NCBI GenBank assembly: GCA_964460325.1
Contig: CAYWPI010000001.1
Coordinates: 11,105-75,104, forward strand
DNA: 64,000 nt
DNA from: an uncultured Candidatus Saccharibacteria bacterium
Lineage (GTDB): Bacteria; Patescibacteriota; Minisyncoccia; UBA6257; 1-14-0-10-44-23
Reading direction: 5' to 3'
The position numbers and the translations under genes were made by a program. Positions 1-64,000 of this stretch are shown piece by piece (position 1 is the first letter of the stretch; every line of letters starts with the position of its first letter). The notes below the pieces were generated by a model. The model was not told where the DNA came from, did no database searches, and worked only from the letters and a program-made list of their open reading frames with translations.

Positions 1-257
1 GCCGCGCTTTTTTAGTCGCACAATAGTACTACTGGCGGTATCCCGTGCGGCCAAAATATGATCCCCGCACGGGGTTCCAGGTTATGCAGAAGAGATACTT
101 TACGCTGCGCTCCAGCGCCACTGGATTAATTAACGGAGATCACAGCATCTCCTCCAAGTCTGCGCGTAAAGAAGAACCGCTGCATAGGAGCGGCATAGCG
201 ATAACCTGCGGTCGCTTACGTAGCCACTCTCAACCAAGCAGAAAATAAGATTCAAAA

Positions 258-279
258 TGCACACGGTGCACCGTGTGCA
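258..279. promoter_or_regulatory. Perfect 22-bp palindrome TGCACACGGTGCACCGTGTGCA downstream of leuS
   Basis: Read directly from the sequence. Function unknown; candidate operator or hairpin. Confidence 0.3.
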
Positions 280-379
280 GAGCACTGCTTTCTCTGCGAT
301 GCCTTTGGTTGCGATGCAGAGAAACCCGCACGCTCGGTGCCTCCTTTGGGGGCGCCGAGCGTAATTTTTTTCAAATAGT

Positions 380-3301
380 TTAAATAATAAAATTAATAAG
401 TCGATTCGATACAAAAATAACTTTCTTGGGAGTGGCACTGAGCCATTTTTTTGTTTCTTCGCGTCCTGTCGCTAATTTCTCCGCATCGGCTTGTGAGATG
501 CCCATTGGTGCCGAAACTTTATCGCGCACTTTTCCATTCACCTGAATAATAAGCTCAAAAGCATCTTCAACAATTAATTTTGCGTCATAAGCTGGCCACT
601 CGCTGACGTGGATACTTGGAGAAGCTTTTAGCTTTAAGCTGTTAGCTGTTAGCTTCTGCCAGAGCTCCTCGGTAAGGTGCGGGGCAAATGGTGCGAGAAT
701 CTGCAGAAATGCTTTCCAGATATCGCTTGGCATTGATTCTTTACTCGCCGCTTCGTTTACAAACACCATCATCGAACTGATTGCGGTGTTAAACGACATT
801 GATTCGATATCCTCTGAGACCTTCTTGATCGTCTTGTGCAGTGATTTTTCCAGGTCAGGGTTCTCCCCTTTTTTCACAACCTTTTCAATTCCGATACGAT
901 AGACGCGCTCCAAGAAACGAGTGCAGCCTAAAATGCCGTGCGGGTCCCAACTGATCGCTTGATTAAACGGTCCCATAAACATCTCATACATGCGGAGTGC
1001 ATCAGCACCAAACTCCGCGATGATATCGTCCGGATTAATGACATTGCCGAGCGACTTACTCATCTTTGAACCGTCCGCGGCGAGCACCATGCCGTGGCTG
1101 GTTCGTTTCTGATACGGCTCGCTTGTTGGCACGAGGCCAAGGTCGCGCAGGAACATATTCCAAAAACGGGAATATAAAAGGTGAAGCACGGTGTGCTCCA
1201 TGCCGCCGTTGTACCAATCCACCGGCATAAAGTATTCGAGCGCCTTCTTGCTCGCAAACTCCTTTTTATTTTTCGGGTCGAGATAGCGCAAGAAGTACCA
1301 TGAAGACCCTGCCCAGTTTGGCATAGTGTCGGTCTCGCGCTTGGCCGGCTTCTTGCACTTCGGGCACTTCACATTCACAAAGCTCTCAATGGCTGAAAGC
1401 GGACTTTCGCCCGTGTCGGTCGGCTGATACTTTTCCACTTTTGGCAGCTTCACGGGCAAGTCTTTTTCTGGAACAGCTACCCAGCCGTCGGTTTCACACT
1501 TAATGAGCGGAATCGGCTCACCCCAATAGCGCTGACGAGAAAATACCCAGTCACGGAGTTTATATTTCACTGTTTTCTTACCGCCGGTAATTTTAATCGC
1601 CTCATCTATAGAGATGAGTGGCTTATTCACTATCGGTAATTTAAACTTTTCAGCGAAAGCTCGGTCACGCTCGTCGTGCTGCGGCACCGCCATAATCGCT
1701 CCCGTTCCATACGTCGAAAGAACATAGTCGGCCACCCATACCGGAATCTCTTGCTTGGTCGCCGGGTTAATCGCCTTGATGCCCTTCAGCTCCACGCCCG
1801 TCTTTCCTTGTCCTGAGCCCGCCGAAGGATCTTTTTCGAAAGCAAGGCGCTCCTCCTCGGGTTTGTTCTTTACGCTCGCGATATACTTTTGAACTTCTCC
1901 AAAGTTAGAGATGAGAGGTCGGAGGTCGGAGATTAGTTTATGCTCAGGAGCAAGCACCATATAGGTTGCTCCAAACAATGTGTCGGGACGGGTAGTAAAT
2001 ACCTTCAGAGAAGGCACTACTTCCTGTAATAGTTCCGGGAATGCGTTTGTACCACCCATGTCGGCTGGCATAAAATGCCCATAATTAGGAAATTGGATCA
2101 ATCTTCCTCCAAGTTCCGCTGCATAAAGCCTTGCGCTTTTTTGATGTCTTTCTTTGTCCTGCTCACCAATAAAAACAACCACTTCGTCGCAGTACTCTTT
2201 GATGTTTTTATCAATAATAAAATCAGACCATAGCCGCTTTTCGGGCGTTGCATCATCGGCAGGTATTTTCGCGGCAGCAACAAGAACCAGCTTCGCAATA
2301 TTTTTTTTACTTTCGCTCAGCCATCGAACTAAAAATGCACCGCCACAGCTGTGCCCGATAAGCACGGTTTGTGCATCGATATTTAGTTTTTCAATTTCAG
2401 CCTTCCATTCTTCATAGTTTGGGCGCCATGCATTCGGCATGACAGGGTTATAAACCTGAATACCTTCTGTAGTGAGTTTTCGGCGCATCCAAGAGATCCA
2501 GTGTTTATCACTATCAGTCTCAACGTTAATAAATGATTCTTTATTCGGTGGACAGCCATGGATCATTACACATTTCGTGATCTTTTTTGTGGCAATCTTA
2601 AAATCAATCTCCACACCTTCGCTCCGGCCAATCCAATTCGTCTGTTGGGTAACCGCTTGGGGAATATAATCTAAACCCTCCAAACCCTTGAGGAGCTTAT
2701 CAGCATACTTCGTGATGGCAATCATCCACTGCTCCTTCTCGCGCTTTTCAACCGGGCCACCGCAGCGATCGCACACGCCGCCGGCCGCCTCTTCGTTAGC
2801 CAGGCCAATCTTATCCTTGGGGCACCAGTTGATATATGTTTTTGCCTTATATGCCAATCCTTTCTCAAAAAACTTCAAAAACATCCACTGCGTCCACTTA
2901 TAATATTCTGGGTCAGTGGTATCGATTTCTCTCTCCCAATCAAAGCCAAAACCCATCGCTTTAAGCTGACGACGGAAGTTGTCAGTATTCTGCTTGGTCG
3001 CCACCGCAGGGTCGATACCCATCTTTATGGCATAGTTTTCGGTCGGCAACCCGAACGCATCCCAGCCGATGGGATATAAAACATTAAAGCCCTCCATACG
3101 GCGTTTGCGCGTGATGATGTCCATCGCAGTCTGCGAACGGACGTGCCCAACGTGCATACCGGCGCCAGACGGATATGGAAACTCAATTAGGCCGTAAAAC
3201 TTCGGCTTTTTACCCCCCGTCTTGGCTTGATAGAGCTTTTTCTTTTCCCAAACGGATTGCCAATGCTTCTCGAAAGTTTTTCTGGCCTCGTTATAATTCA
3301 T
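380..3301 (-). CDS. leuS: Leucyl-tRNA synthetase with an extra inserted alpha/beta-hydrolase (RBBP9/YdeN-like) domain ahead of the CP1 editing domain
   Basis: 973-aa ORF. HIGH motif (HVGH), KMSKS motif, CP1 editing motifs TTRPDTLFGAT and AVPQHDERD. Extra ~188-aa segment (residues ~238-425) carries GHSCGG and YGHF motifs. Confidence 0.9.
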   Translation of the reverse strand: MNYNEARKTFEKHWQSVWEKKKLYQAKTGGKKPKFYGLIEFPYPSGAGMHVGHVRSQTAMDIITRKRRMEGFNVLYPIGWDAFGLPTENYAIKMGIDPAVATKQNTDNFRRQLKAMGFGFDWEREIDTTDPEYYKWTQWMFLKFFEKGLAYKAKTYINWCPKDKIGLANEEAAGGVCDRCGGPVEKREKEQWMIAITKYADKLLKGLEGLDYIPQAVTQQTNWIGRSEGVEIDFKIATKKITKCVMIHGCPPNKESFINVETDSDKHWISWMRRKLTTEGIQVYNPVMPNAWRPNYEEWKAEIEKLNIDAQTVLIGHSCGGAFLVRWLSESKKNIAKLVLVAAAKIPADDATPEKRLWSDFIIDKNIKEYCDEVVVFIGEQDKERHQKSARLYAAELGGRLIQFPNYGHFMPADMGGTNAFPELLQEVVPSLKVFTTRPDTLFGATYMVLAPEHKLISDLRPLISNFGEVQKYIASVKNKPEEERLAFEKDPSAGSGQGKTGVELKGIKAINPATKQEIPVWVADYVLSTYGTGAIMAVPQHDERDRAFAEKFKLPIVNKPLISIDEAIKITGGKKTVKYKLRDWVFSRQRYWGEPIPLIKCETDGWVAVPEKDLPVKLPKVEKYQPTDTGESPLSAIESFVNVKCPKCKKPAKRETDTMPNWAGSSWYFLRYLDPKNKKEFASKKALEYFMPVDWYNGGMEHTVLHLLYSRFWNMFLRDLGLVPTSEPYQKRTSHGMVLAADGSKMSKSLGNVINPDDIIAEFGADALRMYEMFMGPFNQAISWDPHGILGCTRFLERVYRIGIEKVVKKGENPDLEKSLHKTIKKVSEDIESMSFNTAISSMMVFVNEAASKESMPSDIWKAFLQILAPFAPHLTEELWQKLTANSLKLKASPSIHVSEWPAYDAKLIVEDAFELIIQVNGKVRDKVSAPMGISQADAEKLATGREETKKWLSATPKKVIFVSNRLINFII

Positions 3302-3366
3302 GTTAGATAGAAATAAGAAGTATGAAGTAGGAATTATGAATTGAATACATACTTAATTCTTGATTC

Positions 3367-4218
3367 TTAAATCTTAATTCTGAAAACGCGTTCTGCGTTT
3401 TCTTTCACCATCTCCTCTATACGATTATACGAGACGCCGCGGATTTCCGCCATTTTTTGGGCAACCTCAATAACATAAACCGGTTCATTACGCTGGCCTC
3501 GCTTTGACTGCGGGGCGACATACGGTGCGTCGGTTTCAACAAGGATTCTATCCTCTGGAATAAGACGGATGCTCTCGTCATAATCCCGGGCGAACGTAAT
3601 CACGCCGCCGAAGGTGAAATAGAAACCAGCAGCAATCATCTTCTTTGTCGTCTGCGGCGAACCGACGTAAAAATGCGAGATTTTTGGGATATTTTTTAGG
3701 GTTTCATCCGAAAGGATTTCAAGCAGATCCGTATATGCATCGTCACTTCCCTTTGAGGGGCGGCAGTGTATCATAAGCGGCTTGTTTACTGCGACCGCGA
3801 TCCGAGCGTGTTGGACAAATACCTCAATCTGCTTTGCCTTCGTCTTTATCAGATCGGCGGGGCGATAATAGTCCAAACCGCATTCGCCGATCGCTACCAC
3901 TTTCGGATCTTTGGCGAGTTCAAGATAAGTATTTACATCAAAAACCTCTCCACGGCTCGTAAATGCCTTTGCAGCTTCACCGCCACCAAGCTCCTGGCTG
4001 TCGTGATATGACCTTTCCGTATGAGTCGGATGTAAGCCAACCGTTGCATACACGGGTTTATCTTCAAACTCATGCGCCACCTCAATCGCTTTACGCGAAG
4101 TGTCCACCTGTGTGCCAACATTTATAAGGCCAACGCCTGCCTGAAGAGCCCGGCTTATAACCTCCTTATAGTCTTTCTCGAATGCCGCGAAGTGCGCGTG
4201 GGTGTGTGAATCAAACAT
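3367..4218 (-). CDS. tatD: TatD-family metal-dependent hydrolase/DNase
   Basis: The MFDSHTHAHF N-terminus is typical of TatD. The ORF-track start at 4263 is a TTG codon, so the ATG at 4216-4218 is the likelier start. ECGLDY motif present. Confidence 0.8.
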   Translation of the reverse strand: MFDSHTHAHFAAFEKDYKEVISRALQAGVGLINVGTQVDTSRKAIEVAHEFEDKPVYATVGLHPTHTERSYHDSQELGGGEAAKAFTSRGEVFDVNTYLELAKDPKVVAIGECGLDYYRPADLIKTKAKQIEVFVQHARIAVAVNKPLMIHCRPSKGSDDAYTDLLEILSDETLKNIPKISHFYVGSPQTTKKMIAAGFYFTFGGVITFARDYDESIRLIPEDRILVETDAPYVAPQSKRGQRNEPVYVIEVAQKMAEIRGVSYNRIEEMVKENAERVFRIKI

Positions 4219-4289
4219 AGAATTAACTTCATAAGTGTACGTGACTTTGAGTACATTTGACAATTAGTATCAATATCCGCTTTACTTAT

Positions 4290-4715
4290 ACCAGCCTACA
4301 GGGCTGGCGCGTTCAGGTGAGTTTGCGAGGCAGCATTGATTCCCTCTCTCCCTCCCATTCCTGCCCAAACGGATCGCCGTGAAGGCGAACCACTGCCGCC
4401 GCATCTATCTGACGCGCCACCCTGTTTTACATGCCCACAAGCACCCTTCACAGGGTGCGCCGTCCCGGGATTACATCACCCGGCAGCTAAGGAGAACTCT
4501 GTCTTGGGAACTACATCGTGACCTGATTTACTTGGAGGAAATCAGGAAACCAACCCAAGATTGATATAGAGGCTTGAGTGATGTGACGGGGCAGACACCC
4601 CCCCGCAAACGTCGTTCGTCTCCGAAAAATTCTCCTTAGCCTCAACGGTTCTTGGCCGAAAGGCCCGCGAAGTCGAGCCAGCATCCCCTACGGAAGCTGG
4701 CTCGAATTTATTTTC
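4290..4715 (+). ncRNA. Candidate structured non-coding RNA of unknown class
   Basis: A 460-nt gene-free gap between metG and tatD with locally raised GC. Long-range 11-bp inverted repeat GCTAAGGAGAA (~4487) pairing with TTCTCCTTAGC (~4632). Hairpin GAGCCAGC...GCTGGCTC followed by a T-run at ~4683-4715, oriented as a plus-strand terminator. No RNase P, tmRNA or SRP signature recognised. Confidence 0.3.
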
Positions 4716-4722
4716 CAAATAC

Positions 4723-6174
4723 TCAACCTATTCGCGGGAACAGTGAAGTTGCTGGCTTTGAACACAAATACTGCTTTCTTTCTTTATCAACCACAATACA
4801 AGCTTGAATTTTTGCGGCCGTCTCAGGTAAAAACGGCACCAAAAGATATGCGGCAGTAGAAAGCATATAAAGCAAGCTCACTAACGCCGCACCCTGCTCC
4901 GGTGAACCGACAGTAAGCTCCCATGGCTTTTTTGCGTTTACATATCCATCACCATATCCGATCAACTTCCAAATAGCCGCCAACGCATCATGAAAACGCA
5001 AAGACTGCATGTGAACTTCCACAGCCTTCGTTGCCTCTTCGATTGCCGTGGTTGTTCCCGCTTCAATTTTCTGCTCCAAATCAAACGAAAGCGCGCCAAA
5101 CTTTTGCGCCAAAGTCAGCACGCGGCTGGCAAAATTACCCAGCCCGTTCGCAAGATCAGCATTGAAACGCAGTTTAAACTTCTCATCCGTAAAATCTCCG
5201 TCGTCGTCTGAAGGCACTTCGCGCAAAAGATAATAACGGACTGGCTCGACGCCATACTTGGCGACAAGCTCCATCGGATCAATGACGTTACCAATGCTCT
5301 TAGACATCTTGTGACCATCCACTGTTACAAAACCATGCACAAATAGCTTCTTCGGAAGCGGAAGCTTTGCCGAGAGCAAGATAGCGGGCCAATAAACAGC
5401 ATGAAAACGAATGATGTCTTTGCCAATAATATGCAAGTCGGCTGGCCACCGATCGGGAGCCGCAGAGCGATAGACGTTGAGCGCGTCAAACCAAACATAC
5501 ATAATGTGGTGCTCGTCGCCAGGAACCGGAACGCCCCATCCACGTGAGCGGCTTATAGAACGGGAAATGCTTAAATCCTCTAGCCCATGACGGATAAAGG
5601 CAAGTGCTTCATTTTTGCGAAATGCCGGCTCAATAAGATACTCCCCGCTTTGAATAAGCTCCTGCAATTTTTCTTGATAACTCGAAAGCTTAAAAAAGTA
5701 ATTCTCCTCTTCAACCTCCTCCACTGGTCTGCCTGGATGCAAGGGGCACTCACCGCGCTCACTGAGCTCATCCTTGGTATAAAATGCCTCGCAACCAACG
5801 CAATAAAGCCCTTTATAACGCTTTTTATAAATATCGTTACTTGCCTCACAACGCTTCCACAGTTCCTGCGCGGATGCAACGTGATCCGCGCTACTACTGC
5901 GCTGAAACTTGTCTATCGAAACATTGAATACTTTCAGAAAATCCTGAAATGCACCCGCATATTTATCAGTGAGCGCCTTTACGCTCATCCCTTCTTTTTC
6001 TGCCGCCTGAACAATTTTGAGCGAGTTTTCATCGGCGCCGGAAACATAGAACGTATCATCGCCCTTTTGGCGGTGCCAGCGGGCCAAAGTATCGCCCTGC
6101 ACAAATTCAAGCGCATGACCCATGTGCGGTTTGGCGTTAACATAGGGAATGGCGGCAGTGAGGTAGTATTTCAT
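4723..6174 (-). CDS. metG: Methionyl-tRNA synthetase, short form
   Basis: MKYYLTAAIPYVNAKPHMGHA N-terminus (HMGH) and KMSKSIGNVIDP motif. Confidence 0.9.
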   Translation of the reverse strand: MKYYLTAAIPYVNAKPHMGHALEFVQGDTLARWHRQKGDDTFYVSGADENSLKIVQAAEKEGMSVKALTDKYAGAFQDFLKVFNVSIDKFQRSSSADHVASAQELWKRCEASNDIYKKRYKGLYCVGCEAFYTKDELSERGECPLHPGRPVEEVEEENYFFKLSSYQEKLQELIQSGEYLIEPAFRKNEALAFIRHGLEDLSISRSISRSRGWGVPVPGDEHHIMYVWFDALNVYRSAAPDRWPADLHIIGKDIIRFHAVYWPAILLSAKLPLPKKLFVHGFVTVDGHKMSKSIGNVIDPMELVAKYGVEPVRYYLLREVPSDDDGDFTDEKFKLRFNADLANGLGNFASRVLTLAQKFGALSFDLEQKIEAGTTTAIEEATKAVEVHMQSLRFHDALAAIWKLIGYGDGYVNAKKPWELTVGSPEQGAALVSLLYMLSTAAYLLVPFLPETAAKIQACIVVDKERKQYLCSKPATSLFPRIG

Positions 6175-6271
6175 TGGGTAGCTGTGAGCGATTAGCTATA
6201 AGCTTTAAGCTTCTTTAAAAGCATAAGAAAAAATGCCGACTTCCACAAGCTTACAGCTAACAGCTTGTAGC

Positions 6272-7303
6272 TTAAAGCTGGCCTTCTGTCGGCGGTAAAA
6301 CCGGACGATGACTAACCGACCAGTCGCGTAACATCTCTTGCACCAACACCGCAAGGGGCACTGCCAAGATGACGCCAATGAGCCCAAAGATCTTGCCACC
6401 CATAAGAAGCGATACAAGCACAATGACCGGATTAAGATTCGTGCTCTTCCCCATAACAGTCGGAATAAGCAGGTGGCTTTCAATTTGCTGAATAACAATA
6501 AAAAGGACAAGCGTATACAGCCCAAGAGTCACCGATTCAGTTAGCGCAAAAAGCACTGCCATACCGCCTGAAAATATCGGCCCAACGTATGGGATAAGCT
6601 CAAAGGCGCCCGCCAGCATGCCAAGAATAAGACTGTATTTTACGCCCAAAATCCATAAACCGATAAAGACAGCAAGCCCCACAATAAGACTTAGCAGTAA
6701 TTGGCCGCGAAACCATAAACTGATTTTACGCCTAACTCGTTCATAAATCGTGAGTACCTTTTCATGGTGCTGATATGGCAAAACCGTGATTAAAAATTTT
6801 TCAACACCGTCTCGCCCCACGGTAAGATAAAACGAGATAACAAACACGATGGCAGCGAAAAAGAGGCCGCCCAAAAATCGAGAGAAAATAGTGATGATAG
6901 TAATTTTACCGCCAAGAAAACCGGCCGTCACTTCATTTAGTCCCTGAATAAGCCCATCGAACACCCTTGCCCCTTCTTCGCCAAAATTTTGCACAATGGA
7001 ACCCATAAAACCGCCCGAGTTACTCAAGATACTATTAAGTTCCACCAACGCAACGGGAACCAGAAGATAAATAATAATCGCAACAAAAAGAATGGCGATA
7101 ATATAAATTGCCAGCGTGCCCAAAATACGTGGCACATTCTTGCGCTCAAGAAAGCTGACCCATGGATCAAGCGCCGAGGAAATGATAATCGCTAAAAACA
7201 CGGCAACCAAAATTTCGCGGGTCACAAAAAGTGCCGCCACAAGCCCCATCATCGCTAACACCTTCCATAGGGCTCCCCAACTTATTCCTCGGTCTTCAAT
7301 CAT
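6272..7303 (-). CDS. AI-2E family (PerM/YhhT-like) transporter
   Basis: 343 aa with multiple transmembrane segments and AI-2E-like hydrophobic pattern. Confidence 0.7.
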   Translation of the reverse strand: MIEDRGISWGALWKVLAMMGLVAALFVTREILVAVFLAIIISSALDPWVSFLERKNVPRILGTLAIYIIAILFVAIIIYLLVPVALVELNSILSNSGGFMGSIVQNFGEEGARVFDGLIQGLNEVTAGFLGGKITIITIFSRFLGGLFFAAIVFVISFYLTVGRDGVEKFLITVLPYQHHEKVLTIYERVRRKISLWFRGQLLLSLIVGLAVFIGLWILGVKYSLILGMLAGAFELIPYVGPIFSGGMAVLFALTESVTLGLYTLVLFIVIQQIESHLLIPTVMGKSTNLNPVIVLVSLLMGGKIFGLIGVILAVPLAVLVQEMLRDWSVSHRPVLPPTEGQL

Positions 7304-7430
7304 TATAGATATTAAAACACGCCATCGTAGTAACCGTAAACCCCCACACCAAACGTGGAACAGTCTCAGAGTTAGTAGCGGAGCTAGGCCTCCACATGTG
7401 ATGTGGGAGTAAAATATAATTGACCCCGAA

Positions 7431-8702
7431 CTATACGCTTAAGAGCTGCTCAAACTCCTTTTTGTCCTCATAGGGGCCAAGAATCGCCAGATTAAGCCGA
7501 TCATTGGTAAAATACTCAGTTGCCAGCTTTTGGATATCCTCCGCACGAACCGCGTGAATTTTTTTAATTAATTCATCGGTGGTGATGAGCTTTTTAGAAA
7601 GCACCTCCTGCACCCCATAGAAAACGGCCAACGCGTCCGAACCCTCTAATCCAAGCAGCATATTGCCAACATAATGGCTCTTTGCCCGTTCAAGCTCCGC
7701 CGGGCTTACTAACTCTGTTTTAAGCCGGCGGAACTCTTTGAGCATTTCAGTAATGACTGTTTTTGCCTTTGAAAGTTCAAGCCCCGCGGCGGCGGCGAAA
7801 TAACCATGATCGGTATAAAGATCAGCAGACGCCCGAACGTAATACGCAGCGCCGAGTTGTTCTCGCAACAGTTGAAAAAGACGCGAGCTCATTCCTCCGC
7901 CAAGAATATCACCCAATATCTCAAGAGCGAATCGCCGTTTGTCGTGCAAATCAAAGGTCCGAACCCCAAGCACGATATGCGCCTGATCGGACTTTTTGTA
8001 TTTCAACAGCACCTGCGGCGAGGCCTGCTGTTCCTTCACTGCCGACTTACCATGCTTTTTGCCATGCTCCATTTTGCCAAACAGTTCAGTTGCTCGCTTG
8101 ATCATTTTTTTCTCGTCGAACGCGCCGGCAATAACAAACGTAGTGGCTGACGGAACATAATGCTCACTGCGATAGCGCACAATATCCTCACGAGTCATTT
8201 TTGTAATAAGTTCTGGTTCGCCAGCAATATCCCACCCGGCAGGCTGATCGCCATACAGCAAATGCATGAACAGGTCGCCGATTTTGCGTTGCGGCATATC
8301 TTCATACATATGTATCTCTTCGATAATGACACCCTTTTCTTTTTCAATCTCTGCCGCGTCAAAAATGGGGTTGAGATAAAGATCAGCGATAATATCCAGT
8401 GCTTTCTCTCCCTTATCAGCACTCACCTTGGCGTAATAACCAGTATACTCATGACTGGTAAACGCGTTTGATTGAGCACCTAGGCCATCAAGTTCGCCGG
8501 CAATCATACTTGGCTTTGGCCGATTGATGGTGCCCTTAAAACAGAGATGCTCTAAAAAATGCGATATGCCATTGATTCGCTTTTCTTCATACTTACTGCC
8601 CGTTTCAACAAGCGCGAGCACGGTAAGCGCAACGGCATTTTCCTGCGGAACCGTAATAATGCGTAATCCGTTTTCAAGAATAGTCTTATTAAAATGCTGC
8701 AT
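7431..8702 (-). CDS. M16-family zinc peptidase (pitrilysin-like)
   Basis: Inverted zincin motif HFLEH near the N-terminus; 423 aa. Confidence 0.8.
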   Translation of the reverse strand: MQHFNKTILENGLRIITVPQENAVALTVLALVETGSKYEEKRINGISHFLEHLCFKGTINRPKPSMIAGELDGLGAQSNAFTSHEYTGYYAKVSADKGEKALDIIADLYLNPIFDAAEIEKEKGVIIEEIHMYEDMPQRKIGDLFMHLLYGDQPAGWDIAGEPELITKMTREDIVRYRSEHYVPSATTFVIAGAFDEKKMIKRATELFGKMEHGKKHGKSAVKEQQASPQVLLKYKKSDQAHIVLGVRTFDLHDKRRFALEILGDILGGGMSSRLFQLLREQLGAAYYVRASADLYTDHGYFAAAAGLELSKAKTVITEMLKEFRRLKTELVSPAELERAKSHYVGNMLLGLEGSDALAVFYGVQEVLSKKLITTDELIKKIHAVRAEDIQKLATEYFTNDRLNLAILGPYEDKKEFEQLLSV

Positions 8703-8823
8703 GCCAGTTTTCTTTAAATTAATATTTAACTAGAAAATTGAGCACCCCGTGAAATACAAAGTTTATTTCACTGGGGTGGATTCAATCACAAGATGTATTC
8801 CAGCAGTATAAACGAGAATGAAT

Positions 8824-8869
8824 TTTAAAAAAAGACAGCGCCCCGCCACCTCCGAAGAGGGGCGGGGCG
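8824..8869 (-). terminator. Rho-independent terminator of the high-GC cassette gene
   Basis: Hairpin CGCCCCGCC...GGCGGGGCG followed by a T-run on the minus strand. Confidence 0.6.
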
Positions 8870-8894
8870 AGCGGCGACCGCGCAGAGAATCGTG

Positions 8895-9200
8895 TCATCC
8901 CAAGGGAAGGGCACGGAAGAGCTCGGGATTCGAAAGAGCCCAGAGCGTTCCCGCCATGCCCCTCTGCGTCCAGTGGGGACAGACCGGCTTGGAGGGCTCC
9001 TGGCGTATGAGTCGCGAGGAGGTGAACTCACTCTGACGGATCTCGTAGAGGGAAAAGACTCGCTCGGCTCTCCCGGGCTTCGCTTTCTCCGCAGTCCAGC
9101 GCGAAAGTGCGACTGCATCGGATTCAGCCTCGAATTCGATCCGGATTACCGCGGTGCACTTGCCACAGTGATCGATCATGAGCAGGTACTGCATTGGCAC
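8895..9200 (-). CDS. Hypothetical 101-aa protein, high-GC cassette a; possibly YciI-like or Cys-containing
   Basis: Canonical SD GGAGGTG 5 nt before the ATG and its own terminator. Local GC ~60% against a ~45% backbone. Confidence 0.5.
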   Translation of the reverse strand: MPMQYLLMIDHCGKCTAVIRIEFEAESDAVALSRWTAEKAKPGRAERVFSLYEIRQSEFTSSRLIRQEPSKPVCPHWTQRGMAGTLWALSNPELFRALPLG

Positions 9201-9240
9201 CTCCTTGTCGTGACGGCAACCTTGTTATACTCCCGGCGCC

Positions 9241-10614
9241 CTACAGGGTCAATTGCTTATTCAAATATTGATCCAGCTCCGCGATCAACACTCTCTCTTG
9301 CTGCATACTATCCCGGTCACGGACCGTCACAGCCTTATCGTCTATAGAATCAAAATCCACGGTCACGCAAAGCGGTGTGCCGATCTCGTCCTGCCGGCGA
9401 TAACGTTTGCCGATAGACTGCGTTTCATCATATTCACAGACGAATTGCTTTGAAAGATGCGCATAGAGCGGTTTGGCTATCTTTGCAAGCTCGTCCTTTT
9501 TTGAAAGCGGCAAAATGGCAACCTTTACCGGCGCCAACCATTTCGGGAACTTCAAGACGACTCTTGAGTCGTCTTGACCCCGCATAGCCTCCTCAGAGGC
9601 GACGTGGGGTATTCCTTCTTCTGTGTAAGCTTCAAGCAGGGCGACCAAAACCGAACGATCAACACCGAACGAAGGCTCAATAACGTGCGGCAAAAACTTG
9701 CTCTTTTGGTCATCTGGATCGGCATACGTTAAGTCTTGTTTAGAAGCCCCTTGGTGACTCTTTAAATCAAAGTCGCCGCGATAGGCTAAGCCGTACAACT
9801 CTTTGCGGCCAAAAGGATAATCATATTCAATATCCACCGTTCGCTTGGAATAGTGCGCGCGATCTGCATCCGGGATATCAACATAGTGTAACTTATCTGA
9901 GCTGACACCAAGATCATGCAACCATTTTTTCATTTGCATGAGCCAGTGATCAAAGTGCGCCTCCCACTCCTGTTCACGAACAAAATACTCAATCTCCATC
10001 TGCTCGAACTCACGGGTGCGGAAGATGAAGTTACCCGGAGTGATCTCGTTTCGAAACGCCTTTCCGATCTGCGCGATACCAAACGGCAACCGACGACGGG
10101 TCGTATCAAGGATATTCTTAAACTGAACAAACATCGCCTGCGCAGTTTCAGGACGAAAATAAACCGTATTCGCCTTTTCTTCGGCCGGACCAAGAAAGGT
10201 TTTAAGCATTAGGTTGAACTGCTTAGCCTCGGCAAATGAGCTTTTTGCCTTACAGCTCTCGCATGGTCCCTTTGCATCAATCTGATCGGCTCGGAATCGC
10301 GCGTGGCACTTCTTACACTCCACGAGCGGATCGTTAAACGTCGCCAGGTGACCAGAAGCCTCCCACACCTTTGGGTTCATAATAAGCGCCGCATCAATAC
10401 CCACCATATCCGCGCGCTGGCGGACAAAACGGTTCCACCACTCGTCTTTAATGTTCTTCTTCAGCTCCGCGCCAAGCGGACCATAGTCCCAGCTGTTTTG
10501 TAGTCCGCCATATATCTCGCTTCCAGGAAAGATAAAGCCTCTGCGCTTGCAAAGCGAGATTATTTTATCCATTAAGTCCGCGGACTTTACTTTTGATTTT
10601 TTATCATTAACCAT
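9241..10614 (-). CDS. glyQS: Glycyl-tRNA synthetase, class II dimeric type
   Basis: 457 aa. N-terminus MVNDKKSKVKSADLMDKIISLCKRRGFIFPGSEIYGG is typical of GlyRS. Confidence 0.9.
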   Translation of the reverse strand: MVNDKKSKVKSADLMDKIISLCKRRGFIFPGSEIYGGLQNSWDYGPLGAELKKNIKDEWWNRFVRQRADMVGIDAALIMNPKVWEASGHLATFNDPLVECKKCHARFRADQIDAKGPCESCKAKSSFAEAKQFNLMLKTFLGPAEEKANTVYFRPETAQAMFVQFKNILDTTRRRLPFGIAQIGKAFRNEITPGNFIFRTREFEQMEIEYFVREQEWEAHFDHWLMQMKKWLHDLGVSSDKLHYVDIPDADRAHYSKRTVDIEYDYPFGRKELYGLAYRGDFDLKSHQGASKQDLTYADPDDQKSKFLPHVIEPSFGVDRSVLVALLEAYTEEGIPHVASEEAMRGQDDSRVVLKFPKWLAPVKVAILPLSKKDELAKIAKPLYAHLSKQFVCEYDETQSIGKRYRRQDEIGTPLCVTVDFDSIDDKAVTVRDRDSMQQERVLIAELDQYLNKQLTL

Positions 10615-10645
10615 TGGCGTATTTGCTACATGTCACGTGTTATTC

Positions 10646-12364
10646 TTACGGGCTAACCTGCTTGTCTTGCGCATCAAGCGTTGGATCGCTGATTAAGATT
10701 GTCGTAAAAGGGTAGATTTTGTCAAAATACGACGCATCAACAAATAAGTCCATCGCGTTCACTGTTGTTTCTCCAATAAGCGTTGGAAATTGATTAATCT
10801 GATTGCTTGACGGCGTTATCTCCACCTGGAACACCAATCGGACAGGCTCATCAATAATACCCTTGGTAGCATTTATCTTGCCCGCAATCCAGACAAACTC
10901 TTGCGTTCGTTCGTTATATTGGGGCGCGACACCATTTGTCGCAAAATACTTTCCTGTATAACGAACATGCGGGCCCAAGAACGTCTTCAGCGTAACTTCA
11001 TCCATATCAGTCGCCTCGTTGCGCACAACCCAGTGCATAGTAAAAGTGGTTGGTTGACCCACACGAAGCGGCAAGGGGCCGCTGTTGGTAATACCCGAGT
11101 CATCCTTAAAAAACGCATCCACAGCAGGGCGCAACATACCCTTTACTTTTGTCTCAAGCGCAACCGATCCAATGGTTCGCCCTGAAGAAACTTTCGGAGG
11201 AACAGTTGGTGATTCGATTTCAGCAAGCATTTTTAAAACAAAATGCTTATCGCTGATACGCTTGATGGGATAATCAGATTTCACCTTGGCCGAAAAAGAA
11301 ACTGAACCGCTCTCGCCGGGACGAATCACATTAAGATCAGGAACGCGCGCGGCATTCCACTGAATACTTGCGTCCGAAGAGCGATACACGCCCTCATCAG
11401 AATCAATTTCGCTCATATCAAACATATCGCCAATCAACTTGGCAGTAATAATCACGTCTTTAAGCCCCACATCGGTATTATTGCGATAGGTCAGTGTATA
11501 CGAAAGCAAATCTCCAGGCGTGGCAACATAATCCACAGCTCGCTCCACGGTGGCGACAAGCGAAAGGGGCGACGGCGAAAGAGACAGCGAGGCGGTCTTT
11601 TGATTAACCAAATATGCCTTTCCTAGAAACGAAGTATTCACGCCAACCATAAAATCAAAAAAAGCATTATCGGGCCCGGACATGCTTCCTTTTATCGTAA
11701 AACTGCCCTTTGAACCAGCGCGTAAATCGCCGAGCCTCCAGTTTGTCGTTCCTTCATCTGGGGTCAAGGTTGACGAGATAAACGTAAAGCCCCGAGGATA
11801 CTCAAACCCAAGCACCAAATCATAAAAATCAGTATCCGCCTTGTTTTCGTAATCAACCCTTATTTCAAACGTTTCTCCCGCAAATACTTTTTGAGGAAGC
11901 GCAAGATCAAGACTTATGCCAGACTCACCAATACTGATATCTTTGCTGGCTTGCTTTTCAAAGCGCGATCCAAGATTGGTTGGCACATACGAAAGCGCCG
12001 CCCGCAGCTGCACTAAATTATTTTCACCCGAAACTGGCATAATGCGAAACTCTTGATTGGTTACCGTTCCCTTCCCAAGACTTCCCAATGATTTATTAAT
12101 TACGCGCTTACTGGCTGGCTCAGTCATAAAAACCATGCCATCTGGCAAACTTATCGATAACGAAGTTTCTTGCGCCACGCCACTGCCAGTATTACTAATT
12201 GAGACTTTCGCGGTAAATGGAACGCCAATTTGCGCGCTATCGGGCGCGTTTACCACAACTTCAACACCACCCGCTTGGCGAGCTTGATACCATAAATACG
12301 TAATCAAGCTTCCGCCGATCACAAAAAGCACAACAAAAAGAATAATGATTGTTTTCCAGCGCAT
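10646..12364 (-). CDS. Membrane-anchored surface protein with repeated beta-rich domains (DUF11/CARDB-like)
   Basis: N-terminal transmembrane segment and a 572-aa Ser/Thr/Gly-rich repetitive extracellular region. Confidence 0.5.
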   Translation of the reverse strand: MRWKTIIILFVVLFVIGGSLITYLWYQARQAGGVEVVVNAPDSAQIGVPFTAKVSISNTGSGVAQETSLSISLPDGMVFMTEPASKRVINKSLGSLGKGTVTNQEFRIMPVSGENNLVQLRAALSYVPTNLGSRFEKQASKDISIGESGISLDLALPQKVFAGETFEIRVDYENKADTDFYDLVLGFEYPRGFTFISSTLTPDEGTTNWRLGDLRAGSKGSFTIKGSMSGPDNAFFDFMVGVNTSFLGKAYLVNQKTASLSLSPSPLSLVATVERAVDYVATPGDLLSYTLTYRNNTDVGLKDVIITAKLIGDMFDMSEIDSDEGVYRSSDASIQWNAARVPDLNVIRPGESGSVSFSAKVKSDYPIKRISDKHFVLKMLAEIESPTVPPKVSSGRTIGSVALETKVKGMLRPAVDAFFKDDSGITNSGPLPLRVGQPTTFTMHWVVRNEATDMDEVTLKTFLGPHVRYTGKYFATNGVAPQYNERTQEFVWIAGKINATKGIIDEPVRLVFQVEITPSSNQINQFPTLIGETTVNAMDLFVDASYFDKIYPFTTILISDPTLDAQDKQVSP

Positions 12365-12440
12365 GAAAATAAATAACTAATCAGATCACCGAAAACTCTC
12401 GGCAAGATACACGATATATACCTTATTAGTTTAGCATATG

Positions 12441-12962
12441 CTACGTCGCAACGCGGCCAAGGCGATACACACCTTCGATACTGGAAAATGTCTTTACGCA
12501 CCGCATGCAGTAATAATGCGCATCACGACTAGAAAAATACTCTGGATTCTTTGTCTCGCACAATGCGCACGTCGCGTGTCTCGGATCAAAACCCAAAATA
12601 GTTAATATGTGAAGCGCAGAGGGTTTTGCAGAGGCAAGTTCATGCCATAAACGCTCATCAGCGTGATGTTCAGAGGTAAGTGAGCGCACAATCTGACACA
12701 GGCCAATCTGCTCTCTGGAAATGTTCACGTTGCCTCGCGCCGGCAAGGCGTCAACAATCTGAATACCGTTCTTCTCAACCAATCGAACCTGCACGCGACG
12801 CATTGGCTGCAGATAACTTGAAAGACGAGAAGTAATATGCCCAGCGCTGCGCGCCCGTGCCATTATCCGGCCAAGCTCTTTGGTGTATAAAAAAATGCGG
12901 GCGTCGGTTTCGCCAGCAATCTCTCTGTCTAATACAATCGCTTCGGTGAGATATTCGCGCAT
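12441..12962 (-). CDS. recO: DNA repair protein RecO (short)
   Basis: N-terminal OB-fold-like MREYLTEAIVL... and a C-terminal Cys4 zinc-finger pattern. Confidence 0.65.
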   Translation of the reverse strand: MREYLTEAIVLDREIAGETDARIFLYTKELGRIMARARSAGHITSRLSSYLQPMRRVQVRLVEKNGIQIVDALPARGNVNISREQIGLCQIVRSLTSEHHADERLWHELASAKPSALHILTILGFDPRHATCALCETKNPEYFSSRDAHYYCMRCVKTFSSIEGVYRLGRVAT

Positions 12963-13031
12963 GCCTTCAGCATATCACAGGAGCCAAGTCGCGCATGCGC
13001 AACTTGGCTCCGATATTATACTTCCGCCGCT

Positions 13032-13448
13032 CTAACCGGCAGCGAGTTTGTACGCTCGTTCGCTAACGGCCTGCACCAGTCCTTCACCAACCTGGGATCG
13101 TTCGTATGCCATCTGGCATCCGCACATACAATATTCCCGCCTGACGGCCTCCGTGTCAGAGATGGCAATACGCAAGCAGTCGCGCCCATCCTCCGTATCG
13201 CGACGACACAGCTCCGAAACAAGTCGTAGTGGTGAAGCGCCCTGTACTGATCGCACCTTGTGATCATCGACAACCACAATGTCGCGCCGAGGATCGTGCA
13301 TGCAAAGCAAACGACCCCCTTCAACCGTATCGCTTTCCATAAAAACAAAGTGCTGTCGCGGGAAACGTACACCTAGCAATTCTTCGAGTACCTCACGGAA
13401 AGACTCGGTAAGCCCAATCCAGATGACCGTAATCGCCTTCTTGAGCAT
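13032..13448 (-). CDS. Hypothetical 138-aa protein, high-GC cassette b
   Basis: SD AAGGAGGA upstream of the ATG. High GC. C-terminal CMCGC motif. Confidence 0.45.
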   Translation of the reverse strand: MLKKAITVIWIGLTESFREVLEELLGVRFPRQHFVFMESDTVEGGRLLCMHDPRRDIVVVDDHKVRSVQGASPLRLVSELCRRDTEDGRDCLRIAISDTEAVRREYCMCGCQMAYERSQVGEGLVQAVSERAYKLAAG

Positions 13449-13539
13449 CTCATCCTCCTTGCTTGACGCAAAAAATCCACCGGGAACCGTGTTTGTAGAA
13501 ATACAAGCCTTTTACTAAAAAGTCAAGAAACGGATGGCT

Positions 13540-14058
13540 TTACACTCCCTGCGCCTTTGAGCCACGGGCGCGGCGAATCAGTTCGTCGCGCAGCTGTTCT
13601 GCCTCTGCGCGGGACAAAGCCGGAAGTCTTCCCTCGGCGTGCATACCCGATGTTCCTCGGCGGGTTACAAGGGCGCTTGCGCCGGCTGTTTGAATATGCA
13701 AATCGGAGAGCCCAAGAATGCGAGCCAAGATGCCACGATAGATATCCACATTCTGGATGCGCTCATAAGGAATAGTTACGTAACGCTTATAGATAACGCC
13801 TGATTCTTTCCGAAAGCCATTCTCAGTAAGTTCATAGAGAAAGTAACCATACGAAAGCTTCGCCCAGATCCAGCACAGCGCCAGAACGATAATCAGCATG
13901 GGCCAAAACAGATTGAGTGGAATGCTATAGCCTTGCTCCAAGGCCACGACCGCGACGTCGGCAAGTATCCAAAAACGGACAACCACTAAAAATAGTGTCC
14001 AGCGAAATGCCAGTCTTATGAAAAACAGCCAGAGCGCTTTCGGGTCAAGATGCTTCAT
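13540..14058 (-). CDS. Bacterial PH-domain membrane protein (YdbS/YdbT-like)
   Basis: Two transmembrane helices followed by a bPH_2-like domain. Start chosen at MKHLDPK. Confidence 0.55.
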   Translation of the reverse strand: MKHLDPKALWLFFIRLAFRWTLFLVVVRFWILADVAVVALEQGYSIPLNLFWPMLIIVLALCWIWAKLSYGYFLYELTENGFRKESGVIYKRYVTIPYERIQNVDIYRGILARILGLSDLHIQTAGASALVTRRGTSGMHAEGRLPALSRAEAEQLRDELIRRARGSKAQGV

Positions 14059-14082
14059 GATCTGTGATGTTATGTTTTTATT

Positions 14083-14162
14083 GTGCGGGATATTGAATTT
14101 AGTTCGAACCGTGTTCGCGGCGCCGCCCGCCACCGGCGCACGCGAAGGGCGAACCGGTCTTT
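14083..14162. repeat. IR-A left arm: 80-bp perfect inverted repeat
   Basis: Exact reverse complement of 15258-15337, compared by eye. Confidence 0.85.
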
Positions 14163-14265
14163 AACAATTTCAAGTTGTTTTTTGGCGGCAAATTCTTGAT
14201 TTGATTGTATCCTAATTTGCTGAAAAGAAAAGGAACCCTTAACGATCGCGTACTGCGATGGGTTC

Positions 14266-14670
14266 CTACGGGGGCGTTGCAGCCCCAGCTGAAGACGACA
14301 GAGATGGATTCAGTCGTCGGGTTCGGACGAGAGCGAGCAGCGTCAGTAGCTCTTGCGGAGCAACGTATCCACCAAGTTGCTCCACCATCAGTGCGGCCTT
14401 CTCGATGTCTTCCTTGCTGAACTGGCTGGGCGCTTCGGGTCGCAACTGCTTCGCGATGCCATGAAGAGCGCGAGCGTCTTCTTCTGTCTTCCCGCAAGCC
14501 CTTGCAATGGCCAGCAAGGTCTTCAGACGCGGCACGAGTGTGATCGTCTCCTCGATGCGCCGGATCTGCGAGATCGCGATCTTCGCCTTTTCGGCGAGTT
14601 GCTCGCGACTTAGACCTGCTTCCTTGCGCCAAGCCCGAACGGTCGCGCCGACACCTTGAACTTCGTTCAT
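14266..14670 (-). CDS. XRE-family HTH transcriptional regulator
   Basis: HTH signature LSREQLAEKAKIAISQIRRIE. High GC. Start overlaps the upstream ORF stop (ATGA). Confidence 0.6.
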   Translation of the reverse strand: MNEVQGVGATVRAWRKEAGLSREQLAEKAKIAISQIRRIEETITLVPRLKTLLAIARACGKTEEDARALHGIAKQLRPEAPSQFSKEDIEKAALMVEQLGGYVAPQELLTLLALVRTRRLNPSLSSSAGAATPP

Positions 14671-14850
14671 CCGCGTTTCTCCTGAATGAGCTCGTGAATG
14701 GCGCGGATGGACATCACGATCCAGAATCCGCCGACGCCACCGGCAATCGAAGGAACGATCTTGATTCCGATCGCGTACCCGATCGCAGCTACGGTCAGCA
14801 AGACATACGCACCGATCGTGAAGAGCATGGCTGCTTTAGCGGTTTCCATC
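14667..14850 (-). CDS. Small membrane protein (~60 aa)
   Basis: METAKAAMLFTIGAYVLLTVAAIGYAIG... SD AAGGAGGAG. Translationally coupled by TGATG/ATGA overlaps on both sides. Confidence 0.4.
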
Positions 14851-15093
14851 ACTCCTCCTTCTTCTCGTTCGGACGAACGATGATCATGCTCCCCCCGAAG
14901 CCCAGCTTCCATCCTAGGAGCCAAGCGATGATGAGGATCCCGATCGAGATCCCGATGCCCGGCAGGATCGCAGGACGCCCGACGGCCCACAATGGGACGC
15001 CGAAAGCTCCTGCCCACATCAGCACGAAGAAGATGCGGTAGACGACCGCCTCACGCGGACCGAGCTCGTGCACGGTCAAGTTGGCAGGTCCCA
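14850..15093 (-). CDS. Small membrane protein (~81 aa)
   Basis: MGPANLTVHELG... with two transmembrane segments. First gene of a three-gene minus-strand operon. Confidence 0.35.
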
Positions 15094-15257
15094 TGTGTAC
15101 TCCAAGTGCCACAATTGGCCTGCTGAATATGCCACATCTCAAAATAAAAAGCAAATATAAAACAAAAACAGCCCCTTTGGGCCGTTTCTCAAAAATGTTC
15201 TTTTCTTCTTTCCCTCTGATTCGAGCCGATGGATTTCCGGGCTCTTTGGCGGTTTTG

Positions 15258-15337
15258 AAAGACCGGTTCGCCCTTCGCGTGCGCCGGTGGCGGGCGGCGC
15301 CGCGAACACGGTTCGAACTAAATTCAATATCCCGCAC
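15258..15337. repeat. IR-A right arm
   Basis: Reverse complement of 14083-14162. Confidence 0.85.
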
Positions 15338-15406
15338 AAGTCAGAAGATGTCAACGCCTCGCGCCGACTTTGTCGGCGCTCGGCGAGCTGTTGGTACGGC
15401 GGTTTC
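15334..15406. repeat. IR-B left arm: 73-bp perfect inverted repeat, abutting IR-A
   Basis: Exact reverse complement of 16845-16917. Shares GCAC with the end of IR-A. Confidence 0.85.
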
Positions 15407-15449
15407 TCTTAGGGAAAGAAGAAAAGAACATTTTTGAGTTAAATCTCAT

Positions 15450-17255
15450 ATGAAATACATACTGTACGCAAGAAAATCAACAGAAGAAGACGACAGACAA
15501 GTCTTGAGTATTCAGGCGCAACTCGCAGAGTTGCGAGAATTTGCCGCCAAAGAACACCTTGAAATTGTTGCTTCCTTTCAGGAAGCCAAAACCGCCAAAG
15601 AGCCCGGGCGAATTAAATTCGCAGAAATGGTGGCAATGATTGAATCCAAGAAAGCAGACGGAATCATAAGCTGGCACCCCGATCGTCTTGCTCGCAATTC
15701 CGTAGATGGAGGCAAGATTATTCATTTGATCGATCGCGGCTTGATCAAGTCATTAAAATTTCCCACCTTCTGGTTTGAGGCCACCCCACAAGGTGTGTTC
15801 ATGCTCAATATCGCCTTTGGACAGAGTAAATATTTTGTAGATAATTTGCGAGAGAATGTGAAGCGGGGACTACGACAGAAGATCAGAAACGGCATCTGGC
15901 CTGGCTGGGCTCCGGTGGGGTATATTAATAATCCACGAACGCGAGATATTGATGTTGATAGTGAAAAAGCTCCAAAAGTGAAGAAGTTGTTTGAGATGTA
16001 CGCCACCGGAGCATACACACTAAGTTCTCTCGCAAATTGGTGCGTGGAAAATAATCTCAAGGGCAACAGGGAGAAGAAAATATCAATCAGCAATCTGCAG
16101 AGTATTCTACAAAATATTTTCTACGTTGGCCTCATGAGATATCGTGGGGAAATTTTCGAAGGCAAGCACGAGCCACTCATCTCAAAGAAACTTTTTGATG
16201 AAGTCCAAAAAGCGATGAAAAACCGAGGAAAACAGAAACACGTTCGTAAACATCACTTTGCTTTTCTTGGCCTACTCAAATGCGCTTCGTGCGGTTGCTC
16301 CATCACCGGCGAACGTCAGAAGGGTCACAACTATTATCGCTGCACCAAAAAGAAAGGCCCATGCCAAGAAAAGCATTATCTTCGAGAAGAAGATTTATTA
16401 GCTCAAATCAAAAGCATTCTTCAAAAAGTTTCTTTGGGAAGCCACGACACTGAAAGAGTTTTGGCGGCGCTCGCAGGCGAGGAGGCGGAGGCAAAAGAAT
16501 ACTCTCAAAATGAAGTAGGGTTATTAAAATCAAAACTGACAGAAATAGAAGCCAAACTCTCCCGCCTCCTCGACCTGTATCTTGCGAGCGAAATATCCCT
16601 TAGCAAAGAGGAGTTCGCCGCCAAAAAAGAAAGCCTTGTCTTGCAAAAGGCAGAATTAGCTCAGAAAATTAATGATATTGAGCAAAAAGGAGTGTCGTGG
16701 CTCGAACCGGCTCGTGAGTTCGTTCTATCCTTGAATCAAGCCGCGAAACTGCTTGAGAATGGGAACCCAGAATCATTGCCACCATTTCTCAAAGCCATCG
16801 GCTCGAACCACACCCTTCAAAACCGACAAGTCGGTTTTGAGCTGAAACCGCCGTACCAACAGCTCGCCGAGCGCCGACAAAGTCGGCGCGAGGCGTTGAC
16901 ATCTTCTGACTTGTGCCCGGGACAGGAGTCGAACCTGCATGCCTTGCGGCGCTACCACCTCAAGGTAGTGCGTCTGCCATTTCGCCACCCGGGCAAACTT
17001 GCATTAACAATCTCGACGCTTGCAATACAAGGTCGGGACTCCGACCCGGTCATAGCGTCGGATCTGACAACTAATAACTTACAACAAGCAACAAGAACTT
17101 TCAAATCAAAACCGCCCTTGCGGGCGGCAATGAGTTATTTTTCTTTTGTGTCAGCCTCTTTTGCTTCAGCCGGCTTGGTGGCTGCCTTTTTGTCGTTACC
17201 ACGCTCAGCAGACATCTTACGACGAATCGCCTTCCTGCTAATATCTCGGATGTAA
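15450..17255 (+). CDS. Large serine recombinase; the ORF has no in-frame stop and reads through IR-B and tRNA-Leu, so it may be a pseudogene or carry a non-native 3' end
   Basis: YARKST catalytic-serine motif at the N-terminus, resolvase domain, recombinase domain, zinc ribbon CASCGCS...YYRC and a coiled coil. The native end is probably near ~16845. Confidence 0.75.
   Translation: MKYILYARKSTEEDDRQVLSIQAQLAELREFAAKEHLEIVASFQEAKTAKEPGRIKFAEMVAMIESKKADGIISWHPDRLARNSVDGGKIIHLIDRGLIKSLKFPTFWFEATPQGVFMLNIAFGQSKYFVDNLRENVKRGLRQKIRNGIWPGWAPVGYINNPRTRDIDVDSEKAPKVKKLFEMYATGAYTLSSLANWCVENNLKGNREKKISISNLQSILQNIFYVGLMRYRGEIFEGKHEPLISKKLFDEVQKAMKNRGKQKHVRKHHFAFLGLLKCASCGCSITGERQKGHNYYRCTKKKGPCQEKHYLREEDLLAQIKSILQKVSLGSHDTERVLAALAGEEAEAKEYSQNEVGLLKSKLTEIEAKLSRLLDLYLASEISLSKEEFAAKKESLVLQKAELAQKINDIEQKGVSWLEPAREFVLSLNQAAKLLENGNPESLPPFLKAIGSNHTLQNRQVGFELKPPYQQLAERRQSRREALTSSDLCPGQESNLHALRRYHLKVVRLPFRHPGKLALTISTLAIQGRDSDPVIASDLTTNNLQQATRTFKSKPPLRAAMSYFSFVSASFASAGLVAAFLSLPRSADILRRIAFLLISRM
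16845..16917. repeat. IR-B right arm; its last 4 nt overlap the 3' end of tRNA-Leu
   Basis: Reverse complement of 15334-15406. Confidence 0.85.
16914..16994 (-). tRNA. tRNA-Leu(GAG)
   Basis: Manual fold: acceptor GCCCGGG, anticodon loop TTGAGGT, long variable arm, T-loop GGTTCGACTCC. Confidence 0.8.
17100..17128 (-). terminator. rplS terminator
   Basis: Hairpin CCGCCCTTGCGGGCGG followed by a T-run on the minus strand. Confidence 0.55.
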
Positions 17256-17527
17256 TAAATCTTTGAGCGACCCACTTTCTTCGGCGAACTAATAATTTCA
17301 ACCTTACTAATAGCCGGAGAAAAAATAGGAAATGTTTTTTCCACGCCAAGCCCGGCAACAGTTGCGCGCACCGTAAAACTCGCGCCAGCCTCCGTACCGT
17401 GTTTGCGGGCGAGCACTAAACCTTCAAAACGCATCTGGCGCTCTTTATCCCCTTCTTTATACGACTCAAAAACACGCACCGTGGCGCCTGTTTTTATTTT
17501 TTCCATGACTTCTTTTGAAATGGCCAT
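17135..17527 (-). CDS. rplS: 50S ribosomal protein L19
   Basis: The KIYYIRD region matches the L19 family pattern. 130 aa with a basic C-terminal tail. Confidence 0.85.
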   Translation of the reverse strand: MAISKEVMEKIKTGATVRVFESYKEGDKERQMRFEGLVLARKHGTEAGASFTVRATVAGLGVEKTFPIFSPAISKVEIISSPKKVGRSKIYYIRDISRKAIRRKMSAERGNDKKAATKPAEAKEADTKEK

Positions 17528-17653
17528 ATCTGGGGAATATCTAAAAAACTAATTACTGATGTCTCAATGAGATAGAGGGAGTATATAAGAAGCACCGGAC
17601 TCCGTCAAGCCAAGCCCCCGGGGCAGCCACCCGTGTTAAACTAAAGCTATTGT

Positions 17654-18805
17654 ATGAAAACCCTTATCGACGTCCGCCTGCTTGGACGCGGCGCTCATTC
17701 TGGCATCCCCGTATTTGCCAAGGAGACTACCGATCATCTCTTGAGCCAAGGCAAAGATGCATTTGAACTCCTTTATGCCGGCATTAAGAAAAGTCCCTTG
17801 CCGGTATCGTGGCGCACAAACCCTCGCGTCACAATACGCGATTGGCGCATCGCCAACAAAGCGCTTGATCTTGCCAGTACGTTGTTTAACGCGCCAGATA
17901 TCAGCCGTCACACAAAGGCGGATATCATCTTCAGCCCGCATTTCCATAATCTCAACAAGGGCTCTTTGCCACGCGTACTAACCATTCACGATCTTTCGTT
18001 TGCTCACTATCCCACCTTTTTTTCTCCCAAACAACGACTATGGCATTCCATGCAACATTGGCAAAAGCAGATCCAAGAGGCGGATCATCTGATTGCCGTT
18101 TCGCGTTTCACCAAAGAAGACATCATCCAAACATTAGGTATCAAGCCAGAAAAGATATCAGTTGTGTACCCGGGAATCAGCCGCGAATTTCACCCGCTTG
18201 ATCCGCATGACAAGCACCTGCTTCTTTTTCAAAAGAAACACGAGATACACACTCCTTATTTCTTATATTTCGGGGCGCTTGAAGCCCGTAAAAATGTCGT
18301 GCACGTGATACAGGCCTTTGATTTACTGAAAACCAATCCAAAATACAAGGACTACCGATTAATTCTTGCCGGAAGTCCGGGTCACCGTGCGCACGAAATC
18401 GCGCGCGCCGCTTCTCAAAGCCGATCTGCCGCCGCGATCTCCATCATCTCCCGCATTACTGACGAAGAACGAATACTGCTTTATAATGGAGCAGTAGCAT
18501 TTGTGTGTACGTCCTTTTTTGAAGGTTTTGGATTTCCCGTTCTTGAAGCCCAGGCATGCGGCATCCCCGTTATTGCGAGCAATCGCACCACGTTTATTGA
18601 AACGCTTGCGGGTAGCGCGCCACTTGTCAATCCGTGGAGGCCAGCTGAACTCGCCGACGCACTCATAAATCTAGCGACCGATGGGGCCGTTCGCGCGCGC
18701 GCCATCAACCTTGGAACGCAAAACGCCTCGCGATTTAACTGGAGCGATACCGCCAAACATGTCCACGCCATACTTATAAAAACCCATCGTTCATTCTATG
18801 GATAA
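17654..18805 (+). CDS. Glycosyltransferase family 1 (GT4-like)
   Basis: C-terminal GT1 motifs (FGxxxxE...EGFG) and Rossmann-like halves. Confidence 0.7.
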   Translation: MKTLIDVRLLGRGAHSGIPVFAKETTDHLLSQGKDAFELLYAGIKKSPLPVSWRTNPRVTIRDWRIANKALDLASTLFNAPDISRHTKADIIFSPHFHNLNKGSLPRVLTIHDLSFAHYPTFFSPKQRLWHSMQHWQKQIQEADHLIAVSRFTKEDIIQTLGIKPEKISVVYPGISREFHPLDPHDKHLLLFQKKHEIHTPYFLYFGALEARKNVVHVIQAFDLLKTNPKYKDYRLILAGSPGHRAHEIARAASQSRSAAAISIISRITDEERILLYNGAVAFVCTSFFEGFGFPVLEAQACGIPVIASNRTTFIETLAGSAPLVNPWRPAELADALINLATDGAVRARAINLGTQNASRFNWSDTAKHVHAILIKTHRSFYG

Positions 18806-20807
18806 TCGCAAAGATCTCATGGCGGATATCTACCACTCAACCGGACGGCCCGTCGCCCGCCTTTCGCGCGCACCACAACCTTTGCCTCCTGAACCACCTC
18901 GACAGCGAAAAAAAATTATCGCTATTGTCATTGCCATACCTCTGCTTGCGACCATTCTTTTTTATGGCACGCGCGGATTGGTAGTCAAAAAGCTTGCCGC
19001 CCATTCTGCCGAACTCATTGAAGAGCGTATCGCCCAGGCAAAACAAGCACTTATCGCCTTTGATGTGCATAAAGCTCATGACGCGTTCCTTGATATCAAA
19101 CGCATTGTTATCGATCTTGAAAGCGAAGCCTCGCGTTATGGGCTGCTTGGCTTGGCTGAAATTGCCGGAACCTTTTCTTCTCAGCTTGCCGCCGCTCCGC
19201 AGGCGCTTTCCATTATGCACCGACTTTCAGACAGTGTGCTTTCCATTATTGAAACTTCAGAACATATTAAAGCCAATGCGTTTGATCTCATGGTAAACCG
19301 ACAGGGCAAGACGCTCATCACGCATCTTACCAGCCTGCAAGAGAAGGTAGCCAGCCTCGGAGAGATTTTAGAAGAGATGAAAGAGAACGCTTCTTCTCTT
19401 GATTATCCGGTTGGCGATGACGTGTTGGCGTTTCGCGCTCAACTGTATCGCACCGAGCAACTACTTGGCGCGGCCATTGACTGGCTCTCAGACACCAATC
19501 ACGTGGCGGTGATGTTCATGAATCCAAGCGAAATACGACCAGGCGGCGGATTTCCCGGTAGTTATGCGGGTATCACCGTAAGCCGTGGAAATGTGGAAAA
19601 GATTGAGGTAAAAGACATCTATGACCCCGATGGCCAACTTGATATCGCAATCACTCCCCCGAGACAACTGCAACTCATCACCAGTACCTGGGGAGCGCGT
19701 GACGCGAATTGGTTTTTTGATTTTCCCACGTCTGCTCGAAAAATCCTTTATTTCTTAAATGAATCGAAAATATATCGCGAGCAAGATTTGACATTCAGCG
19801 CCCTGCTCGCCATTCATGTCAATGCAGTAAGCGATATTCTTTCAGTCACTGGACCAATTGATCTACCCGAATATCACCTTACCCTCACTGACAAGAATTT
19901 TTTGCATGAAGTGCAGCGTGAGGTACGTAGCGGATTAGATCGGACTGTTGGGGAACCAAAACGCATATTAAAAATACTCACCCCCCTTCTCCTAGAACGA
20001 ATCAGCTTATTAAACGCCGCGCAAAAAGGCGAATTAATTAAACTCATACGACAACGTTTTGCCACTAAAGATATGTTGGTGTATATCGAAGACGCAGTAA
20101 TGCAGACCTACCTTGAAGAGCTTGCGGTAGCCGGCGAGGTGCACCGGGCGCGAGACGGGACCCTCAATGAATACCTTGCCGTAGTAAACGCGAATATTGG
20201 CGGGGGTAAGACCGATGCCGTCATGCGCCAAAGCATCACCCTCAAAAGCCGCATCGACCTTGAGGGAAAAATAAATAACACGCTCACCATTCGTCGCACC
20301 CATAACGGAAAATCAAGCGCCGATACTTGGTACCAAACGACCAACAAAAACTTCTTGCAGATATTCACGCCCCGAGGCAGCAACGCCGTTTTTGCCCGTG
20401 GCGCCGATCCATTGCCAACCATCCCGCAGCCAGGTAACACCGACCATAAAACCGATCGCGACGTTGCGGCAATCGAAAACTCCGTCGAACATCTTGGCGA
20501 ATTTAATCTTAATCAAACGCTCGCGTTCAATAAAACTGTTTTTGCCGGCTGGTTTAATACCGCGCCCGGCGCTACCAAAACATTTGAGCTTCAGTATATC
20601 AATCCGCAAAAGATAAACTACGGTGGCACCACCGATTATGTGTTTGTGTTTGAAAAACAACCAGGTATTGAAACAGCGCTTTCAATCACTATTGATGCTC
20701 CGCCGGAATATAAATGGAAAGAAGAAAACAGCGCCACTTACGCATATGAAACTAGCTCAGCACCTGGTCGCCTTGTTGTGCCACTAACTCTTGTCCCAAT
20801 CCGATAG
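18798..20807 (+). CDS. Large membrane-anchored hypothetical protein (possibly DUF4012-like)
   Basis: N-terminal transmembrane segment. 669 aa. GGGFPGSYAG motif. Confidence 0.4.
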   Translation: MDNRKDLMADIYHSTGRPVARLSRAPQPLPPEPPRQRKKIIAIVIAIPLLATILFYGTRGLVVKKLAAHSAELIEERIAQAKQALIAFDVHKAHDAFLDIKRIVIDLESEASRYGLLGLAEIAGTFSSQLAAAPQALSIMHRLSDSVLSIIETSEHIKANAFDLMVNRQGKTLITHLTSLQEKVASLGEILEEMKENASSLDYPVGDDVLAFRAQLYRTEQLLGAAIDWLSDTNHVAVMFMNPSEIRPGGGFPGSYAGITVSRGNVEKIEVKDIYDPDGQLDIAITPPRQLQLITSTWGARDANWFFDFPTSARKILYFLNESKIYREQDLTFSALLAIHVNAVSDILSVTGPIDLPEYHLTLTDKNFLHEVQREVRSGLDRTVGEPKRILKILTPLLLERISLLNAAQKGELIKLIRQRFATKDMLVYIEDAVMQTYLEELAVAGEVHRARDGTLNEYLAVVNANIGGGKTDAVMRQSITLKSRIDLEGKINNTLTIRRTHNGKSSADTWYQTTNKNFLQIFTPRGSNAVFARGADPLPTIPQPGNTDHKTDRDVAAIENSVEHLGEFNLNQTLAFNKTVFAGWFNTAPGATKTFELQYINPQKINYGGTTDYVFVFEKQPGIETALSITIDAPPEYKWKEENSATYAYETSSAPGRLVVPLTLVPIR

Positions 20808-20834
20808 CGATCAGTGCAAGCTGCTCAACCGCAC

Positions 20835-21575
20835 TCACTCAGCTTTCAGTTCAGCTAATGCCATTTTCAACTCGTCAGAAAGCTCACTGACGCCGACTAT
20901 CTTCTTACCCAACGGAGAAATAAACTCAATTTTTTTCGCATGCAAAAACTGACGCGTGAGCCCAGGCAAACTTCCTTTTTTTCCGTAAAGCTTATCTCCT
21001 ACAACAGCATGCCCTATTGAGGAAAAGTGCACTCTGATTTGATGAGTTCGCCCGGTTTTGGGCTGCACCTCTACCAAGGTCAACGCCTCTTCGCCAAAAC
21101 GATATCGACTCAAAACGCGATATTCCGTCATTGCTTCACGAGTCATCTTACCCCTGAAAACAGTGCGCTTTACTGAGCCGTCAATAATGCTTATGGGTTT
21201 ATTAATAGTGCCGGAATCGGTTTTCATCCTTCCCCATACCAGCGCGACATATGTCTTATGTATTCGTTCTCCGTTTTCCGCAGAAGAACCCCCTCCGGCA
21301 GAAAAAAGTTTCTTTAAATACAGAAACGCTTCTTGGGTTCTGGCAACAACCATCACGCCAGAAGTTTCGCGATCAAGCCGGTGCACAATGCCACCCCGTT
21401 GCGCGGGCGCATCGCCAACATATTTTATCTCGGGATAGCGCAAAGTAAGCCAATCTACTAACGTCTCTTCATTGTGCTTTGCCTCTCCCTTGTGATAAAT
21501 GCCATGGACAAGCCAGCCCGCCGGCTTATCGACAAGGAGCAAGTGCTGGTCTTCATAAAGAATGCGCGGAGTCAT
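20835..21575 (-). CDS. RluA-family pseudouridine synthase
   Basis: Catalytic motif HRLDRETSGVMVVA. Confidence 0.85.
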   Translation of the reverse strand: MTPRILYEDQHLLLVDKPAGWLVHGIYHKGEAKHNEETLVDWLTLRYPEIKYVGDAPAQRGGIVHRLDRETSGVMVVARTQEAFLYLKKLFSAGGGSSAENGERIHKTYVALVWGRMKTDSGTINKPISIIDGSVKRTVFRGKMTREAMTEYRVLSRYRFGEEALTLVEVQPKTGRTHQIRVHFSSIGHAVVGDKLYGKKGSLPGLTRQFLHAKKIEFISPLGKKIVGVSELSDELKMALAELKAE

Positions 21576-21603
21576 TATTACTTAAAATACTATTGCATCG
21601 CAT

Positions 21604-21640
21604 AAAATGAGTTGGGGGTCGGCGCCTGTGCACCGACCCC
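21604..21640 (-). terminator. Terminator of cassette d
   Basis: Hairpin GGGGTCGG...CCGACCCC followed by a T-run on the minus strand. Confidence 0.45.
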
Positions 21641-21657
21641 ACACACGAGCACCGCGT

Positions 21658-21990
21658 TTAGCTCGCCCGGCGAGCCAAACGCTTTTGCGCTCGACGAGAC
21701 TTTCGCTCCCGATGAAGCTTCCGCAACCGCACAAGCGCCCGGCGATGACGCTTCGCGCGCCGGTATCGCTTGCGAGGATCGCTCTTTTTCAGGGTCGCAG
21801 CCGGTGCCACGCGCCAATCGAAGAACCGCAACTTCCCCTGCTCGTATCGGGCATTGCCCTCCACGAGCTCATTCTTGGAAGGGAACCAGCCGCGTCGTTG
21901 GTCGATCAGCAGCGCCACGTCGCCACTTGGAACCAACTGCACAGTACCACTTGCTCCGTCGACCACTCGAGCCCACTGCCGTTGACTCAT
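21658..21990 (-). CDS. Hypothetical ~110-aa protein with an Arg/Lys-rich C-terminal tail, high-GC cassette d
   Basis: SD GGAGGTGG before MSQRQW. High GC. Own terminator. Confidence 0.4.
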   Translation of the reverse strand: MSQRQWARVVDGASGTVQLVPSGDVALLIDQRRGWFPSKNELVEGNARYEQGKLRFFDWRVAPAATLKKSDPRKRYRRAKRHRRALVRLRKLHRERKSRRAQKRLARRAS

Positions 21991-22087
21991 ACCACCTCCT
22001 TCATCTGGTATGCGTTCCCGTCGATCTGACGGAGTCACACCACCTCTTTTAAGTAATAGCAAAAGAAGAGCGGTCTGTAAATTATGG

Positions 22088-22253
22088 GGTGCGCAAAACT
22101 GGAAGAAATTACACTGCCGACCTTTTCAGGGTCAGCGCCAACAAATAATGCACTCCAGTAATTTGTGCGCATTACCGAAATCGAACCAGCGGTTTTTTCA
22201 ATGTTAAAGAACTCACTCAATCAAACCTGGCGACTTTCGTCCACTGAGCCCTG
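22088..22253 (-). other. tRNA-derived fragments or a disrupted tRNA, including a Phe-GAA-like anticodon arm, a D-loop-like GGCTCAGTGG and a T-loop-like GGTTCGATT
   Basis: Manual inspection only. No complete cloverleaf could be folded. The GCGCACA acceptor-like motif occurs three times. Confidence 0.3.
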
Positions 22254-22325
22254 TGCGCGCTGGAGGGATTGAACCTCCGACCTTTTCAATGTCAATGAAA
22301 CGCTCTACCACTGAGCTAAGCGCGC
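22254..22325 (-). tRNA. tRNA-Val(GAC)
   Basis: Manual fold: GCGCGCT acceptor, loop TTGACAT, T-arm GGAGGTTCAATCCCTCC. Confidence 0.8.
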
Positions 22326-22369
22326 AATATATGAGAATCTGAATCTGATATACTATACCGTATACACCT

Positions 22370-22546
22370 ATGAAAAATCAAAACCTTGCGAAAGTTTTTA
22401 ACACACTCGGTATTATCTTGGCAATTTTGGCAATTGTTGCCGCTGCCGGCATATTTTTAAGCATCTTCTTACCCGTGCTTGTTCTGGTTATCTTTACTGT
22501 TATCTGTTTTCAAGTCGCCAGCTACTTTCAAAGAAAAATCTCATAA
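22370..22546 (+). CDS. Small membrane protein (58 aa); not in the ORF track
   Basis: MKNQNLAKVFNTLGIILAILAIVAAAGIFL... followed by a strong terminator hairpin at 22563-22597. Confidence 0.35.
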   Translation: MKNQNLAKVFNTLGIILAILAIVAAAGIFLSIFLPVLVLVIFTVICFQVASYFQRKIS

Positions 22547-22630
22547 ACCGCAGTTCTCTATCCCAAAAGCGCCCCATCAGGGGCGCTTTTGCATTTATAA
22601 GCTTAACTTTTTCGTACTGCTCTGAGTGTT

Positions 22631-23149
22631 TTACTTTCCAAGTGTCTTTGTCCCCGGCGTCCACTCCACCGGGCACAGCTCGCCGGTTTGAAGCGCTTGC
22701 AAGGCACGCAATACTTCTTTGACAGAACGACCGACCGAGTTGTCTGAAACCATCATCCAGCGCAAAAAACCTTCGGGATCAATGATAAACGTTCCCCGCT
22801 GGCTGGCCCCATCGGCCCCCAACACATTGTAATTGGAAGATACTCGTAGGGTTGTATCCGCCAAAATCGGATACTTCACCATCGGTAAGTCTTTGCTAAA
22901 CCACGCCTTGTGGCTATGCTCACTGTCCGTTGAAGCACCAATAATAACCGCTTTGTGCTTTTTAAACTGCGGCTCCAGGTGCGCAAACTCTTTAATCTCT
23001 GTTGGGCACACGAAAGTAAAATCGCGCGGATAAAAGAATAGAACAACCCACTTTCCCTTGAAGTCTTTTAAACTCACATCGTGAAACTCGCCAATGTGAT
23101 ATGCCAGAACGTTACTGAAATCCGGAGCTTTTTCGCCGACTTTGATCAT
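22631..23149 (-). CDS. Peroxiredoxin (AhpC/TSA family)
   Basis: FTFVCPTE peroxidatic-cysteine motif. Confidence 0.85.
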   Translation of the reverse strand: MIKVGEKAPDFSNVLAYHIGEFHDVSLKDFKGKWVVLFFYPRDFTFVCPTEIKEFAHLEPQFKKHKAVIIGASTDSEHSHKAWFSKDLPMVKYPILADTTLRVSSNYNVLGADGASQRGTFIIDPEGFLRWMMVSDNSVGRSVKEVLRALQALQTGELCPVEWTPGTKTLGK

Positions 23150-23284
23150 AAATATAAGATACTAATATACTAATATGCACTAATAATACTAATAAATACG
23201 AATAAATCCAAGACTAACCGCAGATACGAAAGAAGTTAACAGTTGCAGTCTATTTCATCAGAGACTATAACGGGGTAGCACTCA

Positions 23285-23782
23285 CTAGCTCGAAAGGCCT
23301 ACAATAGTAATAAGAAGAATCGCAAAAGCAAAAATACACGGAACTACCACAAGCTGCATTTCTGTCCAAATAATTCCATAACCTCTTTGTATCATACCGA
23401 TCGCCCACGGAAGCAAAAGCAGTGCACCACTTTCAATGAGCCTTGCACTAGAAACTCTAGTGCGCGAATTCACTCCATCGCCCCAAAACCAAACGCCGAA
23501 AATATAAAATAAGACATAAAGTAATACTCCTAACAGGAGCAGAAAACCAATTATAGCAATAATCTTACCGACAATACCCGTTTTAATAACTCTTTTTTTC
23601 TCGGGTGCAATTCCATATGTCATTGAACTAGCCCCAAGTAATAGCAAAATCATTCCAAGAGGCACAAGGGGGACATTTCTCGACAAAATCGAAGCCGAGC
23701 CCTCTTCGTAAAGCGAGAAGGAGATGAAACCCAAAAGTACTATAATAAAACCAAGCAGAAAAAATAGTTTCCTTTTTGTCAT
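23285..23782 (-). CDS. Hypothetical membrane protein
   Basis: Multiple hydrophobic helices. Confidence 0.4.
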   Translation of the reverse strand: MTKRKLFFLLGFIIVLLGFISFSLYEEGSASILSRNVPLVPLGMILLLLGASSMTYGIAPEKKRVIKTGIVGKIIAIIGFLLLLGVLLYVLFYIFGVWFWGDGVNSRTRVSSARLIESGALLLLPWAIGMIQRGYGIIWTEMQLVVVPCIFAFAILLITIVGLSS

Positions 23783-24558
23783 GAATGTAATCGAAAGAAG
23801 TTCTCAAACAATTGAGCCACAACAATAGGACCCGTTCCGCCCGGGGTTGGCGTTACCAACTTTGTCTTCATCGCAATCGCTTTCGCATCCACATCCCCCG
23901 TTGTTTTTCCATCAAGCTGGCCATATCCAAAATCAACCACTACTGCGTTCGGCTTAATGTGCATTTCATTAATAAGATGTGGCACCCCCGTTCCTGTAAC
24001 CACCAAGTCAGCCTCGCGGATAACCGCCTCATCCAACTTTGCCTTGCCAAGCACTGTAAGCTTGATGACCTTATCCATGAGCCAGGCTGCGCAGGGGCGA
24101 CCAATCAGCATGCCCGGGCCAACCACCACCGCTCGCTTACTAGTAAGATCAAACCCCACTTCTTCAAGAATATGCTTAAGTGCTCCGACGGCTGGCGGCA
24201 ATACTTTGGTTGTTTCACCATTCAACACGTCAACATCTTTCTCAATACCAATGGCATTTAACACGGGCACGCGGTCATATTTTTTCGGCAAAGGAAGCTG
24301 AACAATAACCGCACCCACTGATGGGTCGGCAGAAATTCCCCGCACCTGGCGCTCAAGCTCGCCCTGACTAAGTGTTTCCGGCAAGATATGGAGTACAAAG
24401 CGCACACCGAGTTCTTTTGCCACTTTTTCTTTTTGCTTTAGAAAACTAAGCGACGCCTTATCCTCGCCAACCAAAATTGCTGCCAGCACCTTTGTGGGCG
24501 TTTTCCTGGTCTTAAGCTGCTCAATAATTTTTTTCGCAATAGCGTTTCCATCAATCAT
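23779..24558 (-). CDS. folD: Bifunctional methylenetetrahydrofolate dehydrogenase/cyclohydrolase
   Basis: N-terminal pattern MIDGNAIAKKI...AAILVGED and conserved FolD length (259 aa). Confidence 0.85.
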   Translation of the reverse strand: MIDGNAIAKKIIEQLKTRKTPTKVLAAILVGEDKASLSFLKQKEKVAKELGVRFVLHILPETLSQGELERQVRGISADPSVGAVIVQLPLPKKYDRVPVLNAIGIEKDVDVLNGETTKVLPPAVGALKHILEEVGFDLTSKRAVVVGPGMLIGRPCAAWLMDKVIKLTVLGKAKLDEAVIREADLVVTGTGVPHLINEMHIKPNAVVVDFGYGQLDGKTTGDVDAKAIAMKTKLVTPTPGGTGPIVVAQLFENFFRLHS

Positions 24559-24573
24559 ATCTTTAGAATATCA

Positions 24574-24909
24574 CTAAAGAACTTCGTTGATGATATAGCT
24601 TGCCACATAAAGTGCCGCGACAATGCAAGCCACCATAATAATATTTCTTTTTGAAAGCCTGTCGATAAATCGAGCTAACAGATAGTGAATGCCAAATATA
24701 TAGGCAAAAGGCAAAATAAACGCAAGCGGCGTTACCCACGGGGAGAGCAAAATCAGCCTGAACCAGGCAAAATTACTCATCAGCGGATTAAACACCCACT
24801 TGCAGCCAATAAAACACACATACCACGGCAGAGGCACGAAAAGAACGATGGCAACCGTCGTCAGCCACAACCCCTTGGGTTTCCTTTGAATAACTGAAGT
24901 ATTTTCCAT
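24574..24909 (-). CDS. Small membrane protein
   Basis: Hydrophobic 111-aa ORF. Confidence 0.35.
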   Translation of the reverse strand: MENTSVIQRKPKGLWLTTVAIVLFVPLPWYVCFIGCKWVFNPLMSNFAWFRLILLSPWVTPLAFILPFAYIFGIHYLLARFIDRLSKRNIIMVACIVAALYVASYIINEVL

Positions 24910-26130
24910 TTAATAAGGCAAAGGGAATTGCTTACACAATTTTACCACTTCTTTTTTGACTGACTCGGCCGGCTCTTTAAGATCAAACAAGTGATGCATA
25001 AACATTGCAATCAGCTTCATTTGTTTTTCTTTCATACCCCGACTAGTAACTGCCGGCGTGCCAATGCGAACCCCCGACGGCTTAAACGGCTTTTCATCGC
25101 CCGGCACCGAGTTGCGGTTGGCCACAATCCCCGCCTGTTCAAGCATCTGCTGAGCCGCCATGCCGTCTAAGCCCTTATTGCGCATGTCCACTACCAACAA
25201 GTGGCTGTCGGTTCCGCCAGAAACCAAATCAAACCCATATCCAGAAAGTGCCGCCTCAAGCGCCTTCGCGTTTTTCACAATCTGCTTTGCATAAGACCGA
25301 AAGGCCGACTTTTGCATCGCTTCGAACATCCAGGCAATAGCCGCCGTCTGATTATTATGCGGCCCACCCTGCAACCCCGGCATAATCGCCTTATCAATAA
25401 GCTTTGCCAACTCCTCGCCTTTAGTGAAAATAACTGCTCCACGAGGGCCGCGCATTGTTTTATGCGTAGTTGCCATCACCACGTCTGCATACGGAAACGG
25501 ACTGGGATATACGCCGCCGGCAATAAGCCCCGCCACGTGAGAAACGTCAGCAACCAATTTTGCGCCCACCGCATCGGCAATAGCTCGCATCTTTTTAAAA
25601 TCCAACAATCGGCTATATGAGGTGGTGCCCAAAATAATCATCGCTGGCTTATGCAGCTTTGCCAGTTGCGCCACTTCTGCATAATCAATAAGTCCGGTTT
25701 TAGGGCTCACGCCAAATTGCACCGACTTATAAAACGTTCCGGAAAAATTCACCGGATGCCCGTGTGTTAAGTGTCCGCCATCTGCCAGGCGCAATCCCAT
25801 TACCGTATCACCAGGCTTTGCCAGCGCAAAATAAATTGCCAAGTTCGCTGGTGAACCCGAATATGCCTGCACGTTGGCAAACCACTGGCCCTCCTTAAGC
25901 CCAAACACCTTCAAGCCCTCTTTCCGCGCAAGATTCTCAATCTCGTCGCAGAACTCGTTGCCCGGATAATATCGCCGACCCGGATAGCCTTCTGAATATT
26001 TATTAACGAGCGGACTGCCGAGGATTTTCAGCATCTCCGGATCAGCGACATTTTCCGATGGAATCAGATCAATCGTTTCCTGCTGGCGTTTTATCTCCTT
26101 CTTGATGAGTTCATTGAGCTTTTTTGACAT
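24910..26130 (-). CDS. glyA: Serine hydroxymethyltransferase
   Basis: PLP-lysine region VMATTHKTMRGPRG. Confidence 0.9.
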   Translation of the reverse strand: MSKKLNELIKKEIKRQQETIDLIPSENVADPEMLKILGSPLVNKYSEGYPGRRYYPGNEFCDEIENLARKEGLKVFGLKEGQWFANVQAYSGSPANLAIYFALAKPGDTVMGLRLADGGHLTHGHPVNFSGTFYKSVQFGVSPKTGLIDYAEVAQLAKLHKPAMIILGTTSYSRLLDFKKMRAIADAVGAKLVADVSHVAGLIAGGVYPSPFPYADVVMATTHKTMRGPRGAVIFTKGEELAKLIDKAIMPGLQGGPHNNQTAAIAWMFEAMQKSAFRSYAKQIVKNAKALEAALSGYGFDLVSGGTDSHLLVVDMRNKGLDGMAAQQMLEQAGIVANRNSVPGDEKPFKPSGVRIGTPAVTSRGMKEKQMKLIAMFMHHLFDLKEPAESVKKEVVKLCKQFPLPY

Positions 26131-26206
26131 GTTCCAATATTATCACAACTCGCTGTACTTCAAAATCTCACGTAACTTCTTACATCGTATGTAATAAGTT
26201 ACTACT

Positions 26207-26257
26207 TTAAAAAGAAACCGCCCCCAGGTCCGCGTTGGATTGCGCGGCTGGGGGCAG
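26207..26257 (-). terminator. Terminator of the patatin-like gene
   Basis: Hairpin GCCCCCAG...CTGGGGGC followed by TTTCTTTTT on the minus strand. Confidence 0.55.
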
Positions 26258-26287
26258 TATTCGCGATGGGTACCTCGACTCGTCAGC

Positions 26288-27595
26288 CTAGGTCCCATGT
26301 ATGGAGGCGTGGTCGTCTCCGTTGTTTCCCTTCTCTCTGCTGCACGAGAGTACGCGAGCGAGCAAGTCAGGCTTGAGCGGAGGCAGCGACGGCTCTTCCT
26401 CTTCCGGCGGCAGCCGCAGGTGGTACAGGTGAACGCTCAGCTCCCCCTGCAAACCAGCTTCCCGCAGCTTATTCGGATCAGTCGTGAAGGCGCCCACCTC
26501 AGTGTCCCGCCAGGGCAAAATTCCTACCTTGACATCGTCTCGAGCATGAGCTCGGAGAGTTGCGCTATCAAGACGGCTTCGAAGGTTGTGAACGCGCCGC
26601 CTGAGACGGCGCGGGAACGCTCCCATGAGGAACTGGACCACCAAGTACTCGATCGTCCGAAAGGACAGTCGACGTAGCCAGCCGCCAAGCCCCTCAACGC
26701 TACGCCACACGTAACGCCGTAGTCGTTGCTTTCGCAACGCCTTCTTGGAAGTCGAACCTCTCGGGCAGGTGTAGAGTAAGAAGAGCTCCACAATCCAAGA
26801 CGCCACCCTCCCGAGGTAACGGCTGGACGACCTAACCGGCAGCTTAGTCGTCACAATCCTGTTGGGAATAACCAGGATGTGAGTAGGCCGGAAAAGTCGG
26901 ATCACTCGCTCCACCGGGAAGAGATTTCCGAGGGCGCCATCGAAATACTTGCGCCCGTTGATCGTCACATACTTGCCGTACAGCGATCCCGGCAGTGCGG
27001 CACTAGCGATAATCGCAGCGATCGGATCTGGACACTCTTTCACATTCAGCACTACGGACTTGCCCTCCGGCGTGGTCACCTGGACATAGAACTCGCTCGT
27101 GGCGGCCAGGAGCGCCGCTTGGTCAAGCGGGGGGATGCCCAGGGTGGGGTCACCAAACCGGATGAGGCGCTCAAGCCAGTCGATATCGGCCGCCCCCTTA
27201 CGAAAAGGGCGGACGAACTTTTCTCTCTTAAGCCAGCAGCGAATTCGATGCCACAGATCCGCAAAGGAGCTGATGAAATCGTTACGCACACCCCGAAAGG
27301 GACTAATGAATCGACGCGTGGCAAGCGCATCCCAGTAGGAACGTAGCGCCACCTCCGACTGTCCGGCGAGAAAGTACGCCGCGGTGATGGCCCCGGTCGA
27401 GATTCCGAACACCACATCAAACGCCCGGTGTAAACCCATCCTGACCAGAGCTCTCGCCTGACCGGCGCCGAAGACACCGCGCATACCACCAGCAAGCACC
27501 ATGAGAACGCTCTTGAAGTAGCTAATGGTAGCAAGCCTATCACGACGGAGCAGGTCATAGATGACCTCATCCGTCTTGCTAGCCTTGTAAAGCAT
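26288..27595 (-). CDS. Patatin-like phospholipase, high-GC cassette e
   Basis: Oxyanion motif GGMRG (GGxRG), nucleophile elbow GISTGA (GxSxG) and catalytic DGA. ~60% GC. Start chosen at MLYKASK. Confidence 0.75.
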   Translation of the reverse strand: MLYKASKTDEVIYDLLRRDRLATISYFKSVLMVLAGGMRGVFGAGQARALVRMGLHRAFDVVFGISTGAITAAYFLAGQSEVALRSYWDALATRRFISPFRGVRNDFISSFADLWHRIRCWLKREKFVRPFRKGAADIDWLERLIRFGDPTLGIPPLDQAALLAATSEFYVQVTTPEGKSVVLNVKECPDPIAAIIASAALPGSLYGKYVTINGRKYFDGALGNLFPVERVIRLFRPTHILVIPNRIVTTKLPVRSSSRYLGRVASWIVELFLLYTCPRGSTSKKALRKQRLRRYVWRSVEGLGGWLRRLSFRTIEYLVVQFLMGAFPRRLRRRVHNLRSRLDSATLRAHARDDVKVGILPWRDTEVGAFTTDPNKLREAGLQGELSVHLYHLRLPPEEEEPSLPPLKPDLLARVLSCSREKGNNGDDHASIHGT

Positions 27596-27873
27596 AAGGC
27601 CCCCAAAACGGAAAAGGAATTTCGTCGAGCCTGGCAACGAGCCAGCTCGAACTATCCTTACCCTGCAACAAGGCCTAGGGATAGTCAAGACGCCAGGCTA
27701 AGCTAGGCCGGGCATGTATCACTTCCTATCGTTGGTGCGTGTGGATCAAAGTCAACAGACATTGATGGGTGGCGGTCAACTAACCATAATCCAGGCGCCA
27801 CCCGGGGACGGAATGAAATTCCTTCCACGCAATATGAATTAAAGTTTGACCCTTTACGGGCCAAACTTTACTG

Positions 27874-27945
27874 TGCGTGTGGAAGGAATCGAACCTTCGA
27901 CCTTTTCATTATCAGTGAAATGCTCTACCACTGAGCTACACACGC
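27874..27945 (-). tRNA. tRNA-Ile(GAT)
   Basis: Manual fold: GCGTGTG acceptor, loop CTGATAA, T-arm GAAGGTTCGATTCCTTC. Confidence 0.8.
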
Positions 27946-28057
27946 AATATTTACTGTAGAGCATTGAAATGCTCTTCCGGGGTGAGTTACCGAATTATAG
28001 TTTTTTGAACCTCACCCGTCGAGACCTGCTGGCCTCGACCCACTGAGCTACACACGC
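27946..28057 (-). repeat. Upstream tRNA module 1: duplicated tRNA-Ile 5' fragment (18 nt) plus three hairpins (GTCGAG...CTCGAC; GGGTGAG...CTCACCC; CGGAAGAGC...GCTCTAC)
   Basis: Direct comparison with 63694-63803, which has the same architecture and conserved GTCGAGGCCA, ATAATTC and CGGAAGAGC motifs. Confidence 0.6.
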
Positions 28058-28094
28058 AGAATGCTATTTATTTAAGACGAAAATTGTTTCTTGG

Positions 28095-28448
28095 TCAACT
28101 GCTAGTTGCCGCGGTTGAAGTGGGCACAGAAGAAGTTGCAGTCGTACTGCTTGCCGGATTGGCTGATCCTGCCGGCAACACGGGAGCGGTTGTCGTCGCA
28201 GGCACGCTCGGAACTGTTGAAGAACCGCTGGTTGTCGCTGGCCGCAAACCGAGCGCCTCAAAAGCTTTGAAATCAAAGTGCCCAGAGGTATCGTTGGTAC
28301 TCGCTGGTCTTCCAAAAACTCGATATACCTTTTCAGTAAGTCCATTCACTAACGAAACCACATAAATTGAAACACCAACAACAATAATGCTAATGAGCAC
28401 GATCGCGATCATTTCTTTTTTCCGATCAGCAAATTTATGAAGTTTCAT
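28095..28448 (-). CDS. Ser/Thr-rich membrane-anchored small protein
   Basis: N-terminal transmembrane segment and a low-complexity S/T/A/P-rich tail. Confidence 0.4.
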   Translation of the reverse strand: MKLHKFADRKKEMIAIVLISIIVVGVSIYVVSLVNGLTEKVYRVFGRPASTNDTSGHFDFKAFEALGLRPATTSGSSTVPSVPATTTAPVLPAGSANPASSTTATSSVPTSTAATSS

Positions 28449-28560
28449 TCCAGTGAGAAATAGTTGCGATAACGACTTTTATCAAAGCTCATTTTCGGTG
28501 AAATCATAACGTTTATTATATCCCATAACATCGCGCTCAATTTTTCACTCACCCATTTCT

Positions 28561-29085
28561 TTAACGAGTAAATATTTCTCCAGAAGTTCCAAGCGTATAC
28601 CGCGCGTTTTCCGCACGCACCAAGTCAACCGACGAAAGACTCGTGAAATAGGGATGAGCTTCAAATGCTTTCATGAACGCCAAGATATTATCGAACTCCC
28701 CACCCAAAGACATCGTAAAGCGAATACTCCCCGGCTGCCCAACAACACTAGGCGTTTCATTACCAAATGAGAACCCAAGATCAATTGCGTGTTCTTTCGC
28801 GCGTTTTTCGAGCTCACGCGGAAAACCAATGAGTTGATCGCGATTCGGCAGGGCGGCTTCCAGCAAAGCATAATCTGATCTGGCTTGCAGCGCCTCTTTC
28901 TGAAGGTCACTGAATATCAACATTGACTGCGATCGTATTATTGTTTCATCACGCCGCGCCTCAATGCGCCTCATCCGCTTGTTAATATCGAAATTTAAAA
29001 CGATAATAATGACGGCAACCACCACAATGGAGATGGTTGCTGAAAGAAGCTGCTTCATCAGTCTTCGCTTGAAAGAGTCTGGCAT
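28561..29085 (-). CDS. Hypothetical membrane-anchored protein (PilO/GspM-like topology)
   Basis: Single N-terminal transmembrane segment plus a ~130-aa periplasmic domain. Weak call. Confidence 0.35.
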   Translation of the reverse strand: MPDSFKRRLMKQLLSATISIVVVAVIIIVLNFDINKRMRRIEARRDETIIRSQSMLIFSDLQKEALQARSDYALLEAALPNRDQLIGFPRELEKRAKEHAIDLGFSFGNETPSVVGQPGSIRFTMSLGGEFDNILAFMKAFEAHPYFTSLSSVDLVRAENARYTLGTSGEIFTR

Positions 29086-29125
29086 GAGTTCTTGTGTTCT
29101 ATTATATCACAGGCAAAAAAACCTT

Positions 29126-30166
29126 ATGACCGCATCAATCGAACACTATAGCTTTAATGCTCTCGCCACATGGGCACATGGCGATTATCGAAAACTGCAT
29201 GCGCTTTTTACTCAGTACGGCTCATGGCATACCGCTTACCAAAAGAACGCGCACACGGTGGGCGATGCGGACACGTACTGGAAAAAATTAGCACAAAAGA
29301 ATATTCGCCTCGTGCTAGAAACCGATGATGCATTTCCAGAACTATTGCGCGAAATTCCCTGGAAACCTTTTGCGCTGTACGCCATTGGCGCCCCACTTGC
29401 CCCTACGCGGAAAATCGCAGTCGTAGGCACTCGCAAGGCAAGCGCCGCAGGACTAGAAATTGCCAAACGCCTCAGTAGTGAGCTTGCCGCCGCGAGATTG
29501 AGTATTGTAAGTGGGCTGGCATTGGGCATCGACGCAGCGGCGCACGAAGGTGCGTTAGCCGCTTTTGGCAATACCGTCGCCGTACTCGCCTGCGGCCTTG
29601 ACTCAATCTATCCACGGCAAAACGAGCATCTTGCTAATAAAATACTTGCCAGCGGCGGTACCATCGTTACTGAATACCCGCCGGGTTCGCCCGCATTACA
29701 GCAACGCTTTCTTGAACGTAATAGAATCACAAGTGGTTTATGCGAAGGAGTAGTAGTAATTGAGGCTCCCATAAAATCAGGAGTACAATCAACTGCTCGC
29801 TTTGCTATCGAACAAAACCGTGAGGTCTTTGTACTACCCGGAATGGTCACCAACCCAAATTATGCCGGCAGTCATCAATTGATACGCGCAGGCGCACAGC
29901 TTGTCACCAAGAGCGCTGAAATTCTTGAACATCTTGAAATAAAACCAAGGAGCAATCAGACTCTGTTTGCGCAAGGCGGATTTGACAAACTTGAGAAATC
30001 GCACAAAATCATCTTACGCGAGCTCACTGAAAGTGGATTGCCGCTTTCAGTTGATGCGCTCACCGAACGCACAGAAATGACTGCGGCAGAAATCGCAGAA
30101 ATTCTCACTATGCTTACGATTGATGGCATGATCGCGGAAGAAAACGGAACCTATTATATTGCCTAA
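29126..30166 (+). CDS. dprA: DNA processing protein A (DprA/Smf)
   Basis: Rossmann core IAVVGTRKAS...GLALGIDAAAH. Start moved to MTASIEHY to avoid overlap with the upstream ORF. Confidence 0.8.
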   Translation: MTASIEHYSFNALATWAHGDYRKLHALFTQYGSWHTAYQKNAHTVGDADTYWKKLAQKNIRLVLETDDAFPELLREIPWKPFALYAIGAPLAPTRKIAVVGTRKASAAGLEIAKRLSSELAAARLSIVSGLALGIDAAAHEGALAAFGNTVAVLACGLDSIYPRQNEHLANKILASGGTIVTEYPPGSPALQQRFLERNRITSGLCEGVVVIEAPIKSGVQSTARFAIEQNREVFVLPGMVTNPNYAGSHQLIRAGAQLVTKSAEILEHLEIKPRSNQTLFAQGGFDKLEKSHKIILRELTESGLPLSVDALTERTEMTAAEIAEILTMLTIDGMIAEENGTYYIA

Positions 30167-30183
30167 CATCTTAATGAAATATC

Positions 30184-32256
30184 ATGGCAGCAAAATATAC
30201 CCTCATCATCGTTGAATCGCCAACCAAAGCGACAACGATCGGAAAGTTTTTAGATAAAAATTATCGTGTCGAATCTTCATACGGCCACGTGCGCGATCTG
30301 CCCCGAAGTCGATTTGGCATTGATATCGAACACGGCTTTGAGCCCCAATATATCATTCCCGTCAAAGCCCGAAAGCGCGTTACTGAGCTTAAAAAAATAG
30401 CCAGTAAAGCCAGTGCCATTATTCTCGCATCCGATGAAGACCGCGAAGGAGAGGCAATCGCTTGGCACGTGCAGGGTGTGCTTTCTGAGGCCTCCAAAAA
30501 AGAGCCTGGGGTTAACCCGATAGCCGGTAAACCAGTGAGCCGTATTGTATTTCATGAAATAACCAAAGGCGCCATCGAACACGCCATTGCTCACCCGCGC
30601 GAACTTGATATGAATATGGTGAACGCTCAGCAAGCGCGTCGAATTTTGGATCGCCTGGTTGGTTATAAGCTCTCCCCCTTTTTATGGAAAAAAATCGCGA
30701 AAGGACTTTCAGCCGGTCGCGTGCAATCAGTTGCCCTGCGCCTTATTGTTGATCGCGAAAACGAAATCCGCGCTTTTAAACCGGAGGAATTTTGGAGCAT
30801 TACAGCTTTTTTGAAAAAGTCAGAAACGGCTAACGTTCGCATTGAAGCCGCAGTCATCAAAATCGGCGATAAAGCTCTTCAAAAGTTCGATATTCCAAAC
30901 AGCGAGCAGGCAACGCATCTTGTTGACGATTTAAAAACCGCCGATTACAAAGTGGCAAGCGTCAAAAAGACCGAAACTCGGAAAAATCCTCTCCCCCCAT
31001 TTACCACCAGCACGCTTCAGCAAACAGCCAGTAGCCGCCTTGGTTATTCAGCAAAAAAAACCATGATGTTTGCGCAAATGCTCTACGAAAAAGGGCTTAT
31101 TACGTATATGCGCACTGATTCAGTGAATCTTTCCAAAGAGTCGGTTCTTGCCGCCAAAGAGTGGCTGGTACAAGAACTTGGCGCTCGGTATGCCTTGCCC
31201 GAACCACGCATCTTTACGGGTAAATCAAAACTTGCCCAAGAAGCCCATGAAGCCATTCGCCCCACCAAACTCATTCGTGCCGAAGATATCGAAGTGAAAG
31301 AGGAGGCCGAGCGAAAAATATATCGCCTTATCTGGGAACGCTTTGTCGCCAGCCAAATGCCACAAGCTGTTTTTGACGCCACCCAAGTGGACATCACGGC
31401 TCGAGGCAAAATCGAAACCTATACGCTGCGCGCAAATGGCAATACCATGAAGTTTGATGGATATCTTAAAATATACAATCAGAATTTTGAAGAAAAAGAA
31501 ATTCCACCCGTAGCCGAGGCTGATACATTGATTGTCTCTGAAATCAAACCAGAGCAACACTTTACCGAACCACCGTCTCGCTTTACAGAAGCTAGGCTTA
31601 TCAAAACCCTGGAAGAGTATGGTATCGGCCGGCCCTCCACGTATGTGCCCATCATCTCAGTTATCCAAAGCCGCAATTACGTGAAGAAAGAAGGTGGTAG
31701 TTTTCTGCCGACTGAAATCGGTGAAATCGTAAACAAGATTCTTACAAAGAACTTCCCGGAAATTGTCGATATCAACTTTACGGCGACGATGGAAGAAAAA
31801 CTTGACTTGGTTGCTGCTGGCACGGAACGCTGGCAAGAACTGCTTACTAATTTTTACACGCCATTTAACGCCAACTTAGAGGCAAAATATCTTTCGGTTG
31901 ACAAGGAGTTTGAAGATGAAAAAACAAATGAAGTATGCGAAAAATGCGGTAAGCCAATGGTTATTAAATTCGGACGGTTTGGCAAGTTTCTCGCATGCAC
32001 CGGTTTCCCCGACTGCAAAAACGCAAAACCCTATGGCCAAGCCGCTCCCAAAAAGATTGGCTTGAAATGCCCGAAGTGCTCTATCGGCGAAGTAGTAGAA
32101 AAATGGACTCGCAGGGGCCGCAAAAAAATGTTCTGGGGATGCGACCGATATCCTGATTGCGATTTTGCCAGCTGGAACAATCCACTGGAACCGGCACCAG
32201 AGCCAAAACCAAGCAAGCCTAAAAAAACACGTCCGCAAGACAAAAAGCAGATATAA
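30184..32256 (+). CDS. topA: DNA topoisomerase I
   Basis: TOPRIM N-terminus LIIVESPTKA, catalytic region, and C-terminal zinc ribbons. Confidence 0.9.
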   Translation: MAAKYTLIIVESPTKATTIGKFLDKNYRVESSYGHVRDLPRSRFGIDIEHGFEPQYIIPVKARKRVTELKKIASKASAIILASDEDREGEAIAWHVQGVLSEASKKEPGVNPIAGKPVSRIVFHEITKGAIEHAIAHPRELDMNMVNAQQARRILDRLVGYKLSPFLWKKIAKGLSAGRVQSVALRLIVDRENEIRAFKPEEFWSITAFLKKSETANVRIEAAVIKIGDKALQKFDIPNSEQATHLVDDLKTADYKVASVKKTETRKNPLPPFTTSTLQQTASSRLGYSAKKTMMFAQMLYEKGLITYMRTDSVNLSKESVLAAKEWLVQELGARYALPEPRIFTGKSKLAQEAHEAIRPTKLIRAEDIEVKEEAERKIYRLIWERFVASQMPQAVFDATQVDITARGKIETYTLRANGNTMKFDGYLKIYNQNFEEKEIPPVAEADTLIVSEIKPEQHFTEPPSRFTEARLIKTLEEYGIGRPSTYVPIISVIQSRNYVKKEGGSFLPTEIGEIVNKILTKNFPEIVDINFTATMEEKLDLVAAGTERWQELLTNFYTPFNANLEAKYLSVDKEFEDEKTNEVCEKCGKPMVIKFGRFGKFLACTGFPDCKNAKPYGQAAPKKIGLKCPKCSIGEVVEKWTRRGRKKMFWGCDRYPDCDFASWNNPLEPAPEPKPSKPKKTRPQDKKQI

Positions 32257-32295
32257 ACTGGTCTTGTCAGCAATGCGACCATTATCTCGCACGCA

Positions 32296-33987
32296 ATGAA
32301 AAAACTTGATACGCTGCTTAAAGAAAATCCAAAGGTAAGGCGGGCTAGTGAATTTGCCCGTGAAGTGCATCAGGGACAGCGGCGCAAGAATGGCGATCCT
32401 TATTATTACCATCCTCTTGCGGTTGCACACAGCCTTGCCGATTGGGAATTAGACGAAGCAACCATTATTGCCGGCTTTTTGCATGGCCTGCATGAAACTG
32501 GCTCAATCCCGACCGAAAAAATCCGGACAGATTTTGGCGATGAAGTGATCACTCTGCTTGATGGCGTGCGCAATATTCGAAAAATCACCTATCAGGGAGC
32601 AAGCAGAGATGTCGAAACATTCCGCAAATTTATTCTGCAAGTCGGCAAAGACGTTCGCGCAATGCTTATTCAGCTCGCCAGCCGACTGGACAATTTAAAG
32701 CTACTCTATGTTCAAGATACTCAAACGCAACGGCGCGTCGCTCTTGAAACGCTCGAAGTCCACGCACCGCTCGCCTATCGCCTGGGCATGTATAAACTGG
32801 GTGGTGAACTTGAAGATCTCGCCTTCCCTTATCTTTACCCAAAGGAATATAAGTGGATATTAAAAAATCTGAAAGATTTATATGAGACCCGCGAACGTTA
32901 TGTCGAAAAATTGAAAGCGTTGGTGGAGGCAAGTCTTAAGGCACACGGACTTGAACCAGTCGAAATGCATTCGCGCGCCAAGCGATATGCCAGTCTGTAT
33001 AAAAAGTTGCTCAAATACGACATGAAGCTTGACGATATTTATGATCTTGTCGCGCTTCGCATTGTGGTGAATACGGTTGAGGAATGTTATCAGGCGCTTG
33101 AAATTATCAATCGATATTGGCCGCCACACCCGGAAGGATTCGATGATTATATCGAGCACCCAAAACCAAACGGTTACCGCAGCTTGCACGCGAATATTTA
33201 TGGCCCCGAAAAAAAGATAACCGAAATTCAAATTCGCACCAAAGAAATGCATTATGAAGCCGAACTTGGCATTGCGGCGCGTTTTGCCTATGACCGCCTG
33301 AAAGAAAGCCCCCACTATGGCAAAGGCGGTATTGCGGCCACGACAAAGAGCGACTCGTGGATCAGGCGATTATTGCAATGGAGAGCCAATCCAAAACAAG
33401 GCCTTAAAGTGGATATCTTCGACACGAATATTTTGGTTATTAGCCCCAAACAAGAGCTAGTTGAAATTCCTGCTGGTTCCAGCGCACTTGATTATGCATT
33501 TAAAATCCACTCACGACTTGGACTGCGAGCAAAAGAGGCAATTATCAATGGCGCGCCCAAACCAGTTACTACCCCGCTCGCTTTTGGCGACGTGGTGCAG
33601 ATTGTTGAGGATGAAGCGGTAACCCCCACGCCTGAATGGCTCACCCACGTGGTTACTCCACATGCCAAAAGCCACATCAAGTCAGCCTTAGATAAAAAGC
33701 CGATATCACCTGCTATTGCCACACCTCGCGCCTCTGCTGAAAAAAATATTATCAACCTCTATCACACAGCTCAAACAGGTATCTTGCCGGCAATTCTACG
33801 GCTTCTTCATGAATCGGGCGTTATGATTGAAAAAACAAATGTCCTTACCACGGGCGTTATTTCAAAATCTCCAACGATAACGCTTATTACCGGACGCATA
33901 GCAGACCAAGCCAAACTAACCGAAAAACTCAGCTGTATCGCCGGCGTCACCAAGGTTGGCATCAAGCCGTACAAAGCGAAAGACTAA
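32296..33987 (+). CDS. rel: Bifunctional (p)ppGpp synthetase/hydrolase (Rel/SpoT homolog)
   Basis: HD domain (HPLAVA), synthetase domain (RIVVNT...YRSLH) and a TGS-like C-terminus. Confidence 0.85.
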   Translation: MKKLDTLLKENPKVRRASEFAREVHQGQRRKNGDPYYYHPLAVAHSLADWELDEATIIAGFLHGLHETGSIPTEKIRTDFGDEVITLLDGVRNIRKITYQGASRDVETFRKFILQVGKDVRAMLIQLASRLDNLKLLYVQDTQTQRRVALETLEVHAPLAYRLGMYKLGGELEDLAFPYLYPKEYKWILKNLKDLYETRERYVEKLKALVEASLKAHGLEPVEMHSRAKRYASLYKKLLKYDMKLDDIYDLVALRIVVNTVEECYQALEIINRYWPPHPEGFDDYIEHPKPNGYRSLHANIYGPEKKITEIQIRTKEMHYEAELGIAARFAYDRLKESPHYGKGGIAATTKSDSWIRRLLQWRANPKQGLKVDIFDTNILVISPKQELVEIPAGSSALDYAFKIHSRLGLRAKEAIINGAPKPVTTPLAFGDVVQIVEDEAVTPTPEWLTHVVTPHAKSHIKSALDKKPISPAIATPRASAEKNIINLYHTAQTGILPAILRLLHESGVMIEKTNVLTTGVISKSPTITLITGRIADQAKLTEKLSCIAGVTKVGIKPYKAKD

Positions 33988-34928
33988 AGATGAAAAGAGT
34001 CGGCAGCACTTAGCGGCTTAGCATTGTGCGAATCGGTATCAGCCGGTGCATCAGCCGCCGCTGGCATGATAGATTGTGCCTGAGACTGCGCACTAGAAGT
34101 GGCGATTTTATCTAAAATGGCGTGCAGCTCTTCCGGCGAGAAAAATTCGATGGTGATTTTGCCAATGCGCCCGGTTTTTTCAAGTTTTACGCTCGTACCA
34201 AGCGCCTCTTCAAGCTCTTTTTGAATGAGATCCGCCTCTGGATCGGGCATAGCCGGGGCAATCGTGTCCATTGATTTCTTCTTCGCGCCCTTAAAGCCCT
34301 CAATGCGCATACGCAACTCTCTCACGCTTAAATTATTTTTCAGTATATCTTCGAAAAAATTCTGCTGCTGCGCCATATCTTCAACTGAAAGCAGCAACCT
34401 TGCCTGACTTTCCGAAAGCTGGCCGCGACTGAGCGCGTCTTGCATCTGCGTGGGCAGATTTAATAAGCGCATCGTATTAGCAACTGCTTCGCGGCTCTTA
34501 CCAATACGCACCGCAATCTCACGCTGGGTCAGTTTAAACTCATCCTGGAGACGATTATATGCCTTGGCGGCTTCGACTGGATTAAGATTGGCGCGCTGAA
34601 CGTTTTCAACAATCGCCATTTCAAGACGCTCACGATCAAGCTGAACGTTTTTTACAATCGCCGGAATACGCTCAAGCCCCAGGAGCTTACTGGCGCGCAA
34701 TCGGCGCTCACCGGCAATCAGCTCATAGCGAACATTCGTCCCACTCTCGGTCTCCTCAATGATCTTAGTGACTACGAGCGGCTGCAATATGCCAAACTCA
34801 CGGATGGAGTTGGCAAGTTCGCGAAGCTCTTCCTCATTAAAAACCTTGCGCGGCTGGAAAGGATTGACGCTTATCTTATCGACTTCAATAAGATACACGG
34901 GCTCCTGAATTGGAGGATCTTGGATCAT
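33984..34928 (-). CDS. parB: ParB/Spo0J partition protein
   Basis: ParB box GERRLRA and HTH region. Confidence 0.8.
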   Translation of the reverse strand: MIQDPPIQEPVYLIEVDKISVNPFQPRKVFNEEELRELANSIREFGILQPLVVTKIIEETESGTNVRYELIAGERRLRASKLLGLERIPAIVKNVQLDRERLEMAIVENVQRANLNPVEAAKAYNRLQDEFKLTQREIAVRIGKSREAVANTMRLLNLPTQMQDALSRGQLSESQARLLLSVEDMAQQQNFFEDILKNNLSVRELRMRIEGFKGAKKKSMDTIAPAMPDPEADLIQKELEEALGTSVKLEKTGRIGKITIEFFSPEELHAILDKIATSSAQSQAQSIMPAAADAPADTDSHNAKPLSAADSFHL

Positions 34929-35002
34929 ACTAAGAGAACTTTTTTAACTACCTTGATTTTAGCACAAAATAAAGCTTAAATATAGAAACCACACTCAAAG
35001 AC

Positions 35003-35085
35003 GCCGAGGTGGCGGAATGGCAGACGCACAGCACTCAAAATGCTGCGACCGCAAGGTCATGAGGGTTCGACTCCCTCCCTCGGCA
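35003..35085 (+). tRNA. tRNA-Leu(CAA)
   Basis: Manual fold: GCCGAGG acceptor, loop CTCAAAA, long variable arm, T-loop GGTTCGACTCC. Confidence 0.8.
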
Positions 35086-35246
35086 CACTTCGAAAAAGTC
35101 AAAGAGTTATAAGAGATCAGAAGCATCAGCGATGATTGACTCTCCTAACATTACCCTTGACATATAACTGATATTATGATATATAATGTAATAAATCCAA
35201 GCACGACTTTTGGATGGAATCAAACCGTACCTTTGAGGAGGACGAC

Positions 35247-35645
35247 ATGGCAGAGCTCAGAGAAAAAGTCGACGAAAACCCTCAGCGAAGGGCGCTGATG
35301 GACACTCTCGATCGGATCCGTGGACGCGCCCAGTCGCAGTTCGCCAACCCGCTCACGATCGAGCACTACCAACCAGACCCCAGGGAATGGTTTCCGGGGC
35401 ACCACCCATTCTTCTTCATCGCGGAGGTTCGCACGAAGTACTGGCTCGGCATCATCCCGCGCAAGCAGCGCTGGAATCTGTTCGCCATCTATCCGGGGTT
35501 CGCCGGCAGTGCGTACGGACTGAGGGAGATCGACTGCGCCGTATACAATCGCTCCCTGCTCGAGATCGTCAGGGAGGAGGTGCAGAAGTACGCAGACGCC
35601 TTCCAGGCGACTACCATCAACCTCAAGCAGGACTTCGTCTGCTAA
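35247..35645 (+). CDS. Hypothetical 132-aa protein, high-GC cassette f
   Basis: SD GAGGAGG before ATGGCAGAG. High GC. Own terminator. Confidence 0.4.
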   Translation: MAELREKVDENPQRRALMDTLDRIRGRAQSQFANPLTIEHYQPDPREWFPGHHPFFFIAEVRTKYWLGIIPRKQRWNLFAIYPGFAGSAYGLREIDCAVYNRSLLEIVREEVQKYADAFQATTINLKQDFVC

Positions 35646-35666
35646 CACACGCGAACGTCGAATCTA

Positions 35667-35707
35667 TCTGGGTCGGTCCGTAACAGGATCGACCCAGATT
35701 TCTTTTC
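35667..35707 (+). terminator. Terminator of cassette f
   Basis: Hairpin TCTGGGTCG...CGACCCAGA followed by TTTCTTTTC. Confidence 0.6.
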
Positions 35708-35878
35708 TATAAAGAATGATTTGTCACTGAGACTAAGATTTGCTTAAATCTAATGTGTTCATTATGAGAATCCTAAGTTGAGCGCCTATATGAAGCTTAA
35801 AAAAAATTTCTTATTTTATCTGACCGTTGTCATTATGCCACTTATCTTTCTGGCGCTTCTTATCGCCATTATCTTTGT

Positions 35879-36478
35879 TTAATGAAACCCCAGATCGGCT
35901 GGGTTATGATCTCCTGAAATGCGCCCCACCCTGCCCCCTGCTTTTTCAAACTGCTTGCGCAGCTTTGCCACGTCTTTTACCAAATCCCTTGTTTCTTCCG
36001 GAATTTCTTTTTTTATATAACCCTTTGACCAATAATCAATGACTAGCTTGCTGTCACCGAATATTTTTTCAGCGCCAGTTGCAATCGCTATTTGAAGAGC
36101 GAACTTGCAACCCAGCAGTTCGCCATAATTATTCGTTCCTTTCACGTTATATTTTCCGTGCTTGTTAATGTGCGACTTTGGCAGAATAAGCGAAAGCAGG
36201 TCTTTGCCATTCATATCAGTCACACTCACCTCCGTGCCGTCTCCCCGGCCGGTCCCCGCGTCAAAATAAATACCCGCTTCAAGTGTCGGCCTAATTTTCG
36301 ATTCATATTGAGCGCCAGAAGAAAGCCAGGCTTCTGCCTCCTGGCGCGTCATAAACCCCTTAAATCGCGCCATTTTGCCCTTTACAGCCGCTTCACACGC
36401 CTTCCATGAGTCAACCACCGCTTTCTCGCCCGTGGCAAGCAGTATGTATGCATAGAACGAGTTCTTTTTTGATTTCAT
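35879..36478 (-). CDS. rnhA: Ribonuclease H1 with an N-terminal hybrid-binding (viroplasmin-like) domain
   Basis: HBD-like FYAY...GIY...W pattern plus DEDD-like RNase H residues. ATGA overlap with the msrB stop. Confidence 0.6.
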   Translation of the reverse strand: MKSKKNSFYAYILLATGEKAVVDSWKACEAAVKGKMARFKGFMTRQEAEAWLSSGAQYESKIRPTLEAGIYFDAGTGRGDGTEVSVTDMNGKDLLSLILPKSHINKHGKYNVKGTNNYGELLGCKFALQIAIATGAEKIFGDSKLVIDYWSKGYIKKEIPEETRDLVKDVAKLRKQFEKAGGRVGRISGDHNPADLGFH

Positions 36479-36858
36479 TGGGTTTTTTCGAGTTTTAAAC
36501 ACGCGGAGTTAATACAGTACCGCTTCCCACCTCTATCAGCAGGACCGTCATCGAACACGTGGCCCAAGTGACTGCCACAATTTTTGCAATTTACCTCAAC
36601 CCGGCTCATGTCATGACTTTTGTCTTCCCGCAGATCCACATTCTTTCGATTTACCGCATCAGTGAAGCTAGGCCAGCCAGTGCCAGAATCAAACTTTGCA
36701 TCTGAACTAAAAAGCTCATTACCGCACGCTGCACACTGATATATACCCTTCGCCTTCTCGTCGACATACTCACCGCTAAACGGCACCTCGGTTCCCTTTT
36801 GGCGCATAATCCGATATTGATCGGGGGTAAGTTTTTTCTTGAGTTCGTCCTCGTTCAT
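36475..36858 (-). CDS. msrB: Peptide methionine sulfoxide reductase MsrB
   Basis: CxxC...CxxC zinc motifs and a GWPSF-like region. Start chosen at MNEDELKK so the ORF no longer overlaps the tRNA. Confidence 0.85.
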   Translation of the reverse strand: MNEDELKKKLTPDQYRIMRQKGTEVPFSGEYVDEKAKGIYQCAACGNELFSSDAKFDSGTGWPSFTDAVNRKNVDLREDKSHDMSRVEVNCKNCGSHLGHVFDDGPADRGGKRYCINSACLKLEKTQ

Positions 36859-36872
36859 AAAATGATAGTGTG

Positions 36873-36957
36873 CGGAGAGGGTGAGATTCGAACTCACGGT
36901 GGGTTGCCCCACTCCTGTTTTCAAGACAGGTGCGTTAGACCGCTCCGCCACCTCTCC
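36873..36957 (-). tRNA. tRNA-Ser(TGA)
   Basis: Manual fold: GGAGAGG acceptor, loop CTTGAAA, long variable arm. Confidence 0.8.
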
Positions 36958-37046
36958 ATTGGTCTTCTGCCGATAATACCGCAAAAACACAGCGCCCGCC
37001 AAGTGGCGGGCGCCAGACTACACTACTACGTCCCTACTTTCCTACC

Positions 37047-37979
37047 CTACTGCTTTTGAAAAGGTGGATATCGGTCTGGGTCAATGGTTCGCTCAAAACA
37101 GGTGCGGCCGGCCTCGTGCTGCCAATTTTCTGCCGGATACCCATAATAATCAACGGGCACCGTCTTGTTGCCGACATCAGACATCAGCGATGCGGTGGCA
37201 AAAGTTGCACACAATTCAAAGGTAAGCGGCCCAGTAACTGTATACTCATACTCAGCGCCCGTTTCTGGGTCAACCGGCAAACTATATCCGCCGATCGGAT
37301 CTTTTACTTCTTCCAGGGTAACAGGAAGCTTTCGCTTGGCCTGCCAAAAATTAATCACCTGCCACTGCACCTCATTTAGGGCGCTTACTCTTTGCGCATC
37401 AAGGGCAAGCCGGCGATTTTCCGCCGGTGAACCCACAACAAAGAAAGCGCCAACCACAATAACTAATACAAACGCAAGCGTGCCCCACATAAACATTTTG
37501 CGCGCACCCTCTTTTGTCCCTGGTACGCGCCTTAGGTTAAACAGGTAATACCACAAAATAAGGCCGGCAACGAGCAATACCGCAAGTGCCTTAAGCCCGA
37601 ATCGAACCGTTAGCTCGCCCCCAAGAAAACTGTTCACAAGCATAATGAGGTCGACAATAATCGTAACTGCCGCAAGAAAGAGCGTCAGGTAAATCATCAC
37701 TCGGCGAATTCCAATATCACGCTTGGCCGGATTGCGATCAATATCGCGGCTCAAATAACGCATCACCAGCACATAAGCCGGGAACACAACAATGAGGAGT
37801 GAAACGGACCAGCGCATGCCAGCCGTCAGCCCATAGCTATACGCCGTAGCATCCGGAAACCACTTATTGACATACTCCCAAAGCAGGGAAATAACGCTTC
37901 CGGCCGAAAAATAAAGTGCGCCAGTGGCGAATAAATATAAAAAGAAGTCGCGGACACCGCCTTTTTGTGAGTTTTCCAT
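37047..37979 (-). CDS. Hypothetical integral membrane protein
   Basis: At least six transmembrane helices and a C-terminal soluble domain. Confidence 0.4.
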   Translation of the reverse strand: MENSQKGGVRDFFLYLFATGALYFSAGSVISLLWEYVNKWFPDATAYSYGLTAGMRWSVSLLIVVFPAYVLVMRYLSRDIDRNPAKRDIGIRRVMIYLTLFLAAVTIIVDLIMLVNSFLGGELTVRFGLKALAVLLVAGLILWYYLFNLRRVPGTKEGARKMFMWGTLAFVLVIVVGAFFVVGSPAENRRLALDAQRVSALNEVQWQVINFWQAKRKLPVTLEEVKDPIGGYSLPVDPETGAEYEYTVTGPLTFELCATFATASLMSDVGNKTVPVDYYGYPAENWQHEAGRTCFERTIDPDRYPPFQKQ

Positions 37980-38108
37980 CTCGTTAGAAATATTGGTTTA
38001 TAAACGACTATTACGATGACAAGTTCTCTGCAATGTGAACAGTATGGCTTACAGCTTTCGCCCGTTATGTCCAATTTCTAACGGGATCAATATTATTCTA
38101 ATAATACC

Positions 38109-38639
38109 TTATTTCATTATTTTTTTCACGTCTTTTTTCATATGCTCGATATCCTGCTCGATATGCTCAAGGCCCTTGATGTTGCGCCATGATTTTGGTA
38201 AGAACCAACGAATTGGCTTATTACCAAAAAAGATAAAAATCAGCATGATCAGCGAAATAATAATGACGATGTCAAACGTGTTCGGGAACAAATACTGACA
38301 CGCCAACCCGATTTTTTCGCCCGTGCAGTTAAGCAAAAGTCCAAGCTCGTCCACGATAAGACCAATGCCAACGCCAATGCAATAACTGAGAAAATGACGA
38401 ACTCCGTCGTGATTTGTCACCACGCCCACAATGGAAGTGACGGCCAAAATAAACATGCCGTAATAAAAGTGATGAATATGATAGCCTGCCAAAAACACAT
38501 AATAGGGCACAAACAGCGAATACAGGTGTGCCACGGTGAAGGTAACAAGAAACGCAAAAAGAACGTTAAAAAGCATTCGCGGGCTTTCGCGATGCCAATC
38601 ATTGCGCACCACCTTTATAAAACGATTGATAATGCTCAC
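38109..38639 (-). CDS. Hypothetical membrane protein
   Basis: Hydrophobic 176-aa ORF. Confidence 0.4.
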   Translation of the reverse strand: MSIINRFIKVVRNDWHRESPRMLFNVLFAFLVTFTVAHLYSLFVPYYVFLAGYHIHHFYYGMFILAVTSIVGVVTNHDGVRHFLSYCIGVGIGLIVDELGLLLNCTGEKIGLACQYLFPNTFDIVIIISLIMLIFIFFGNKPIRWFLPKSWRNIKGLEHIEQDIEHMKKDVKKIMK

Positions 38640-38718
38640 AGAAAAAGTATATCAAACAATGTGCCCCTACAGTATGTTAGCCACTTAACCAAGCATCAAC
38701 TCAAGTCGACAAATCCCC

Positions 38719-39399
38719 TTACGTTACCCTGCGAACATCTGAAATAATCACGCCATCCTTAAGCGAAATGACCCGTTGCGCTTTACGCGCATACTCCTCT
38801 TCATGCGTGACCATGATAATCGTCTGCCCCATTCGATTGATCTCTAAAAACGCATCCATCACCGGCGCGGCGCTTGCCGAATCAAGATTGGCCGTTGGTT
38901 CATCCGCGAACAGAATCTGAGGCTCATGGGCAATTGCCCGAGCGATTGCCACGCGCTGTTGTTGACCACCTGAAAGTTGAGCTGGTTTGCTGCGAATCTT
39001 GTCAGACAAATTAACTTTTGCCAGCGCCTGCTCTGCTTTCATAAACGCAATCTTGGGGTCCATCCGTTGCACCATCATTGGCAACAATACGTTTTCAAGC
39101 GCGGTAAGCTCTGGCAAAAGCGCATAATCCTGAAACACATAACCAAGCTTGTTCAACCTGAGTGCTGTTTTCTCTAGATCGCCCAATCCGGAAGTTGCGT
39201 GACCATCAATAAAGATCTCGCCGCTGGTTGGCTCATCCAAAAGAGATAATTGATATAAAAGGGTGGATTTCCCGGCACCCGATGGCCCAATAATCGCGAC
39301 AAACTCGCCCGATTGAATGGTCAGATCCAGGTGCTTAAGCACCATGAGTGCAAGCTCACCCTCGCCATATGTTTTGACCAATTTTCGCGCTTCAATCAT
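38719..39399 (-). CDS. ABC transporter ATP-binding protein (MacB/LolD-like)
   Basis: Walker A GPSGAGKST, ABC signature LSGGQQQRV, Walker B. Confidence 0.85.
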   Translation of the reverse strand: MIEARKLVKTYGEGELALMVLKHLDLTIQSGEFVAIIGPSGAGKSTLLYQLSLLDEPTSGEIFIDGHATSGLGDLEKTALRLNKLGYVFQDYALLPELTALENVLLPMMVQRMDPKIAFMKAEQALAKVNLSDKIRSKPAQLSGGQQQRVAIARAIAHEPQILFADEPTANLDSASAAPVMDAFLEINRMGQTIIMVTHEEEYARKAQRVISLKDGVIISDVRRVT

Positions 39400-39416
39400 G
39401 TTTTTGTATGGTTCGA

Positions 39417-40718
39417 CTATCGTCCTAATATAGAATCAAGTGTATTTTTGCGCACAATTAGCTTGGCAGGAATATATCCGGCAATGAGCGTCACAACAAA
39501 CAGAATGATCACGCGAATGGCCGCGCCCATGGGCGTCGCCACTAAGATACCGTCGGAAAACGGAAAGTTAATCGGATTGGCGTCAAAATAAGGCTTAAGC
39601 ACACCAAACGTCAGCAACAGTCCGATGGCTGAACCGATAACCGCATAGACAATTGCCTGAAAAACATACGAAAGCTCAACAACCTTGGGGGGAATGCCAA
39701 TGCCCTTCATAATACCGATCGATTTGCGCTTAGTGACCGCATTAATAAAAATGACAATAAAGATGGTGATCGAGGCAACCACGAGAGCAATGGACGAAAG
39801 CGCATTACCAAGAATCAGAAACGTAGTCTCAATATCGCGCAAGAAAGATGGAATTGCGTCTGCCGATGTCTGCACAAGAGCTGCCGTTGGATCATTGAGA
39901 TAGTCATTCACCTGCGCGACAAGCGTCGGCGCATATGTCGGATCACTCACGGAAATGGCAATTTCCTGATACTGCTCGCGATTTGATGGCAACATGCGAC
40001 GCAACTCCCGGTCAGTCATAAAAAGCCGCGTGGAAACCTCATCTACTTTGCTTTTCACGATACCTTTGACGATAAAGTCTTTCCGGGCGGTTGTTCCTCC
40101 GGTTGTGATGGAAACACGAACGCGCGTACCAACATCAACATCATTCAAAAAATCAAAACCGGGAATATTCACGTCCGAAAACGCAGAATACTTCCGTATC
40201 ATATTGGCGCCAATAAGCACATATCCTTCTTCGTTTGGATCGAGCATTTCGCCATAGCGCACAAACCGGGAAAACCCCGTCATAATCTCTTCTTTCGCAA
40301 CATCCAATCCAACCACCCGAATACCAATTTGATTGGGGCGCTCTCCTTTTGCCGGTAAATCGTTAAGCGTGCCCAGCACCTGACCACTTGCGCCATACCG
40401 GGGCGAAATCGCGGTTACCTCTGGATGATTGTTCAAGAAGCCAATAAGCGCTTGCGAATCTTTAATATAATTTTGCTGAGGAGCAGAGGTGATGATAACA
40501 TCGCCCGAATAACTTTCGTGATACTGCTTAAATGCACCAGAAATAATGCCTGAAAGTAAACCAGAGACAACAACCAAGTTCAAAAACGTAAGCACCATGA
40601 TAAAGGTGATCAGTCCTGTCGTCCACTTGCTTGAGTGCTTAATATTGCGAAGCGCCAAAAACCAGCCAACTCGAATGGCTGTAAGATATTGTTGTGACCA
40701 GCCCAGAAATCGTTTCAT
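39417..40718 (-). CDS. ABC transporter permease (FtsX/MacB-like)
   Basis: N-terminal transmembrane segment, large periplasmic domain, C-terminal FtsX-like helices. Confidence 0.7.
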   Translation of the reverse strand: MKRFLGWSQQYLTAIRVGWFLALRNIKHSSKWTTGLITFIMVLTFLNLVVVSGLLSGIISGAFKQYHESYSGDVIITSAPQQNYIKDSQALIGFLNNHPEVTAISPRYGASGQVLGTLNDLPAKGERPNQIGIRVVGLDVAKEEIMTGFSRFVRYGEMLDPNEEGYVLIGANMIRKYSAFSDVNIPGFDFLNDVDVGTRVRVSITTGGTTARKDFIVKGIVKSKVDEVSTRLFMTDRELRRMLPSNREQYQEIAISVSDPTYAPTLVAQVNDYLNDPTAALVQTSADAIPSFLRDIETTFLILGNALSSIALVVASITIFIVIFINAVTKRKSIGIMKGIGIPPKVVELSYVFQAIVYAVIGSAIGLLLTFGVLKPYFDANPINFPFSDGILVATPMGAAIRVIILFVVTLIAGYIPAKLIVRKNTLDSILGR

Positions 40719-42199
40719 TATTGCTTTTCAATTACCACCACATCCCCTTCCGCCAAGCCGTCAAGAACTTCCACTAATCCATTATTGCCCCGGAGTCCAA
40801 GCTTCACAACGGTTTGCACTCGCTCGTTGCCGCGCAGCACCTTCACCGTTTTCTCACCACCGACCAACGATATCGCTCGAAACGGAATAACGAGCACTTG
40901 TTCTTTTGCTTGCGTCGAAACAATGATATTCGCGGTCATCCCCGATCGAATACGAGCATCGTCGGCATTAAACGCAAAGGTGGTTTTATAGGTTGCCACT
41001 CCATCAATCACCGTTTCCGCCGGATCAATGGCCTTTACGGTAACCGCAAAGGGGTTTTCTGAGCCATACGCGTCCAGTACAACCGTGGCGGGATTACCAA
41101 CCGCCAGCTTGGCAATGTCAATTTCGGGAATATGCGCGGTCACCTCAAGCCCGCCTTCTCCGAGCACGTAATAAACCTGGTCGGTGGCGGTCACCCCCTC
41201 GCCGATACTTTTGCTCTTTGAGGCAATGACGCCACTGATCGGCGCATACAAGGAGGCGTTAGTAAGATTCGCCTGAGCAATCGCGACGGCGGCTCTGGCC
41301 GTTTCCACTTGCGCCTGCGCTGTTTTATAACTCGCCGCACTGGTATTATTTTCAAGCACATTGTTTGTTTTCGCGTCAGCAATCGCTTTGGCATAGCCAG
41401 CCACCTTCGCAACCGCGTCATTAATATCCGCCTGCGCATCTGCAGCTGAGGTGCGATAGGCATTATTTGCGTCACTGGACGAAAGCGTCTTCAACTCTTT
41501 AATAAGCGCAATGGTTACTTGCTGAATAGCAAGCAGGGGCGAATATACCTTTGCCAGCGCAGATTCGATCTCCGTCCTACTTGCGGTTGGTGTTAAATTT
41601 TTAAGGGCGAATACCGTTGTTTCGTATGCGTCTTTCATTTTTTTCAACTCGTCGAGCCTGCCACTGACTGAAGCCTGATCATAAATACTTTTTACGGTAT
41701 CGTTCGTTGTTTGCGCAAGGTTAAGCACCTCACCCAAGCCAGCAAGGGCATCCGAATAGGCAGTCGCAAGCGTCTGCTCGTTTTTGATTCTCGTGTCTCC
41801 CACGCTTTGGCCGGCATTGCTGAGCGCAACCTGCATCGCGGCAAGCTCCGCCTCGGCCTGAATCACTTTTTGTCGCAAATCACCCGCATTGAGCGTGGCG
41901 AGCAATTGACCCTTGACCACCGCATCTCCTACTTCAGCCTTCAACGTCGCAATCGTACCGGCAGACTCAAACCGCAGTGAAGCTGCATTTTTAGGCCTCA
42001 CTGTTCCCGTCGCTGTCACCGTTTCCACCACATCCCCCCGACTGACCGTTATAAACTCATCAGCAATCTCTGTTCCTCCTTTTACCACCTGATATCCCAA
42101 AATCACCACCAATGCGACAAGCGGCCAAAAGAGCCACTTCTTTCGATAGAATGCCTTTAAAAAATTTTTCATAAACAATATTTGAATAGATTGCCACAA
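40718..42199 (-). CDS. HlyD/MacA-family periplasmic adaptor (membrane-fusion protein)
   Basis: N-terminal anchor, long Ala/Gln-rich coiled coil, beta-barrel C-terminus. Forms an operon with the ABC pair. Confidence 0.65.
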   Translation of the reverse strand: MWQSIQILFMKNFLKAFYRKKWLFWPLVALVVILGYQVVKGGTEIADEFITVSRGDVVETVTATGTVRPKNAASLRFESAGTIATLKAEVGDAVVKGQLLATLNAGDLRQKVIQAEAELAAMQVALSNAGQSVGDTRIKNEQTLATAYSDALAGLGEVLNLAQTTNDTVKSIYDQASVSGRLDELKKMKDAYETTVFALKNLTPTASRTEIESALAKVYSPLLAIQQVTIALIKELKTLSSSDANNAYRTSAADAQADINDAVAKVAGYAKAIADAKTNNVLENNTSAASYKTAQAQVETARAAVAIAQANLTNASLYAPISGVIASKSKSIGEGVTATDQVYYVLGEGGLEVTAHIPEIDIAKLAVGNPATVVLDAYGSENPFAVTVKAIDPAETVIDGVATYKTTFAFNADDARIRSGMTANIIVSTQAKEQVLVIPFRAISLVGGEKTVKVLRGNERVQTVVKLGLRGNNGLVEVLDGLAEGDVVVIEKQ

Positions 42200-42280
42200 T
42201 GTCTACTGGCGCACCTGCCAGGATCAGAAAGGCAATGTGCGGTCATTCTACCATAAAAATGTGATATAATACAAAGCAAT

Positions 42281-42679
42281 ATGGCTGAAAACATTAACGC
42301 CTTCGAACAAGAAATAAAAGAACTTGAGGCGAAGCTTGAGGCAAAGAAAAAAGAGATGGCGGCTTCTGGCACTGAAGCACAAGAGAGGCATCTTTTTAAA
42401 ACGGTTCTTCGTGAACACACCGGGCACGAACCGGTCGCCCCCTCTCCACTGCCCACTCCGGCGACTGGCTCGCAAGCGTCCGGGTCGATTGCTGTTTCTC
42501 CTGCTGACGAACAAAAAATCGACAACTTGATTTCACACGCGTTCACCAAGGGCATCAGTTCTGCCATCCATGAAGCACGCAAGATGAATATCCCTTTTTT
42601 GGTTGATATGCTTCATGACCGGCTTGCGGATGAGTACTATCAGAAATTACTCGAGGCTCGGAAGATAAGCACCGAATAA
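42281..42679 (+). CDS. Hypothetical coiled-coil protein
   Basis: N-terminal heptad-like EIKELEAKLEAKKKE region. Confidence 0.35.
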   Translation: MAENINAFEQEIKELEAKLEAKKKEMAASGTEAQERHLFKTVLREHTGHEPVAPSPLPTPATGSQASGSIAVSPADEQKIDNLISHAFTKGISSAIHEARKMNIPFLVDMLHDRLADEYYQKLLEARKISTE

Positions 42680-42687
42680 CTGTCATC

Positions 42688-45156
42688 ATGCCAATCATCT
42701 GGGGGATAATCACATTAATCAGTTGTATTGGTTTTATTGGTTTTATTGTTTTTTTTCTTATCCTTAGCCGTTTTCGGCAGCGAGGTGAACTCTCGCATTC
42801 GCTTGGCCTTGCCCTACTGCGCGTCCAATTGCCTCGCGCCCAAAAAGAAGAAGACAAAGGGGGCATGAGATCAACCGCGAACGATCTTCGAGAAAAGATC
42901 GCGGTTATGGAACAGGTGTATTCGCAGTTTGCCAACATCACCGAACACGGCCTGCACGCCTGGTTTTATGGCACTCCGTTCTTTTCTCTTGAAATTGTTG
43001 TTCCGCATGTGGGGCAAGAGGTCATTTTTTATTGTGCCGTACCCCGCAAATATGCCAGCGCCACCGAAAAGCTTATTCAGGGCGTATATCCAGACGCCAC
43101 CATCGAACCCGTGAAGGATTACACTATTTTCCAACCGGAAAGCAGTGTTTCGGCGGCCTATGCGCGCGGAAAAAGCAAGTTTTTGCCACTTAAGACATAT
43201 CAAACCATGGATGCAGATCCCCTAGGCAGCATTATTAATGCGTTTTCAAAAGTTTCCCATGATGGAGAAGGATTGGCACTACAAATCGTTTCTCGTCGCG
43301 CCGAAAGTCTTTGGAACACAAGGCTCATCCGACTCACTCGGTACTTGCGCGAAGGCAAGCCGCTGCACCGCGCATTAAAGGAAGCCAACAAATCGGAACT
43401 GCTTCGCGCGGCGCAGGGCAATAAAAGCGAGGAAAAAAGAAAACAGGAGGAGTATGAAAAACAAGCGGTGAATGAAACGCTTGTCGATATGGTTAATAAA
43501 AAAGCTCAGAAAATATTATTCGAGACTAACATTCGCATTGTCGCCGCGGCGAAAGATAAATCACGCGCCGACACCCTTCTCCAAGAGCTCGCCACGCCAT
43601 TTGCCCAATATATGATCGGTGACACCAATGGCATTACGTTTTCTAAAGTGAGTGGTCGTTCTCTGCAGCGGCTTGTCTATCAATTTTCATTCCGTACGCC
43701 CGACCCAGCCACGCCACTCATCCTTTCCTCAGAAGAACTTGCCAGCATCGCGCACCTGCCCAACACCGTCATTGGCGCCAGTCACCTGGCCGCAATCAAG
43801 GCTAAACAAGCACCCGTTCCGTTCAATATCCCCCGTACCGGATTACTGCTTGGCGTGAACACATTCCGGGGCACGGAAACGGAAATTCGGATGGCTGAAG
43901 ATGATCGTGCGCGCCATTTTTACATCATTGGGCAGACCGGGACCGGTAAGACATATTTTATGCGCAACATGATTATTCAAGACATTGAAGCCGGCAATGG
44001 CGTTTGCTTTATTGATCCGCATGGCGACATGTGCGAAGACATTCTGGGGACCATTCCCGCCAGCCGCATTGAAGACGTGATCTATTTTAACCCGGGAGAC
44101 GTGAGCCGTCCGATGGGCATGAACATGCTGGAATACGACCCTAAGTTTCCGGAACAAAAAACATTTATCATCAATGAACTGCTTGAGATTTTCAACAAAC
44201 TTTATGACATGAAAACTGCCGGAGGACCAATGTTTGAACAGTACTTCAGAAACGCCACCGCGCTGGTTATGGATGATATTCCAAGCGGCAACACGCTTTT
44301 AGAAATCAACCGGGTGTTTGTTGATAAAAAATTCAGGGATTATAAGCTTTCGCGCACTACCAACCCGCTGGTAAAAATCTTCTGGCGCGACATTGCCGAA
44401 AAAGCCGGCGGCGAGGCAAGCTTGCAAAACATTGTCCCCTATATCAGCTCCAAGTTTGACTCGTTCCTTTCAAATGAAATCATGCGGCCGATTGTGGCTC
44501 AAGAAAAATCTGCTTTCCGCTTGCGCGATGTGATGGACAGCAAAAAAATACTGCTGGTTAACTTAAGCAAAGGCCGCCTGGGCGAACTGAACAGCTCGCT
44601 TATTGGCCTTATCCTTGTCGGCAAGATTTTGATGGCGGCGTTTTCCCGCGTGGATATCCCAGAAAAAGATCGAAAGAGCTTTTATCTCTATATTGATGAG
44701 TTCCAAAACGTCACCACTAATTCTATTGAAACCATTCTCTCTGAAGCGCGTAAATATAAACTTTCGCTCACCATCGCCCACCAGTTTATCGCCCAGCTTG
44801 AAGAAGACACCTCAAAATCAGTATTCGGCAACGTGGGCTCGATGGCCGCATTCCGTGTTGGCGCAGAAGATGGTGAGTTTTTGGAAAAGCAGTTCGCGCC
44901 TACTTTTAATCAAAATGACCTCATCAATATTGATAATCGCAACTGCTACGTAAAGCTGCTCATTAACGGCACTACGGCTTTGCCGTTTTCCATGCGCACC
45001 GTGGCTGGCAAGCAGACCAATCCCGAACTGGCCGCCAAAGCTAAAGAGTATTCCCGTTTAGCATTTGGAAGAGATCGACAAGATGTTGAAAAAGAAGTAA
45101 TGGAAAAATTCGCGGCACTGGACAAGACGGCACAAAAACCAGTGTCTCCATTTTAA
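42688..45156 (+). CDS. Membrane-anchored P-loop ATPase (TraG/VirD4-like or DUF87/HerA-FtsK-like)
   Basis: N-terminal transmembrane segments, Walker A GQTGTGKT, Walker B LYIDEFQ. 822 aa. Confidence 0.5.
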   Translation: MPIIWGIITLISCIGFIGFIVFFLILSRFRQRGELSHSLGLALLRVQLPRAQKEEDKGGMRSTANDLREKIAVMEQVYSQFANITEHGLHAWFYGTPFFSLEIVVPHVGQEVIFYCAVPRKYASATEKLIQGVYPDATIEPVKDYTIFQPESSVSAAYARGKSKFLPLKTYQTMDADPLGSIINAFSKVSHDGEGLALQIVSRRAESLWNTRLIRLTRYLREGKPLHRALKEANKSELLRAAQGNKSEEKRKQEEYEKQAVNETLVDMVNKKAQKILFETNIRIVAAAKDKSRADTLLQELATPFAQYMIGDTNGITFSKVSGRSLQRLVYQFSFRTPDPATPLILSSEELASIAHLPNTVIGASHLAAIKAKQAPVPFNIPRTGLLLGVNTFRGTETEIRMAEDDRARHFYIIGQTGTGKTYFMRNMIIQDIEAGNGVCFIDPHGDMCEDILGTIPASRIEDVIYFNPGDVSRPMGMNMLEYDPKFPEQKTFIINELLEIFNKLYDMKTAGGPMFEQYFRNATALVMDDIPSGNTLLEINRVFVDKKFRDYKLSRTTNPLVKIFWRDIAEKAGGEASLQNIVPYISSKFDSFLSNEIMRPIVAQEKSAFRLRDVMDSKKILLVNLSKGRLGELNSSLIGLILVGKILMAAFSRVDIPEKDRKSFYLYIDEFQNVTTNSIETILSEARKYKLSLTIAHQFIAQLEEDTSKSVFGNVGSMAAFRVGAEDGEFLEKQFAPTFNQNDLINIDNRNCYVKLLINGTTALPFSMRTVAGKQTNPELAAKAKEYSRLAFGRDRQDVEKEVMEKFAALDKTAQKPVSPF

Positions 45157-45376
45157 TCTCTGCCGCGACGCAATCTCATACACCGCAGACAAGCCGGAGA
45201 CAAAAAAGCCCCGATCGTAGTTCACGGGACTGTTTTGCGGTTGGAAAGGCCACTCTACTCTAGCCATAAAGCAGGATGCGGTCTCTCTTCTCCTGGGGAA
45301 CTTGCAATGGCAAGTTCCGAGTAACCTGGGGGGTTACACTACTTATGACGACCAAGAAGCGTATTTATGACACGAC

Positions 45377-45799
45377 TTAAAGCTTGAGATGAAAAACATT
45401 TGTATCTTTTATCGTAAAACCAAGCTTCCTATATAAACTATGAGCCGCTTTCCGATCAGGGCGACTTGTAAGCGCCACCTTTCTAACATTTTCTTTTTTA
45501 CCGATATCGATAAGCTCCTTCATCAGTCTCTCGCCCAGTCCACGCCCTCGATATCTTTCATCAACCACCAGATCCTCAATCATCGCCTTTGTCCCAATAA
45601 TCTGCCTCATAAGAATTAAACTTGCGGTCCCAATAAGCTTCTTCTTATCGAACAAGCCAAGCAGATACACATTCTTATCCTTCAATATTGATTTAAGCTG
45701 AGAATCAGTTAATACCTTATCTGGACTTAGTTGAGCAATCAATCCATTAAATTCTGGCACAAGCCCCTTTTTGAATCGTGTAATACGCAAAAGCTGCAT
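45377..45799 (-). CDS. GNAT-family N-acetyltransferase
   Basis: RGRGLGERLMKELI acetyl-CoA-binding motif. Start moved to MQLLRIT to avoid an 86-nt overlap. Confidence 0.65.
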   Translation of the reverse strand: MQLLRITRFKKGLVPEFNGLIAQLSPDKVLTDSQLKSILKDKNVYLLGLFDKKKLIGTASLILMRQIIGTKAMIEDLVVDERYRGRGLGERLMKELIDIGKKENVRKVALTSRPDRKAAHSLYRKLGFTIKDTNVFHLKL

Positions 45800-45803
45800 A
45801 TCA

Positions 45804-46532
45804 TTATTTTCTCTCTGGACCATTGTATTCCACATCGCCTTCCTCAAACCGGCGGTAGGGTTTTTCATTTTCGATTTCCTCAACAACATGCGCCATCATG
45901 CCCGGCATGCGGCCAAGAGCAAAAAACGCCTTGCCCAGCTTGGGTGAAAATCCCATCGTAACCAAAATTGCCGCCACAGCACCATCAATATTCAGCGGCA
46001 ACGTTTTCCCGCTTTGAGCCGCAAGCTCCTTTTCAATGAGCAGGGCTTTTTTAATAACCAAATCATTCACTTGTGCCTGCGCCGCGCGAACAAACAGCGC
46101 CGCTGTGCGCGGATCACTTTCTTTATAAATCTTATGTCCATAGCCGGCCAAGCGCTCTTTGTTTGCCAATGCGGCCGATACAATCTCTTTCGCCTCAGCA
46201 GAACGCATAAACAGCTCCATAGCTGCCTCAATGGCGCCGCCGTGATAATCGCCAATTGCCAGCAAATCAGCCGCCAGAGCCGCGTTTACGCTGTTTCCCG
46301 TGCTTGCCACCACGCGGCCCACAAACGCCGAAGGCACCTCAACGCCGTGTTCGATACAGGCAAGCAAACAAGCGCTTAACACCTCACTCTCACCTGGCTT
46401 TGGCATTCGCCCCAAAAGAAGCAAAAAGATGCCGTCAATAAAGCCATGCTCGGCGATTAATTGAGTAAGCTTCTGCCCGCGAATATACAATTCGCCGTCT
46501 TTGTGTGTGCTAATTTTTGTTTTCCACCGCAT
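45804..46532 (-). CDS. Citrate-synthase-like short protein (citryl-CoA lyase-like)
   Basis: Citrate synthase signature GYGHKIYKESDPR and an HGG motif in DYHGGAIEAA. Only 242 aa. Confidence 0.55.
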   Translation of the reverse strand: MRWKTKISTHKDGELYIRGQKLTQLIAEHGFIDGIFLLLLGRMPKPGESEVLSACLLACIEHGVEVPSAFVGRVVASTGNSVNAALAADLLAIGDYHGGAIEAAMELFMRSAEAKEIVSAALANKERLAGYGHKIYKESDPRTAALFVRAAQAQVNDLVIKKALLIEKELAAQSGKTLPLNIDGAVAAILVTMGFSPKLGKAFFALGRMPGMMAHVVEEIENEKPYRRFEEGDVEYNGPERK

Positions 46533-46602
46533 AGAGTAATCGCGAAAAATGCGAAAAAGAGTAATAATGCGAATGAGTCCTCTATACTATAAACTCTTGC
46601 CC

Positions 46603-47499
46603 TTAACTTAACAACTTTTTAAGTATTTCAGGGATGTCTTCAATGGTATCGCTGACGTGAATACCAGCGTCTTTCAAAGCTTTAATTTTCGACTCATATC
46701 CGCCTTTGCCCTTGCTTACAATCGCTCCCGCGTGCCCAAGCACCACTCCTTGTGCAAGCTTTTCAGTGAACCTGCCACCCACAATCGCCACAATTGGCTT
46801 GGTAAATCTTCCTGCTTTAATAAAATCCGCGACATCCTCTTCATAAGTTCCGCCAACCTCACCAAACATGACAATAGCTTTTGTCTCCGCATCTTGCTCA
46901 AAAAGCGGCAGGAGATCGACATAATCAGAGCCGGCAATAATGTCACCCCCAATACCAACGGCCGTGCTTTGGCCAAGGCCGGCGCGCGTAAGCGCGTTGG
47001 CAAGCTCTGCCACCATGCCGCCGCTTTTTGAAATAACCCCAATGGGCCCTGGAATAAACACCCGGCTGATTTCTCCGCTGCCCACACTGCCAACCTTGCC
47101 AAGCCCCGGAGAGATAATACCCACCGATGCGGGGCCAATAATGCGGGCGCCCATCTTGCGCGCCGTTGCCACCATAATCGAGCTGTCGCGCGGGGGCACA
47201 TATTCCGTAAGAATATTAATAAGCTTAATGCCCGCCTCAAGCGCTTCCAGCGCTGCATTTTTCACAAACTGGGGCGGCACCACGATAAGCGATAAGTTCA
47301 CCTCTGGGTGCGCCACAAGCGCCTCTTTAACGGAGTTATAAACGGGAATAGAATCCATATACTGCCCGCCCTTGCCCGGCGTCACACCACAAAGCACAGC
47401 AGTTCCATATTTCACCATCTCCCGGCACGCGCGCGAACCTTCTGTACCCGTAATGCCCTGAATGAGCACTTTTGTGTTTTTATCAACCAAGATCGCCAT
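46603..47499 (-). CDS. sucD: Succinyl-CoA synthetase alpha-like subunit (CoA-binding; phosphohistidine loop GHAGAI)
   Basis: Typical SucD motifs across 298 aa. Confidence 0.85.
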   Translation of the reverse strand: MAILVDKNTKVLIQGITGTEGSRACREMVKYGTAVLCGVTPGKGGQYMDSIPVYNSVKEALVAHPEVNLSLIVVPPQFVKNAALEALEAGIKLINILTEYVPPRDSSIMVATARKMGARIIGPASVGIISPGLGKVGSVGSGEISRVFIPGPIGVISKSGGMVAELANALTRAGLGQSTAVGIGGDIIAGSDYVDLLPLFEQDAETKAIVMFGEVGGTYEEDVADFIKAGRFTKPIVAIVGGRFTEKLAQGVVLGHAGAIVSKGKGGYESKIKALKDAGIHVSDTIEDIPEILKKLLS

Positions 47500-47531
47500 G
47501 TTGTTTGTTGTCAGTTGTTAGTTGTTAGTTG
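47500..47531 (-). promoter_or_regulatory. CAA/AAC-repeat leader between sucC stop and sucD start, with no Shine-Dalgarno sequence
   Basis: mRNA-sense CAACTAACAACTAACAACTGACAACAAACAAC immediately 5' of the ATG. A 20-nt core reappears inside sucC at 48196-48215. Confidence 0.35.
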
Positions 47532-48614
47532 TTAGTTCGTCTGCGGTGGCTTTATGCCACGATATGCCAAATCAACCACATACTGCGCGGTTTTTATCAT
47601 CGGCGTCTCACTACCATAGATATAAAACTCAAATCCCTCTTTTGCGGCAAACTCTTTTAGCATCACAATCGCTTCTTGCGTGCGCGGGCCGCCACGGCGG
47701 ATAACAAACGGAAAATTCGGTTTTGGGCTCACGTGCCGCAAGCCTTCCACAAACCCGCTCATGGTTTCATAAATATCCGTAAAGTTCGCTGTGCCGCCAA
47801 TCACCCAGCACGCCTTAATGCCGGGTTGAGCAAACACCTGCTTCGTAAGTTCAGTCACCACCTCTTTGGGCGGATTGCCGGAATACTCGGTATAATTTGC
47901 CGGCTTGCCGCCGGCTAACAGCAAGGCATCCATATTAATAAGCGAGGCGCCGCCGCCAGAAGCAATAACCGCAATATCGCCGCCCATTTGCTCCACACTG
48001 CGCCGTTTGCCCATATCAACCTTTGCATCACCCGCAAACAGCTTGCCGTCTTTTGTTTTAAGAATGGGGTTAATTTCAGCCACGGTCGCCTTCTCCTCAT
48101 TAAAAAGCTTCCAAAGCTTCATAACAATATCCGCCACACCAGGAATGTCTTCGCTTTGAAATCCCGCCGCCCTTAATTCCTGTTGTACGTTGTCAGTTGT
48201 TAGTTGTTGAAGCACGTCAATCGCATACACATACGCGTCATGAATGCCGCTGCCGCCCTTGGGACTTATAGCAAGCACGGGACCACGGCGCTTAGTGTCA
48301 TAACTGAATGACACATAAAATTCACCGGCCACGTCTGCCAGCTGCTCCACCAGTACTTTTTCAACCTTTTCGCCCTGAATTTCACCGCTAAGAAGTTTTA
48401 AAATAGCATCATTCAGTTCTTGTCCAGTCCGCGCGATAATAATCCCGCCTGCCTTTTTCCGATCAGTGGCCCGCACCTGAGCCTTGACGATGACTGGTAG
48501 CCTAATAGACGAGTGGTTAATTAGTGAACTTGCTGAATCCAAAACTTGCCGCGGCAAAAGCGGAATGTCATATTTGGCAAAAATCTCTTTTCCTTCGTAT
48601 TCAAACAGCTTCAT
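47532..48614 (-). CDS. sucC: Succinyl-CoA synthetase beta-like subunit (ATP-grasp)
   Basis: MKLFEYEGKEIFAKY ATP-grasp N-terminus. 360 aa. Confidence 0.8.
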   Translation of the reverse strand: MKLFEYEGKEIFAKYDIPLLPRQVLDSASSLINHSSIRLPVIVKAQVRATDRKKAGGIIIARTGQELNDAILKLLSGEIQGEKVEKVLVEQLADVAGEFYVSFSYDTKRRGPVLAISPKGGSGIHDAYVYAIDVLQQLTTDNVQQELRAAGFQSEDIPGVADIVMKLWKLFNEEKATVAEINPILKTKDGKLFAGDAKVDMGKRRSVEQMGGDIAVIASGGGASLINMDALLLAGGKPANYTEYSGNPPKEVVTELTKQVFAQPGIKACWVIGGTANFTDIYETMSGFVEGLRHVSPKPNFPFVIRRGGPRTQEAIVMLKEFAAKEGFEFYIYGSETPMIKTAQYVVDLAYRGIKPPQTN

Positions 48615-48640
48615 TGTGGTAAGAAATGAAAAGTAAAAAG

Positions 48641-48871
48641 TTATCGATCCTCAATGTGCTTCTTCCCCCAATGCACCCGGTTCCAGATACGCTCATGGAT
48701 ATAATAAGCAACAAGCCCGACAAAGAAAATGGTAATACTGAAGCGCAAAGACTGCGCAACATCACGTGTTTCGTAATACAAGATGCAAAAACTGATGACT
48801 GAAGCGATTATCTTCCAACTGAAAGCTTTGAGTATGGAACGGCCGTGGCTCTCAAGAAAACGGTGAAACAT
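48641..48871 (-). CDS. Small membrane protein
   Basis: 76-aa hydrophobic ORF. Confidence 0.3.
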   Translation of the reverse strand: MFHRFLESHGRSILKAFSWKIIASVISFCILYYETRDVAQSLRFSITIFFVGLVAYYIHERIWNRVHWGKKHIEDR

Positions 48872-48909
48872 ACGGTCATTTTACCACAATAAGAGCGCGC
48901 GTGCCCGAA

Positions 48910-49149
48910 TTATCGCCCCCGAACATCAATAAGAAGCTGCCTAAATTCGGCAACACTTTCTTTAAACGCCGGATACACGCCAATCATATTAAGCACCCAG
49001 CCGATAATGACCAAAATAATCGCCGCACCAACAATACTGCCAAGCCCCTGAAAGGTGCCGCGCACAAAAGATCGCCATGGGCTGGTAAGCGCCCGGTCAA
49101 TCCGCGCCAAGTGCTTATTCATCTCAGCCTGATCTTTGTCGATTTCCAT
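48910..49149 (-). CDS. Small membrane protein
   Basis: 79 aa with a C-terminal transmembrane helix. Confidence 0.35.
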   Translation of the reverse strand: MEIDKDQAEMNKHLARIDRALTSPWRSFVRGTFQGLGSIVGAAIILVIIGWVLNMIGVYPAFKESVAEFRQLLIDVRGR

Positions 49150-49252
49150 CTACTAATAATAACAGAAATAAGCGGTTAATTAAATAAAAACGCTTTCTGT
49201 GGGGTTGATGAGCGAAGTGGCTTGCACTGAGCAAGCGAAGCGAGTCGAAGTG

Positions 49253-49323
49253 TGGACCTAGCCGGAATCGAACCGGCACTTCGTCCATGCCATGGACGCA
49301 CACTACCACTATGTTATAGGCCC
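49253..49323 (-). tRNA. tRNA-Ala(GGC)
   Basis: Manual fold: G3:U70 identity pair, loop ATGGCAT, T-loop GGTTCGATTCC. Confidence 0.75.
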
Positions 49324-49578
49324 ATTAAATTAAACTCACACAATCTAATCGAATAACCTGAATAGTATCATATATTCCTCATAAATTTTCAACTCACTCG
49401 ATTTCACTCAATAAAACAATGCATTAAGGCGCAATGAGTTTAATTATTAGAAAATAAATTATAATTTCGTCAACTTGGCAGAATATAATAGATTATGCAA
49501 AGATAATAAAAGAACCGGGCCGGTAAACCGCCAGCCCAAAACGTACATGGGGTAACCACCCCAGAAGGAGTATCCCCC

Positions 49579-50223
49579 ATGTCAGAGAAGATGAGCAGTT
49601 GGCAACTCCCGATCTTCACGTTCGTTATCCTGGCAATCGGAATCATGCTCGGCGTGATGATCACCGCCACCGAGTACAATCCGAACGCTCCCAAGCGGTT
49701 CACCCCCGGCGCCAAGCCCGTGCCGACCACTGCGACAGACTACGGCGCGTTCCTGATCGCAGATTATGACGAGCAGGGGCCCGGCAAACCGTCGTGGCAC
49801 CGCGCTCGCGTGGCCGGCGTGCCAGCGTGGACGCACGAGGAGGCAGACAACCACTTCAGGCGCGACGATCCGAACGTGATGATCCTCGAGGAAGAATGGG
49901 TAAGACGCTTTGGCTACCAAGCAGAGCTCAAGGATATCAAGGCTGCGCCATCGTGCTGTATCCCGAATGGGAAGCTCGTCGACGAGAACAGCCGAGACTT
50001 CATCATCGAATTTGAGGTTCGCCCGTCCATCGAAGAGGCGGCCCCTGCTCCAGAATACGTCGGAGACGCACCGCCTGCAGAATTCCGTGAGGTCGGAACT
50101 GGCAAAACACTGAATCCGATCGAGGAGCTCGAAGAGAAATTGAGGAGCGAGGGGTGGACAATCACCCGCAATCCCCCCGACGATTCCGAGAGTGCCGACT
50201 CAACAGCCGAAGATGGGCCCTAA
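49579..50223 (+). CDS. Hypothetical membrane-anchored 214-aa protein, high-GC cassette g
   Basis: SD GAAGGAG. Single N-terminal transmembrane segment. High GC. Own terminator. Preceded by a ~200-nt extremely AT-rich tract. Confidence 0.45.
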   Translation: MSEKMSSWQLPIFTFVILAIGIMLGVMITATEYNPNAPKRFTPGAKPVPTTATDYGAFLIADYDEQGPGKPSWHRARVAGVPAWTHEEADNHFRRDDPNVMILEEEWVRRFGYQAELKDIKAAPSCCIPNGKLVDENSRDFIIEFEVRPSIEEAAPAPEYVGDAPPAEFREVGTGKTLNPIEELEEKLRSEGWTITRNPPDDSESADSTAEDGP

Positions 50224-50242
50224 CGCCCATCTCAACGCACAA

Positions 50243-50280
50243 CGCCCCGCGAGGTCTTCCTCGCGGGGCGCGTTCTTTTT
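50243..50280 (+). terminator. Terminator of cassette g
   Basis: Hairpin CGCCCCGCGAGG...CCTCGCGGGGCG followed by TTCTTTTT. Confidence 0.65.
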
Positions 50281-50297
50281 CAAGACCACAAAACTTC

Positions 50298-50528
50298 TTA
50301 AGCAACTGTCACAACCGGCTTTTTCACAAAGTGCTTTACGATAAGCAGAAGCGTTGCCAGACCAACTAAGACATAGAAAGCGCGCAGAATGAACTCACTC
50401 TCGCCGCTCAATGTCCACAGGAAATCGTAATCAAACACTCCAATACTGCCGAGATTGAGACCGGCGATTGCGATGATGATTCGAGAGACTAAGTTAAGTA
50501 TTTTCATTGTATTTACTTGAACTGCCAA
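50298..50528 (-). CDS. Small membrane protein
   Basis: 76 aa with two transmembrane helices. Confidence 0.3.
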   Translation of the reverse strand: MAVQVNTMKILNLVSRIIIAIAGLNLGSIGVFDYDFLWTLSGESEFILRAFYVLVGLATLLLIVKHFVKKPVVTVA

Positions 50529-50544
50529 AAACGACCTTTACGAC

Positions 50545-53500
50545 TTAGTACCCTGCTGACTTAATAATACTCTCCGCTGTCTCATTCGCCGGGCACCTGA
50601 AGCTTTTTGAACCACCACATTTAGTACAATCAACCACTACAACCGGGAGCTGTGTGCAAGTAGCGCCAGCGGTCGCTGGATTATATGTTGCACGTCCTCG
50701 TTCATCAAGAGCATCTGCCAGACCGGGAGTGTATGGGATACCGCGCGAACGCAAAGTCGAGGCAAAATTTTTACATATTGTACATGTTCCCGGCTTCGCT
50801 GGTATATTACCAAACTCACCACCCCTCCCATATATTGTTATCGCACACTTACAACCAGCTCCAACGACCGGTGATGATTGCACAGGAGGCTGCTCTAAGC
50901 AACCACACTTCCCATCTGGCATTACTCCACAACGCCCACCCGCAGAAGTACACTTTTTCTGAGTACAGATTGAATTCTTTGCATTCCTATACTCCGGGGT
51001 CTTTATCGCCTCAGAAATCGGGACACCACCCCACGTCATGTTGCCCGCTCGATCCAGAACGATACCCATTTCATCCGCCTTAACTTCACAGCCTATAGGA
51101 TATTTTAACGACGTTGAAGGCGGTTGCAGTGGCGACTTCGGCTCCCGATAAGGAGTTGTCGGACTTTTAGTTTGCGGAGTTGTAGCTGGACTTCCTCCCG
51201 TCGAACCACCATCTGGCGTGACCGGAGGTTGTGTTGCTGGCGGCGGCGGACTACCACAGGCACATCCATCGCCACTCACAGTTGACTGACAAATACCAGC
51301 GGTACAATTAAGACCCTTCTTTGAACAGGCTGCGCTCGGCGAAACTCCGCCACAATCACCCCATGTTTCTTCAATGGAAATTAAGAAATTAATTTGCGTC
51401 TGAGTTAATCCGGCATCCTCTCCGTTCTCAGTTATTTGCTCTGGAGATGGACAGTTCCCTTTATCGTGGGGGACAAGTTTATCAATAAACTCTTGAGCCC
51501 GCTGAACATTCTCAGGTGAGTATCTAAGACAAGTGTTTACTTTCTCGCCAATCACACCCGGATCAATAACACCAGGGAAGTCAAACGGTTCATCTAAACC
51601 AAGCGGAGGCAAATCAGTTGGCTCACTAGGCTCTGGGGATACAAATGGCGGGTATTCTTCTCCATCCGAAATTTCTGGATCGGCAGGATTGACCGCAGGA
51701 ATATCAGGGAATTCAGAAGAATCAGGCGGTGTTAATGGCGCGCACATACATCCACCGCCGGCACTATTACTGCAAGACCCACCGGATTTGGCACAACTCC
51801 CAGAACATTCTCCCGTCGAACCCTTGCCAGTAACCCAATTCAATAATCTTTCCCAGAAGGTTGTATCATGACACGTATCTCCCGGCTCAAGCACAGGTGC
51901 AGCTGTCGGCGCATCGACTACAGGGGGTTGAGAGTCGTCATTTGAATCTGGCGAGGCGGTCGGGGCAGTAGGGGCTGAAGCTGGCGCAGCTGATCCGTTA
52001 CAGCTGCATGTAATAACATATTTCCCGTTTTGCAAAGTTGGTGATGACGGCGCACACTTCCCAGCAGAACAAGCCTTTGTATCTGTTGAACAAACAGCAC
52101 CTAATGCACCAGAGGCTATATTATCTGCAACAGCCTCTTTTTCCTTTTCCAAACGCTGAGTTTCACTGTTTAAATTCGTAACAAGGCTTGGCACCTGATT
52201 CCTTGCAACCTCAAGCCCACGATTATAATCACCGTTGCCGAGTTGAGTTATTTGTTGATTAATACTAGTAATTGATGCCGTAATTTGATTGAGAAGGTTT
52301 AATTGCTCATCAAGTTTTGCATTACCAACCCGAGTACAAGAACCCGCTTTGTCAGTTCCAACAACAGGCGGAACGGTAGGCACAACAGGAATCGGGGCAG
52401 GTTCGGTCGGTGTTACTGGTACAACAGGAGCAACTGGTTGCTCGCCAGTTGATTGCGGTACTGCTCCTGCTGGCACATTGCCATCACTAGCTCTATCAGG
52501 CGTAGAACCACCACAGCATTCAATTGAATACTGCAAATAACCACTTGCGGTCGTCCGCTTTACCAATACAGCTGGCCCACACTGACCACCTCCAGAGCAT
52601 TGTGCCGCTGGATCGCCGCCGCACATAAAATCTTTCGCGCTCGCCAACGCCTTCACGAGATTGTCATAAGTTGGTTTTATTCTCTGCGCAGCAAACCGCG
52701 CCTGCTCATCAGCTGACATCGACTGGCTTTTTTCACCTAAATACTGATAAAGCGCATTGAGCTCTAATAATGGATCAGTTACTGAAGGTGTAATTGTTTT
52801 TTGACACACTCTGGGCGCAGTTATATTCAAATCAGCACCTTCGGGATTCTGCGGAAGCCCGTCATTATTCCCGAAAATAGTCCCAAACACCTTCGCGCGA
52901 AATGCCGCTGCAAACTTTGATGGAAGGCTTAATATGCTGTCAGATGCTGATGCCGGAGCATCAGCCCCGCTACCACTACCCGCACCAGTCGATCCACCAG
53001 TGCCGGGAGTTGAACCACCTCCGCTAGTACCACCAGACCCAGCCGAACCTCCGTCTTTTACGGAATTCGTAATCCCGCACGCCATAGTCCAGTTGTAATT
53101 CACCTCAACCGCCGCCTCAACATTAACAGTAATCTTAACTGAATCACCCGAACCGCTCTGCTTAGCCTGTGTAACATACGCACCTTCATCACTCGAATCA
53201 TCCCCAGTATAAGTGCAGGCACCAATACTATATGTTAACTCCGTACCACACGGCTTACAGTTAGTCTCCTTCCCGTCATTGGGACACGAAACATCACAGG
53301 CGATAATCTTATTTTTTGCAGCACTCTCTGCATTAGCATTTGCACTCTCACAAGCCGACTTCTGCGCCGCTTCAAGCATTTCTCGAAACTCCCCTTGTAC
53401 GCGATTAATAAATTGCACACCATTTTCATATTGAGTCGTTTTGTTTGCACACTCAGTTCTGCAACTGATAATTGGGTAGGTAGACTGAGGACCGGCAACA

Positions 53501-55023
53501 TTTTCACATACAGTATACGCATCTTCACAAGCACCTGTTCCATGAGTAAGCGTCTGCGAAGCGCTGCCTGACCCCGTTACTGATTCAGCATTGCTTCCAG
53601 TCTTTGTTGTCGCAGGGCATGATGGCCCTTGAGTTGGCTCTGGCACTGGCGAACCAGTCACCTCCTGACATCCACAGGTCGGCACGGTAACTGCCTCATA
53701 TCCTCCCGTATCACCGCCAACCCACCGCCGATCTGATTGAGTTCCCGCAACACAGGTTCCCGCCGCACCACTAGAGGTGGTGCACTCGCCGCCACACTCA
53801 GAACGCTGAGCACACTCATCTCCACCACCAGTTGCCGTTGTGCCACTCGGAAGTTCACTGTCGGGCTTGCCACCAAACACATCATCGAAAAAGGAGGTAA
53901 TGTTTCGTAAAACATTCACGATGCCGTTGGTCACCACGCTAAGAGCGGTTGTGCGAGCATCAGGAACCGTAAAAACACCAACCTGGGTCTCAAGGTCAAC
54001 ACGACCCAACACATTATTGGCTGTCTTCACTGCAATTTCATCAATCAAATCACCCGCTTTTGTAACATGCAGCTCGGTAATGGTTCCTGTTTGAGTTTCG
54101 GCAAAAACTTGTTCCCCAGAAATAGTGGCAAAAACTTGTTCCCCAGAAATAATACGCGGAGCCACTTGGAAAGGAACACAATCAGAGCCGCATGCTTGCT
54201 GATCAGCATAAGCTTCTGCGGTTGTGGGCAATAAGATAACCTGCAACCTTTGTCCACTTACGGGATCCACGGTTTGCGTGTCTGCCGTTACCACATTCGT
54301 TGTTTGAGCGGGCACCCAAATCTGCAAAGCTGATTTCACTTGTGGAACAGAGGCGGCGGGAGCAGTTGTTACGCGTTGACCGGTTCCTGCATCTGCCGTT
54401 GGCTGCCTATCAATCACCGGTTCAGTTGTTACCCCGCTGGGAAGTTGCGGATCAGAAACAATGGGCGGCAGAGGATCTATAAGCGCTTGAATATTAGGAA
54501 CTTCCACAATTTTCGTCGCTCCGCCGGACACCGCCGAACCGCTCATCCACGCATCGATAAGACTTTTTGCATTTGCCCCCGGATCATATGGCTGGGTAAC
54601 AATACCCGCACCAGATCCCTTCGAATTACTAGGTGGTGTCACTGTTGAACCAGAGCCACCGGCTTGAGTTGCTCCTCCATCGTTACCTGTTACGTTTTGC
54701 GAACCAGAGCCTGATGGCTGAGTATAGCTTGGAAGGTCAGGCGTGAAATGAGGAAGAATCGGCTCTACTTCGAAATAAATACCACCCGGCTCTTGATCAT
54801 TTTTTCGTTCTTCATAAAAACTAGTTCCACTGGTATCCGCCATGTTGCCTCCCGCTCCGCCTTGATACACTTGAGCCAGCTGACTTGAGCCAACGATATC
54901 GGCCGGAATCACTGGGAGCATTCCCGTGACCAAAGCGAGTGCCGCAACCGGAAGCACAAGTCGAACAATATGTCGCATCATTGATATGTAAATAAAGTGT
55001 AAAGATAAAGAAGAGCTCCTCAA
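50545..55023 (-). CDS. Giant secreted Cys-, Gly- and Thr-rich surface protein (1492 aa)
   Basis: Signal peptide or N-terminal transmembrane segment. Numerous Cys-rich segments. Internal 27-nt perfect tandem duplication at ~54098-54151 (ISGEQVFA x2). Confidence 0.65.
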   Translation of the reverse strand: MRSSSLSLHFIYISMMRHIVRLVLPVAALALVTGMLPVIPADIVGSSQLAQVYQGGAGGNMADTSGTSFYEERKNDQEPGGIYFEVEPILPHFTPDLPSYTQPSGSGSQNVTGNDGGATQAGGSGSTVTPPSNSKGSGAGIVTQPYDPGANAKSLIDAWMSGSAVSGGATKIVEVPNIQALIDPLPPIVSDPQLPSGVTTEPVIDRQPTADAGTGQRVTTAPAASVPQVKSALQIWVPAQTTNVVTADTQTVDPVSGQRLQVILLPTTAEAYADQQACGSDCVPFQVAPRIISGEQVFATISGEQVFAETQTGTITELHVTKAGDLIDEIAVKTANNVLGRVDLETQVGVFTVPDARTTALSVVTNGIVNVLRNITSFFDDVFGGKPDSELPSGTTATGGGDECAQRSECGGECTTSSGAAGTCVAGTQSDRRWVGGDTGGYEAVTVPTCGCQEVTGSPVPEPTQGPSCPATTKTGSNAESVTGSGSASQTLTHGTGACEDAYTVCENVAGPQSTYPIISCRTECANKTTQYENGVQFINRVQGEFREMLEAAQKSACESANANAESAAKNKIIACDVSCPNDGKETNCKPCGTELTYSIGACTYTGDDSSDEGAYVTQAKQSGSGDSVKITVNVEAAVEVNYNWTMACGITNSVKDGGSAGSGGTSGGGSTPGTGGSTGAGSGSGADAPASASDSILSLPSKFAAAFRAKVFGTIFGNNDGLPQNPEGADLNITAPRVCQKTITPSVTDPLLELNALYQYLGEKSQSMSADEQARFAAQRIKPTYDNLVKALASAKDFMCGGDPAAQCSGGGQCGPAVLVKRTTASGYLQYSIECCGGSTPDRASDGNVPAGAVPQSTGEQPVAPVVPVTPTEPAPIPVVPTVPPVVGTDKAGSCTRVGNAKLDEQLNLLNQITASITSINQQITQLGNGDYNRGLEVARNQVPSLVTNLNSETQRLEKEKEAVADNIASGALGAVCSTDTKACSAGKCAPSSPTLQNGKYVITCSCNGSAAPASAPTAPTASPDSNDDSQPPVVDAPTAAPVLEPGDTCHDTTFWERLLNWVTGKGSTGECSGSCAKSGGSCSNSAGGGCMCAPLTPPDSSEFPDIPAVNPADPEISDGEEYPPFVSPEPSEPTDLPPLGLDEPFDFPGVIDPGVIGEKVNTCLRYSPENVQRAQEFIDKLVPHDKGNCPSPEQITENGEDAGLTQTQINFLISIEETWGDCGGVSPSAACSKKGLNCTAGICQSTVSGDGCACGSPPPPATQPPVTPDGGSTGGSPATTPQTKSPTTPYREPKSPLQPPSTSLKYPIGCEVKADEMGIVLDRAGNMTWGGVPISEAIKTPEYRNAKNSICTQKKCTSAGGRCGVMPDGKCGCLEQPPVQSSPVVGAGCKCAITIYGRGGEFGNIPAKPGTCTICKNFASTLRSRGIPYTPGLADALDERGRATYNPATAGATCTQLPVVVVDCTKCGGSKSFRCPANETAESIIKSAGY

Positions 55024-55161
55024 CCCTTGTATTTATTTTACGGCAATAGCAACCATCACACAACCGCCCCCGTGTGCATAAACGGGTCGCTTTACCAAAG
55101 CACTCATTTCCGATAAGCTATCAGCTATTGGCCTCACCCGCAGACCGGCGCGGTGGCCGAG

Positions 55162-55251
55162 GGAGGCGTGTCAGAGTGGTCGAATGAGCCAGTTTCGAAA
55201 ACTGGTAGACTCGAAAGGGTCTCGAAGGTTCGAATCCTTCCGCCTCCGCCA
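55162..55251 (+). tRNA. tRNA-Ser(CGA) with encoded CCA
   Basis: Manual fold: GGAGGCG acceptor, loop TTCGAAA, long variable arm. Confidence 0.8.
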
Positions 55252-55253
55252 AT

Positions 55254-55283
55254 TCAAAAACCGCCCCTGTAGGCGGTTTTTGA
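55254..55283. terminator. Bidirectional terminator
   Basis: Hairpin AAAAACCGCCCCTGTAGGCGGTTTTT. Confidence 0.65.
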
Positions 55284-55302
55284 ATAATGTTATGTAAGAA
55301 AA

Positions 55303-55473
55303 CTATTTGGCCGCACCCATAATGCGGAACATCTTGGTGCCGCACACTTCGCAAGTTCCCGTCATCGCCCGGCGCTCCTTACCGCCCTTGCCCTGCATAG
55401 CCACTTCGGTCGCATTGGCCATCTTGCGATCCTTTGCCTTGCACTTTACACAGTATCCAGTTACGTCTGCCAT
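55303..55473 (-). CDS. Small zinc-ribbon protein (56 aa); not in the ORF track
   Basis: MADVTGYCVKCKAKDRKM...GTCEVCGTKMFRIMGAAK with two CxxC pairs. Terminator immediately downstream. Confidence 0.45.
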   Translation of the reverse strand: MADVTGYCVKCKAKDRKMANATEVAMQGKGGKERRAMTGTCEVCGTKMFRIMGAAK

Positions 55474-55714
55474 AATTTTGAAAAACAGATGACAAGTGAC
55501 AATTGACCTTTGACGGGAGCAAACCCGATAAGTTCACACTGCCAGATGCCAGTCGTTAGTTATTAAAGGTTATTTATTATTCGACCGATTATTACTATTA
55601 CAGTACCATAAAGTCAATGAAATGCAACGTTTGACCATTATTTCTATTTTGTGTTGTAATTTAAGAGCATAAGACGTCCCCGCCAGACGCCTGCGGCGCA
55701 GGAATAGAAAATAA

Positions 55715-55786
55715 GCCCTCGTAGCTCAATGGATAGAGCTACTCCGTCCTAAGGAGAAGATAACTGTTCGATTCAGTTCGAGGGCA
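55715..55786 (+). tRNA. tRNA-Arg(CCT)
   Basis: Manual fold: GCCCTCG acceptor, loop GTCCTAA, T-arm AACTGTTCGATTCAGTT. Confidence 0.75.
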
Positions 55787-55914
55787 CCCATAGCTCAAAG
55801 CTGATGCCTCCTGGGTCGGCTTTCTCACCTTGCGTTGAAGTAGATGAGAGCTGCCCCGCCCTAAGGCACACCTGACTGCTCAAATCAAGTCCAGAAACAC
55901 AGAAAGAATCGTCT

Positions 55915-55955
55915 TAAAGCAAAATAGTTACGGCGGCCTCAAAATGAGGCCGCCG
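55915..55955 (-). terminator. Terminator of cassette h
   Basis: 10-bp hairpin CGGCGGCCTC...GAGGCCGCCG followed by a T-run on the minus strand. Confidence 0.55.
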
Positions 55956-55971
55956 GAAGACACTTCCCGAA

Positions 55972-56190
55972 TTAATCCGGGATTGCGGCTGCTTTCGGAA
56001 TCCAGCGCATGACCGCGCCAGGATGATTATCATAACGAATCCCGAAATGCTTGGGAGCTACTGCGACGACTCTGGCTCTTCCTCCCGCCCACAAACCATC
56101 GGGATGCTCCCTCACCGTTACATGGTCGTGAAGAACAACGTCAAACTGAAACCGAAACACGAGCTGAACTTCCTTTGTCCTGCTTTCCAT
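55972..56190 (-). CDS. Hypothetical ~72-aa protein, high-GC cassette h
   Basis: SD GGAGGATGA before MESRTKEV. High GC. Own terminator. Abuts the truncated 3' end of the pyruvate-kinase-like gene. Confidence 0.3.
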   Translation of the reverse strand: MESRTKEVQLVFRFQFDVVLHDHVTVREHPDGLWAGGRARVVAVAPKHFGIRYDNHPGAVMRWIPKAAAIPD

Positions 56191-56260
56191 TACCTCATCC
56201 TCCAGTGGCCTGACCTGAATGTATCGAAATGTTCGCCTTAAATCAACCACCTTCGTCTTG

Positions 56261-57061
56261 TTAACCCAACACCCGCACGCGGCGCTTCCCTTCATGTCGC
56301 TCCGCCTCACTGACAATCTTCTCCATTATGGTTACCGCCTCAACTGGATACTTGCCACGTGCCGTCTCTTCTGAAAGCATTACGCCATCTGCGCCACCTA
56401 AAATCGCATACGCGACATCCGAAACCTCCGCTCGAGTCGGCGCCGGATTTTCCACCATTGAAAGCAACATCTGCGTGGCGACAATAACAGGCTTCTTGGC
56501 CTTATGCGCGGTCTTAATTATGCGCTGTTGAGCAAACGGAATTGTTTCAAGCGGAATTTCATTCCCCAAATCGCCACGGGCCACCATCACCGCATCACTC
56601 GCTTTTATAATTGCCCGCAAGTCATCAAGCGCCGCCTGCCGCTCTATCTTGGCGATAATGGGAATGCGCACTCCCCGCTTTTTCATTTCCGCCCGAAGCA
56701 ATTCAATGTCCCGCGCACTGCCCACATACGACATTGCCACATAATCAACCTTATGCGCCACGCCAAAATCAAGATCGGCCAAATCTTTTTGCGTTAAAAT
56801 CGCGTCACCGCCTTTAAAATGATGCCCACCAGCGTCTTGCATACGCGGCCCAGACAAGTCCTGTATAATTGGAATGCGCCTGCCCGCATCTTCAGCCGCT
56901 TGTCGGATAGTTTTAATATAATGCGCATGTTCTTCATACGTCCCCCAGGAAAAGTTAAGTCGCGCCACATCCATCTGATGCGCGACAAGCAGACGCATTA
57001 CTTCAATATGCTGCGTGGCAGGACCGATCGTCGCAATGATTTGAGCCGCTGAATGTTTCAT
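56261..57061 (-). CDS. Pyruvate-kinase-like protein, barrel (A) domain only, lacking the B and C domains
   Basis: PK motifs MVARGDLG and MLSEETA. Only 266 aa. Confidence 0.65.
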
Positions 57062-57069
57062 ATGATTTA

Positions 57070-58314
57070 TTATACTCCCTGCGCTTTTTCAATCGCGCAC
57101 AACCGATTATATTTTGCCATGCGCTCTGCCGGCCGAGGCGCGCCAGCCTTAATACCAAAACAGCCAAACGCAACGGCAAGATCAGCAATAAAATCATCCA
57201 TTGTTTCGCCGCTGCGATGGCTGACCACGCAATGAATATGATGCGCTCGCGCCAACGCGATAGCTTCTATTGTTTCTGAAACAGTGCCAATTTGGTTTGG
57301 TTTTATGATAATGCCGCCAATGCTTTTTTCGCCGATTGCCTTTTTTAGCCGGCCGACATTGGTCACCGTTAAATCGTCGCCGATCACAAGCAAACTGGGG
57401 TATTGGGCCGCCAGGCGCGCAAATCGACCAAAGTCTTCTTCCGCAAACGGGTCTTCGATCGAAAGCAGATTAAAATCTTTCATAAGTCCCGCATACATAC
57501 CAAAAAACTCGTCTTCGCTTACCGCTTTCCCATCCACGGCATACTTTTTGCCGTCATAAAAGGAAGAGGCGGCAACGTCCAAAGCAAAGCGCACCTTGTT
57601 TTCATAATGCAGTTCGCGCGCCACTGAGGCAAGCAACTCAAGCGGCAGCCGAGCAGAGGCAACATCTAAAGCAAAACCACCCTCATCGCCGGAGACGAGC
57701 GCCCGTTCGCCAAACTCATTTTTTATCTTTCGTTCCAAAGCCGCCTGCATCGCAATGCCAATCTCAAGCGCCTGAGCCACCGAATCAATCATCGGCACCA
57801 CGTGATATTCCTGAAATGCCAAGCGGCTTTTCGCGTGCTTACCACCATTAATAAGGTTCATGTAAAGATACGGTAGTGGCCGTGAGGATTGGATTACGGC
57901 AAGCGAGCGAAGATATGCAAACACCGGCACGCCCTGACATTGCGCCGCCGCCTTGGCCGCCGCCACGCTCACGCCGATAAGCGCGTTGCCACCCAACACG
58001 CTCTTGTTGTCCGTTCCATCTTTTTCAATCAGCACATCATCTATCTTTTTTTGCGCGCTCACTGGCTGACCAATAAGAAGCGGGGCGATGATATTATTTA
58101 CATTGGCAATTGCCTTAAACACGCCCTTACCATTGGCATATGCCGCATCGCCATCACGAAGCTCGTACGCCTCGTGCGCGCCTGTACTTGCACCCGAAGG
58201 AACCATGCATTCGCCCACCTTACCATCGGCAACCACACGCACCGAGATCGTAGGAACGCCCCGTGAATCGCGCACCTCGCGCGCCGTAATCGATTGAATT
58301 CGCGCATCCATCAT
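57070..58314 (-). CDS. eno: Enolase
   Basis: SHRSGETED-like motif SHRSGETMD. 414 aa. Confidence 0.9.
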
Positions 58315-58315
58315 A

Positions 58316-59584
58316 TTATTGCGCCTCCAACATGATCATTAAATCTGAAACATTTGCGCCTGTCGCGCCAGTATAGATAAGATCGCCCGTCTGAGAAAGC
58401 GCGGTCATCGCATCAAACCGCCGAATATGTTTCACCATATCAAGACCAGCCTTTTTTGCTCGCACGAGCGTACCAGCGTCTACTATACCTCCGGCGGCAT
58501 CACTATTATCCTTACCATCAGAAGCAAATGAAATAAACACCTGCTGCGGTTTCAATTTTGTCGCCATCGTAAGCGCCAAGTGCTGATTACGCCCACCTGA
58601 TCCGTGCGTAGTATTTACAACTAATCGAGGCTCACCACCAGCCAACACCGCGTGCTTGGGCCGACTGCTATGCATAAACTCTTCATCAAGCAAATCTATC
58701 TCGTCATACACCTTAGTTGAAAGCACAAGCGCCTTATACCCAAGTTCACCGCCGCGACGCTCCATCGCCTCAATTGCATTTACATTTGAAACTAAAATAT
58801 GGTTAGTAGTCCGTTCAAAATATTTATTTTCTTTGACGGTTTCTAACAGCCGATACGAGCCAAGATTATATTTATCAACAATGCGCTGCGCGTCTTTCAC
58901 TGTTGTCTTATCAAAATAGGTTGGCCCGGAAGCGATAATCTCTGGATGCTTACCAGGAACATCGGAAAAGACCAATCCAAATACGCGCGCCGGATACAGC
59001 AACTTAGCCAATCCACCGCCTTTTATGAGTGACAGGTGCTTGCGCACAATATTTAGCTCGTGAATAGTACCTGACGACTTAAGAAACGCGTTATACAGCG
59101 CCGCCCCCTGATCGCACTCATCCTCCGGCCAACATGTCAGTGCCGAGCCGCCGCCAGAGACAATCACCAGCACAATATCTTTTTCTGTGATGCCATTGGC
59201 AATCTCAATCAAACGTTTACTGGCAGCAATATTCGCCTCGGTCGGGCGCGGGTGCGTGCCAGCAAACATCTCAATGCGCTTTGACTGACCGCCTCCAATA
59301 CTAATTACCACGCCGCCGCTAATGCGGTCACCCAATATTGATTCAATTGTTTCCGCGGCTTTGGCCGCCGCCTTACCAAAACCAAACACAAGAACACGCC
59401 CTACTCCCCTGAGTGAAATAGCCTCATCCTGAATCGTCAGTTTATCTCCGGAAAGCTTAATTGCACCGCGAATAATAGTTTCCGTGTCAATTGCCGAAAG
59501 CCCCGCCTCCATAATGTGCAACCCATGCTCGCGAATTGGCGTAGTCGCAATCTCTTTGAAGTTCTGTATCCACGTTTTACTCAT
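58316..59584 (-). CDS. Glycerate 2-kinase (MOFRL family)
   Basis: DUF4147/MOFRL architecture. N-terminal Gly-rich loop VFGFGKAA. Confidence 0.7.
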   Translation of the reverse strand: MSKTWIQNFKEIATTPIREHGLHIMEAGLSAIDTETIIRGAIKLSGDKLTIQDEAISLRGVGRVLVFGFGKAAAKAAETIESILGDRISGGVVISIGGGQSKRIEMFAGTHPRPTEANIAASKRLIEIANGITEKDIVLVIVSGGGSALTCWPEDECDQGAALYNAFLKSSGTIHELNIVRKHLSLIKGGGLAKLLYPARVFGLVFSDVPGKHPEIIASGPTYFDKTTVKDAQRIVDKYNLGSYRLLETVKENKYFERTTNHILVSNVNAIEAMERRGGELGYKALVLSTKVYDEIDLLDEEFMHSSRPKHAVLAGGEPRLVVNTTHGSGGRNQHLALTMATKLKPQQVFISFASDGKDNSDAAGGIVDAGTLVRAKKAGLDMVKHIRRFDAMTALSQTGDLIYTGATGANVSDLMIMLEAQ

Positions 59585-60585
59585 AGTGCAACAAGATTGA
59601 CTGGCTTGCCGGCGATAAATCCCTTAATACTTTCCGCGGTTAACCCCAGAATGCGTTGTACCGCCTCTTTGGAATAAAAGGCAATGTGCGGGGTCACAAT
59701 AACGTTTGGCATGTCTAAAAGCATATAATCGTTTAACAGCGTCTTAAAATTGCGCGGATGATCTGCGGAAGCGGTCAAATGAATTTCTTCTTTAAGTTCG
59801 CGCTCGCCTTCAAGCACATCAAGCCCCGCGCCCGCCAATATGCCATTTTTAAGCACCTCCACCAACGCTTCAGTCTCCACAATTTCACCGCGAGCCGTAT
59901 TAATAAGATAGGCGCCCTTCTTGATAAACCGCATATTCTCTTTATTGAGCAGGTGATGCGTGTCGGGCAAATACGGCACGTGAATAGAGATAATGTCAGA
60001 AGCAGAAAGTAGTTCAATAAGCGGCACATATTCAAACCCAGCCTCTTCCGCCAGCGCCATATCCGGCCGCGGATCACAACCAAGAATTTTCATATGAAAC
60101 GCGTTGGCAAGCTTTACCATCTCGCGGCCAATCTTGCCCACACCGATAATGCCAAGCGTCTTTCCTTCAAGATCAAACCCCTGCAACTGATCAATACTGA
60201 AGTCACCCTGTGTTTTAAGCTGCTGATGCGCTGCTTCAATTTTGCGCGAGAATGAAAAGATCAGCCCAAACGCGAACTCTGCCACCGTTCGACTGCCATA
60301 CGTTGGCGCATTGGCAACCAGAATGCCTTTTTCTTTCGCATAGGCGCAATCCACGTTATCATAACCCGTTGAGCGCGCGACAATAAGCTTCACATTCGGC
60401 AACTGCTCAAGCACTTCCTTGCTGGCAGTTGAATTTATGAAAAGAGAAATAATATCAGCATCCTTTGCTTTGCTTGCCGTTTGCACGTTCAAATCCTCTT
60501 CAAAATAATCCACCGGTACGCCGACAAGCAACCGCTCTAAACTTTCCCGCTCCACCCCTGAAATGCCAAAAACAGATACTTTCAT
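59581..60585 (-). CDS. D-isomer-specific 2-hydroxyacid dehydrogenase (glycerate/hydroxypyruvate reductase-like)
   Basis: NAD-binding GIIGVGKIG and a catalytic His region. Confidence 0.8.
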   Translation of the reverse strand: MKVSVFGISGVERESLERLLVGVPVDYFEEDLNVQTASKAKDADIISLFINSTASKEVLEQLPNVKLIVARSTGYDNVDCAYAKEKGILVANAPTYGSRTVAEFAFGLIFSFSRKIEAAHQQLKTQGDFSIDQLQGFDLEGKTLGIIGVGKIGREMVKLANAFHMKILGCDPRPDMALAEEAGFEYVPLIELLSASDIISIHVPYLPDTHHLLNKENMRFIKKGAYLINTARGEIVETEALVEVLKNGILAGAGLDVLEGERELKEEIHLTASADHPRNFKTLLNDYMLLDMPNVIVTPHIAFYSKEAVQRILGLTAESIKGFIAGKPVNLVAL

Positions 60586-60697
60586 GTTTTTGCATATTAT
60601 AGCACATCGCCCTCCTATATTCAGCTAAAAACTTTGATTTTTAAACTCGCTTGTTGTAAGTTGTTAGATGTCAGCAACAAGAAAATTATTGCACCAC

Positions 60698-60768
60698 GGG
60701 CGCTTCGTTCAATGGTAGGACTGCTGTCTCCAAAACAGCTGACGTGGGTTCGATTCCTACAGCGCCCG
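60698..60768 (+). tRNA. tRNA-Trp(CCA)
   Basis: Manual fold: GGGCGCT acceptor, loop CTCCAAA, T-loop GGGTTCGATTCC. Confidence 0.75.
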
Positions 60769-62862
60769 CCTTCGTTTTATTCTCAAACGGCTAAGCAGAA
60801 ATAATCCTCCAAGTACGCCGAAGGCAACTCTCCCGTACCGGTATATGCGAGTGCCATTATTTTCGTTCCCGCCAGACGAGTCAACGGCCGAGGCGACAAA
60901 CGGAATACGTTCTTCTTGTGGCGCAACATCACCTTCGTCAGCGGCTTCTTCTGCCGGCACTGCCTGCGGCACATCTTCTGCCACAGGTGCTTTTGCAATT
61001 ACCGGAGCTGTTGCGACACTTGTAACCTCAACTGGTTCACTGACCGCCTCTACCACAACCCTTGCCCCTTTCTTCACTTCAATCACCTCTTTTTTATCGT
61101 TTGTATCGCTCGTATTGTTATCCGCCTTCGGCTCTACTTTTCTAAACGAACTCATCAACTCTGGCCACGAGCGGTGCAGCGCGGCTGGAATCGCATAAGA
61201 AGTTGCCCACAGCCTGTTTTCATCTGAAGCAGACTGTTCGCCAAACCCACCATCATCTTCTTGCTCTGCCGCAAGCGCATCATCTGCGCCAGTAAGCGCG
61301 CCATCAAGCGCCTGCAGTGCCCAGCTTAATGAATAGATATTGCCAAATCCTCCGTCATCATTTTGAGCGGCCAGAATATAATCTTCAGCGCGAAGCAGCG
61401 CCGCATCAACCCCCTCAATGCCGCGCAAGGGCGCGAGCGCCTGCATAGCCGCCGCCGTTAAATCAACACCAATCCAAGCGCCGGAAGACTTTTGTCGGCT
61501 CAATAAAAATGAAACTGTTTTTGCAATCATTTCATCACTGCTCTTATACCCGGCTTTCATGAGTACCAATAATGCGAAGATGTCGTCATTTTCCAGCCCC
61601 GCATCGCCAAACTGCTCACCATCAAACTCACGAGTAATGCGATCGATATAATCCACCTTAGTGTCGGTGTATGGGTTAATGCCCACCGTCATCAACGCAA
61701 GCGCCCGCCGCTCATTATCAGTCAGCGAAGCGGAATCTGAAAGCGATTTATCAAGCAAATACTCTTTCACCTTTGTAAGCCCCGTTTGCGCCTGCGCATT
61801 GCCAGCTCGCGCAGCTGCTTTTAATGCGATCGCCGCCCAATCGGTATACATCTTTTCGCCAAATCCGCCATCGCCACTTTGAAAATGCAGCAGAAAATCA
61901 ACCGCATCACCAAGATCAAACTCTGGCTTTTCTTCTGTTTCTGGCTCTGCCTGTATTATGCTGCCGCCCGTACTGTTGTTATTATTCGCGCCGTTGTCAG
62001 AAGCGGCAGCCATCGGTGTTATCGTAAGCGACGGACTTTGCACGAAATTACCATCTTTGCGGGCGTATAAAACAACGGGATCTGCGGTGGTAATTGCCAG
62101 CGTATATGTTCCGTCGTTATTGACCGCAAAATCGTTAGCGCCGCTTATCAAATGGCTTTGCGCCGACGGCTTCCAAACAGGATTCCAGCTCTCGTCATAA
62201 CCAAACTCCTGCACAGTCAGCACCACGCTTTCACCAACCGCCGGAGAAGCACTACTCACTGAAAGCTTGAGCGGCGCACTGTTTAATACCACCAGCACCT
62301 GATCGCCGGATGTTAATGCGTATTTATTAAGCGCCGTTTCGCCATATGCAAGATTTGAAAACCAGCCCCAATACCAGCCATTTGCATTGTCATTCGTAAT
62401 ACCATTTATCGAATCTAAAAACGCGTCGGAACCCCACCAAGACCACGTGCTGGAAACGTGCGCCTGACTCACAGCGCAATAAGCAGTTAACGCCATCGTG
62501 CCGGCGCCATCGCTGTCACACGGGATCGTATTCACGTCGCCAGAAAAAAGCTCTGTACTGCTTGCCTTGATAGTTAAGTGAATCAAGGCCGACGATGAAG
62601 CCTCTTCAGCGCGCGCGCTGCCCGCAACAGAAAAAATGATAATCGCCGCAACCAACACGACACATCGCAGTAAACTCTTCTTATATTCGAACATATGCAA
62701 ATTGATTTTAAAATAAAAACTTCTACAGAAGTTGTAGAAGTCCCGAAAAAGATGGTTCGACTTTTCCTGCTCGGGAACTTCTAGAGCCCATCTCAAAATA
62801 TATTGAGATAAACTCTGTCGATATGAAGATCGGGCTTGTGACATTTTAAAAATGTCCATCAC
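60757..62862 (-). CDS. Secreted surface protein with prenyltransferase/terpene-cyclase-like alpha/alpha-toroid repeats (DGGFG) and a C-terminal transmembrane anchor
   Basis: Repeated QxxDGGFG motifs. N-terminal signal/transmembrane segment. C-terminal hydrophobic anchor plus a basic tail. The last 12 nt overlap the tRNA-Trp 3' end. Confidence 0.5.
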   Translation of the reverse strand: MMDIFKMSQARSSYRQSLSQYILRWALEVPEQEKSNHLFRDFYNFCRSFYFKINLHMFEYKKSLLRCVVLVAAIIIFSVAGSARAEEASSSALIHLTIKASSTELFSGDVNTIPCDSDGAGTMALTAYCAVSQAHVSSTWSWWGSDAFLDSINGITNDNANGWYWGWFSNLAYGETALNKYALTSGDQVLVVLNSAPLKLSVSSASPAVGESVVLTVQEFGYDESWNPVWKPSAQSHLISGANDFAVNNDGTYTLAITTADPVVLYARKDGNFVQSPSLTITPMAAASDNGANNNNSTGGSIIQAEPETEEKPEFDLGDAVDFLLHFQSGDGGFGEKMYTDWAAIALKAAARAGNAQAQTGLTKVKEYLLDKSLSDSASLTDNERRALALMTVGINPYTDTKVDYIDRITREFDGEQFGDAGLENDDIFALLVLMKAGYKSSDEMIAKTVSFLLSRQKSSGAWIGVDLTAAAMQALAPLRGIEGVDAALLRAEDYILAAQNDDGGFGNIYSLSWALQALDGALTGADDALAAEQEDDGGFGEQSASDENRLWATSYAIPAALHRSWPELMSSFRKVEPKADNNTSDTNDKKEVIEVKKGARVVVEAVSEPVEVTSVATAPVIAKAPVAEDVPQAVPAEEAADEGDVAPQEERIPFVASAVDSSGGNENNGTRIYRYGRVAFGVLGGLFLLSRLRIKRRRAL

Positions 62863-63091
62863 CGTTGCGGCACAGCGGAGGAATTCTCGCCCTTCGTAGT
62901 CTTGACGAAGAACGGGTCACCTCACTTCCACATATCAAACGTATGTACTTACTTCTCTACCCTACCACCCCCAAAAAATTGAGCAAGTGGATAACACAAA
63001 ACCCGCCAAAGGCGGGTTTTGCTGAATACTAAATCTTAGCTTCCTTATGCGCCGTATGTTTTCCGTTCGGCAAGCTCAGGATGCACACACG

Positions 63092-63262
63092 CTATATTTT
63101 AGCTTCTTTGTGAGCCGTGTGTTTTCGGCACTGGCTGCAGAACTTGGAAAGAGCGATTTTGCGCTCCACAAGCTTTTTGTTCTTACGCGTGTAATAATTA
63201 CTGCTCTTGCACACCGTGCAGCGAAGCTTTATTTGGTTTTTGTTGCGCTTTGAGTCAGACAT
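63092..63262 (-). CDS. rpmG: 50S ribosomal protein L33; not in the ORF track
   Basis: MSDSKRNKNQIKLRCTVCKSSNYYTRKNKKLVERKIALSKFCSQCRKHTAHKEAKI matches the L33 family pattern. Confidence 0.85.
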   Translation of the reverse strand: MSDSKRNKNQIKLRCTVCKSSNYYTRKNKKLVERKIALSKFCSQCRKHTAHKEAKI

Positions 63263-63396
63263 ATGAAGAAAGTGCGTAGTTAGTAGTTGGTAGTGCGTAG
63301 CAAGGGGGCGATGCGAATCATTATACTTAAAAGCCCAAAAAAGGCAAGGCTATAGACTTTTATTCAAAATTCACTAGAATGATTCAATACATCAAT

Positions 63397-63677
63397 GCCG
63401 ATGTAGCTCAGCTGGTAGAGCAACTCCATGGTGGCTCGCAAAGCCCGCCCATTACGTAAGTAATTACGTAATGAATCCCGAATAACGGTTAATATCCCAA
63501 CAAAGTCAGGGCAAGATCCTTCGGCTTCGCTCAGGACAAGACCGTAGCGTCAATTGACGCTCGAACGACTGACAAGGGCTCCGATGCTTGAGATGCGGAG
63601 AAGATACAGTCTAGCCCTTTATGTAAATAGAGGTGTAAGCGAAGGAGTAGGTCGCCGGTTCAATTCCGGCCATCGGC
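63397..63677 (+). tRNA. tRNA interrupted by a group I intron; tentatively tRNA-Thr(GGT) if the splice site is between positions 36 and 37
   Basis: 5' exon GCCGATGTAGCTCAGCTGGTAGAGCAACTCCATGGT. 3' exon AAGGAGTAGGTCGCCGGTTCAATTCCGGCCATCGGCT. The exons fold into a cloverleaf. Anticodon assignment is uncertain. Confidence 0.6.
63433..63640 (+). other. Group I intron (~208 nt, no ORF)
   Basis: P-like GACCGTAGCGTCAATTG, R-like CGAACGACTGACAAGG, S-like AAGATACAGTCTAG (P7 pairing GACTG/CAGTC). 5' exon ends in U and the intron ends in G. Confidence 0.55.
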
Positions 63678-63693
63678 TCACAATTAAATAGCA

Positions 63694-63803
63694 GCTACCA
63701 CCTTAGCTCAGTTGGGTCGAGGCCACCAGGCCGAGACGGGCGAACCGCCTGAGCGTCATAATTCAAAGTTCGCCCCGGAAGAGCTTGCTCTACCGACGAT
63801 ATT
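63694..63803 (+). repeat. Upstream tRNA module 2: duplicated 18-nt 5' fragment of tRNA-Thr(TGT) plus conserved hairpins
   Basis: CCACCTTAGCTCAGTTGG, then GTCGAGGCCACCAGGCCGAGAC, then GGGCGAAC...GTTCGCCC, then CGGAAGAGCTTGCTCTAC. Same organisation as 27946-28057. Confidence 0.6.
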
Positions 63804-63876
63804 GCCACCTTAGCTCAGTTGGTAGAGCAACACTTTTGTAAAGTGAAGGTCCCCGGTTCAAGTCCGGGAGGTGGCT
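63804..63876 (+). tRNA. tRNA-Thr(TGT)
   Basis: Manual fold: GCCACCT acceptor, loop TTTGTAA, T-arm CCCGGTTCAAGTCCGGG. Confidence 0.8.
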
Positions 63877-63965
63877 CAAATGATCTTGAACCGGAAACCC
63901 GGTTGCCGCTCAAGTGGCGGCATTGCGATTTCTAAGTGCTCAAAATCTCGCACAGAAATCGGGAA

Positions 63966-63987
63966 CAAGTCCGGGAGGTGGCTCAAA
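63966..63987 (+). repeat. 22-nt direct repeat of the tRNA-Thr(TGT) 3' end (CAAGTCCGGGAGGTGGCTCAAA)
   Basis: Identical to 63859-63880. Separated from the tRNA by ~85 nt of hairpin-rich sequence. Confidence 0.7.
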
Positions 63988-64000
63988 ATAGGATTGACAA

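Follow-up and report, generated by a model that had tools for sequence, protein, structure and literature searches.

The segment at 14081-16916 of the window, by which we mean the whole stretch of 64,000 nucleotides analysed here from an uncultured Candidatus Saccharibacteria bacterium, is probably a compact integrative mobile element of Patescibacteria that is driven by a large serine recombinase (LSR), targets a tRNA 3' end and carries exchangeable cargo. Its primary identity is that of an integrative mobile element, not of a fixed phase-variation locus or a shufflon. Judging from the genome sequences compared, elements of this kind, about 2.5-4 kb in size, are widespread in Patescibacteria (CPR).

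Inverted repeats and layout of the element

The element extends from the outer end of one inverted-repeat pair, IR-A, to the outer end of another, IR-B, and consists of two modules. The arms of IR-A enclose the cargo module, and those of IR-B enclose the recombinase module.

14081-14167, no strand: IR-A left arm (A), left end of the element (repeat search, self-BLAST)
15253-15339, no strand: IR-A right arm (A') (repeat search, self-BLAST)
15334-15406, no strand: IR-B left arm (Y'), which repeats the final 73 nt of the element, where the recombinase coding region ends, in inverted orientation
16844-16916, no strand: IR-B right arm (Y), right end of the element, with a GC-rich hairpin, a -35-like TTGACA and the terminal core TTGTGC

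The initial annotation of this DNA had described two long inverted-repeat pairs, and both were found by repeat search and self-BLAST. The 87-nt arms of IR-A are 98% complementary and contain a perfect core of 82 nt (14081-14162 and 15258-15339); that is, the pair is present but longer than the 80 bp first given (14083-14162 and 15258-15337). IR-B had been correctly described as a perfect 73-nt repeat (complementarity 100%) with its left arm in place, but the right arm lies at 16844-16916 and not at 16845-16917. This right arm is the final part of the recombinase coding region. The inner arms of the two pairs do overlap, by 6 nt (GCACAA, 15334-15339) instead of the 4 nt (GCAC) counted before. 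Perfect inverted repeats of 73-82 nt within 7 kb cannot have arisen by chance.

The first 6 nt of A (14081-14086) and the last 6 nt of Y are both TTGTGC. A core of 4-6 nt, (T)GTGC, is present at the left junction, at the right junction and, inverted, at the internal junction of A' and Y', which repeats the joined element ends in inverted, attP-like form. The cores are inverted at the borders of each module and direct for the whole unit. A and Y' resemble each other in layout, each having the core, about 25 nt and then a TTCGCC...GGCGA hairpin. The outer part of A contains the tRNA T-arm-like motif TAGTTCGAAC, and homology among related elements starts with this arm (consensus TgGTGCagtATtcTtgAatTAGTcCGAAC).

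The recombinase

15450-16916, plus strand: element-encoded part of the large serine recombinase (ORF, domain and homology searches)

The protein possesses Resolvase, Recombinase and Zn_ribbon_recom domains. At a weak but significant level it resembles two structures, A118 integrase and SPbeta YokA, as well as the models of CcrB and XisF, and it scores far under all named-family cut-offs (for CcrB, 96 bits vs 900). The IS607 model matched the catalytic domain only, with 28 bits against a cut-off of 110. The driver of the element is a distinct LSR family. The identity to the best homologue was 77-78% for the recombinase and 62% for the neighbouring host gene.

The recombinase ORF has no stop codon inside the element and reads through the tRNA to 17255. 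Of 62 relatives, 56 likewise have an ORF that reaches the element end without a stop, and the conserved part of the protein reaches to about residue 466-489.

The tRNA target and the putative attachment sites

16913-16994, minus strand: tRNA-Leu(GAG), the integration target, attB side (Rfam, 51 bits)

The overlap of the right arm of IR-B with this tRNA had been noticed before, and it amounts to 4 nt, not 3. The tRNA is intact and its 3' end abuts the element, so that the 3' ends of the recombinase gene and the tRNA lie against each other on opposite strands. The core corresponds, as reverse complement, to about positions 71-74 of the tRNA. [quoted passage not shown] In the remaining loci the core is followed by fragments of a tRNA 3' end or by sequence that resembles one. 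The recombinase tree is independent of tRNA type. These findings agree with the suggestion in the initial annotation that this might be a tRNA-targeting element.

In the left flanks GCAC alone is conserved. The left half of attB shows no conservation, unlike what is usual for serine integrases. In a numbering that begins with the first base of the shared hexamer TGGTGC, CGAAC occupies positions 20-24 in the tRNA and positions 25-29 in A. In serine integrases the motif for the zinc-ribbon domain is shifted by 5 bp between attB and attP (PMC3783163), and the position of CGAAC, 5 bp further out in A than in the tRNA, matches this shift.

The cargo module

14197-15187, minus strand: cargo segment, GC about 0.59 (ORFs, domain search)
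14266-14670, minus strand: XRE/HTH protein, 134 aa (HTH/XRE domain match)
14667-14837, minus strand: hydrophobic ORF, 56 aa (ORF list)
14849-15094, minus strand: hydrophobic ORF, 81 aa (ORF list)
15164-15189, belonging to the cargo segment: terminator-like hairpin, upstream of the cargo genes
15326-15354, minus strand: candidate sigma-70-like promoter over the A'/Y' junction, facing the cargo genes (consensus match)

The domain search gave no family match for the 56-aa and 81-aa ORFs, and the protein search gave no homologue of the XRE protein. The cargo has a GC content of 0.57-0.63 as against 0.41-0.48 for the recombinase gene, which bears out the earlier view of a composite module; it consists of foreign cargo and a recombinase. 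Related elements are homologous over A plus W' and from U' to Y (blocks W' and U' are listed below), with the exception of the cargo. Between W' and U' the cargo is unrelated among otherwise similar elements and differs at almost every locus; HIT, HD, NUDIX, radical SAM, transporter, methyltransferase, DHODH and other genes were found. An element usually carries one to three genes in this fixed frame. Some loci carry two cassettes, and in one of them, L060, the cassette border consists of V', a long palindrome and W'.

The candidate promoter, called by consensus match only, has its -35 (TTGACA) in Y' and its -10 (GATATT) in A', separated by a 17-nt spacer. The same arrangement occurs in L011 and, with exactly this spacing, in 37 of 58 loci.

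Recurrence among relatives

We compared 80 related loci from species-representative genomes, all of them CPR MAGs produced with several assemblers. About 50 independent assemblies of Patescibacteria show the whole repeat layout. IR-B is at least 60 nt long in 50 of 55 loci. Arm identity is 0.98-0.99 within a locus vs about 0.70 between loci.

These data bear on whether the repeats are an assembly fold-back or a chimera. Repeat lengths of 73-87 nt lie within the k-mer range of assemblers, the GC content of the cargo is unlike that of the surrounding sequence, and many contigs of related MAGs end near the element. However, this multi-part layout with locus-specific arms is not an artefact because it recurs in about 50 independent assemblies (SPAdes, MEGAHIT and IDBA-type), and the coding region carries a matching synonymous constraint. 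We regard the fold-back explanation as refuted, and the chance that an artefact is involved as negligible.

Elements L005 and L009 are 93% identical over 2673 nt including the cargo, exactly from outer A to outer Y, and their neighbours are tRNA-Arg and tRNA-Gly, respectively. The gene to their left is orthologous (87%), so that this pair could reflect a junction-specific rearrangement instead of a fresh insertion. A locus with an empty site, for comparison, was looked for and not found. Several MAGs contain 2-3 copies at different tRNAs, with a nucleotide identity of 73-84%, like random pairs.

It might also be supposed that two independent elements are neighbours here, namely a recombinase element of IS type, bounded by Y'/Y as its 100-nt terminal inverted repeats, and a MITE-like non-autonomous cargo element (A/A') mobilised in trans. 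The sole cassette-less copy (L077, a pseudogene), the cargo modules accompanied only by recombinase remnants (L087 and L091) and the similar layout of A and Y' are in accord with this idea. But the IR-A pair is present in 35 of 44 loci with the modules adjacent, in the same relative order and with a common core, and the modules move or diverge together. Moreover, sequential insertions of one core polarity would not produce the inverted internal core, and the cargo promoter requires both arms. We therefore consider two separate elements very unlikely.

Orientation of the modules

The initial annotation had named a pair of invertible segments as one possibility. The site layout, with cores inverted at the borders of each module, fits this idea, and the recombinase segment is flipped between its arms in two metagenome contigs, L089 and L086. 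The order in L089 is tRNA(+)-[Y' U rec X Y]-[A V X U cargo W A']-host; L086 has the same arrangement with an intact ORF of 541 aa. In the species-representative genomes, however, the 3' end of the recombinase lies against the tRNA in 51 loci, and the flipped arrangement is absent from all 73 of the 3' flanks that could be read. For the cargo module, the only example of flipping is L069, a degenerate locus.

If the locus were a resident phase-variation switch, two recombinase-driven invertons would toggle the cargo and the recombinase, and the adjacency of the tRNA would be incidental. The inverted cores, the location of the recombinase gene inside its own invertible segment, as in hin, and the occurrence of both orientations of this segment in nature speak for such a switch; the junction promoter would then read the cargo in sense or antisense according to its orientation. 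Against it, copies occur at 20 different tRNAs with a recombinase tree unrelated to tRNA type, homology stops exactly at the element ends, the recombinase is conserved above host genes, the species-representative genomes have a single orientation and the cargo is hypervariable. A resident switch is thus improbable to us, and in place of a shufflon-like or inverton switch as the primary identity we prefer an integrative mobile element with exchangeable cargo.

Small inverted blocks and nested repeats

14163-14196, no strand: block W', reverse complement of 15536-15569 (94% match), left border of the exchangeable cargo
15188-15257, no strand: blocks U', X' and V', right cargo border, three inverted copies side by side whose counterparts in the recombinase locus are not adjacent
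15411-15438, plus strand: block U, A/T-rich leader 5' of the recombinase start, whose copy U' precedes the cargo
15536-15607, plus strand: W (15536-15569), palindrome hp and V (15587-15607), inside the coding region
15623-15641, plus strand: internal repeat S, partner of 16771-16789
16180-16202, plus strand: internal repeat R, partner of 16417-16439
16417-16439, plus strand: internal repeat R', partner of 16180-16202
16771-16810, plus strand: S' (16771-16789) and block X (16791-16810), the latter containing GGCTCGAACC

The initial annotation mentioned neither the inverted copies around the cargo, nor the two repeat pairs inside the gene, nor the missing stop codon. U' (15188-15215) is the reverse complement of 15411-15438 by repeat search and self-BLAST, V' (15237-15257) is that of 15587-15607, and X' (15217-15236) matches the reverse complement of 16791-16810 approximately. 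The order U'-X'-V' is kept family-wide, and the degenerate copies L069, L070 and L090 have breakpoints at block borders. Synonymous variation is strongly reduced in W and also reduced in the S'/X stretch (16771-16810). The 17-nt palindrome hp between W and V (15570-15586, GCTTCCTTTCAGGAAGC) forms a hairpin that covaries across loci: the 6-bp stem is perfect in 51 of 58, with compensatory changes at pair 3 (TA or CG) and pair 6 (CG, GC or TA).

Such features raise the question of whether the inverted repeats serve a single-stranded DNA stage, as in an integron-like or transformation-adapted element. Two long stem-loops, A:A' and Y':Y, would form on each strand, with nested stems in the gene. 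The A'/Y' junction would be a splint pairing both ends to give a double-stranded attP and a promoter from one strand, and the cargo module would derive from the recombinase module through copying in which synthesis skipped the hairpin bases. Nested long-range complementarity indeed spans the recombinase module and coincides with reduced synonymous variation, and the W/V hairpin covaries. G-T and A-C mismatches are equal in number (34/35, 15/16 and 180/180), which indicates that the pairing is strand-symmetric, unlike that of RNA. Viewed as circles, the modules are collinear, the cargo module being the recombinase module minus each stem-loop at its base. The cassette border of L060 points the same way, and U/U' and similar short blocks co-vary within loci, although ordinary gene conversion would need longer stretches. 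On the other hand, we know of no serine recombinase that uses folded single strands, the element encodes no replication or transfer function, recent neutral mutations also fit the equal mismatch counts, and double compensatory changes are few in the internal helices. We consider a single-stranded stage unlikely.

A role at the RNA level was considered as well. The recombinase mRNA would form a panhandle between its 5' leader (Y') and its 3' end (Y) with nested stems, a fold that would control translation, stability or processing of the stopless transcript, and pairing of A with A' would close the cargo mRNA. With RNAalifold a consistent fold with nested stems is obtained between -144 and +1461, the paired segments have reduced synonymous variation, the ORF is stopless in the 56 of 62 loci, and the predicted cargo transcript would begin in A and finish in A'. 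A G-U bias is absent, however, and no promoter was found 5' of Y' on the recombinase strand. Furthermore, the inverted copies U', X', V' and W' on the other strand are not accounted for by RNA structure, nor is the precise logic of the junctions, and flipping would abolish the leader fold only if the promoter lay outside. We think there is little likelihood that the repeats act through RNA.

Comparison with known systems

Among known systems, the serine-integrase elements (A118/Bxb1/phiC31, SPbeta SprA, SCCmec CcrAB and XisF) have in common with ours the Resolvase, Recombinase and zinc-ribbon architecture, one defined insertion point, a short shared core and a recognition motif whose distance from the centre is 5 bp greater in the element than in the target. 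Unlike them, the present element targets the 3' end of many tRNAs with the other attB half unconserved, is only about 3 kb long, and has a stopless recombinase ORF running to its very end. In addition, both of its ends are duplicated and inverted in mid-element, 70-100-nt perfect inverted repeats surround each module, and no directionality factor was identified. A serine-integrase-type element of this architecture was not found in the searched literature, in line with one of the two possibilities offered in the initial annotation, and its mechanism is resolved only in part.

The Hin/Gin/Cin invertons likewise have a serine recombinase gene between inverted repeats and occur in both orientations (as L086 and L089 vs the standard arrangement), and inversion would alter which promoter reads the gene. 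They employ small serine invertases that have a helix-turn-helix at the C terminus and act on 26-bp sites together with a Fis enhancer, whereas here a large serine recombinase and 100-nt arms are found in a mobile, tRNA-targeting, cargo-bearing unit with one dominant orientation.

The earlier judgement that the architecture is not that of IS607, Tn4451 or typical tRNA islands was upheld. Serine-transposase elements (IS607; Tn4451/Tn5397 with TnpX/TndX) are also discrete elements moved by a serine recombinase, with relaxed target choice and joined ends that form a promoter. As in our element, an identical stretch of 2-3 nt borders both ends, GA in those elements and GTG here. IS607 and Tn4451 are not known to have long terminal inverted repeats, tRNA 3'-end targeting or an internal copy of the joined ends.

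Integrons resemble the element in that a conserved recombinase adjoins exchangeable, mostly single-gene, unrelated cassettes and a platform promoter, and the cassette border in L060, a long imperfect palindrome with conserved short blocks, recalls attC. They differ in that the enzyme here is a serine and not a tyrosine recombinase, the cassettes are usually one and rarely two, the whole platform is mobile and tRNA-targeted, and the cassette borders are copies of recombinase-gene pieces; we obtained no evidence here for folded single-strand substrates.

Tycheposons are small cargo elements next to tRNA genes in streamlined genomes, with variable, often metabolic cargo, and as in our loci partial tRNAs and degenerate copies pile up beside the tRNA. 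Of 501 tycheposons, 474 have a tyrosine recombinase, each specific to one of seven tRNAs, and many contain replication modules (bioRxiv 10.1101/2020.12.28.424599). In contrast, the 20 tRNA types found here are all targets of a single family of serine recombinases, a replication module is absent, and the inverted-repeat architecture is not part of tycheposons as described.

Proposed mechanism

For the integrative element that we prefer, the recombinase would join attP, that is, the joined ends Y-core-A, with attB at the tRNA 3' end. The T-arm of the tRNA may be read as the zinc-ribbon-domain motif, the same motif lying 5 bp further out in IR-A. The cargo may be driven by the promoter split over the internal junction and would be swapped as a segment bounded by U...W. 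An integrative element needs no internal attP copy, no 100-nt arms and no copies of coding pieces, so that the most striking features are unaccounted for by this model.

The IR-B arms may be kept identical through recombination between them. An occasional flip at IR-B would then move the recombinase gene from the convergent position with the tRNA gene, as in this window, to a position downstream of the tRNA gene. If the recombinase gene flips in this way, the inversion would act as a switch of its expression.

Parts of the element and its recombinase

We consider it likely that the region at 14081-16916 is an element distributed throughout the CPR, targeted to tRNA 3' ends by a serine recombinase; its cargo would be exchangeable, its recombinase module invertible and the junction between its modules attP-like. 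A repeat search and self-BLAST confirmed the positions of the two long inverted-repeat pairs, IR-A and IR-B, that the initial annotation had reported. The parts are as follows.

Features of the element and the adjacent tRNA gene (window positions)
14081-14167 / 15253-15339: IR-A, left arm A and right arm A'; 87 nt, 98% complementary, perfect core 82 nt
14163-14196: W', inverted copy of recombinase-locus sequence, cargo flank
15188-15215: U', inverted copy of recombinase-locus sequence, cargo flank
15217-15236: X', inverted copy of recombinase-locus sequence, cargo flank
15237-15257: V', inverted copy of recombinase-locus sequence, cargo flank
15334-15406 / 16844-16916: IR-B, left arm Y' and right arm Y; 73 nt, 100% complementary
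16913-16994, minus strand: tRNA-Leu(GAG), overlapping the right arm of IR-B by 4 nt

The inner arms A' and Y' overlap in GCACAA. As had been described, IR-A encloses three genes (an XRE/HTH gene and two small hydrophobic ORFs), the IR-B arms enclose the gene of a large serine recombinase, and cargo and recombinase differ in GC content. The GC values are 0.57-0.63 for the cargo and 0.41-0.48 for the recombinase gene, and the domains of the recombinase are Resolvase, Recombinase and Zn_ribbon_recom. Three features were absent from that description, namely the four small inverted blocks, two further inverted-repeat pairs inside the recombinase gene (S/S' and R/R', detected by self-BLAST), and a recombinase ORF without its own stop codon. 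This ORF (15450-17255, product 601 aa) crosses Y, the antisense strand of tRNA-Leu and then the antisense strand of rplS (the L19 gene, 17135-17527, minus strand). Among known RNA families, the tRNA alone was matched in 13900-17100, and no second copy of any part of the element was found elsewhere in the 64-kb window. The window (1-64000) contains 10 tRNA genes, of which tRNA-Leu(GAG) is the only one occupied. On the other side, the start codon of the host gene for a bPH_2 membrane protein (13540-14058, minus strand) is separated from the element by just 22 nt, and the native upstream region of this gene was therefore displaced by the insertion.

The enzyme has a length of 466 aa or more, includes recombinase and zinc-ribbon domains, and belongs to the large serine recombinases (Pfam Resolvase 4.8e-21, Recombinase 3.2e-16, Zn_ribbon_recom 8.1e-09). 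Its motif YARKSTEEDDRQ, which includes Ser10, was invariant in 21 sequences, and A118 integrase and SPbeta YokA were its PDB matches. The NCBIfam scores for the named subfamilies lay far below the cut-offs: 96 against 900 bits for CcrB, 92 against 375 for XisF and 70 against 700 for CcrA. The conserved protein sequence terminates in FPxWC, and beyond it the frame translates the tRNA in antisense (GCACCA gives TGGTGC in reverse complement). The position of the stop codon in relatives depends on the neighbouring tRNA (median nt 1512), and 56 of 62 loci have no stop before the end of the element.

The window recombinase is a member of a very large family. The best 120 database proteins listed were 71-78% identical to it and 457-656 aa long, and those among them with a named source were labelled as Patescibacteria or CPR lineages. 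At least 453 matches to the family were confirmed in species-representative genomes, and exact-protein look-ups returned no contig on record with an identical protein. A phage origin was rejected, since 2.9 million viral contigs gave two partial matches, both interrupted after residue 117. In these two IMG/VR contigs (L081, 1-460; L082, 1-400), a more distant homologue is cut after that residue by unrelated sequence, and an X-like motif, CGTCGGCTCGAACC, lies just 45 nt upstream of its start codon; this arrangement may be simpler or ancestral.

Recurrence of the architecture and exchange of cargo

We compared 80 loci from species-representative genomes, all of them CPR MAGs produced with various assemblers. 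The entire architecture recurs in this set. Relative to the recombinase start codon, the arms of IR-B lie at -143 to -43 and 1361 to 1461, one arm of IR-A lies at -227 to -140 and the other about 1 kb further upstream, and the same four small blocks are present in the same order. IR-B measures at least 60 nt in 50 of 55 loci, and the IR-A pair is found in 35 of 44. The search for homologues with long flanking inverted repeats, which the initial annotation had proposed, thus recovered the whole layout, and the assembly artefact that it had allowed for does not account for the repeats, because the layout is the same in CPR MAGs from different assemblers. The repeats noted at the outset are genuine and carry biological meaning.

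In related MAGs, the contig frequently breaks off 50-450 nt ahead of the recombinase start codon or within the first ~150 coding bases, around block W (for example L018, L020, L029, L034, L054-L059, L062, L064 and L068), which fits repeats or mixed arrangements in the sampled populations. One locus, L047, has a ~270-nt insertion in the leader (-330 to -30 from the recombinase start). It is bounded by direct repeats of 26 nt, AACCCCGCAGCTCTGCTGCGGTTGGG, and resembles an independent small mobile or repeat element.

Related elements have A with W', and U' through Y, in common, whereas the cargo is not shared. The segment between W' and U' measures 0.5-2 kb with a GC content of 0.30-0.55, and almost no protein families are common between loci; examples are HIT, HD, NUDIX and radical SAM proteins, a sodium:solute symporter, endonuclease/phosphatase, methyltransferase, NAD(P)HX dehydratase, dihydroorotate dehydrogenase and a Na/Ca exchanger. 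The cargo genes lie on the strand opposite to the recombinase. Often a terminator and a promoter-like sequence of their own precede them, as would be the case if pieces of chromosome had been captured. In the window, the XRE/HTH protein (14266-14670, minus strand) matched only itself in a word-indexed search of 5.8 billion proteins; NCBIfam gave generic helix-turn-helix matches below cut-off and PADLOC weak matches of the same generic kind. The two small hydrophobic ORFs matched no family. One relative, L060, has two cassettes, between which lie V', a ~105-nt palindrome made of the inner halves of A' and A, and then W'; a palindromic cassette border was found at this locus only.

tRNA targeting, boundaries and mobility

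A tRNA gene on the opposite strand starts at +1380 to +1480 in 51 of 62 loci, and 20 isoacceptor types are represented; the remaining loci have tRNA 3' fragments or tRNA-end-like sequence at that position. In the literature searched, we found no description of the window element. Both results support the earlier suggestion of a previously undescribed tRNA-targeting element. The recombinase tree showed no association with tRNA type. Copies within the same MAG, located at different tRNAs, diverge as much as random pairs, and recent transposition within a genome was rejected on this ground.

Related copies cease to be homologous at the outer limits of IR-A and IR-B, as a discrete unit should. One pair, L005 and L009, is 93% identical over 2673 nt; the match comprises the whole of A through Y, with the cargo, and ends exactly there, and one copy adjoins tRNA-Arg(tcg) and the other tRNA-Gly(ccc); this pair carries the caveat that the left gene (L005, 93-746; L009, 68-751) encodes an orthologous HD-domain protein with 87% nucleotide identity. 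The two differ in the 55-70 nt that immediately precede the element and in the tRNA on its far side, and both contigs end just past the HD-domain gene; these flanks suggest rearrangement at the element borders or an older cassette. In other related pairs, homology is likewise lost at the tRNA boundary. The best homologue of the neighbouring host gene is 62% identical and that of the recombinase 77-78%, and this better conservation of the recombinase fits horizontal spread. No empty site was obtained for the window (the closest bPH_2 homologues are ~62% identical and their contigs are not syntenic), nor did an all-against-all flank search reveal an unoccupied orthologous site among the 80 loci.

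The core (T)GTGC is present at both outer junctions and, inverted, at the internal junction. The unit is bordered by direct GTG, and its termini are CAG...CTG. In the left flanks GCAC alone is conserved, indicating that the crossover falls in the last acceptor-stem bases or the discriminator and that the following bases are supplied by the element; these complete CCA in most loci and read CAA in the window. On the tRNA side, the T-arm sequence GGAnTCGAAC places CGAAC at 20-24 from the first base of the shared TGGTGC hexamer, whereas in IR-A (TAGTCCGAAC) it lies at 25-29. This 5-nt offset concerns one half-site only, the other attB half being unconserved. In serine integrases, the motif of the zinc-ribbon domain, placed about 5 bp further out, likewise distinguishes attP from attB half-sites (positions 16-24 and 11-19, respectively; PMC3783163).

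The internal junction, A'-core-Y', represents in reverse complement the two element ends as they would be joined in a circle (Y-core-A), and the circle junction and the internal junction are indistinguishable by sequence. A sigma-70-like promoter facing the cargo is predicted across this junction by consensus match only, in the window, in L011 and in 37 of 58 loci, with the -35 in Y', the -10 in A' and a spacer of exactly 17 nt. Division of the promoter between Y' and A' would be one reason why the inner arms must abut. We recognised no candidate directionality factor in the 3-kb unit.

Orientation of the recombinase module and degenerate copies

The arms are 98-99% identical within a locus and ~70% identical between loci, which points to continuing exchange between them. 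Each module is bordered by inverted cores, the layout of an invertible segment. The proposal that these are invertible segments was borne out in part. In the species-representative genomes we saw a single orientation, with the 3' end of the recombinase against the tRNA in 51 loci, and A followed Y (the flipped arrangement) in none of 73 readable 3' flanks. A metagenome scan for the order recombinase 3' end, Y, core, A gave at least six contigs. L089 reads tRNA(+) - Y' U rec X Y - A V X U cargo W A' - host, and L086 has the same order with an intact ORF of 541 aa. In both, the inner recombinase segment alone is inverted relative to the tRNA and the cargo, so that relatives hold this segment in both orientations. 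In the flipped state the recombinase gene follows the tRNA gene and shares its strand, and in the window state it is convergent on the tRNA gene; judged from these orientations, the change may act as an expression switch. In L086 (63-1688), the recombinase frame stays open across A, V, X and U, with its stop where U ends, and block X is translated in the frame that it has at its native position.

Degenerate copies break at block borders. L069 has the order A V X U cargo W hp V...Y tRNA (hp, the 17-nt palindrome at 15570-15586 in the window) and lacks the catalytic N-terminus; a deletion between the two W copies that are direct in a flipped element, and then integration of the circle so formed, would give this product. 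In L070, Y' is joined directly to hp-V. L090 (4290-6900, reverse-complemented) is rearranged at the internal S/S' repeat (15623-15641 / 16771-16789 in the window), with the order tRNA Y' X' S g2' S' X Y A...; its IR-B arms appear extended inward over X and S, and recombinase residues 57-466 remain. The internal junction is lost in L035 and L071, and L077 is a cassette-less pseudogene copy.

Self-complementarity and the small blocks

Across 58 genes, synonymous variation is sharply reduced at W and X-Y and in six other places. At the same places RNAalifold found nested complementary segments (175-188 with 1320-1333, 393-406 with 577-590, 734-749 with 972-987, 988-1000 with 1238-1250, and others), in which Watson-Crick pairing is 85-96%, compared to 10-68% with the partner slid by 1-3 columns. 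The 17-nt palindrome between W and V retains a perfect 6-bp stem in 51 of the 58 genes by way of compensatory changes, which alter the protein. In every set, G-T mismatches equalled A-C mismatches. The signal is thus strand-symmetric and not RNA-like, and RNA-specific pairing was rejected.

When the two modules are read as circles, U-g1-W-(hp)-V-[S...S']-X-(Y.Y') is collinear with U-cargo-W-(A'.A)-V-X. That is, the cargo module corresponds to the recombinase module without its stem-loops, cut at the base, and with the first 90 coding bases swapped for cargo. The self-complementarity and the collinear modules may reflect either a folded single-strand stage or a set of secondary recombination sites. 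As to the latter, the sizes of U, X, V and W (21-29 nt) fit attachment half-sites and X contains TCGAAC, but the crossover geometry of W-hp-V mismatches a simple exchange, which speaks against the half-site reading of these blocks. What the long arms, the small inverted blocks and the intragenic repeats (R/R' being at 16180-16202 / 16417-16439) do is explained only in part.

Comparison with known systems

The element resembles serine-integrase elements in domain architecture, the short shared core and the 5-bp motif shift, and differs from them in scoring below all named family cut-offs and in its many tRNA targets, internal joined-ends copy and long arms. As in Hin-type invertons, the recombinase gene lies within a segment of its own that is probably invertible; those systems, however, use a small invertase (~190 aa, C-terminal helix-turn-helix), ~26-bp sites and an enhancer, whereas the arms here are 73-100 nt and the enzyme measures 466 aa or more. 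With integrons it shares exchangeable single-gene cassettes and, as predicted here, a promoter in the platform, but integrons employ the tyrosine recombinase IntI with attI/attC and a platform not itself targeted to tRNA, and the enzyme here is a serine recombinase. The judgement that the architecture is not of the IS607/Tn4451 type was sound: the IS607 model scored 28 bits against a cut-off of 110 and matched the catalytic domain alone (IS607-type TnpA combines an N-terminal MerR-like helix-turn-helix with that domain), and long inverted repeats, present here, are not known from the ends of TnpX-type elements. Tycheposons also carry tRNA-linked cargo; a tyrosine recombinase occurs in 474 of 501, each specific for one tRNA, and many contain replication modules (bioRxiv 10.1101/2020.12.28.424599). 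The window element has a serine recombinase instead, and no replication gene lies in 14081-16916. Apart from its place in the recombinase superfamily, it does not have the full set of defining features of any one of the systems compared.

Possible mechanism and significance

We speculate, and regard it as rather improbable in its entirety, that one large serine recombinase carries out three nested reactions on the 3-kb unit jointly with a folded single-stranded DNA stage. The whole unit would integrate at the 3' end of almost any tRNA gene; the recombinase gene would invert between the 100-nt arms as an on/off switch coupled to tRNA transcription; and the stretch bordered by the U and W blocks would capture and exchange single-gene cassettes. 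The folded stage, for which uptake by natural transformation in CPR would be the likeliest occasion, might be the reason for the extensive strand-symmetric pairing within the element, and the internal joined-ends copy could then act as a splint that brings the two termini together as a double-stranded site of attachment.

Current models of serine recombination do not cover several questions of mechanism that arise here, concerning the internal inverted joined-ends copy, the recombinase gene within its own putatively invertible segment, the coding-sequence copies on either side of the cargo and the nested repeats, at which synonymous variation is constrained. A compact serine integrase that naturally targets the conserved T-arm and acceptor end of many tRNAs would also be of interest for genome engineering.

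CPR/Patescibacteria have tiny genomes. To our knowledge, few plasmids, conjugative systems or integrons are recognised in them, and the gain of accessory genes there is therefore largely unexplained. The element family is a candidate vehicle for such gain, being abundant, conserved above host genes and provided with an accessory gene that varies almost per copy. If the three-reaction reading is true, the family would be the equivalent of the integron among serine recombinases and one of the main paths by which CPR genomes acquire genes.

Follow-up and report, generated by a model that had tools for sequence, protein, structure and literature searches.

Three small genes between inverted repeats in a Candidatus Saccharibacteria genome as probable cargo of a tRNA-associated serine-recombinase element

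In a 64,000-nucleotide stretch of DNA from an uncultured Candidatus Saccharibacteria bacterium (the whole of which is referred to here as the window), three small GC-rich genes lie between inverted repeats, next to the gene of a large serine recombinase. The locus raises the question of what these genes are, and whether the repeats, as the original prediction hinted, serve to vary their expression. The analysis favors another answer: the trio is likely to be the cargo of a small integrative element situated at the 3' end of tRNA-Leu(GAG).

Composition and relatives of the gene trio

All three open reading frames are encoded on the minus strand (Table 1) and overlap by TGATG (ORF1/ORF2) and ATGA (ORF2/ORF3), so that the number, strand, sizes (81, 60 and 134 aa) and coupling originally described were confirmed from the sequence. 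The span first given, 14266-15093, is correct at the end of ORF3 and stops one base short of the ATG of ORF1, which begins at 15094. The GC content, put at about 62%, was measured at 0.62, 0.56 and 0.60 for ORF1, ORF2 and ORF3, respectively, i.e., about 60%, with GC3 values of 0.80, 0.69 and 0.63; the adjoining host genes have a GC content of approximately 0.50 and the recombinase gene of 0.45. Hydropathy analysis revealed two segments of transmembrane (TM) length in each of ORF1 and ORF2, in agreement with their description as tiny two-TM (2-TM) proteins, and none in ORF3. GGAG-type Shine-Dalgarno sequences can be read directly upstream of all three start codons. Counted from segment c, the cassette is ordered as a terminator-like hairpin, an AT-rich stretch with a weak promoter, the three genes, and a second terminator. 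The candidate promoter is weak by consensus and fell under the threshold in a promoter scan, and the hairpin at the end of ORF3 has a folding energy of -17.7 kcal/mol (z = -2.2). With these features, the cassette is atypical for the slot that it occupies and resembles an entire foreign transcription unit.

Table 1 Features of the trio and of the surrounding element (positions counted from the first letter of the window)
Feature	Position	Strand	Description
Arm A (distal arm, cargo unit)	14081-14162		Reverse complement of A'; matches the A'B profile
b	14163-14196		Inverted copy of recombinase codons 29-40; adjoins the distal arm
Terminator-like hairpin, GGAACCC...GGGTTCC, then T-run	14231-14267	-	Overlaps the ORF3 stop codon
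ORF3	14266-14670	-	134 aa; XRE-family helix-turn-helix (HTH) protein whose C-terminal half is helical and orphan
ORF2	14667-14849	-	60 aa; 2-TM peptide; no relatives found
ORF1	14849-15094	-	81 aa; 2-TM peptide with charged C-terminus; no relatives found
Weak candidate promoter of the trio, TTGCTT-17-CATATT	15126-15154	-	Putative, read from the sequence
Terminator-like hairpin between c and the trio	15164-15189	-	-15.9 kcal/mol, z = -3.3
c, d, e	15188-15257		Three recombinase regions copied in inverted form; order shared with related loci
c	15188-15215		Copy of the recombinase upstream region, 28/28
d	15220-15236		Copy of recombinase C-terminal codons, 16/17
e	15237-15257		Copy of recombinase codons 46-53, 21/21
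Arm A' (proximal arm)	15258-15339		The final ~28 nt (GGTTCGAACTAAATTCAATATCCCGCAC) imitate the 3' end of a tRNA
Junction promoter, TTGACA-17-GATATT	15326-15354	-	-35 in B, -10 in A'; reads into the cargo unit
Arm B (left arm, recombinase unit)	15334-15406		73 nt, 100% complementary to 16844-16916
Large serine recombinase ORF	15450-17255	+	Pfam Resolvase, Recombinase, Zn_ribbon_recom
b'-hp-e' site inside the recombinase coding sequence	15536-15607	+	Covariation, 42 distinct sequences
Hairpin hp	15570-15586	+	GCTTCCTTTCAGGAAGC
Arm B'	16844-16916		Abuts the tRNA 3' end, overlap 4 nt
tRNA-Leu(GAG), insertion target	16913-16994	-	ARAGORN and Rfam

Profile searches support the HTH call made on the third gene: ORF3 exceeds the curated Pfam cut-offs of both HTH_31 (E = 4.5e-11, 43.3 bits, cut-off 27) and HTH_3 (E = 4.6e-10, 39.8 bits, cut-off 23) and is therefore assigned to the XRE / Cro-C1 HTH regulators. 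Its similarities in PADLOC, PHROGs and NCBIfam are of a generic HTH kind and lie under the curated cut-offs, and include the PADLOC models HTH_VI and capH (about 1e-5), the NCBIfam Y4mF/HipB antitoxin model (28.8 bits, cut-off 71.65), and PHROG repressor families (2e-9). ORF1 and ORF2 match no family in PADLOC, PHROGs, NCBIfam or Pfam. Specifically, no PADLOC defence signature (ORF1, none; ORF2, LeoB at E = 0.16), no toxin domain of a type II toxin-antitoxin system in ORF1 or ORF2 (Pfam, NCBIfam), and no holin family (Pfam, PHROGs) was detected, and no endolysin is encoded nearby. The original statement that nothing here maps to a named system thus stands, while the likeness to defence, abortive-infection and toxin-antitoxin modules drawn alongside it gained no positive evidence and is limited to gene size and order.

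A homologue search with ORF1 and ORF3 in 5.8 billion proteins returned only the queries themselves, and all three proteins are singletons in a collection of 15 billion. An exhaustive phmmer search of ORF3 against 1.84 billion representatives gave 189 matches, all of them through the HTH (residues ~3-80); none of the 189 covers the C-terminal half, and the sources of the best matches give no pointer to a donor lineage. Plasmid and phage collections contain no DNA match to the cargo. An AlphaFold model predicted for ORF3 from its single sequence (pLDDT 62.7) was too uncertain for a fold search. Conservation of the trio in other genomes did not materialize either, in that no homologous trio was found and none of the 160 related loci carries a trio-like cassette. 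A 45-aa match between a TM segment of the trio and the cargo of locus L069 was judged to be compositional. As ORF1 and ORF2 are without homologues, it is their sequence features that argue for coding status, and the same lack means that both could be non-functional.

An element with two pairs of inverted arms

The trio lies within an element of ~2.83 kb (~14081-16916) at the 3' end of tRNA-Leu(GAG), which on the plus strand consists of arm A, the cargo segment, arm A', arm B, the large serine recombinase gene and arm B', followed by the tRNA. It comprises two units, each enclosed by near-perfect inverted arms: a cargo unit (A, b, cargo, c-d-e, A') and a recombinase unit (B, recombinase, B'). 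The repeats of approximately 80 bp first reported to bracket the trio are arms A and A', which are 100% complementary over 82 nt; the outer end of A is an inverted copy of the pseudo-tRNA end. From the tRNA side, the order is tRNA joined to B, recombinase (antisense), B', A, e', d', c', ORF1-3, b', and A', followed by 22 nt and the bPH gene. Segment b matches the complement of 15536-15569 at 32 of 34 nt, and the 100% identity of c and e with the recombinase gene of this very locus indicates that the cargo belongs to this element. Two Logan unitigs (k=31, SRR15237813) cover 14133-15287 and 10178-14110 at 100%, each breaking off precisely 30 nt into an arm, as a true repeat would cause it to do at this k. 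An Rfam scan detected only tRNAs, and the other nine tRNA genes in the 64-kb window (22253-63877) have no adjoining element or arm-like sequence.

Several neighboring features were recorded along with the element. A 24-nt palindrome (TTCAAAACCGACAAGTCGGTTTTG) at 16817-16840, between d' and B', carries the recurrent CAAAACCG motif and is absent from the equivalent position in the other loci inspected. Just outside arm A lies a bPH_2 membrane-protein gene (13543-14058, minus strand) that is 55-57% identical to a gene in the cargo slot of locus L060 (4068-4595), a likeness which may point to the recruitment of cargo from genes adjoining the element. A 138-aa ORF (13032-13448, minus strand) between the bPH gene and recO had no Pfam match.

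The recombinase contains the domains and the catalytic serine of its class, with a YARKST motif at residues 6-11. Its best NCBIfam similarities are CcrB and XisF, and among solved structures the A118 and SPbeta integrases are its best relatives. Conservation extends to about 16850, and the remainder of the ORF reads through B' and the antisense tRNA to the first stop codon (17253-17255), giving a protein of 601 aa (489-520 aa in most relatives; family range 457-656 aa). The C-terminal tail would be set by whatever flanks B', and would consequently differ between the integrated and any circular form. A 7-bp hairpin formed by codons 41-46 (ASFQEA and variants) is maintained across the family by compensatory, partly synonymous, substitutions: 89% of the cells in 42 distinct sequences are paired, versus 38-53% in slid controls, and 51 double-change cells were observed versus 21 in shuffles, with none of 500 shuffles reaching the observed value. 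The same b'-hp-e' unit forms the cassette junctions of one related locus (L057); loci of the standard layout have the long A'/A stem between e and b instead of hp. Many contigs begin exactly at recombinase codons ~19-49, i.e., in the b'-hp-e' stretch (L035, L037, L040, L045, L047, L051, L055, L056, L077, L080, L145, L151 and L157). Contig breaks at codons ~23-49 were considered as a sign of inversion at b', a reading set aside as less likely than a simpler cause, assembly tangling through a stretch of ~70 nt that is nearly identical across co-occurring species.

The register of the arm ends points to a possible mode of integration. Over its outer ~30 nt, A' is similar to the 3' end of a tRNA, the last ~6 nt match the local tRNA in many loci, and a 6-nt core (GCACAA) is common to the tRNA end, the A'/B joint and the joint of A' with the flank. 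In nearly all aligned loci, GTTCG is 29 nt away from the CCA end in the mimic within A', as against 24 nt in real tRNAs, i.e., the outer motif is shifted by 5 bp between the attP-like and the attB-like half-sites. In the sites of serine integrases, attB has the zinc-ribbon-domain motif 5 bp nearer to its centre than attP does (PMC3783163). We infer that GTTCG corresponds to this motif; for a crossover situated ~5-6 nt short of the tRNA end, it would be placed at ~16-24 bp in A' and at 11-19 bp in the tRNA, which equal the published positions for serine integrases (PMC3783163). On the strength of this 5-bp agreement, the A'/B joint is read as a putative attP and the real tRNA 3' end as the corresponding attB, with the tRNA/B joint as attL and the A'/flank joint as attR. 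Recombination between the two sites, presumably catalyzed by the recombinase on a circular intermediate, would yield the inserted form that extends, from the tRNA side, from tRNA/B to A'/flank and retains a second, inverted A'B copy internally. The predicted pre-insertion site (CCCGGGCACAATAAAAACA) has the bPH start codon ~30 nt after the tRNA; neither an empty site nor a circular form or excision product was observed at this locus. Of the two A'B copies, the split one is the same in every chromosomal copy of the element, and the internal joint is always e-A'-B-c'. Standard serine-integrase integration alone gives no inverted arms, and our best explanation assigns no role to the second A'B copy or to the b, c, d and e copies.

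A recombinase family with a variable cargo slot

Relatives of the recombinase number at least 7,700 at E < 1e-10 over both collections scanned. Among the matches listed, those with a name are almost all from Patescibacteria, and the top ones are 72-78% identical. A total of 161 loci were examined (80 from genomes, 80 from metagenomes, and the window), and the full layout of both units, as described above for the window, was found in 86 of them. This architecture of 2.5-3.3 kb recurs in many genomes with unrelated, non-phage cargo, and was recovered by many assemblers and studies. The A'B region can be aligned across 36 loci, which identifies the arms as sequence of the element and not of the host. 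Arm copies are 99-100% identical within a locus, while the equivalent arm is only 54-62% identical between loci, implying that the two copies evolve in concert. A tRNA 3' end abuts B' in 37 of 57 loci, representing at least 12 isoacceptor types (the target tRNAs being those for Leu, Arg, Tyr, Gly, Ile, Glu, Phe, Val, Asn, Ala, Gln and Met). Between genomes, recombinase identity is 69-76%, compared with 32-60% for the L19 protein, and several metagenome-assembled genomes (MAGs) contain two or three copies, both of which indicate horizontal spread.

The genes between c and b differ from locus to locus and are nearly always antisense to the recombinase. They encode TM-anchored secreted proteins, methyltransferases, a radical-SAM protein, AHSA1, DUF218, an FAD protein, Carb_kinase / NAD(P)HX dehydratase, small membrane proteins and many orphans, and their GC content departs from that of the flanks by -0.22 to +0.15. 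The slot usually holds one ORF that starts within ~40 nt of c and stops within ~10 nt of b, and in 33 of 36 loci a promoter-like sequence (TTGACT/TTGCAA-17-TATTCT) across the B/A' joint reads into it, to which the junction promoter of the window (TTGACA-17-GATATT) is equivalent. Single compact ORFs are the rule; complex multi-unit layouts occur in a few metagenome loci, and a clear three-cassette array was seen in L057 only, in which the cassettes are separated by e-hp-b units and one of them has a hairpin variant unlike that in the recombinase gene of L057 itself. Comparisons among three loci, considered at the level of sequence, demonstrate modular exchange between units: L093 and L101 share recombinase units that are 98% identical and have unrelated cargo, whereas L093 and L105 are 100% identical in cargo and flank and 89.5% identical in their recombinase units. 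In L101, tRNA-Val abuts B'; the contig of L093 ends inside B', and its tRNA target, taken by inference from L105, would differ from that of L101. Along with the range of at least 12 tRNA targets and the several copies per MAG, this exchange is indirect evidence of integration or excision.

Variants of the layout were also encountered. L062 and L081 have the recombinase unit alone, between the tRNA and an inverted partial tRNA copy; L074 and L029 have a short A/A' palindrome and no cargo; and in L053 and L067 the recombinase gene is deleted or interrupted. The palindromes of L074 and L029 were considered as empty sites, an interpretation set aside because deletion through an internal GC-rich palindrome explains them equally. 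In L103 (1-1290) and L009 (1-660), a divergent second large serine recombinase gene (36-52% identical) ends against arm A, which suggests that a cargo unit can be flanked by recombinase units on both sides. The upstream copy in L009 was tried as the predicted B'A circle joint and rejected, being a divergent paralogue without a B' arm. The 1,753-nt contig L107 has the full A'B sequence on both sides of a recombinase segment, an arrangement that would be expected for a circular or tandem form of the composite.

Alternative readings and comparison with known systems

The perfect 82-nt inverted repeats beside a serine recombinase would also suit a phase-variable inverton, in which the recombinase flips the 1.1-kb segment between A and A' and thereby switches the trio or its neighbors. 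The unitigs at k=31 cannot distinguish the two orientations, so that an occasional or short-lived flip within the source population would be invisible. Frequent inversion between A and A' would nevertheless leave both orientations in assemblies, and only one is seen: b lies beside the distal arm in all of 36 related loci and in 72 of the 86 composite loci, with b undetected in the other 14 and beside the proximal arm in none. Moreover, the promoter at the junction is made from both arms and situated outside the segment, the enzyme is a large integrase-type recombinase rather than a small invertase, and the trio has its own terminators on both sides. The Hin, Gin and Pin invertons and FLP of the yeast 2-micron plasmid likewise have inverted repeats flanking a segment next to, or holding, the recombinase gene, but the present family differs from them in the lack of orientation polymorphism across loci as well as in its integrase-type enzyme. 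We therefore consider such a switch improbable, and the hint of phase-variable expression is not borne out by the single orientation across related loci. In the integrative element, the repeats would instead be structural and recombination arms. The GC jump from ~0.48 to ~0.60, together with arms long enough to mislead assemblers, could be taken to mean that a high-GC fragment of another organism was joined in through the repeat during assembly. This hardly seems credible, given that the cargo segment holds copies of the upstream and coding sequence of its own recombinase (28/28 and 21/21), that independent unitigs cover both types of junction, and that many studies, with many assemblers, recovered the same layout.

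Two further possibilities concern the nature of the genes. An XRE regulator and small membrane proteins with a serine integrase beside a tRNA form the classic pattern of a prophage end, and the match of ORF3 to PHROG repressor families (2e-9) would fit a decayed prophage or plasmid in which repressor, holin-like genes and integrase are left from a larger element. The same architecture with unrelated non-phage cargo in many genomes, and the lack of DNA matches in phage and plasmid collections, make this very unlikely; among the matches listed, the only relatives in viral contigs (IMG/VR) are two truncated ones, L082 and L083, in which recombinase residues 1-117 match near a contig end and unrelated sequence follows. 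Alternatively, the trio may be a toxin-antitoxin, abortive-infection or exclusion module, in which one or both 2-TM peptides would gate or damage the membrane and would be repressed or neutralized by the XRE protein, a possibility to which we assign a low although appreciable probability. Small 2-TM proteins with a charged tail and coupling to an HTH protein are known among type V GhoT-like toxins, class II holins and phage immunity regions. The trio is similar to these in size, in its two TM helices, in the charged tail and in the HTH coupling, and its XRE gene is the last in order, as in toxin-first toxin-antitoxin operons; addiction modules are, besides, frequent among the cargo of mobile elements, and the HipB/Y4mF antitoxin and capH-type HTH models show a weak similarity to ORF3, below threshold. 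However, the trio shares no sequence or profile similarity with GhoT-like toxins, holins or phage immunity regions, ORF1 and ORF2 drew a blank in all four family collections, the ORF3 matches in PADLOC and NCBIfam are those of a generic HTH under curated cut-offs, and the trio is conserved nowhere in the collections searched. A function of this kind is in any case compatible with the trio as cargo.

The position of the trio inside the cargo slot of a conserved element, which takes different genes in different genomes, leads us to regard it as a horizontally acquired, self-contained transcription unit. As cargo of the integrative element at tRNA-Leu(GAG), it would be a fragment from a donor of higher GC content that brought along its own hairpin, weak promoter, Shine-Dalgarno-led coupled genes and terminator. 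ORF3, a repressor-type XRE protein, most likely autoregulates the operon encoding the two 2-TM peptides. Judged from its sequence, the trio is thus probably an autoregulated accessory cargo, in which the regulator is co-transcribed with both peptides.

The element is composed of known kinds of parts, namely a serine integrase, a tRNA target and cargo, and is set apart by its nested perfect arms, pseudo-tRNA attP, in-frame hairpin site and integron-like slot. The combination of Resolvase, Recombinase and zinc-ribbon domains, the attP-like site adjoining the gene and the 5-bp register between attP and attB are shared with the elements of large serine recombinases (A118 and Bxb1 integrases, TnpX of Tn4451, TndX of Tn5397, Ccr of SCCmec, XisF), and Tn4451 likewise has a promoter formed across a joint. 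Unlike in those, two nested near-perfect inverted arm pairs of ~80-100 bp are present, a second, inverted attP-like copy is internal, the generic 3' end of many tRNAs serves as target, and a hairpin in the recombinase frame is combined with a slot for one variable gene. Tycheposons, too, are reportedly small elements that integrate at tRNA genes and carry cargo, in some cases with a large serine recombinase. Compared with these, the CPR elements are much smaller and have an inverted-arm architecture and a pseudo-tRNA end. Integrons resemble the family in a recombinase gene divergent from a slot of variable, mostly single, tightly packed ORFs, in a slot promoter on the recombinase side and a palindromic cassette junction, and, in one locus (L057), in a three-cassette array. 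They differ in that the recombinase here is a serine and not a tyrosine enzyme, no IntI and no homology to attC or attI was found, there is usually one cassette, the cassette boundaries copy parts of the recombinase gene, and the whole platform is mobile and tied to tRNAs. It is conceivable, if on balance doubtful, that the family is a serine-recombinase counterpart of integrons, i.e., a mobile, tRNA-targeting gene-capture platform specific to CPR/Patescibacteria, and the trio a freshly captured cassette. Single-gene cassettes would then be exchanged at the b'-hp-e' site, which is also written into the recombinase coding sequence, and would be expressed from the promoter that the two arms form at their junction.

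No description of this element was found in the full-text literature, the coverage of which is incomplete, and it seems to be a previously undescribed element that is widespread in CPR/Patescibacteria. The trio itself, an orphan regulator with two membrane peptides, carries less weight and serves mainly as an example of foreign cargo, whereas a hairpin site within a coding sequence, together with nested perfect arms, poses a mechanistic question beyond standard models of serine integrases. Since the recombinase appears to land at a generic tRNA 3' end and has a readable attP, it is a candidate for use as a genetic tool in organisms that resist manipulation. The genomes of CPR/Patescibacteria are tiny, and few routes by which these bacteria gain genes are known; with at least 7,700 relatives and a different accessory gene in almost every genome, the family would be a major, overlooked vehicle of gene flow among them.

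Follow-up and report, generated by a model that had tools for sequence, protein, structure and literature searches.

A stop-less serine recombinase frame reading into a tRNA-Leu gene as the probable hallmark of a small integrative element

Why does a serine recombinase gene run without a stop codon through an inverted repeat, across a tRNA gene and into a ribosomal protein gene on the opposite strand, and where does its protein end? In the window analysed here (one stretch of 64,000 nt), the ORF at 15450..17255 (+) begins with ATG, encodes 601 aa and closes with TAA at 17253-17255. It crosses the downstream arm of a 73-nt repeat, continues antisense to tRNA-Leu(GAG) (16913..16994, -; ARAGORN, Rfam), which overlaps the repeat by 4 nt, and finishes inside rplS (ribosomal protein L19; 17135..17527, -; Ribosomal_L19 PF01245, E 8e-26), the 3' 121 nt of which (17135-17255) are antisense to the read-through. 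The initial annotation had traced this path correctly at every coordinate and had offered two readings of it: pseudogenisation, with the 3' end of the gene replaced by repeat sequence, or a C-terminus specified by whichever flank is juxtaposed after inversion. We propose with good confidence that the ORF encodes a large serine recombinase (LSR) that is intact and belongs to a small integrative element at 14081-16916, that crossover takes place in its last codons and that its tail is supplied by the flank, with tRNA-Leu as the integration target.

The recombinase proper comprises aa 1-489 (15450..16916, +), as delimited by Pfam domains and by homologs that align through aa 489. Resolvase, Recombinase and Zn_ribbon_recom domains lie within aa 4-321, namely the resolvase catalytic domain PF00239 at aa 4-149 (E 5e-21), PF07508 at aa 172-259 and the zinc ribbon PF13408 at aa 272-321; the 489-aa body gave no match to the Hin-type HTH_7 domain. 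Ser10, in the motif 'YARKST', is invariant in the family alignment, and the zinc-ribbon cysteines 278, 281, 298 and 305 are all present. Residues 214-378 match the C-terminal domain of the A118 integrase (4kis/6dnw, E 4e-6), and weak structure matches were obtained to the A118 integrase and to SPbeta SprA. In LSRs, directionality is controlled by a coiled-coil motif inserted in the zinc-ribbon domain; by eye, residues ~330-415 are charged and heptad-like.

Homologous proteins number more than 7,600 in Patescibacteria; the best 120 are 67-75% identical, and lengths among the best matches run from 488 to 656 aa. In these 120, conservation extends to '...FPxWC', at query aa 489, and gives way to divergence beyond; the window's '...ERRQSRREALTSSDLC' stands against '...ERRVSRREALTFPxWC' in the homologs. 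Similarity had been expected to end at about 470-500 aa, as it does, and the native C-terminus, placed earlier at or inside the repeat, falls at the repeat's exact end (residue 489, its last codon) and not within it. The 73-nt repeat codes for the conserved C-terminal ~24 residues (465-489) of the family. Because homologs align up to residue 489, the copy at 16844-16916 is the native 3' end of the gene and the upstream copy is the duplicate.

Beyond that point the reading frame enters a flank-encoded tail (16917..17255, +) of 112 codons plus TAA, for which a Pfam search found no family. Among reads from random positions and frames within the window, 12% stay open for at least 112 codons, so we regard the tail as a chance outlier; tails of at least 100 codons occur in 3 of 120 homologs. 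Its first 35 residues, the antisense of tRNA-Leu, are the sole part that matches other proteins. Homologs of 597-656 aa do exist, as the initial annotation had allowed, and neither they nor any other protein aligns with tail residues 36-112. The predicted products of the window are 601 aa in the integrated state, 514 aa at the circle junction and 553 aa in the inverted state; neither alternative junction supplies an immediate stop. The tail itself probably has no function of its own.

The gene lies in a 2.8-kb element (14081-16916) that contains three recombination sites, a split promoter-like sequence and a three-gene cargo. Its left end is site 1 (core TTGTGC, 14081..14086, +; 6 nt common to all sites), an attR-type junction between flank and X arm. 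The distal X arm follows (14087..14162, +), a P-type half-site plus ~50 nt whose first ~36 nt are conserved across loci, and then f1' (14163..14196, -), an inverted copy of recombinase gene nt 87-120 that is 94% identical to 15536-15569 and present in 44 of 55 loci. Past the cargo and a terminator-like hairpin (15164..15189, -; a call of the consensus scan only) lies a leader built from inverted copies of recombinase sequence: u' (15188-15215, -; the 5' UTR, 100% identity), k' (15217-15236, -; gene nt 1342-1361, 90%) and f2' (15237-15257, -; gene nt 138-158, 100%), with an order and break-points that recur in ~40 loci. Repeat comparison places next the proximal X arm, X' (15258..15333, -), which abuts site 2 (core GCACAA, 15334..15339, -), an internal, inverted and intact attP-type site (Y-core-X) with the same arrangement in 35 loci. 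Beyond it come Y' (IR-A; 15340..15406, -), which repeats the final 67 nt of the conserved ORF in inverted orientation at 100% identity, and u (15411..15438, +), the recombinase 5' leader, which repeat comparison finds duplicated ahead of the cargo. Within the ORF, between f1 and f2, a 17-nt perfect palindrome (15570..15586, +) keeps its 7-bp stem in 39 of 40 loci, where the changes are compensatory and in part synonymous. The Y arm (IR-B; 16844..16910, +), identified by homolog alignment and repeats, is both native 3' coding end and recombination-site arm. It leads into site 3 (core TTGTGC, 16911..16916, +), the attL-type Y/tRNA junction, which is the reverse complement of tRNA GCA plus CAA.

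Two inverted-repeat pairs overlap at the site 2 core: X arm plus core form an 82-nt pair (14081-14162 and 15258-15339, 100% identical), and the 73-nt pair (15334-15406 and 16844-16916) is 100% complementary. A perfect repeat of 73 nt cannot be due to chance. Large serine integrases recombine attP with attB through a 2-bp crossover, which yields hybrid attL and attR; here, break-points of identity between sites confine crossover to the 6-nt core, and in one locus (L026) to 'GT'. Serine integrases such as the A118/LI integrase distinguish P-type from B-type half-sites by spacing, and here the motif TCGAAC is placed 5 bp more distally in the X arm than in its tRNA counterpart, an offset that matches this known difference; the Y arm shows no clear P-type spacing. 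The three-site layout is found in ~41-46 of the 55 loci with enough upstream sequence. We observe Y|X, flank|X and Y|tRNA junctions, and a fourth type, flank|tRNA, would by inference complete an attP x attB scheme. As for the Y arm being a B-type half-site, in a platform-plus-cassette arrangement, the observed junctions fit attP = Y|X and attB = flank|tRNA. Cargo moving as free cassettes with a P/P-type site predicts a palindromic X'|X junction; one exact variant of it had 0 matches in metagenome contigs, where palindromes assemble poorly. No directionality factor is evident within the 2.8-kb element, and nothing resembling an earlier attachment site was seen to its left at 12400-13600. A search for an empty-site relative through homologs of the flanking bPH_2 gene gave a best non-self match of only 62% identity, and the collection therefore holds no close relative. 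A phage origin of the element was considered and set aside: phage genes are absent from it, and among 2.9 million viral contigs a relative occurs in only 4, the matches being weak or partial.

The suggestion that the C-terminus is set by the juxtaposed flank is borne out across the family. Essentially all members lack a stop codon of their own, and their tails span 0-169 codons with a median of 15. One 90% cluster contains bodies identical over 488 of 488 residues with six different tails, of which three are antisense to tRNAs, one comes from the X arm and two read 'PG*' and 'P*'. The last conserved codons are TGG TGC, for the terminal WC (TTG TGC in the window). Of the 68 GTDB loci whose sequence continues beyond the junction, ~58 have a convergent tRNA gene whose 3' end overlaps these codons, and the tRNAs concerned are of 13 types (Leu, Arg, Tyr, Lys, Phe, Ile, Val, Ala, Gln, Ser, Met, Asn, Glu). 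Loci of the element in that 90% cluster show it in different places and states, some of those in an alternative state being short metagenome contigs. L085, at tRNA-Leu(taa), and L084, at tRNA-Leu(gag) beside rplS, share the same recombinase and the same cargo over the ~800 nt present on both contigs; L087 combines the same site with a different cargo. In L091 and L092 the recombinase is co-oriented with a tRNA and ends in Y-core-X, and in L083 the recombinase unit is flanked by two tRNA ends.

Such variation could be purposeful. A regulatory switch, in which inversion (hin-like) or excision deliberately exchanges the C-terminus and the tails differ in activity or stability, would for example let the integrated read-through or non-stop product be degraded and the circle yield a defined 514-aa product. 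Identical recombinases do occur in both orientations relative to tRNA and X arm (L085 versus L091/L092), the X-arm tail starts with a conserved 'SILELVRTHFAA', and hairpins at 17111-17128 and 17167-17184 precede the stop in the window and could yield a non-stop mRNA. We nevertheless judge this improbable. The X arm was considered as a conserved coding tail and rejected: only ~12 of its codons are conserved and stops then vary in position, which identifies it as a DNA site; tRNA-derived tails, at 0-169 codons, are patternless.

Loss of function is very unlikely. If the 3' end and stop had been lost and repeat sequence had taken their place, the recombinase would be dead; a frame that continues for 112 codons past its conserved part and overlaps a tRNA gene and rplS is compatible with this, as are damaged, 5'-truncated relatives at L038, L048, L058 and L066. 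The pseudogenisation claim nonetheless fails on the repeat, which codes for the conserved family C-terminus, and on the domains and invariant catalytic and zinc-ribbon residues, all of them intact. Both repeat pairs are 100% identical, absence of a stop is common to essentially all members, and close stop-less relatives appear to move, given identical bodies at different junctions. Judged by its sequence, the recombinase gene of the window is intact and not a pseudogene.

We attach very little weight to an assembly artefact, in which the inverted repeats and upstream mosaic would be chimeric and the ORF falsely joined to the tRNA. The source is a metagenome-assembled contig, the 601-aa protein (P0001) is on one NCBI contig only and many related loci stop at contig ends; against this, block order and break-points recur in over 40 assemblies, which are independent and stem from different studies, and the junctions of L083, L084, L087, L091 and L092 lie on k141-named contigs, for which a k of 141, as read from the names, exceeds the ~100-nt repeats and argues against an artefact. 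Equally hard to credit is a genuine 601-aa protein with an additional C-terminal domain, as NCBI annotates it (P0001), when the tail has neither a Pfam family nor a homolog past its antisense-tRNA stretch and overlaps a tRNA, a terminator and rplS in antisense orientation.

Returning to an intact LSR with a flank-given tail, we suggest the following course of events. Crossover would fall in the two codons that close the conserved part of the recombinase, TGG TGC (TTG TGC in the window), a core that is the reverse complement of the tRNA discriminator base plus the CCA/CAA end. The element brings no stop codon of its own, and once it is integrated at a tRNA gene's 3' end, translation would continue into antisense tRNA as far as the first chance stop; in the window, tRNA-Leu, spacer and antisense rplS happen to be open for 112 codons. 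The element is probably a unit that forms circles and has two attP-type sites in inverted orientation. Integration would use the one at the recombinase 3' end and leave site 2 (15334-15339) intact, either still reactive with other tRNA ends or permitting either orientation of the recombinase segment, which would account for a second attP-type site in the element.

The cargo enclosed by the X arms comprises three overlapping genes (together 14266..15094, -): an HTH_XRE regulator (14266-14670, -; HTH_31/HTH_3 Pfam match) and ORFs for membrane proteins of 60 aa (14667-14849, -) and 81 aa (14849-15094, -). Its GC content is 57-59%, versus 44% for the recombinase gene; Rfam returned tRNAs only and no non-coding RNA in this GC-rich cargo. 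The cargo differs in nearly every related locus, with NUDIX, HD and radical SAM proteins, methyltransferases, dehydrogenases, restriction-modification systems and secreted proteins among the relatives, and its start codons often adjoin the conserved leader. A scan predicts a split sigma-70-like promoter, TTGACA-17 nt-GATATT (15326..15354, -), pointing into the cargo, with its candidate -35 within Y, its -10 within X and the crossover in the spacer. This geometry, including the 17-nt spacer, is present at site 2 in 30 of 35 loci, where the mean promoter score is 8.9 of 12 versus 4.1 at site 3. We infer from these sequence features that a promoter split across the crossover at site 2 drives the single variable cargo, although the -35-like TTGAC in Y may instead reflect recombinase binding or coding constraint.

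A literature search returned no description of this element family, which is apparently a large group of small mobile elements, so far undescribed, in Patescibacteria (CPR bacteria). The 601-aa 'recombinase' of the public record would be a 489-aa enzyme with an accidental tail, and gene callers will assign members of the family arbitrary lengths and spurious overlaps with tRNA and ribosomal genes. One serine recombinase acting at several different tRNA ends contradicts the working rule that tyrosine integrases alone target tRNA genes, and its short, conserved and ubiquitous target may make the enzyme of interest to genome engineering. With a different gene in nearly every copy, the family points to a compact route of gene flux in tiny CPR genomes. 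We raise as a tentative possibility, and a doubtful one at present, that Patescibacteria harbour an abundant, undescribed gene-shuttling system based on a serine recombinase, in which the stop-less ORF is functional. Were this so, a unit with ~100-nt terminal inverted repeats would dock at essentially any tRNA 3' end, and its second attachment site would be live, its arms assembling a promoter. A single arbitrary cargo gene would be expressed and exchanged, as in a one-cassette integron, with the 17-nt hairpin and the recombinase-derived blocks as working parts of the exchange, and the stop-less ORF would couple the C-terminus, and possibly stability through non-stop decay, to the recombination state.

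Phage large serine integrases (A118/LI, phiC31, Bxb1, SPbeta SprA) share with this enzyme the domain order resolvase-recombinase-zinc ribbon, junction types that fit an attP x attB scheme and a motif set 5 bp farther from the centre in the element arm than in the target arm. They differ in target, here the 3' ends of tRNA genes of many identities, which serine integrases are not known to use (Islander paper, PMC4383910). They differ further in that crossover here lies inside the enzyme's own last codons and that the ~3-kb element lacks phage genes and retains a second, inverted attP-type site internally.

Mx8 targets tRNA genes, and in Mx8 IntP and SSV-type integrases the integrase ORF likewise spans the attachment site, so that integration alters the C-terminus. 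For Mx8, the integrase gene extends across attP (Tojo et al. 1996, as cited in PMC4383910). Those enzymes are tyrosine recombinases of phages and viruses with one defined alternative product, whereas here a serine recombinase meets many tRNA species and acquires an arbitrary tail. As in Hin-type segments, the recombinase gene lies between inverted repeats that share the crossover core, and both orientations occur in relatives. The serine invertase Hin is small (~190 aa), binds DNA through a C-terminal HTH and relies on 26-bp sites and an enhancer that depends on Fis; here an LSR body of 489 aa is combined with repeats of 73-100 nt, one arm being the enzyme's coding end fused to a tRNA.

Circle-junction promoters of IS911, IS30 and IS2 draw their -35 and -10 from different ends, much as the promoter-like sequence here is assembled from two joined element arms; theirs is transient and drives the transposase, whereas the junction here appears to be permanent, internal and directed toward cargo. 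Integrons resemble the element in placing a recombinase beside a site from which a promoter-like sequence points outward, next to one gene that lacks a promoter and varies greatly. They employ the tyrosine integrase IntI, folded single-stranded attC sites and arrays, in contrast to a serine enzyme with usually one cargo unit, docked at tRNA genes and bordered, instead of by attC, by inverted X arms of ~90 nt and blocks derived from the recombinase. Genomic islands that target tRNA genes and tycheposons likewise carry cargo and occupy tRNA genes in streamlined genomes (bioRxiv 10.1101/2020.12.28.424599). Those mostly use tyrosine integrases, address one tRNA each and leave direct partial-tRNA repeats, whereas here one recombinase serves several tRNAs and duplicates at most ~6 nt of the tRNA.

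The read-through of the large serine recombinase frame described in the initial annotation is real. From an ATG at 15450 to a TAA at 17253-17255 (+), the ORF encodes 601 aa and crosses a 73-nt repeat arm (16844-16916 (+), with a perfect inverted partner at 15334-15406), the antisense of tRNA-Leu(gag) (16913-16994 (-)) and the last 121 nt of rplS (17135-17527 (-); Ribosomal_L19). Its Resolvase, Recombinase, and Zn_ribbon_recom domains (Pfam) all lie within residues 4-321; the tail falls in no Pfam family, and its only matches to other proteins are within residues 1-35, which come from antisense tRNA-Leu. The length of this 112-codon tail is unremarkable, as 12% of random positions and frames in the window stay open as long. 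A non-stop recombinase transcript is conceivable because terminator-like hairpins at 17111-17128 and 17167-17184 both precede the stop codon.

At E<=1e-10, a search of the protein collection yielded over 7,600 relatives, nearly all from Patescibacteria (CPR) where a source is named. The best 120 of these show 67-75% identity and range from 463 to 656 aa, with 489 and 502 aa the commonest lengths. Similarity was expected to stop at ~470-500 aa; the alignment of these 120 is conserved through '...L(T/Q)FPxWC', ending at query residue 489, and diverges directly after, with '...ERRQSRREALTSSDLC' in the window corresponding to '...ERRVSRREALTFPLWC' in the homologs. Since residue 489 is encoded by the final codon of the repeat (16914-16916), the gene natively ends in this repeat sequence, which has not replaced an earlier 3' end. 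Pseudogenization through replacement of the 3' end by repeat sequence is therefore dismissed, as the family-conserved C-terminus runs to the repeat's last codon; the native C-terminus, proposed to sit at or inside the repeat, is at its end and not inside. Beyond WC, most homologs read 'PGxxSNPH...', which is translated antisense tRNA; the WC codons, TGG TGC, read GCA CCA on the opposite strand. The 73-nt repeat contains a GC-rich hairpin, GCGCCGACAAAGTCGGCGC, and a 24-nt near-palindrome, TCAAAACCGACAAGTCGGTTTTGA (16817-16840), is found just upstream of the repeat.

Self-comparison of the window reveals a second perfect inverted repeat (14081-14162 / 15258-15339) and short inverted copies of recombinase sequences. 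Denoting the recombinase 3' coding end as Y, the ~76-nt arm after the left-end core as X, and inverted copies by a prime, the plus-strand map begins with the core TTGTGC (site 1, 14081-14086), X (14087-14162), f1' (14163-14196; f1 is recombinase gene nt 87-120), cargo (14197-15187) and u', k', f2' (15188-15257; u is the recombinase 5' leader, k gene nt 1342-1361 and f2 gene nt 138-158). It continues with X' (15258-15333), the inverted core (site 2, 15334-15339), Y' (15340-15406), u (15411-15438), and the recombinase gene ending in Y (16844-16910) and a core (site 3, 16911-16916), followed by tRNA-Leu. Of the 55 loci for which 1.8 kb or more of upstream sequence is available, about 41-46 show the same block order and break-points. 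When the three sites of a locus are compared with one another, the crossover can be placed within the 6-nt core, and within 'GT' in one related locus (L026). Y/tRNA, Y/X, and flank/X junctions are seen, and we infer a flank/tRNA junction. These four could be the products and substrates of an attP (Y/X) x attB (flank/tRNA) system, on which scheme the element would span 14081-16916 and keep, at 15334-15339, a further attP-type site that is inverted and intact. B-type and P-type half-sites of serine integrases differ by a 5-bp offset (A118/LI integrase), and the same 5 bp separate the TCGAAC motif in the tRNA arm (+19 to +24) from that in the X arm (+24 to +29). A search of metagenome contigs with one exact pattern found no X'/X junction.

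That the C-terminus is specified by whichever flank is juxtaposed is borne out by one 90%-identity cluster, in which six different tails follow recombinase bodies that agree at 488/488 residues: 'SRQDLNLHPL...', 'AGEDSNLHVLTD...', 'AGEDSNLQALRH...' and, each closed by a stop, 'PG', 'P', and 'SILKIVRTFFAACGGKDTSA'. We mapped the contigs of this cluster (loci L083-L092) by common sequence blocks. The element sits at tRNA-Leu(taa) in L085-L090; L084 has the recombinase of L085, and the same cargo over the ~800 nt present in both contigs, at a tRNA-Leu(gag) beside rplS, which is the window's own context. L087 has the site and recombinase of L085 with a different cargo, identity breaking exactly at the leader/cargo boundary. 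L092 reads tRNA-Arg(+)-CCA-Y'-recombinase-Y-core-X-f1', and L091 reads tRNA 3' fragment-Y'-recombinase-Y-core-X-f2-k-u-cargo. The recombinase 3' end thus abuts several tRNAs in some contigs and the element's X arm in others, and both orientations of the recombinase segment occur among these loci.

Further rearrangements are visible in the same contigs. In L083 (1257-3033) the recombinase unit lies between two convergent tRNA-Leu genes, both Y arms being fused to their 3' ends with no X arm nearby; this arrangement would be expected if the internal site had reacted with another tRNA end, inverting the chromosome between two tRNA genes. The Y' arm beside tRNA-Arg in L092 (441-490) is a hybrid, its first ~45 nt from another element lineage and the remainder identical to the cluster's element, implying either that lineages recombined or that the site was occupied successively. 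Upstream of the left site in L085, a second unit lacking a recombinase (3718-4603) comprises an f1' copy, a 113-aa ORF, a k'-like block, and core-X, and suggests that older cargo units have accreted there.

Across the family, we fetched 80 loci from species-representative genomes, 68 of which reach past the junction. In about 58 of these 68 the WC codons share ~6 nt with a convergent tRNA gene at its 3' end, variously Leu, Arg, Tyr, Lys, Phe, Ile, Val, Ala, Gln, Ser, Met, Asn, or Glu, and the ORF continues for 0-118 further codons. Tails in the best 120 proteins span 0-169 codons (median 15), the window's 112 being the third longest. The tRNA genes in this genome end N73-C-A, not CCA, and the window's core corresponds to this, being TTGTGC rather than the family's usual TGGTGC; all 10 in the window lack an encoded CCA, and most have C-A after the discriminator (e.g. 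GCAC/A). Tails encoded by the X arm are conserved over ~12 codons only, then meet variable stops, a pattern we attribute to conservation of the DNA site. By computation, the window's circle junction would encode 514 aa, with a TAA at the X/f1' boundary, and its inverted state 553 aa. The most economical reading is that the read-through tail is an accident of the junction.

In L003 and L015 the recombinase 3' end joins a variant arm, TGGTG(T/C)(A/G)TTTATT(G/T)TACCAA..CGAACC, producing the 'IYCTKLEP' tails of the homologous proteins P0012 and P0014. Because L003 also has the usual cargo unit upstream, cargo-like units may flank its recombinase at both ends. Many of loci L003-L082 begin or end no more than a few hundred bases from the recombinase gene, indicating that assemblies break there. 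Several records carrying the recombinase are labelled Gammaproteobacteria, Deltaproteobacteria, Latescibacterota, Marinimicrobia, or Woesearchaeota, probably because a CPR element was wrongly binned or labelled.

Where detected, the 20-35-nt blocks of recombinase origin next to the cargo are ~98% identical to the recombinase gene of their own locus, a figure biased upward by detection and with diverged blocks in the chimeric L085; from one locus to another, the corresponding gene blocks vary by 8-18%. Such blocks appear to evolve in concert with their own recombinase gene. Exactly between f1 and f2 in the ORF lies a perfect 17-nt palindrome, GCTTCCTTTCAGGAAGC (15570-15586), whose 7-bp stem is kept in 39/40 loci through compensatory changes, some synonymous (GCTTCCT/AGGAAGC, GCCTCGC/GCGAGGC, GCCTCTT/AAGAGGC); a conserved hairpin is one possible explanation, a secondary recombination site another. 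Recombinase genes lacking their first 34-47 codons (L038, L048, L058, L066; break at about codon 35-48) start at or next to this palindrome, and L038 has Y' joined straight to gene nt ~115. The gene also contains a perfect 19-nt inverted repeat (15623-15641 / 16771-16789), matched at 16/19 or better in 13/40 loci, which adjoins f2 and k and may explain the f2-k deletion junction beside the cargo.

On the minus strand, a consensus scan detects TTGACA-17 nt-GATATT spanning site 2 (15354 to 15326); the -35 belongs to Y and the -10 to X, and the spacer between them contains the crossover. This geometry recurs at site 2 in 30/35 loci, with a mean score of 8.9 of 12 there, 7.4 at site 1, and 4.1 at site 3. 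The putative split promoter is directed into X-f2-k-u-cargo, the longest cargo ORF lies on its strand in 39/44 loci, and cargo start codons often abut the leader directly ('...taatcATATG'). From these features we infer promoter activity at site 2; TTGAC may instead be conserved as a binding or coding constraint.

Cargo differs in almost every locus, with Pfam families including NUDIX, HD, radical SAM, SAM-methyltransferase, short-chain dehydrogenase, bPH_2, and FAD oxidoreductase; by sequence rather than family search, cargo ORFs in L073, L076, and L081 look like restriction-modification genes. The window's cargo is an HTH_XRE regulator gene (Pfam) after two small membrane-protein genes, all three overlapping. 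The GC content of the cargo segment (14200-15200) is 57-59%, against 44% for the recombinase gene and ~48% for the surroundings, a contrast that suggests foreign origin. Just outside the element's left end is a bPH_2 membrane-protein gene (13540-14058 (-)); a homolog is the cargo of another element (L046), and its relatives are mostly on very short contigs.

This large serine recombinase distantly resembles the A118 integrase and SPbeta SprA structures, and its family is nearly absent from viral contigs. We found no description of this CPR element in the literature searched. According to the Islander paper (PMC4383910), tRNA genes are not known targets of serine integrases; the same paper notes that the integrases of Mx8 and SSV reach across attP, citing Tojo et al. 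1996 for the altered IntP C-terminus. Tycheposons are tRNA-targeting cargo elements, mostly tyrosine-based and each specific for one tRNA (bioRxiv 10.1101/2020.12.28.424599). We propose that the window holds a serine-integrase element that would target tRNA 3' ends, cross over inside its own ORF, and retain a second attP-type site with a single variable cargo.
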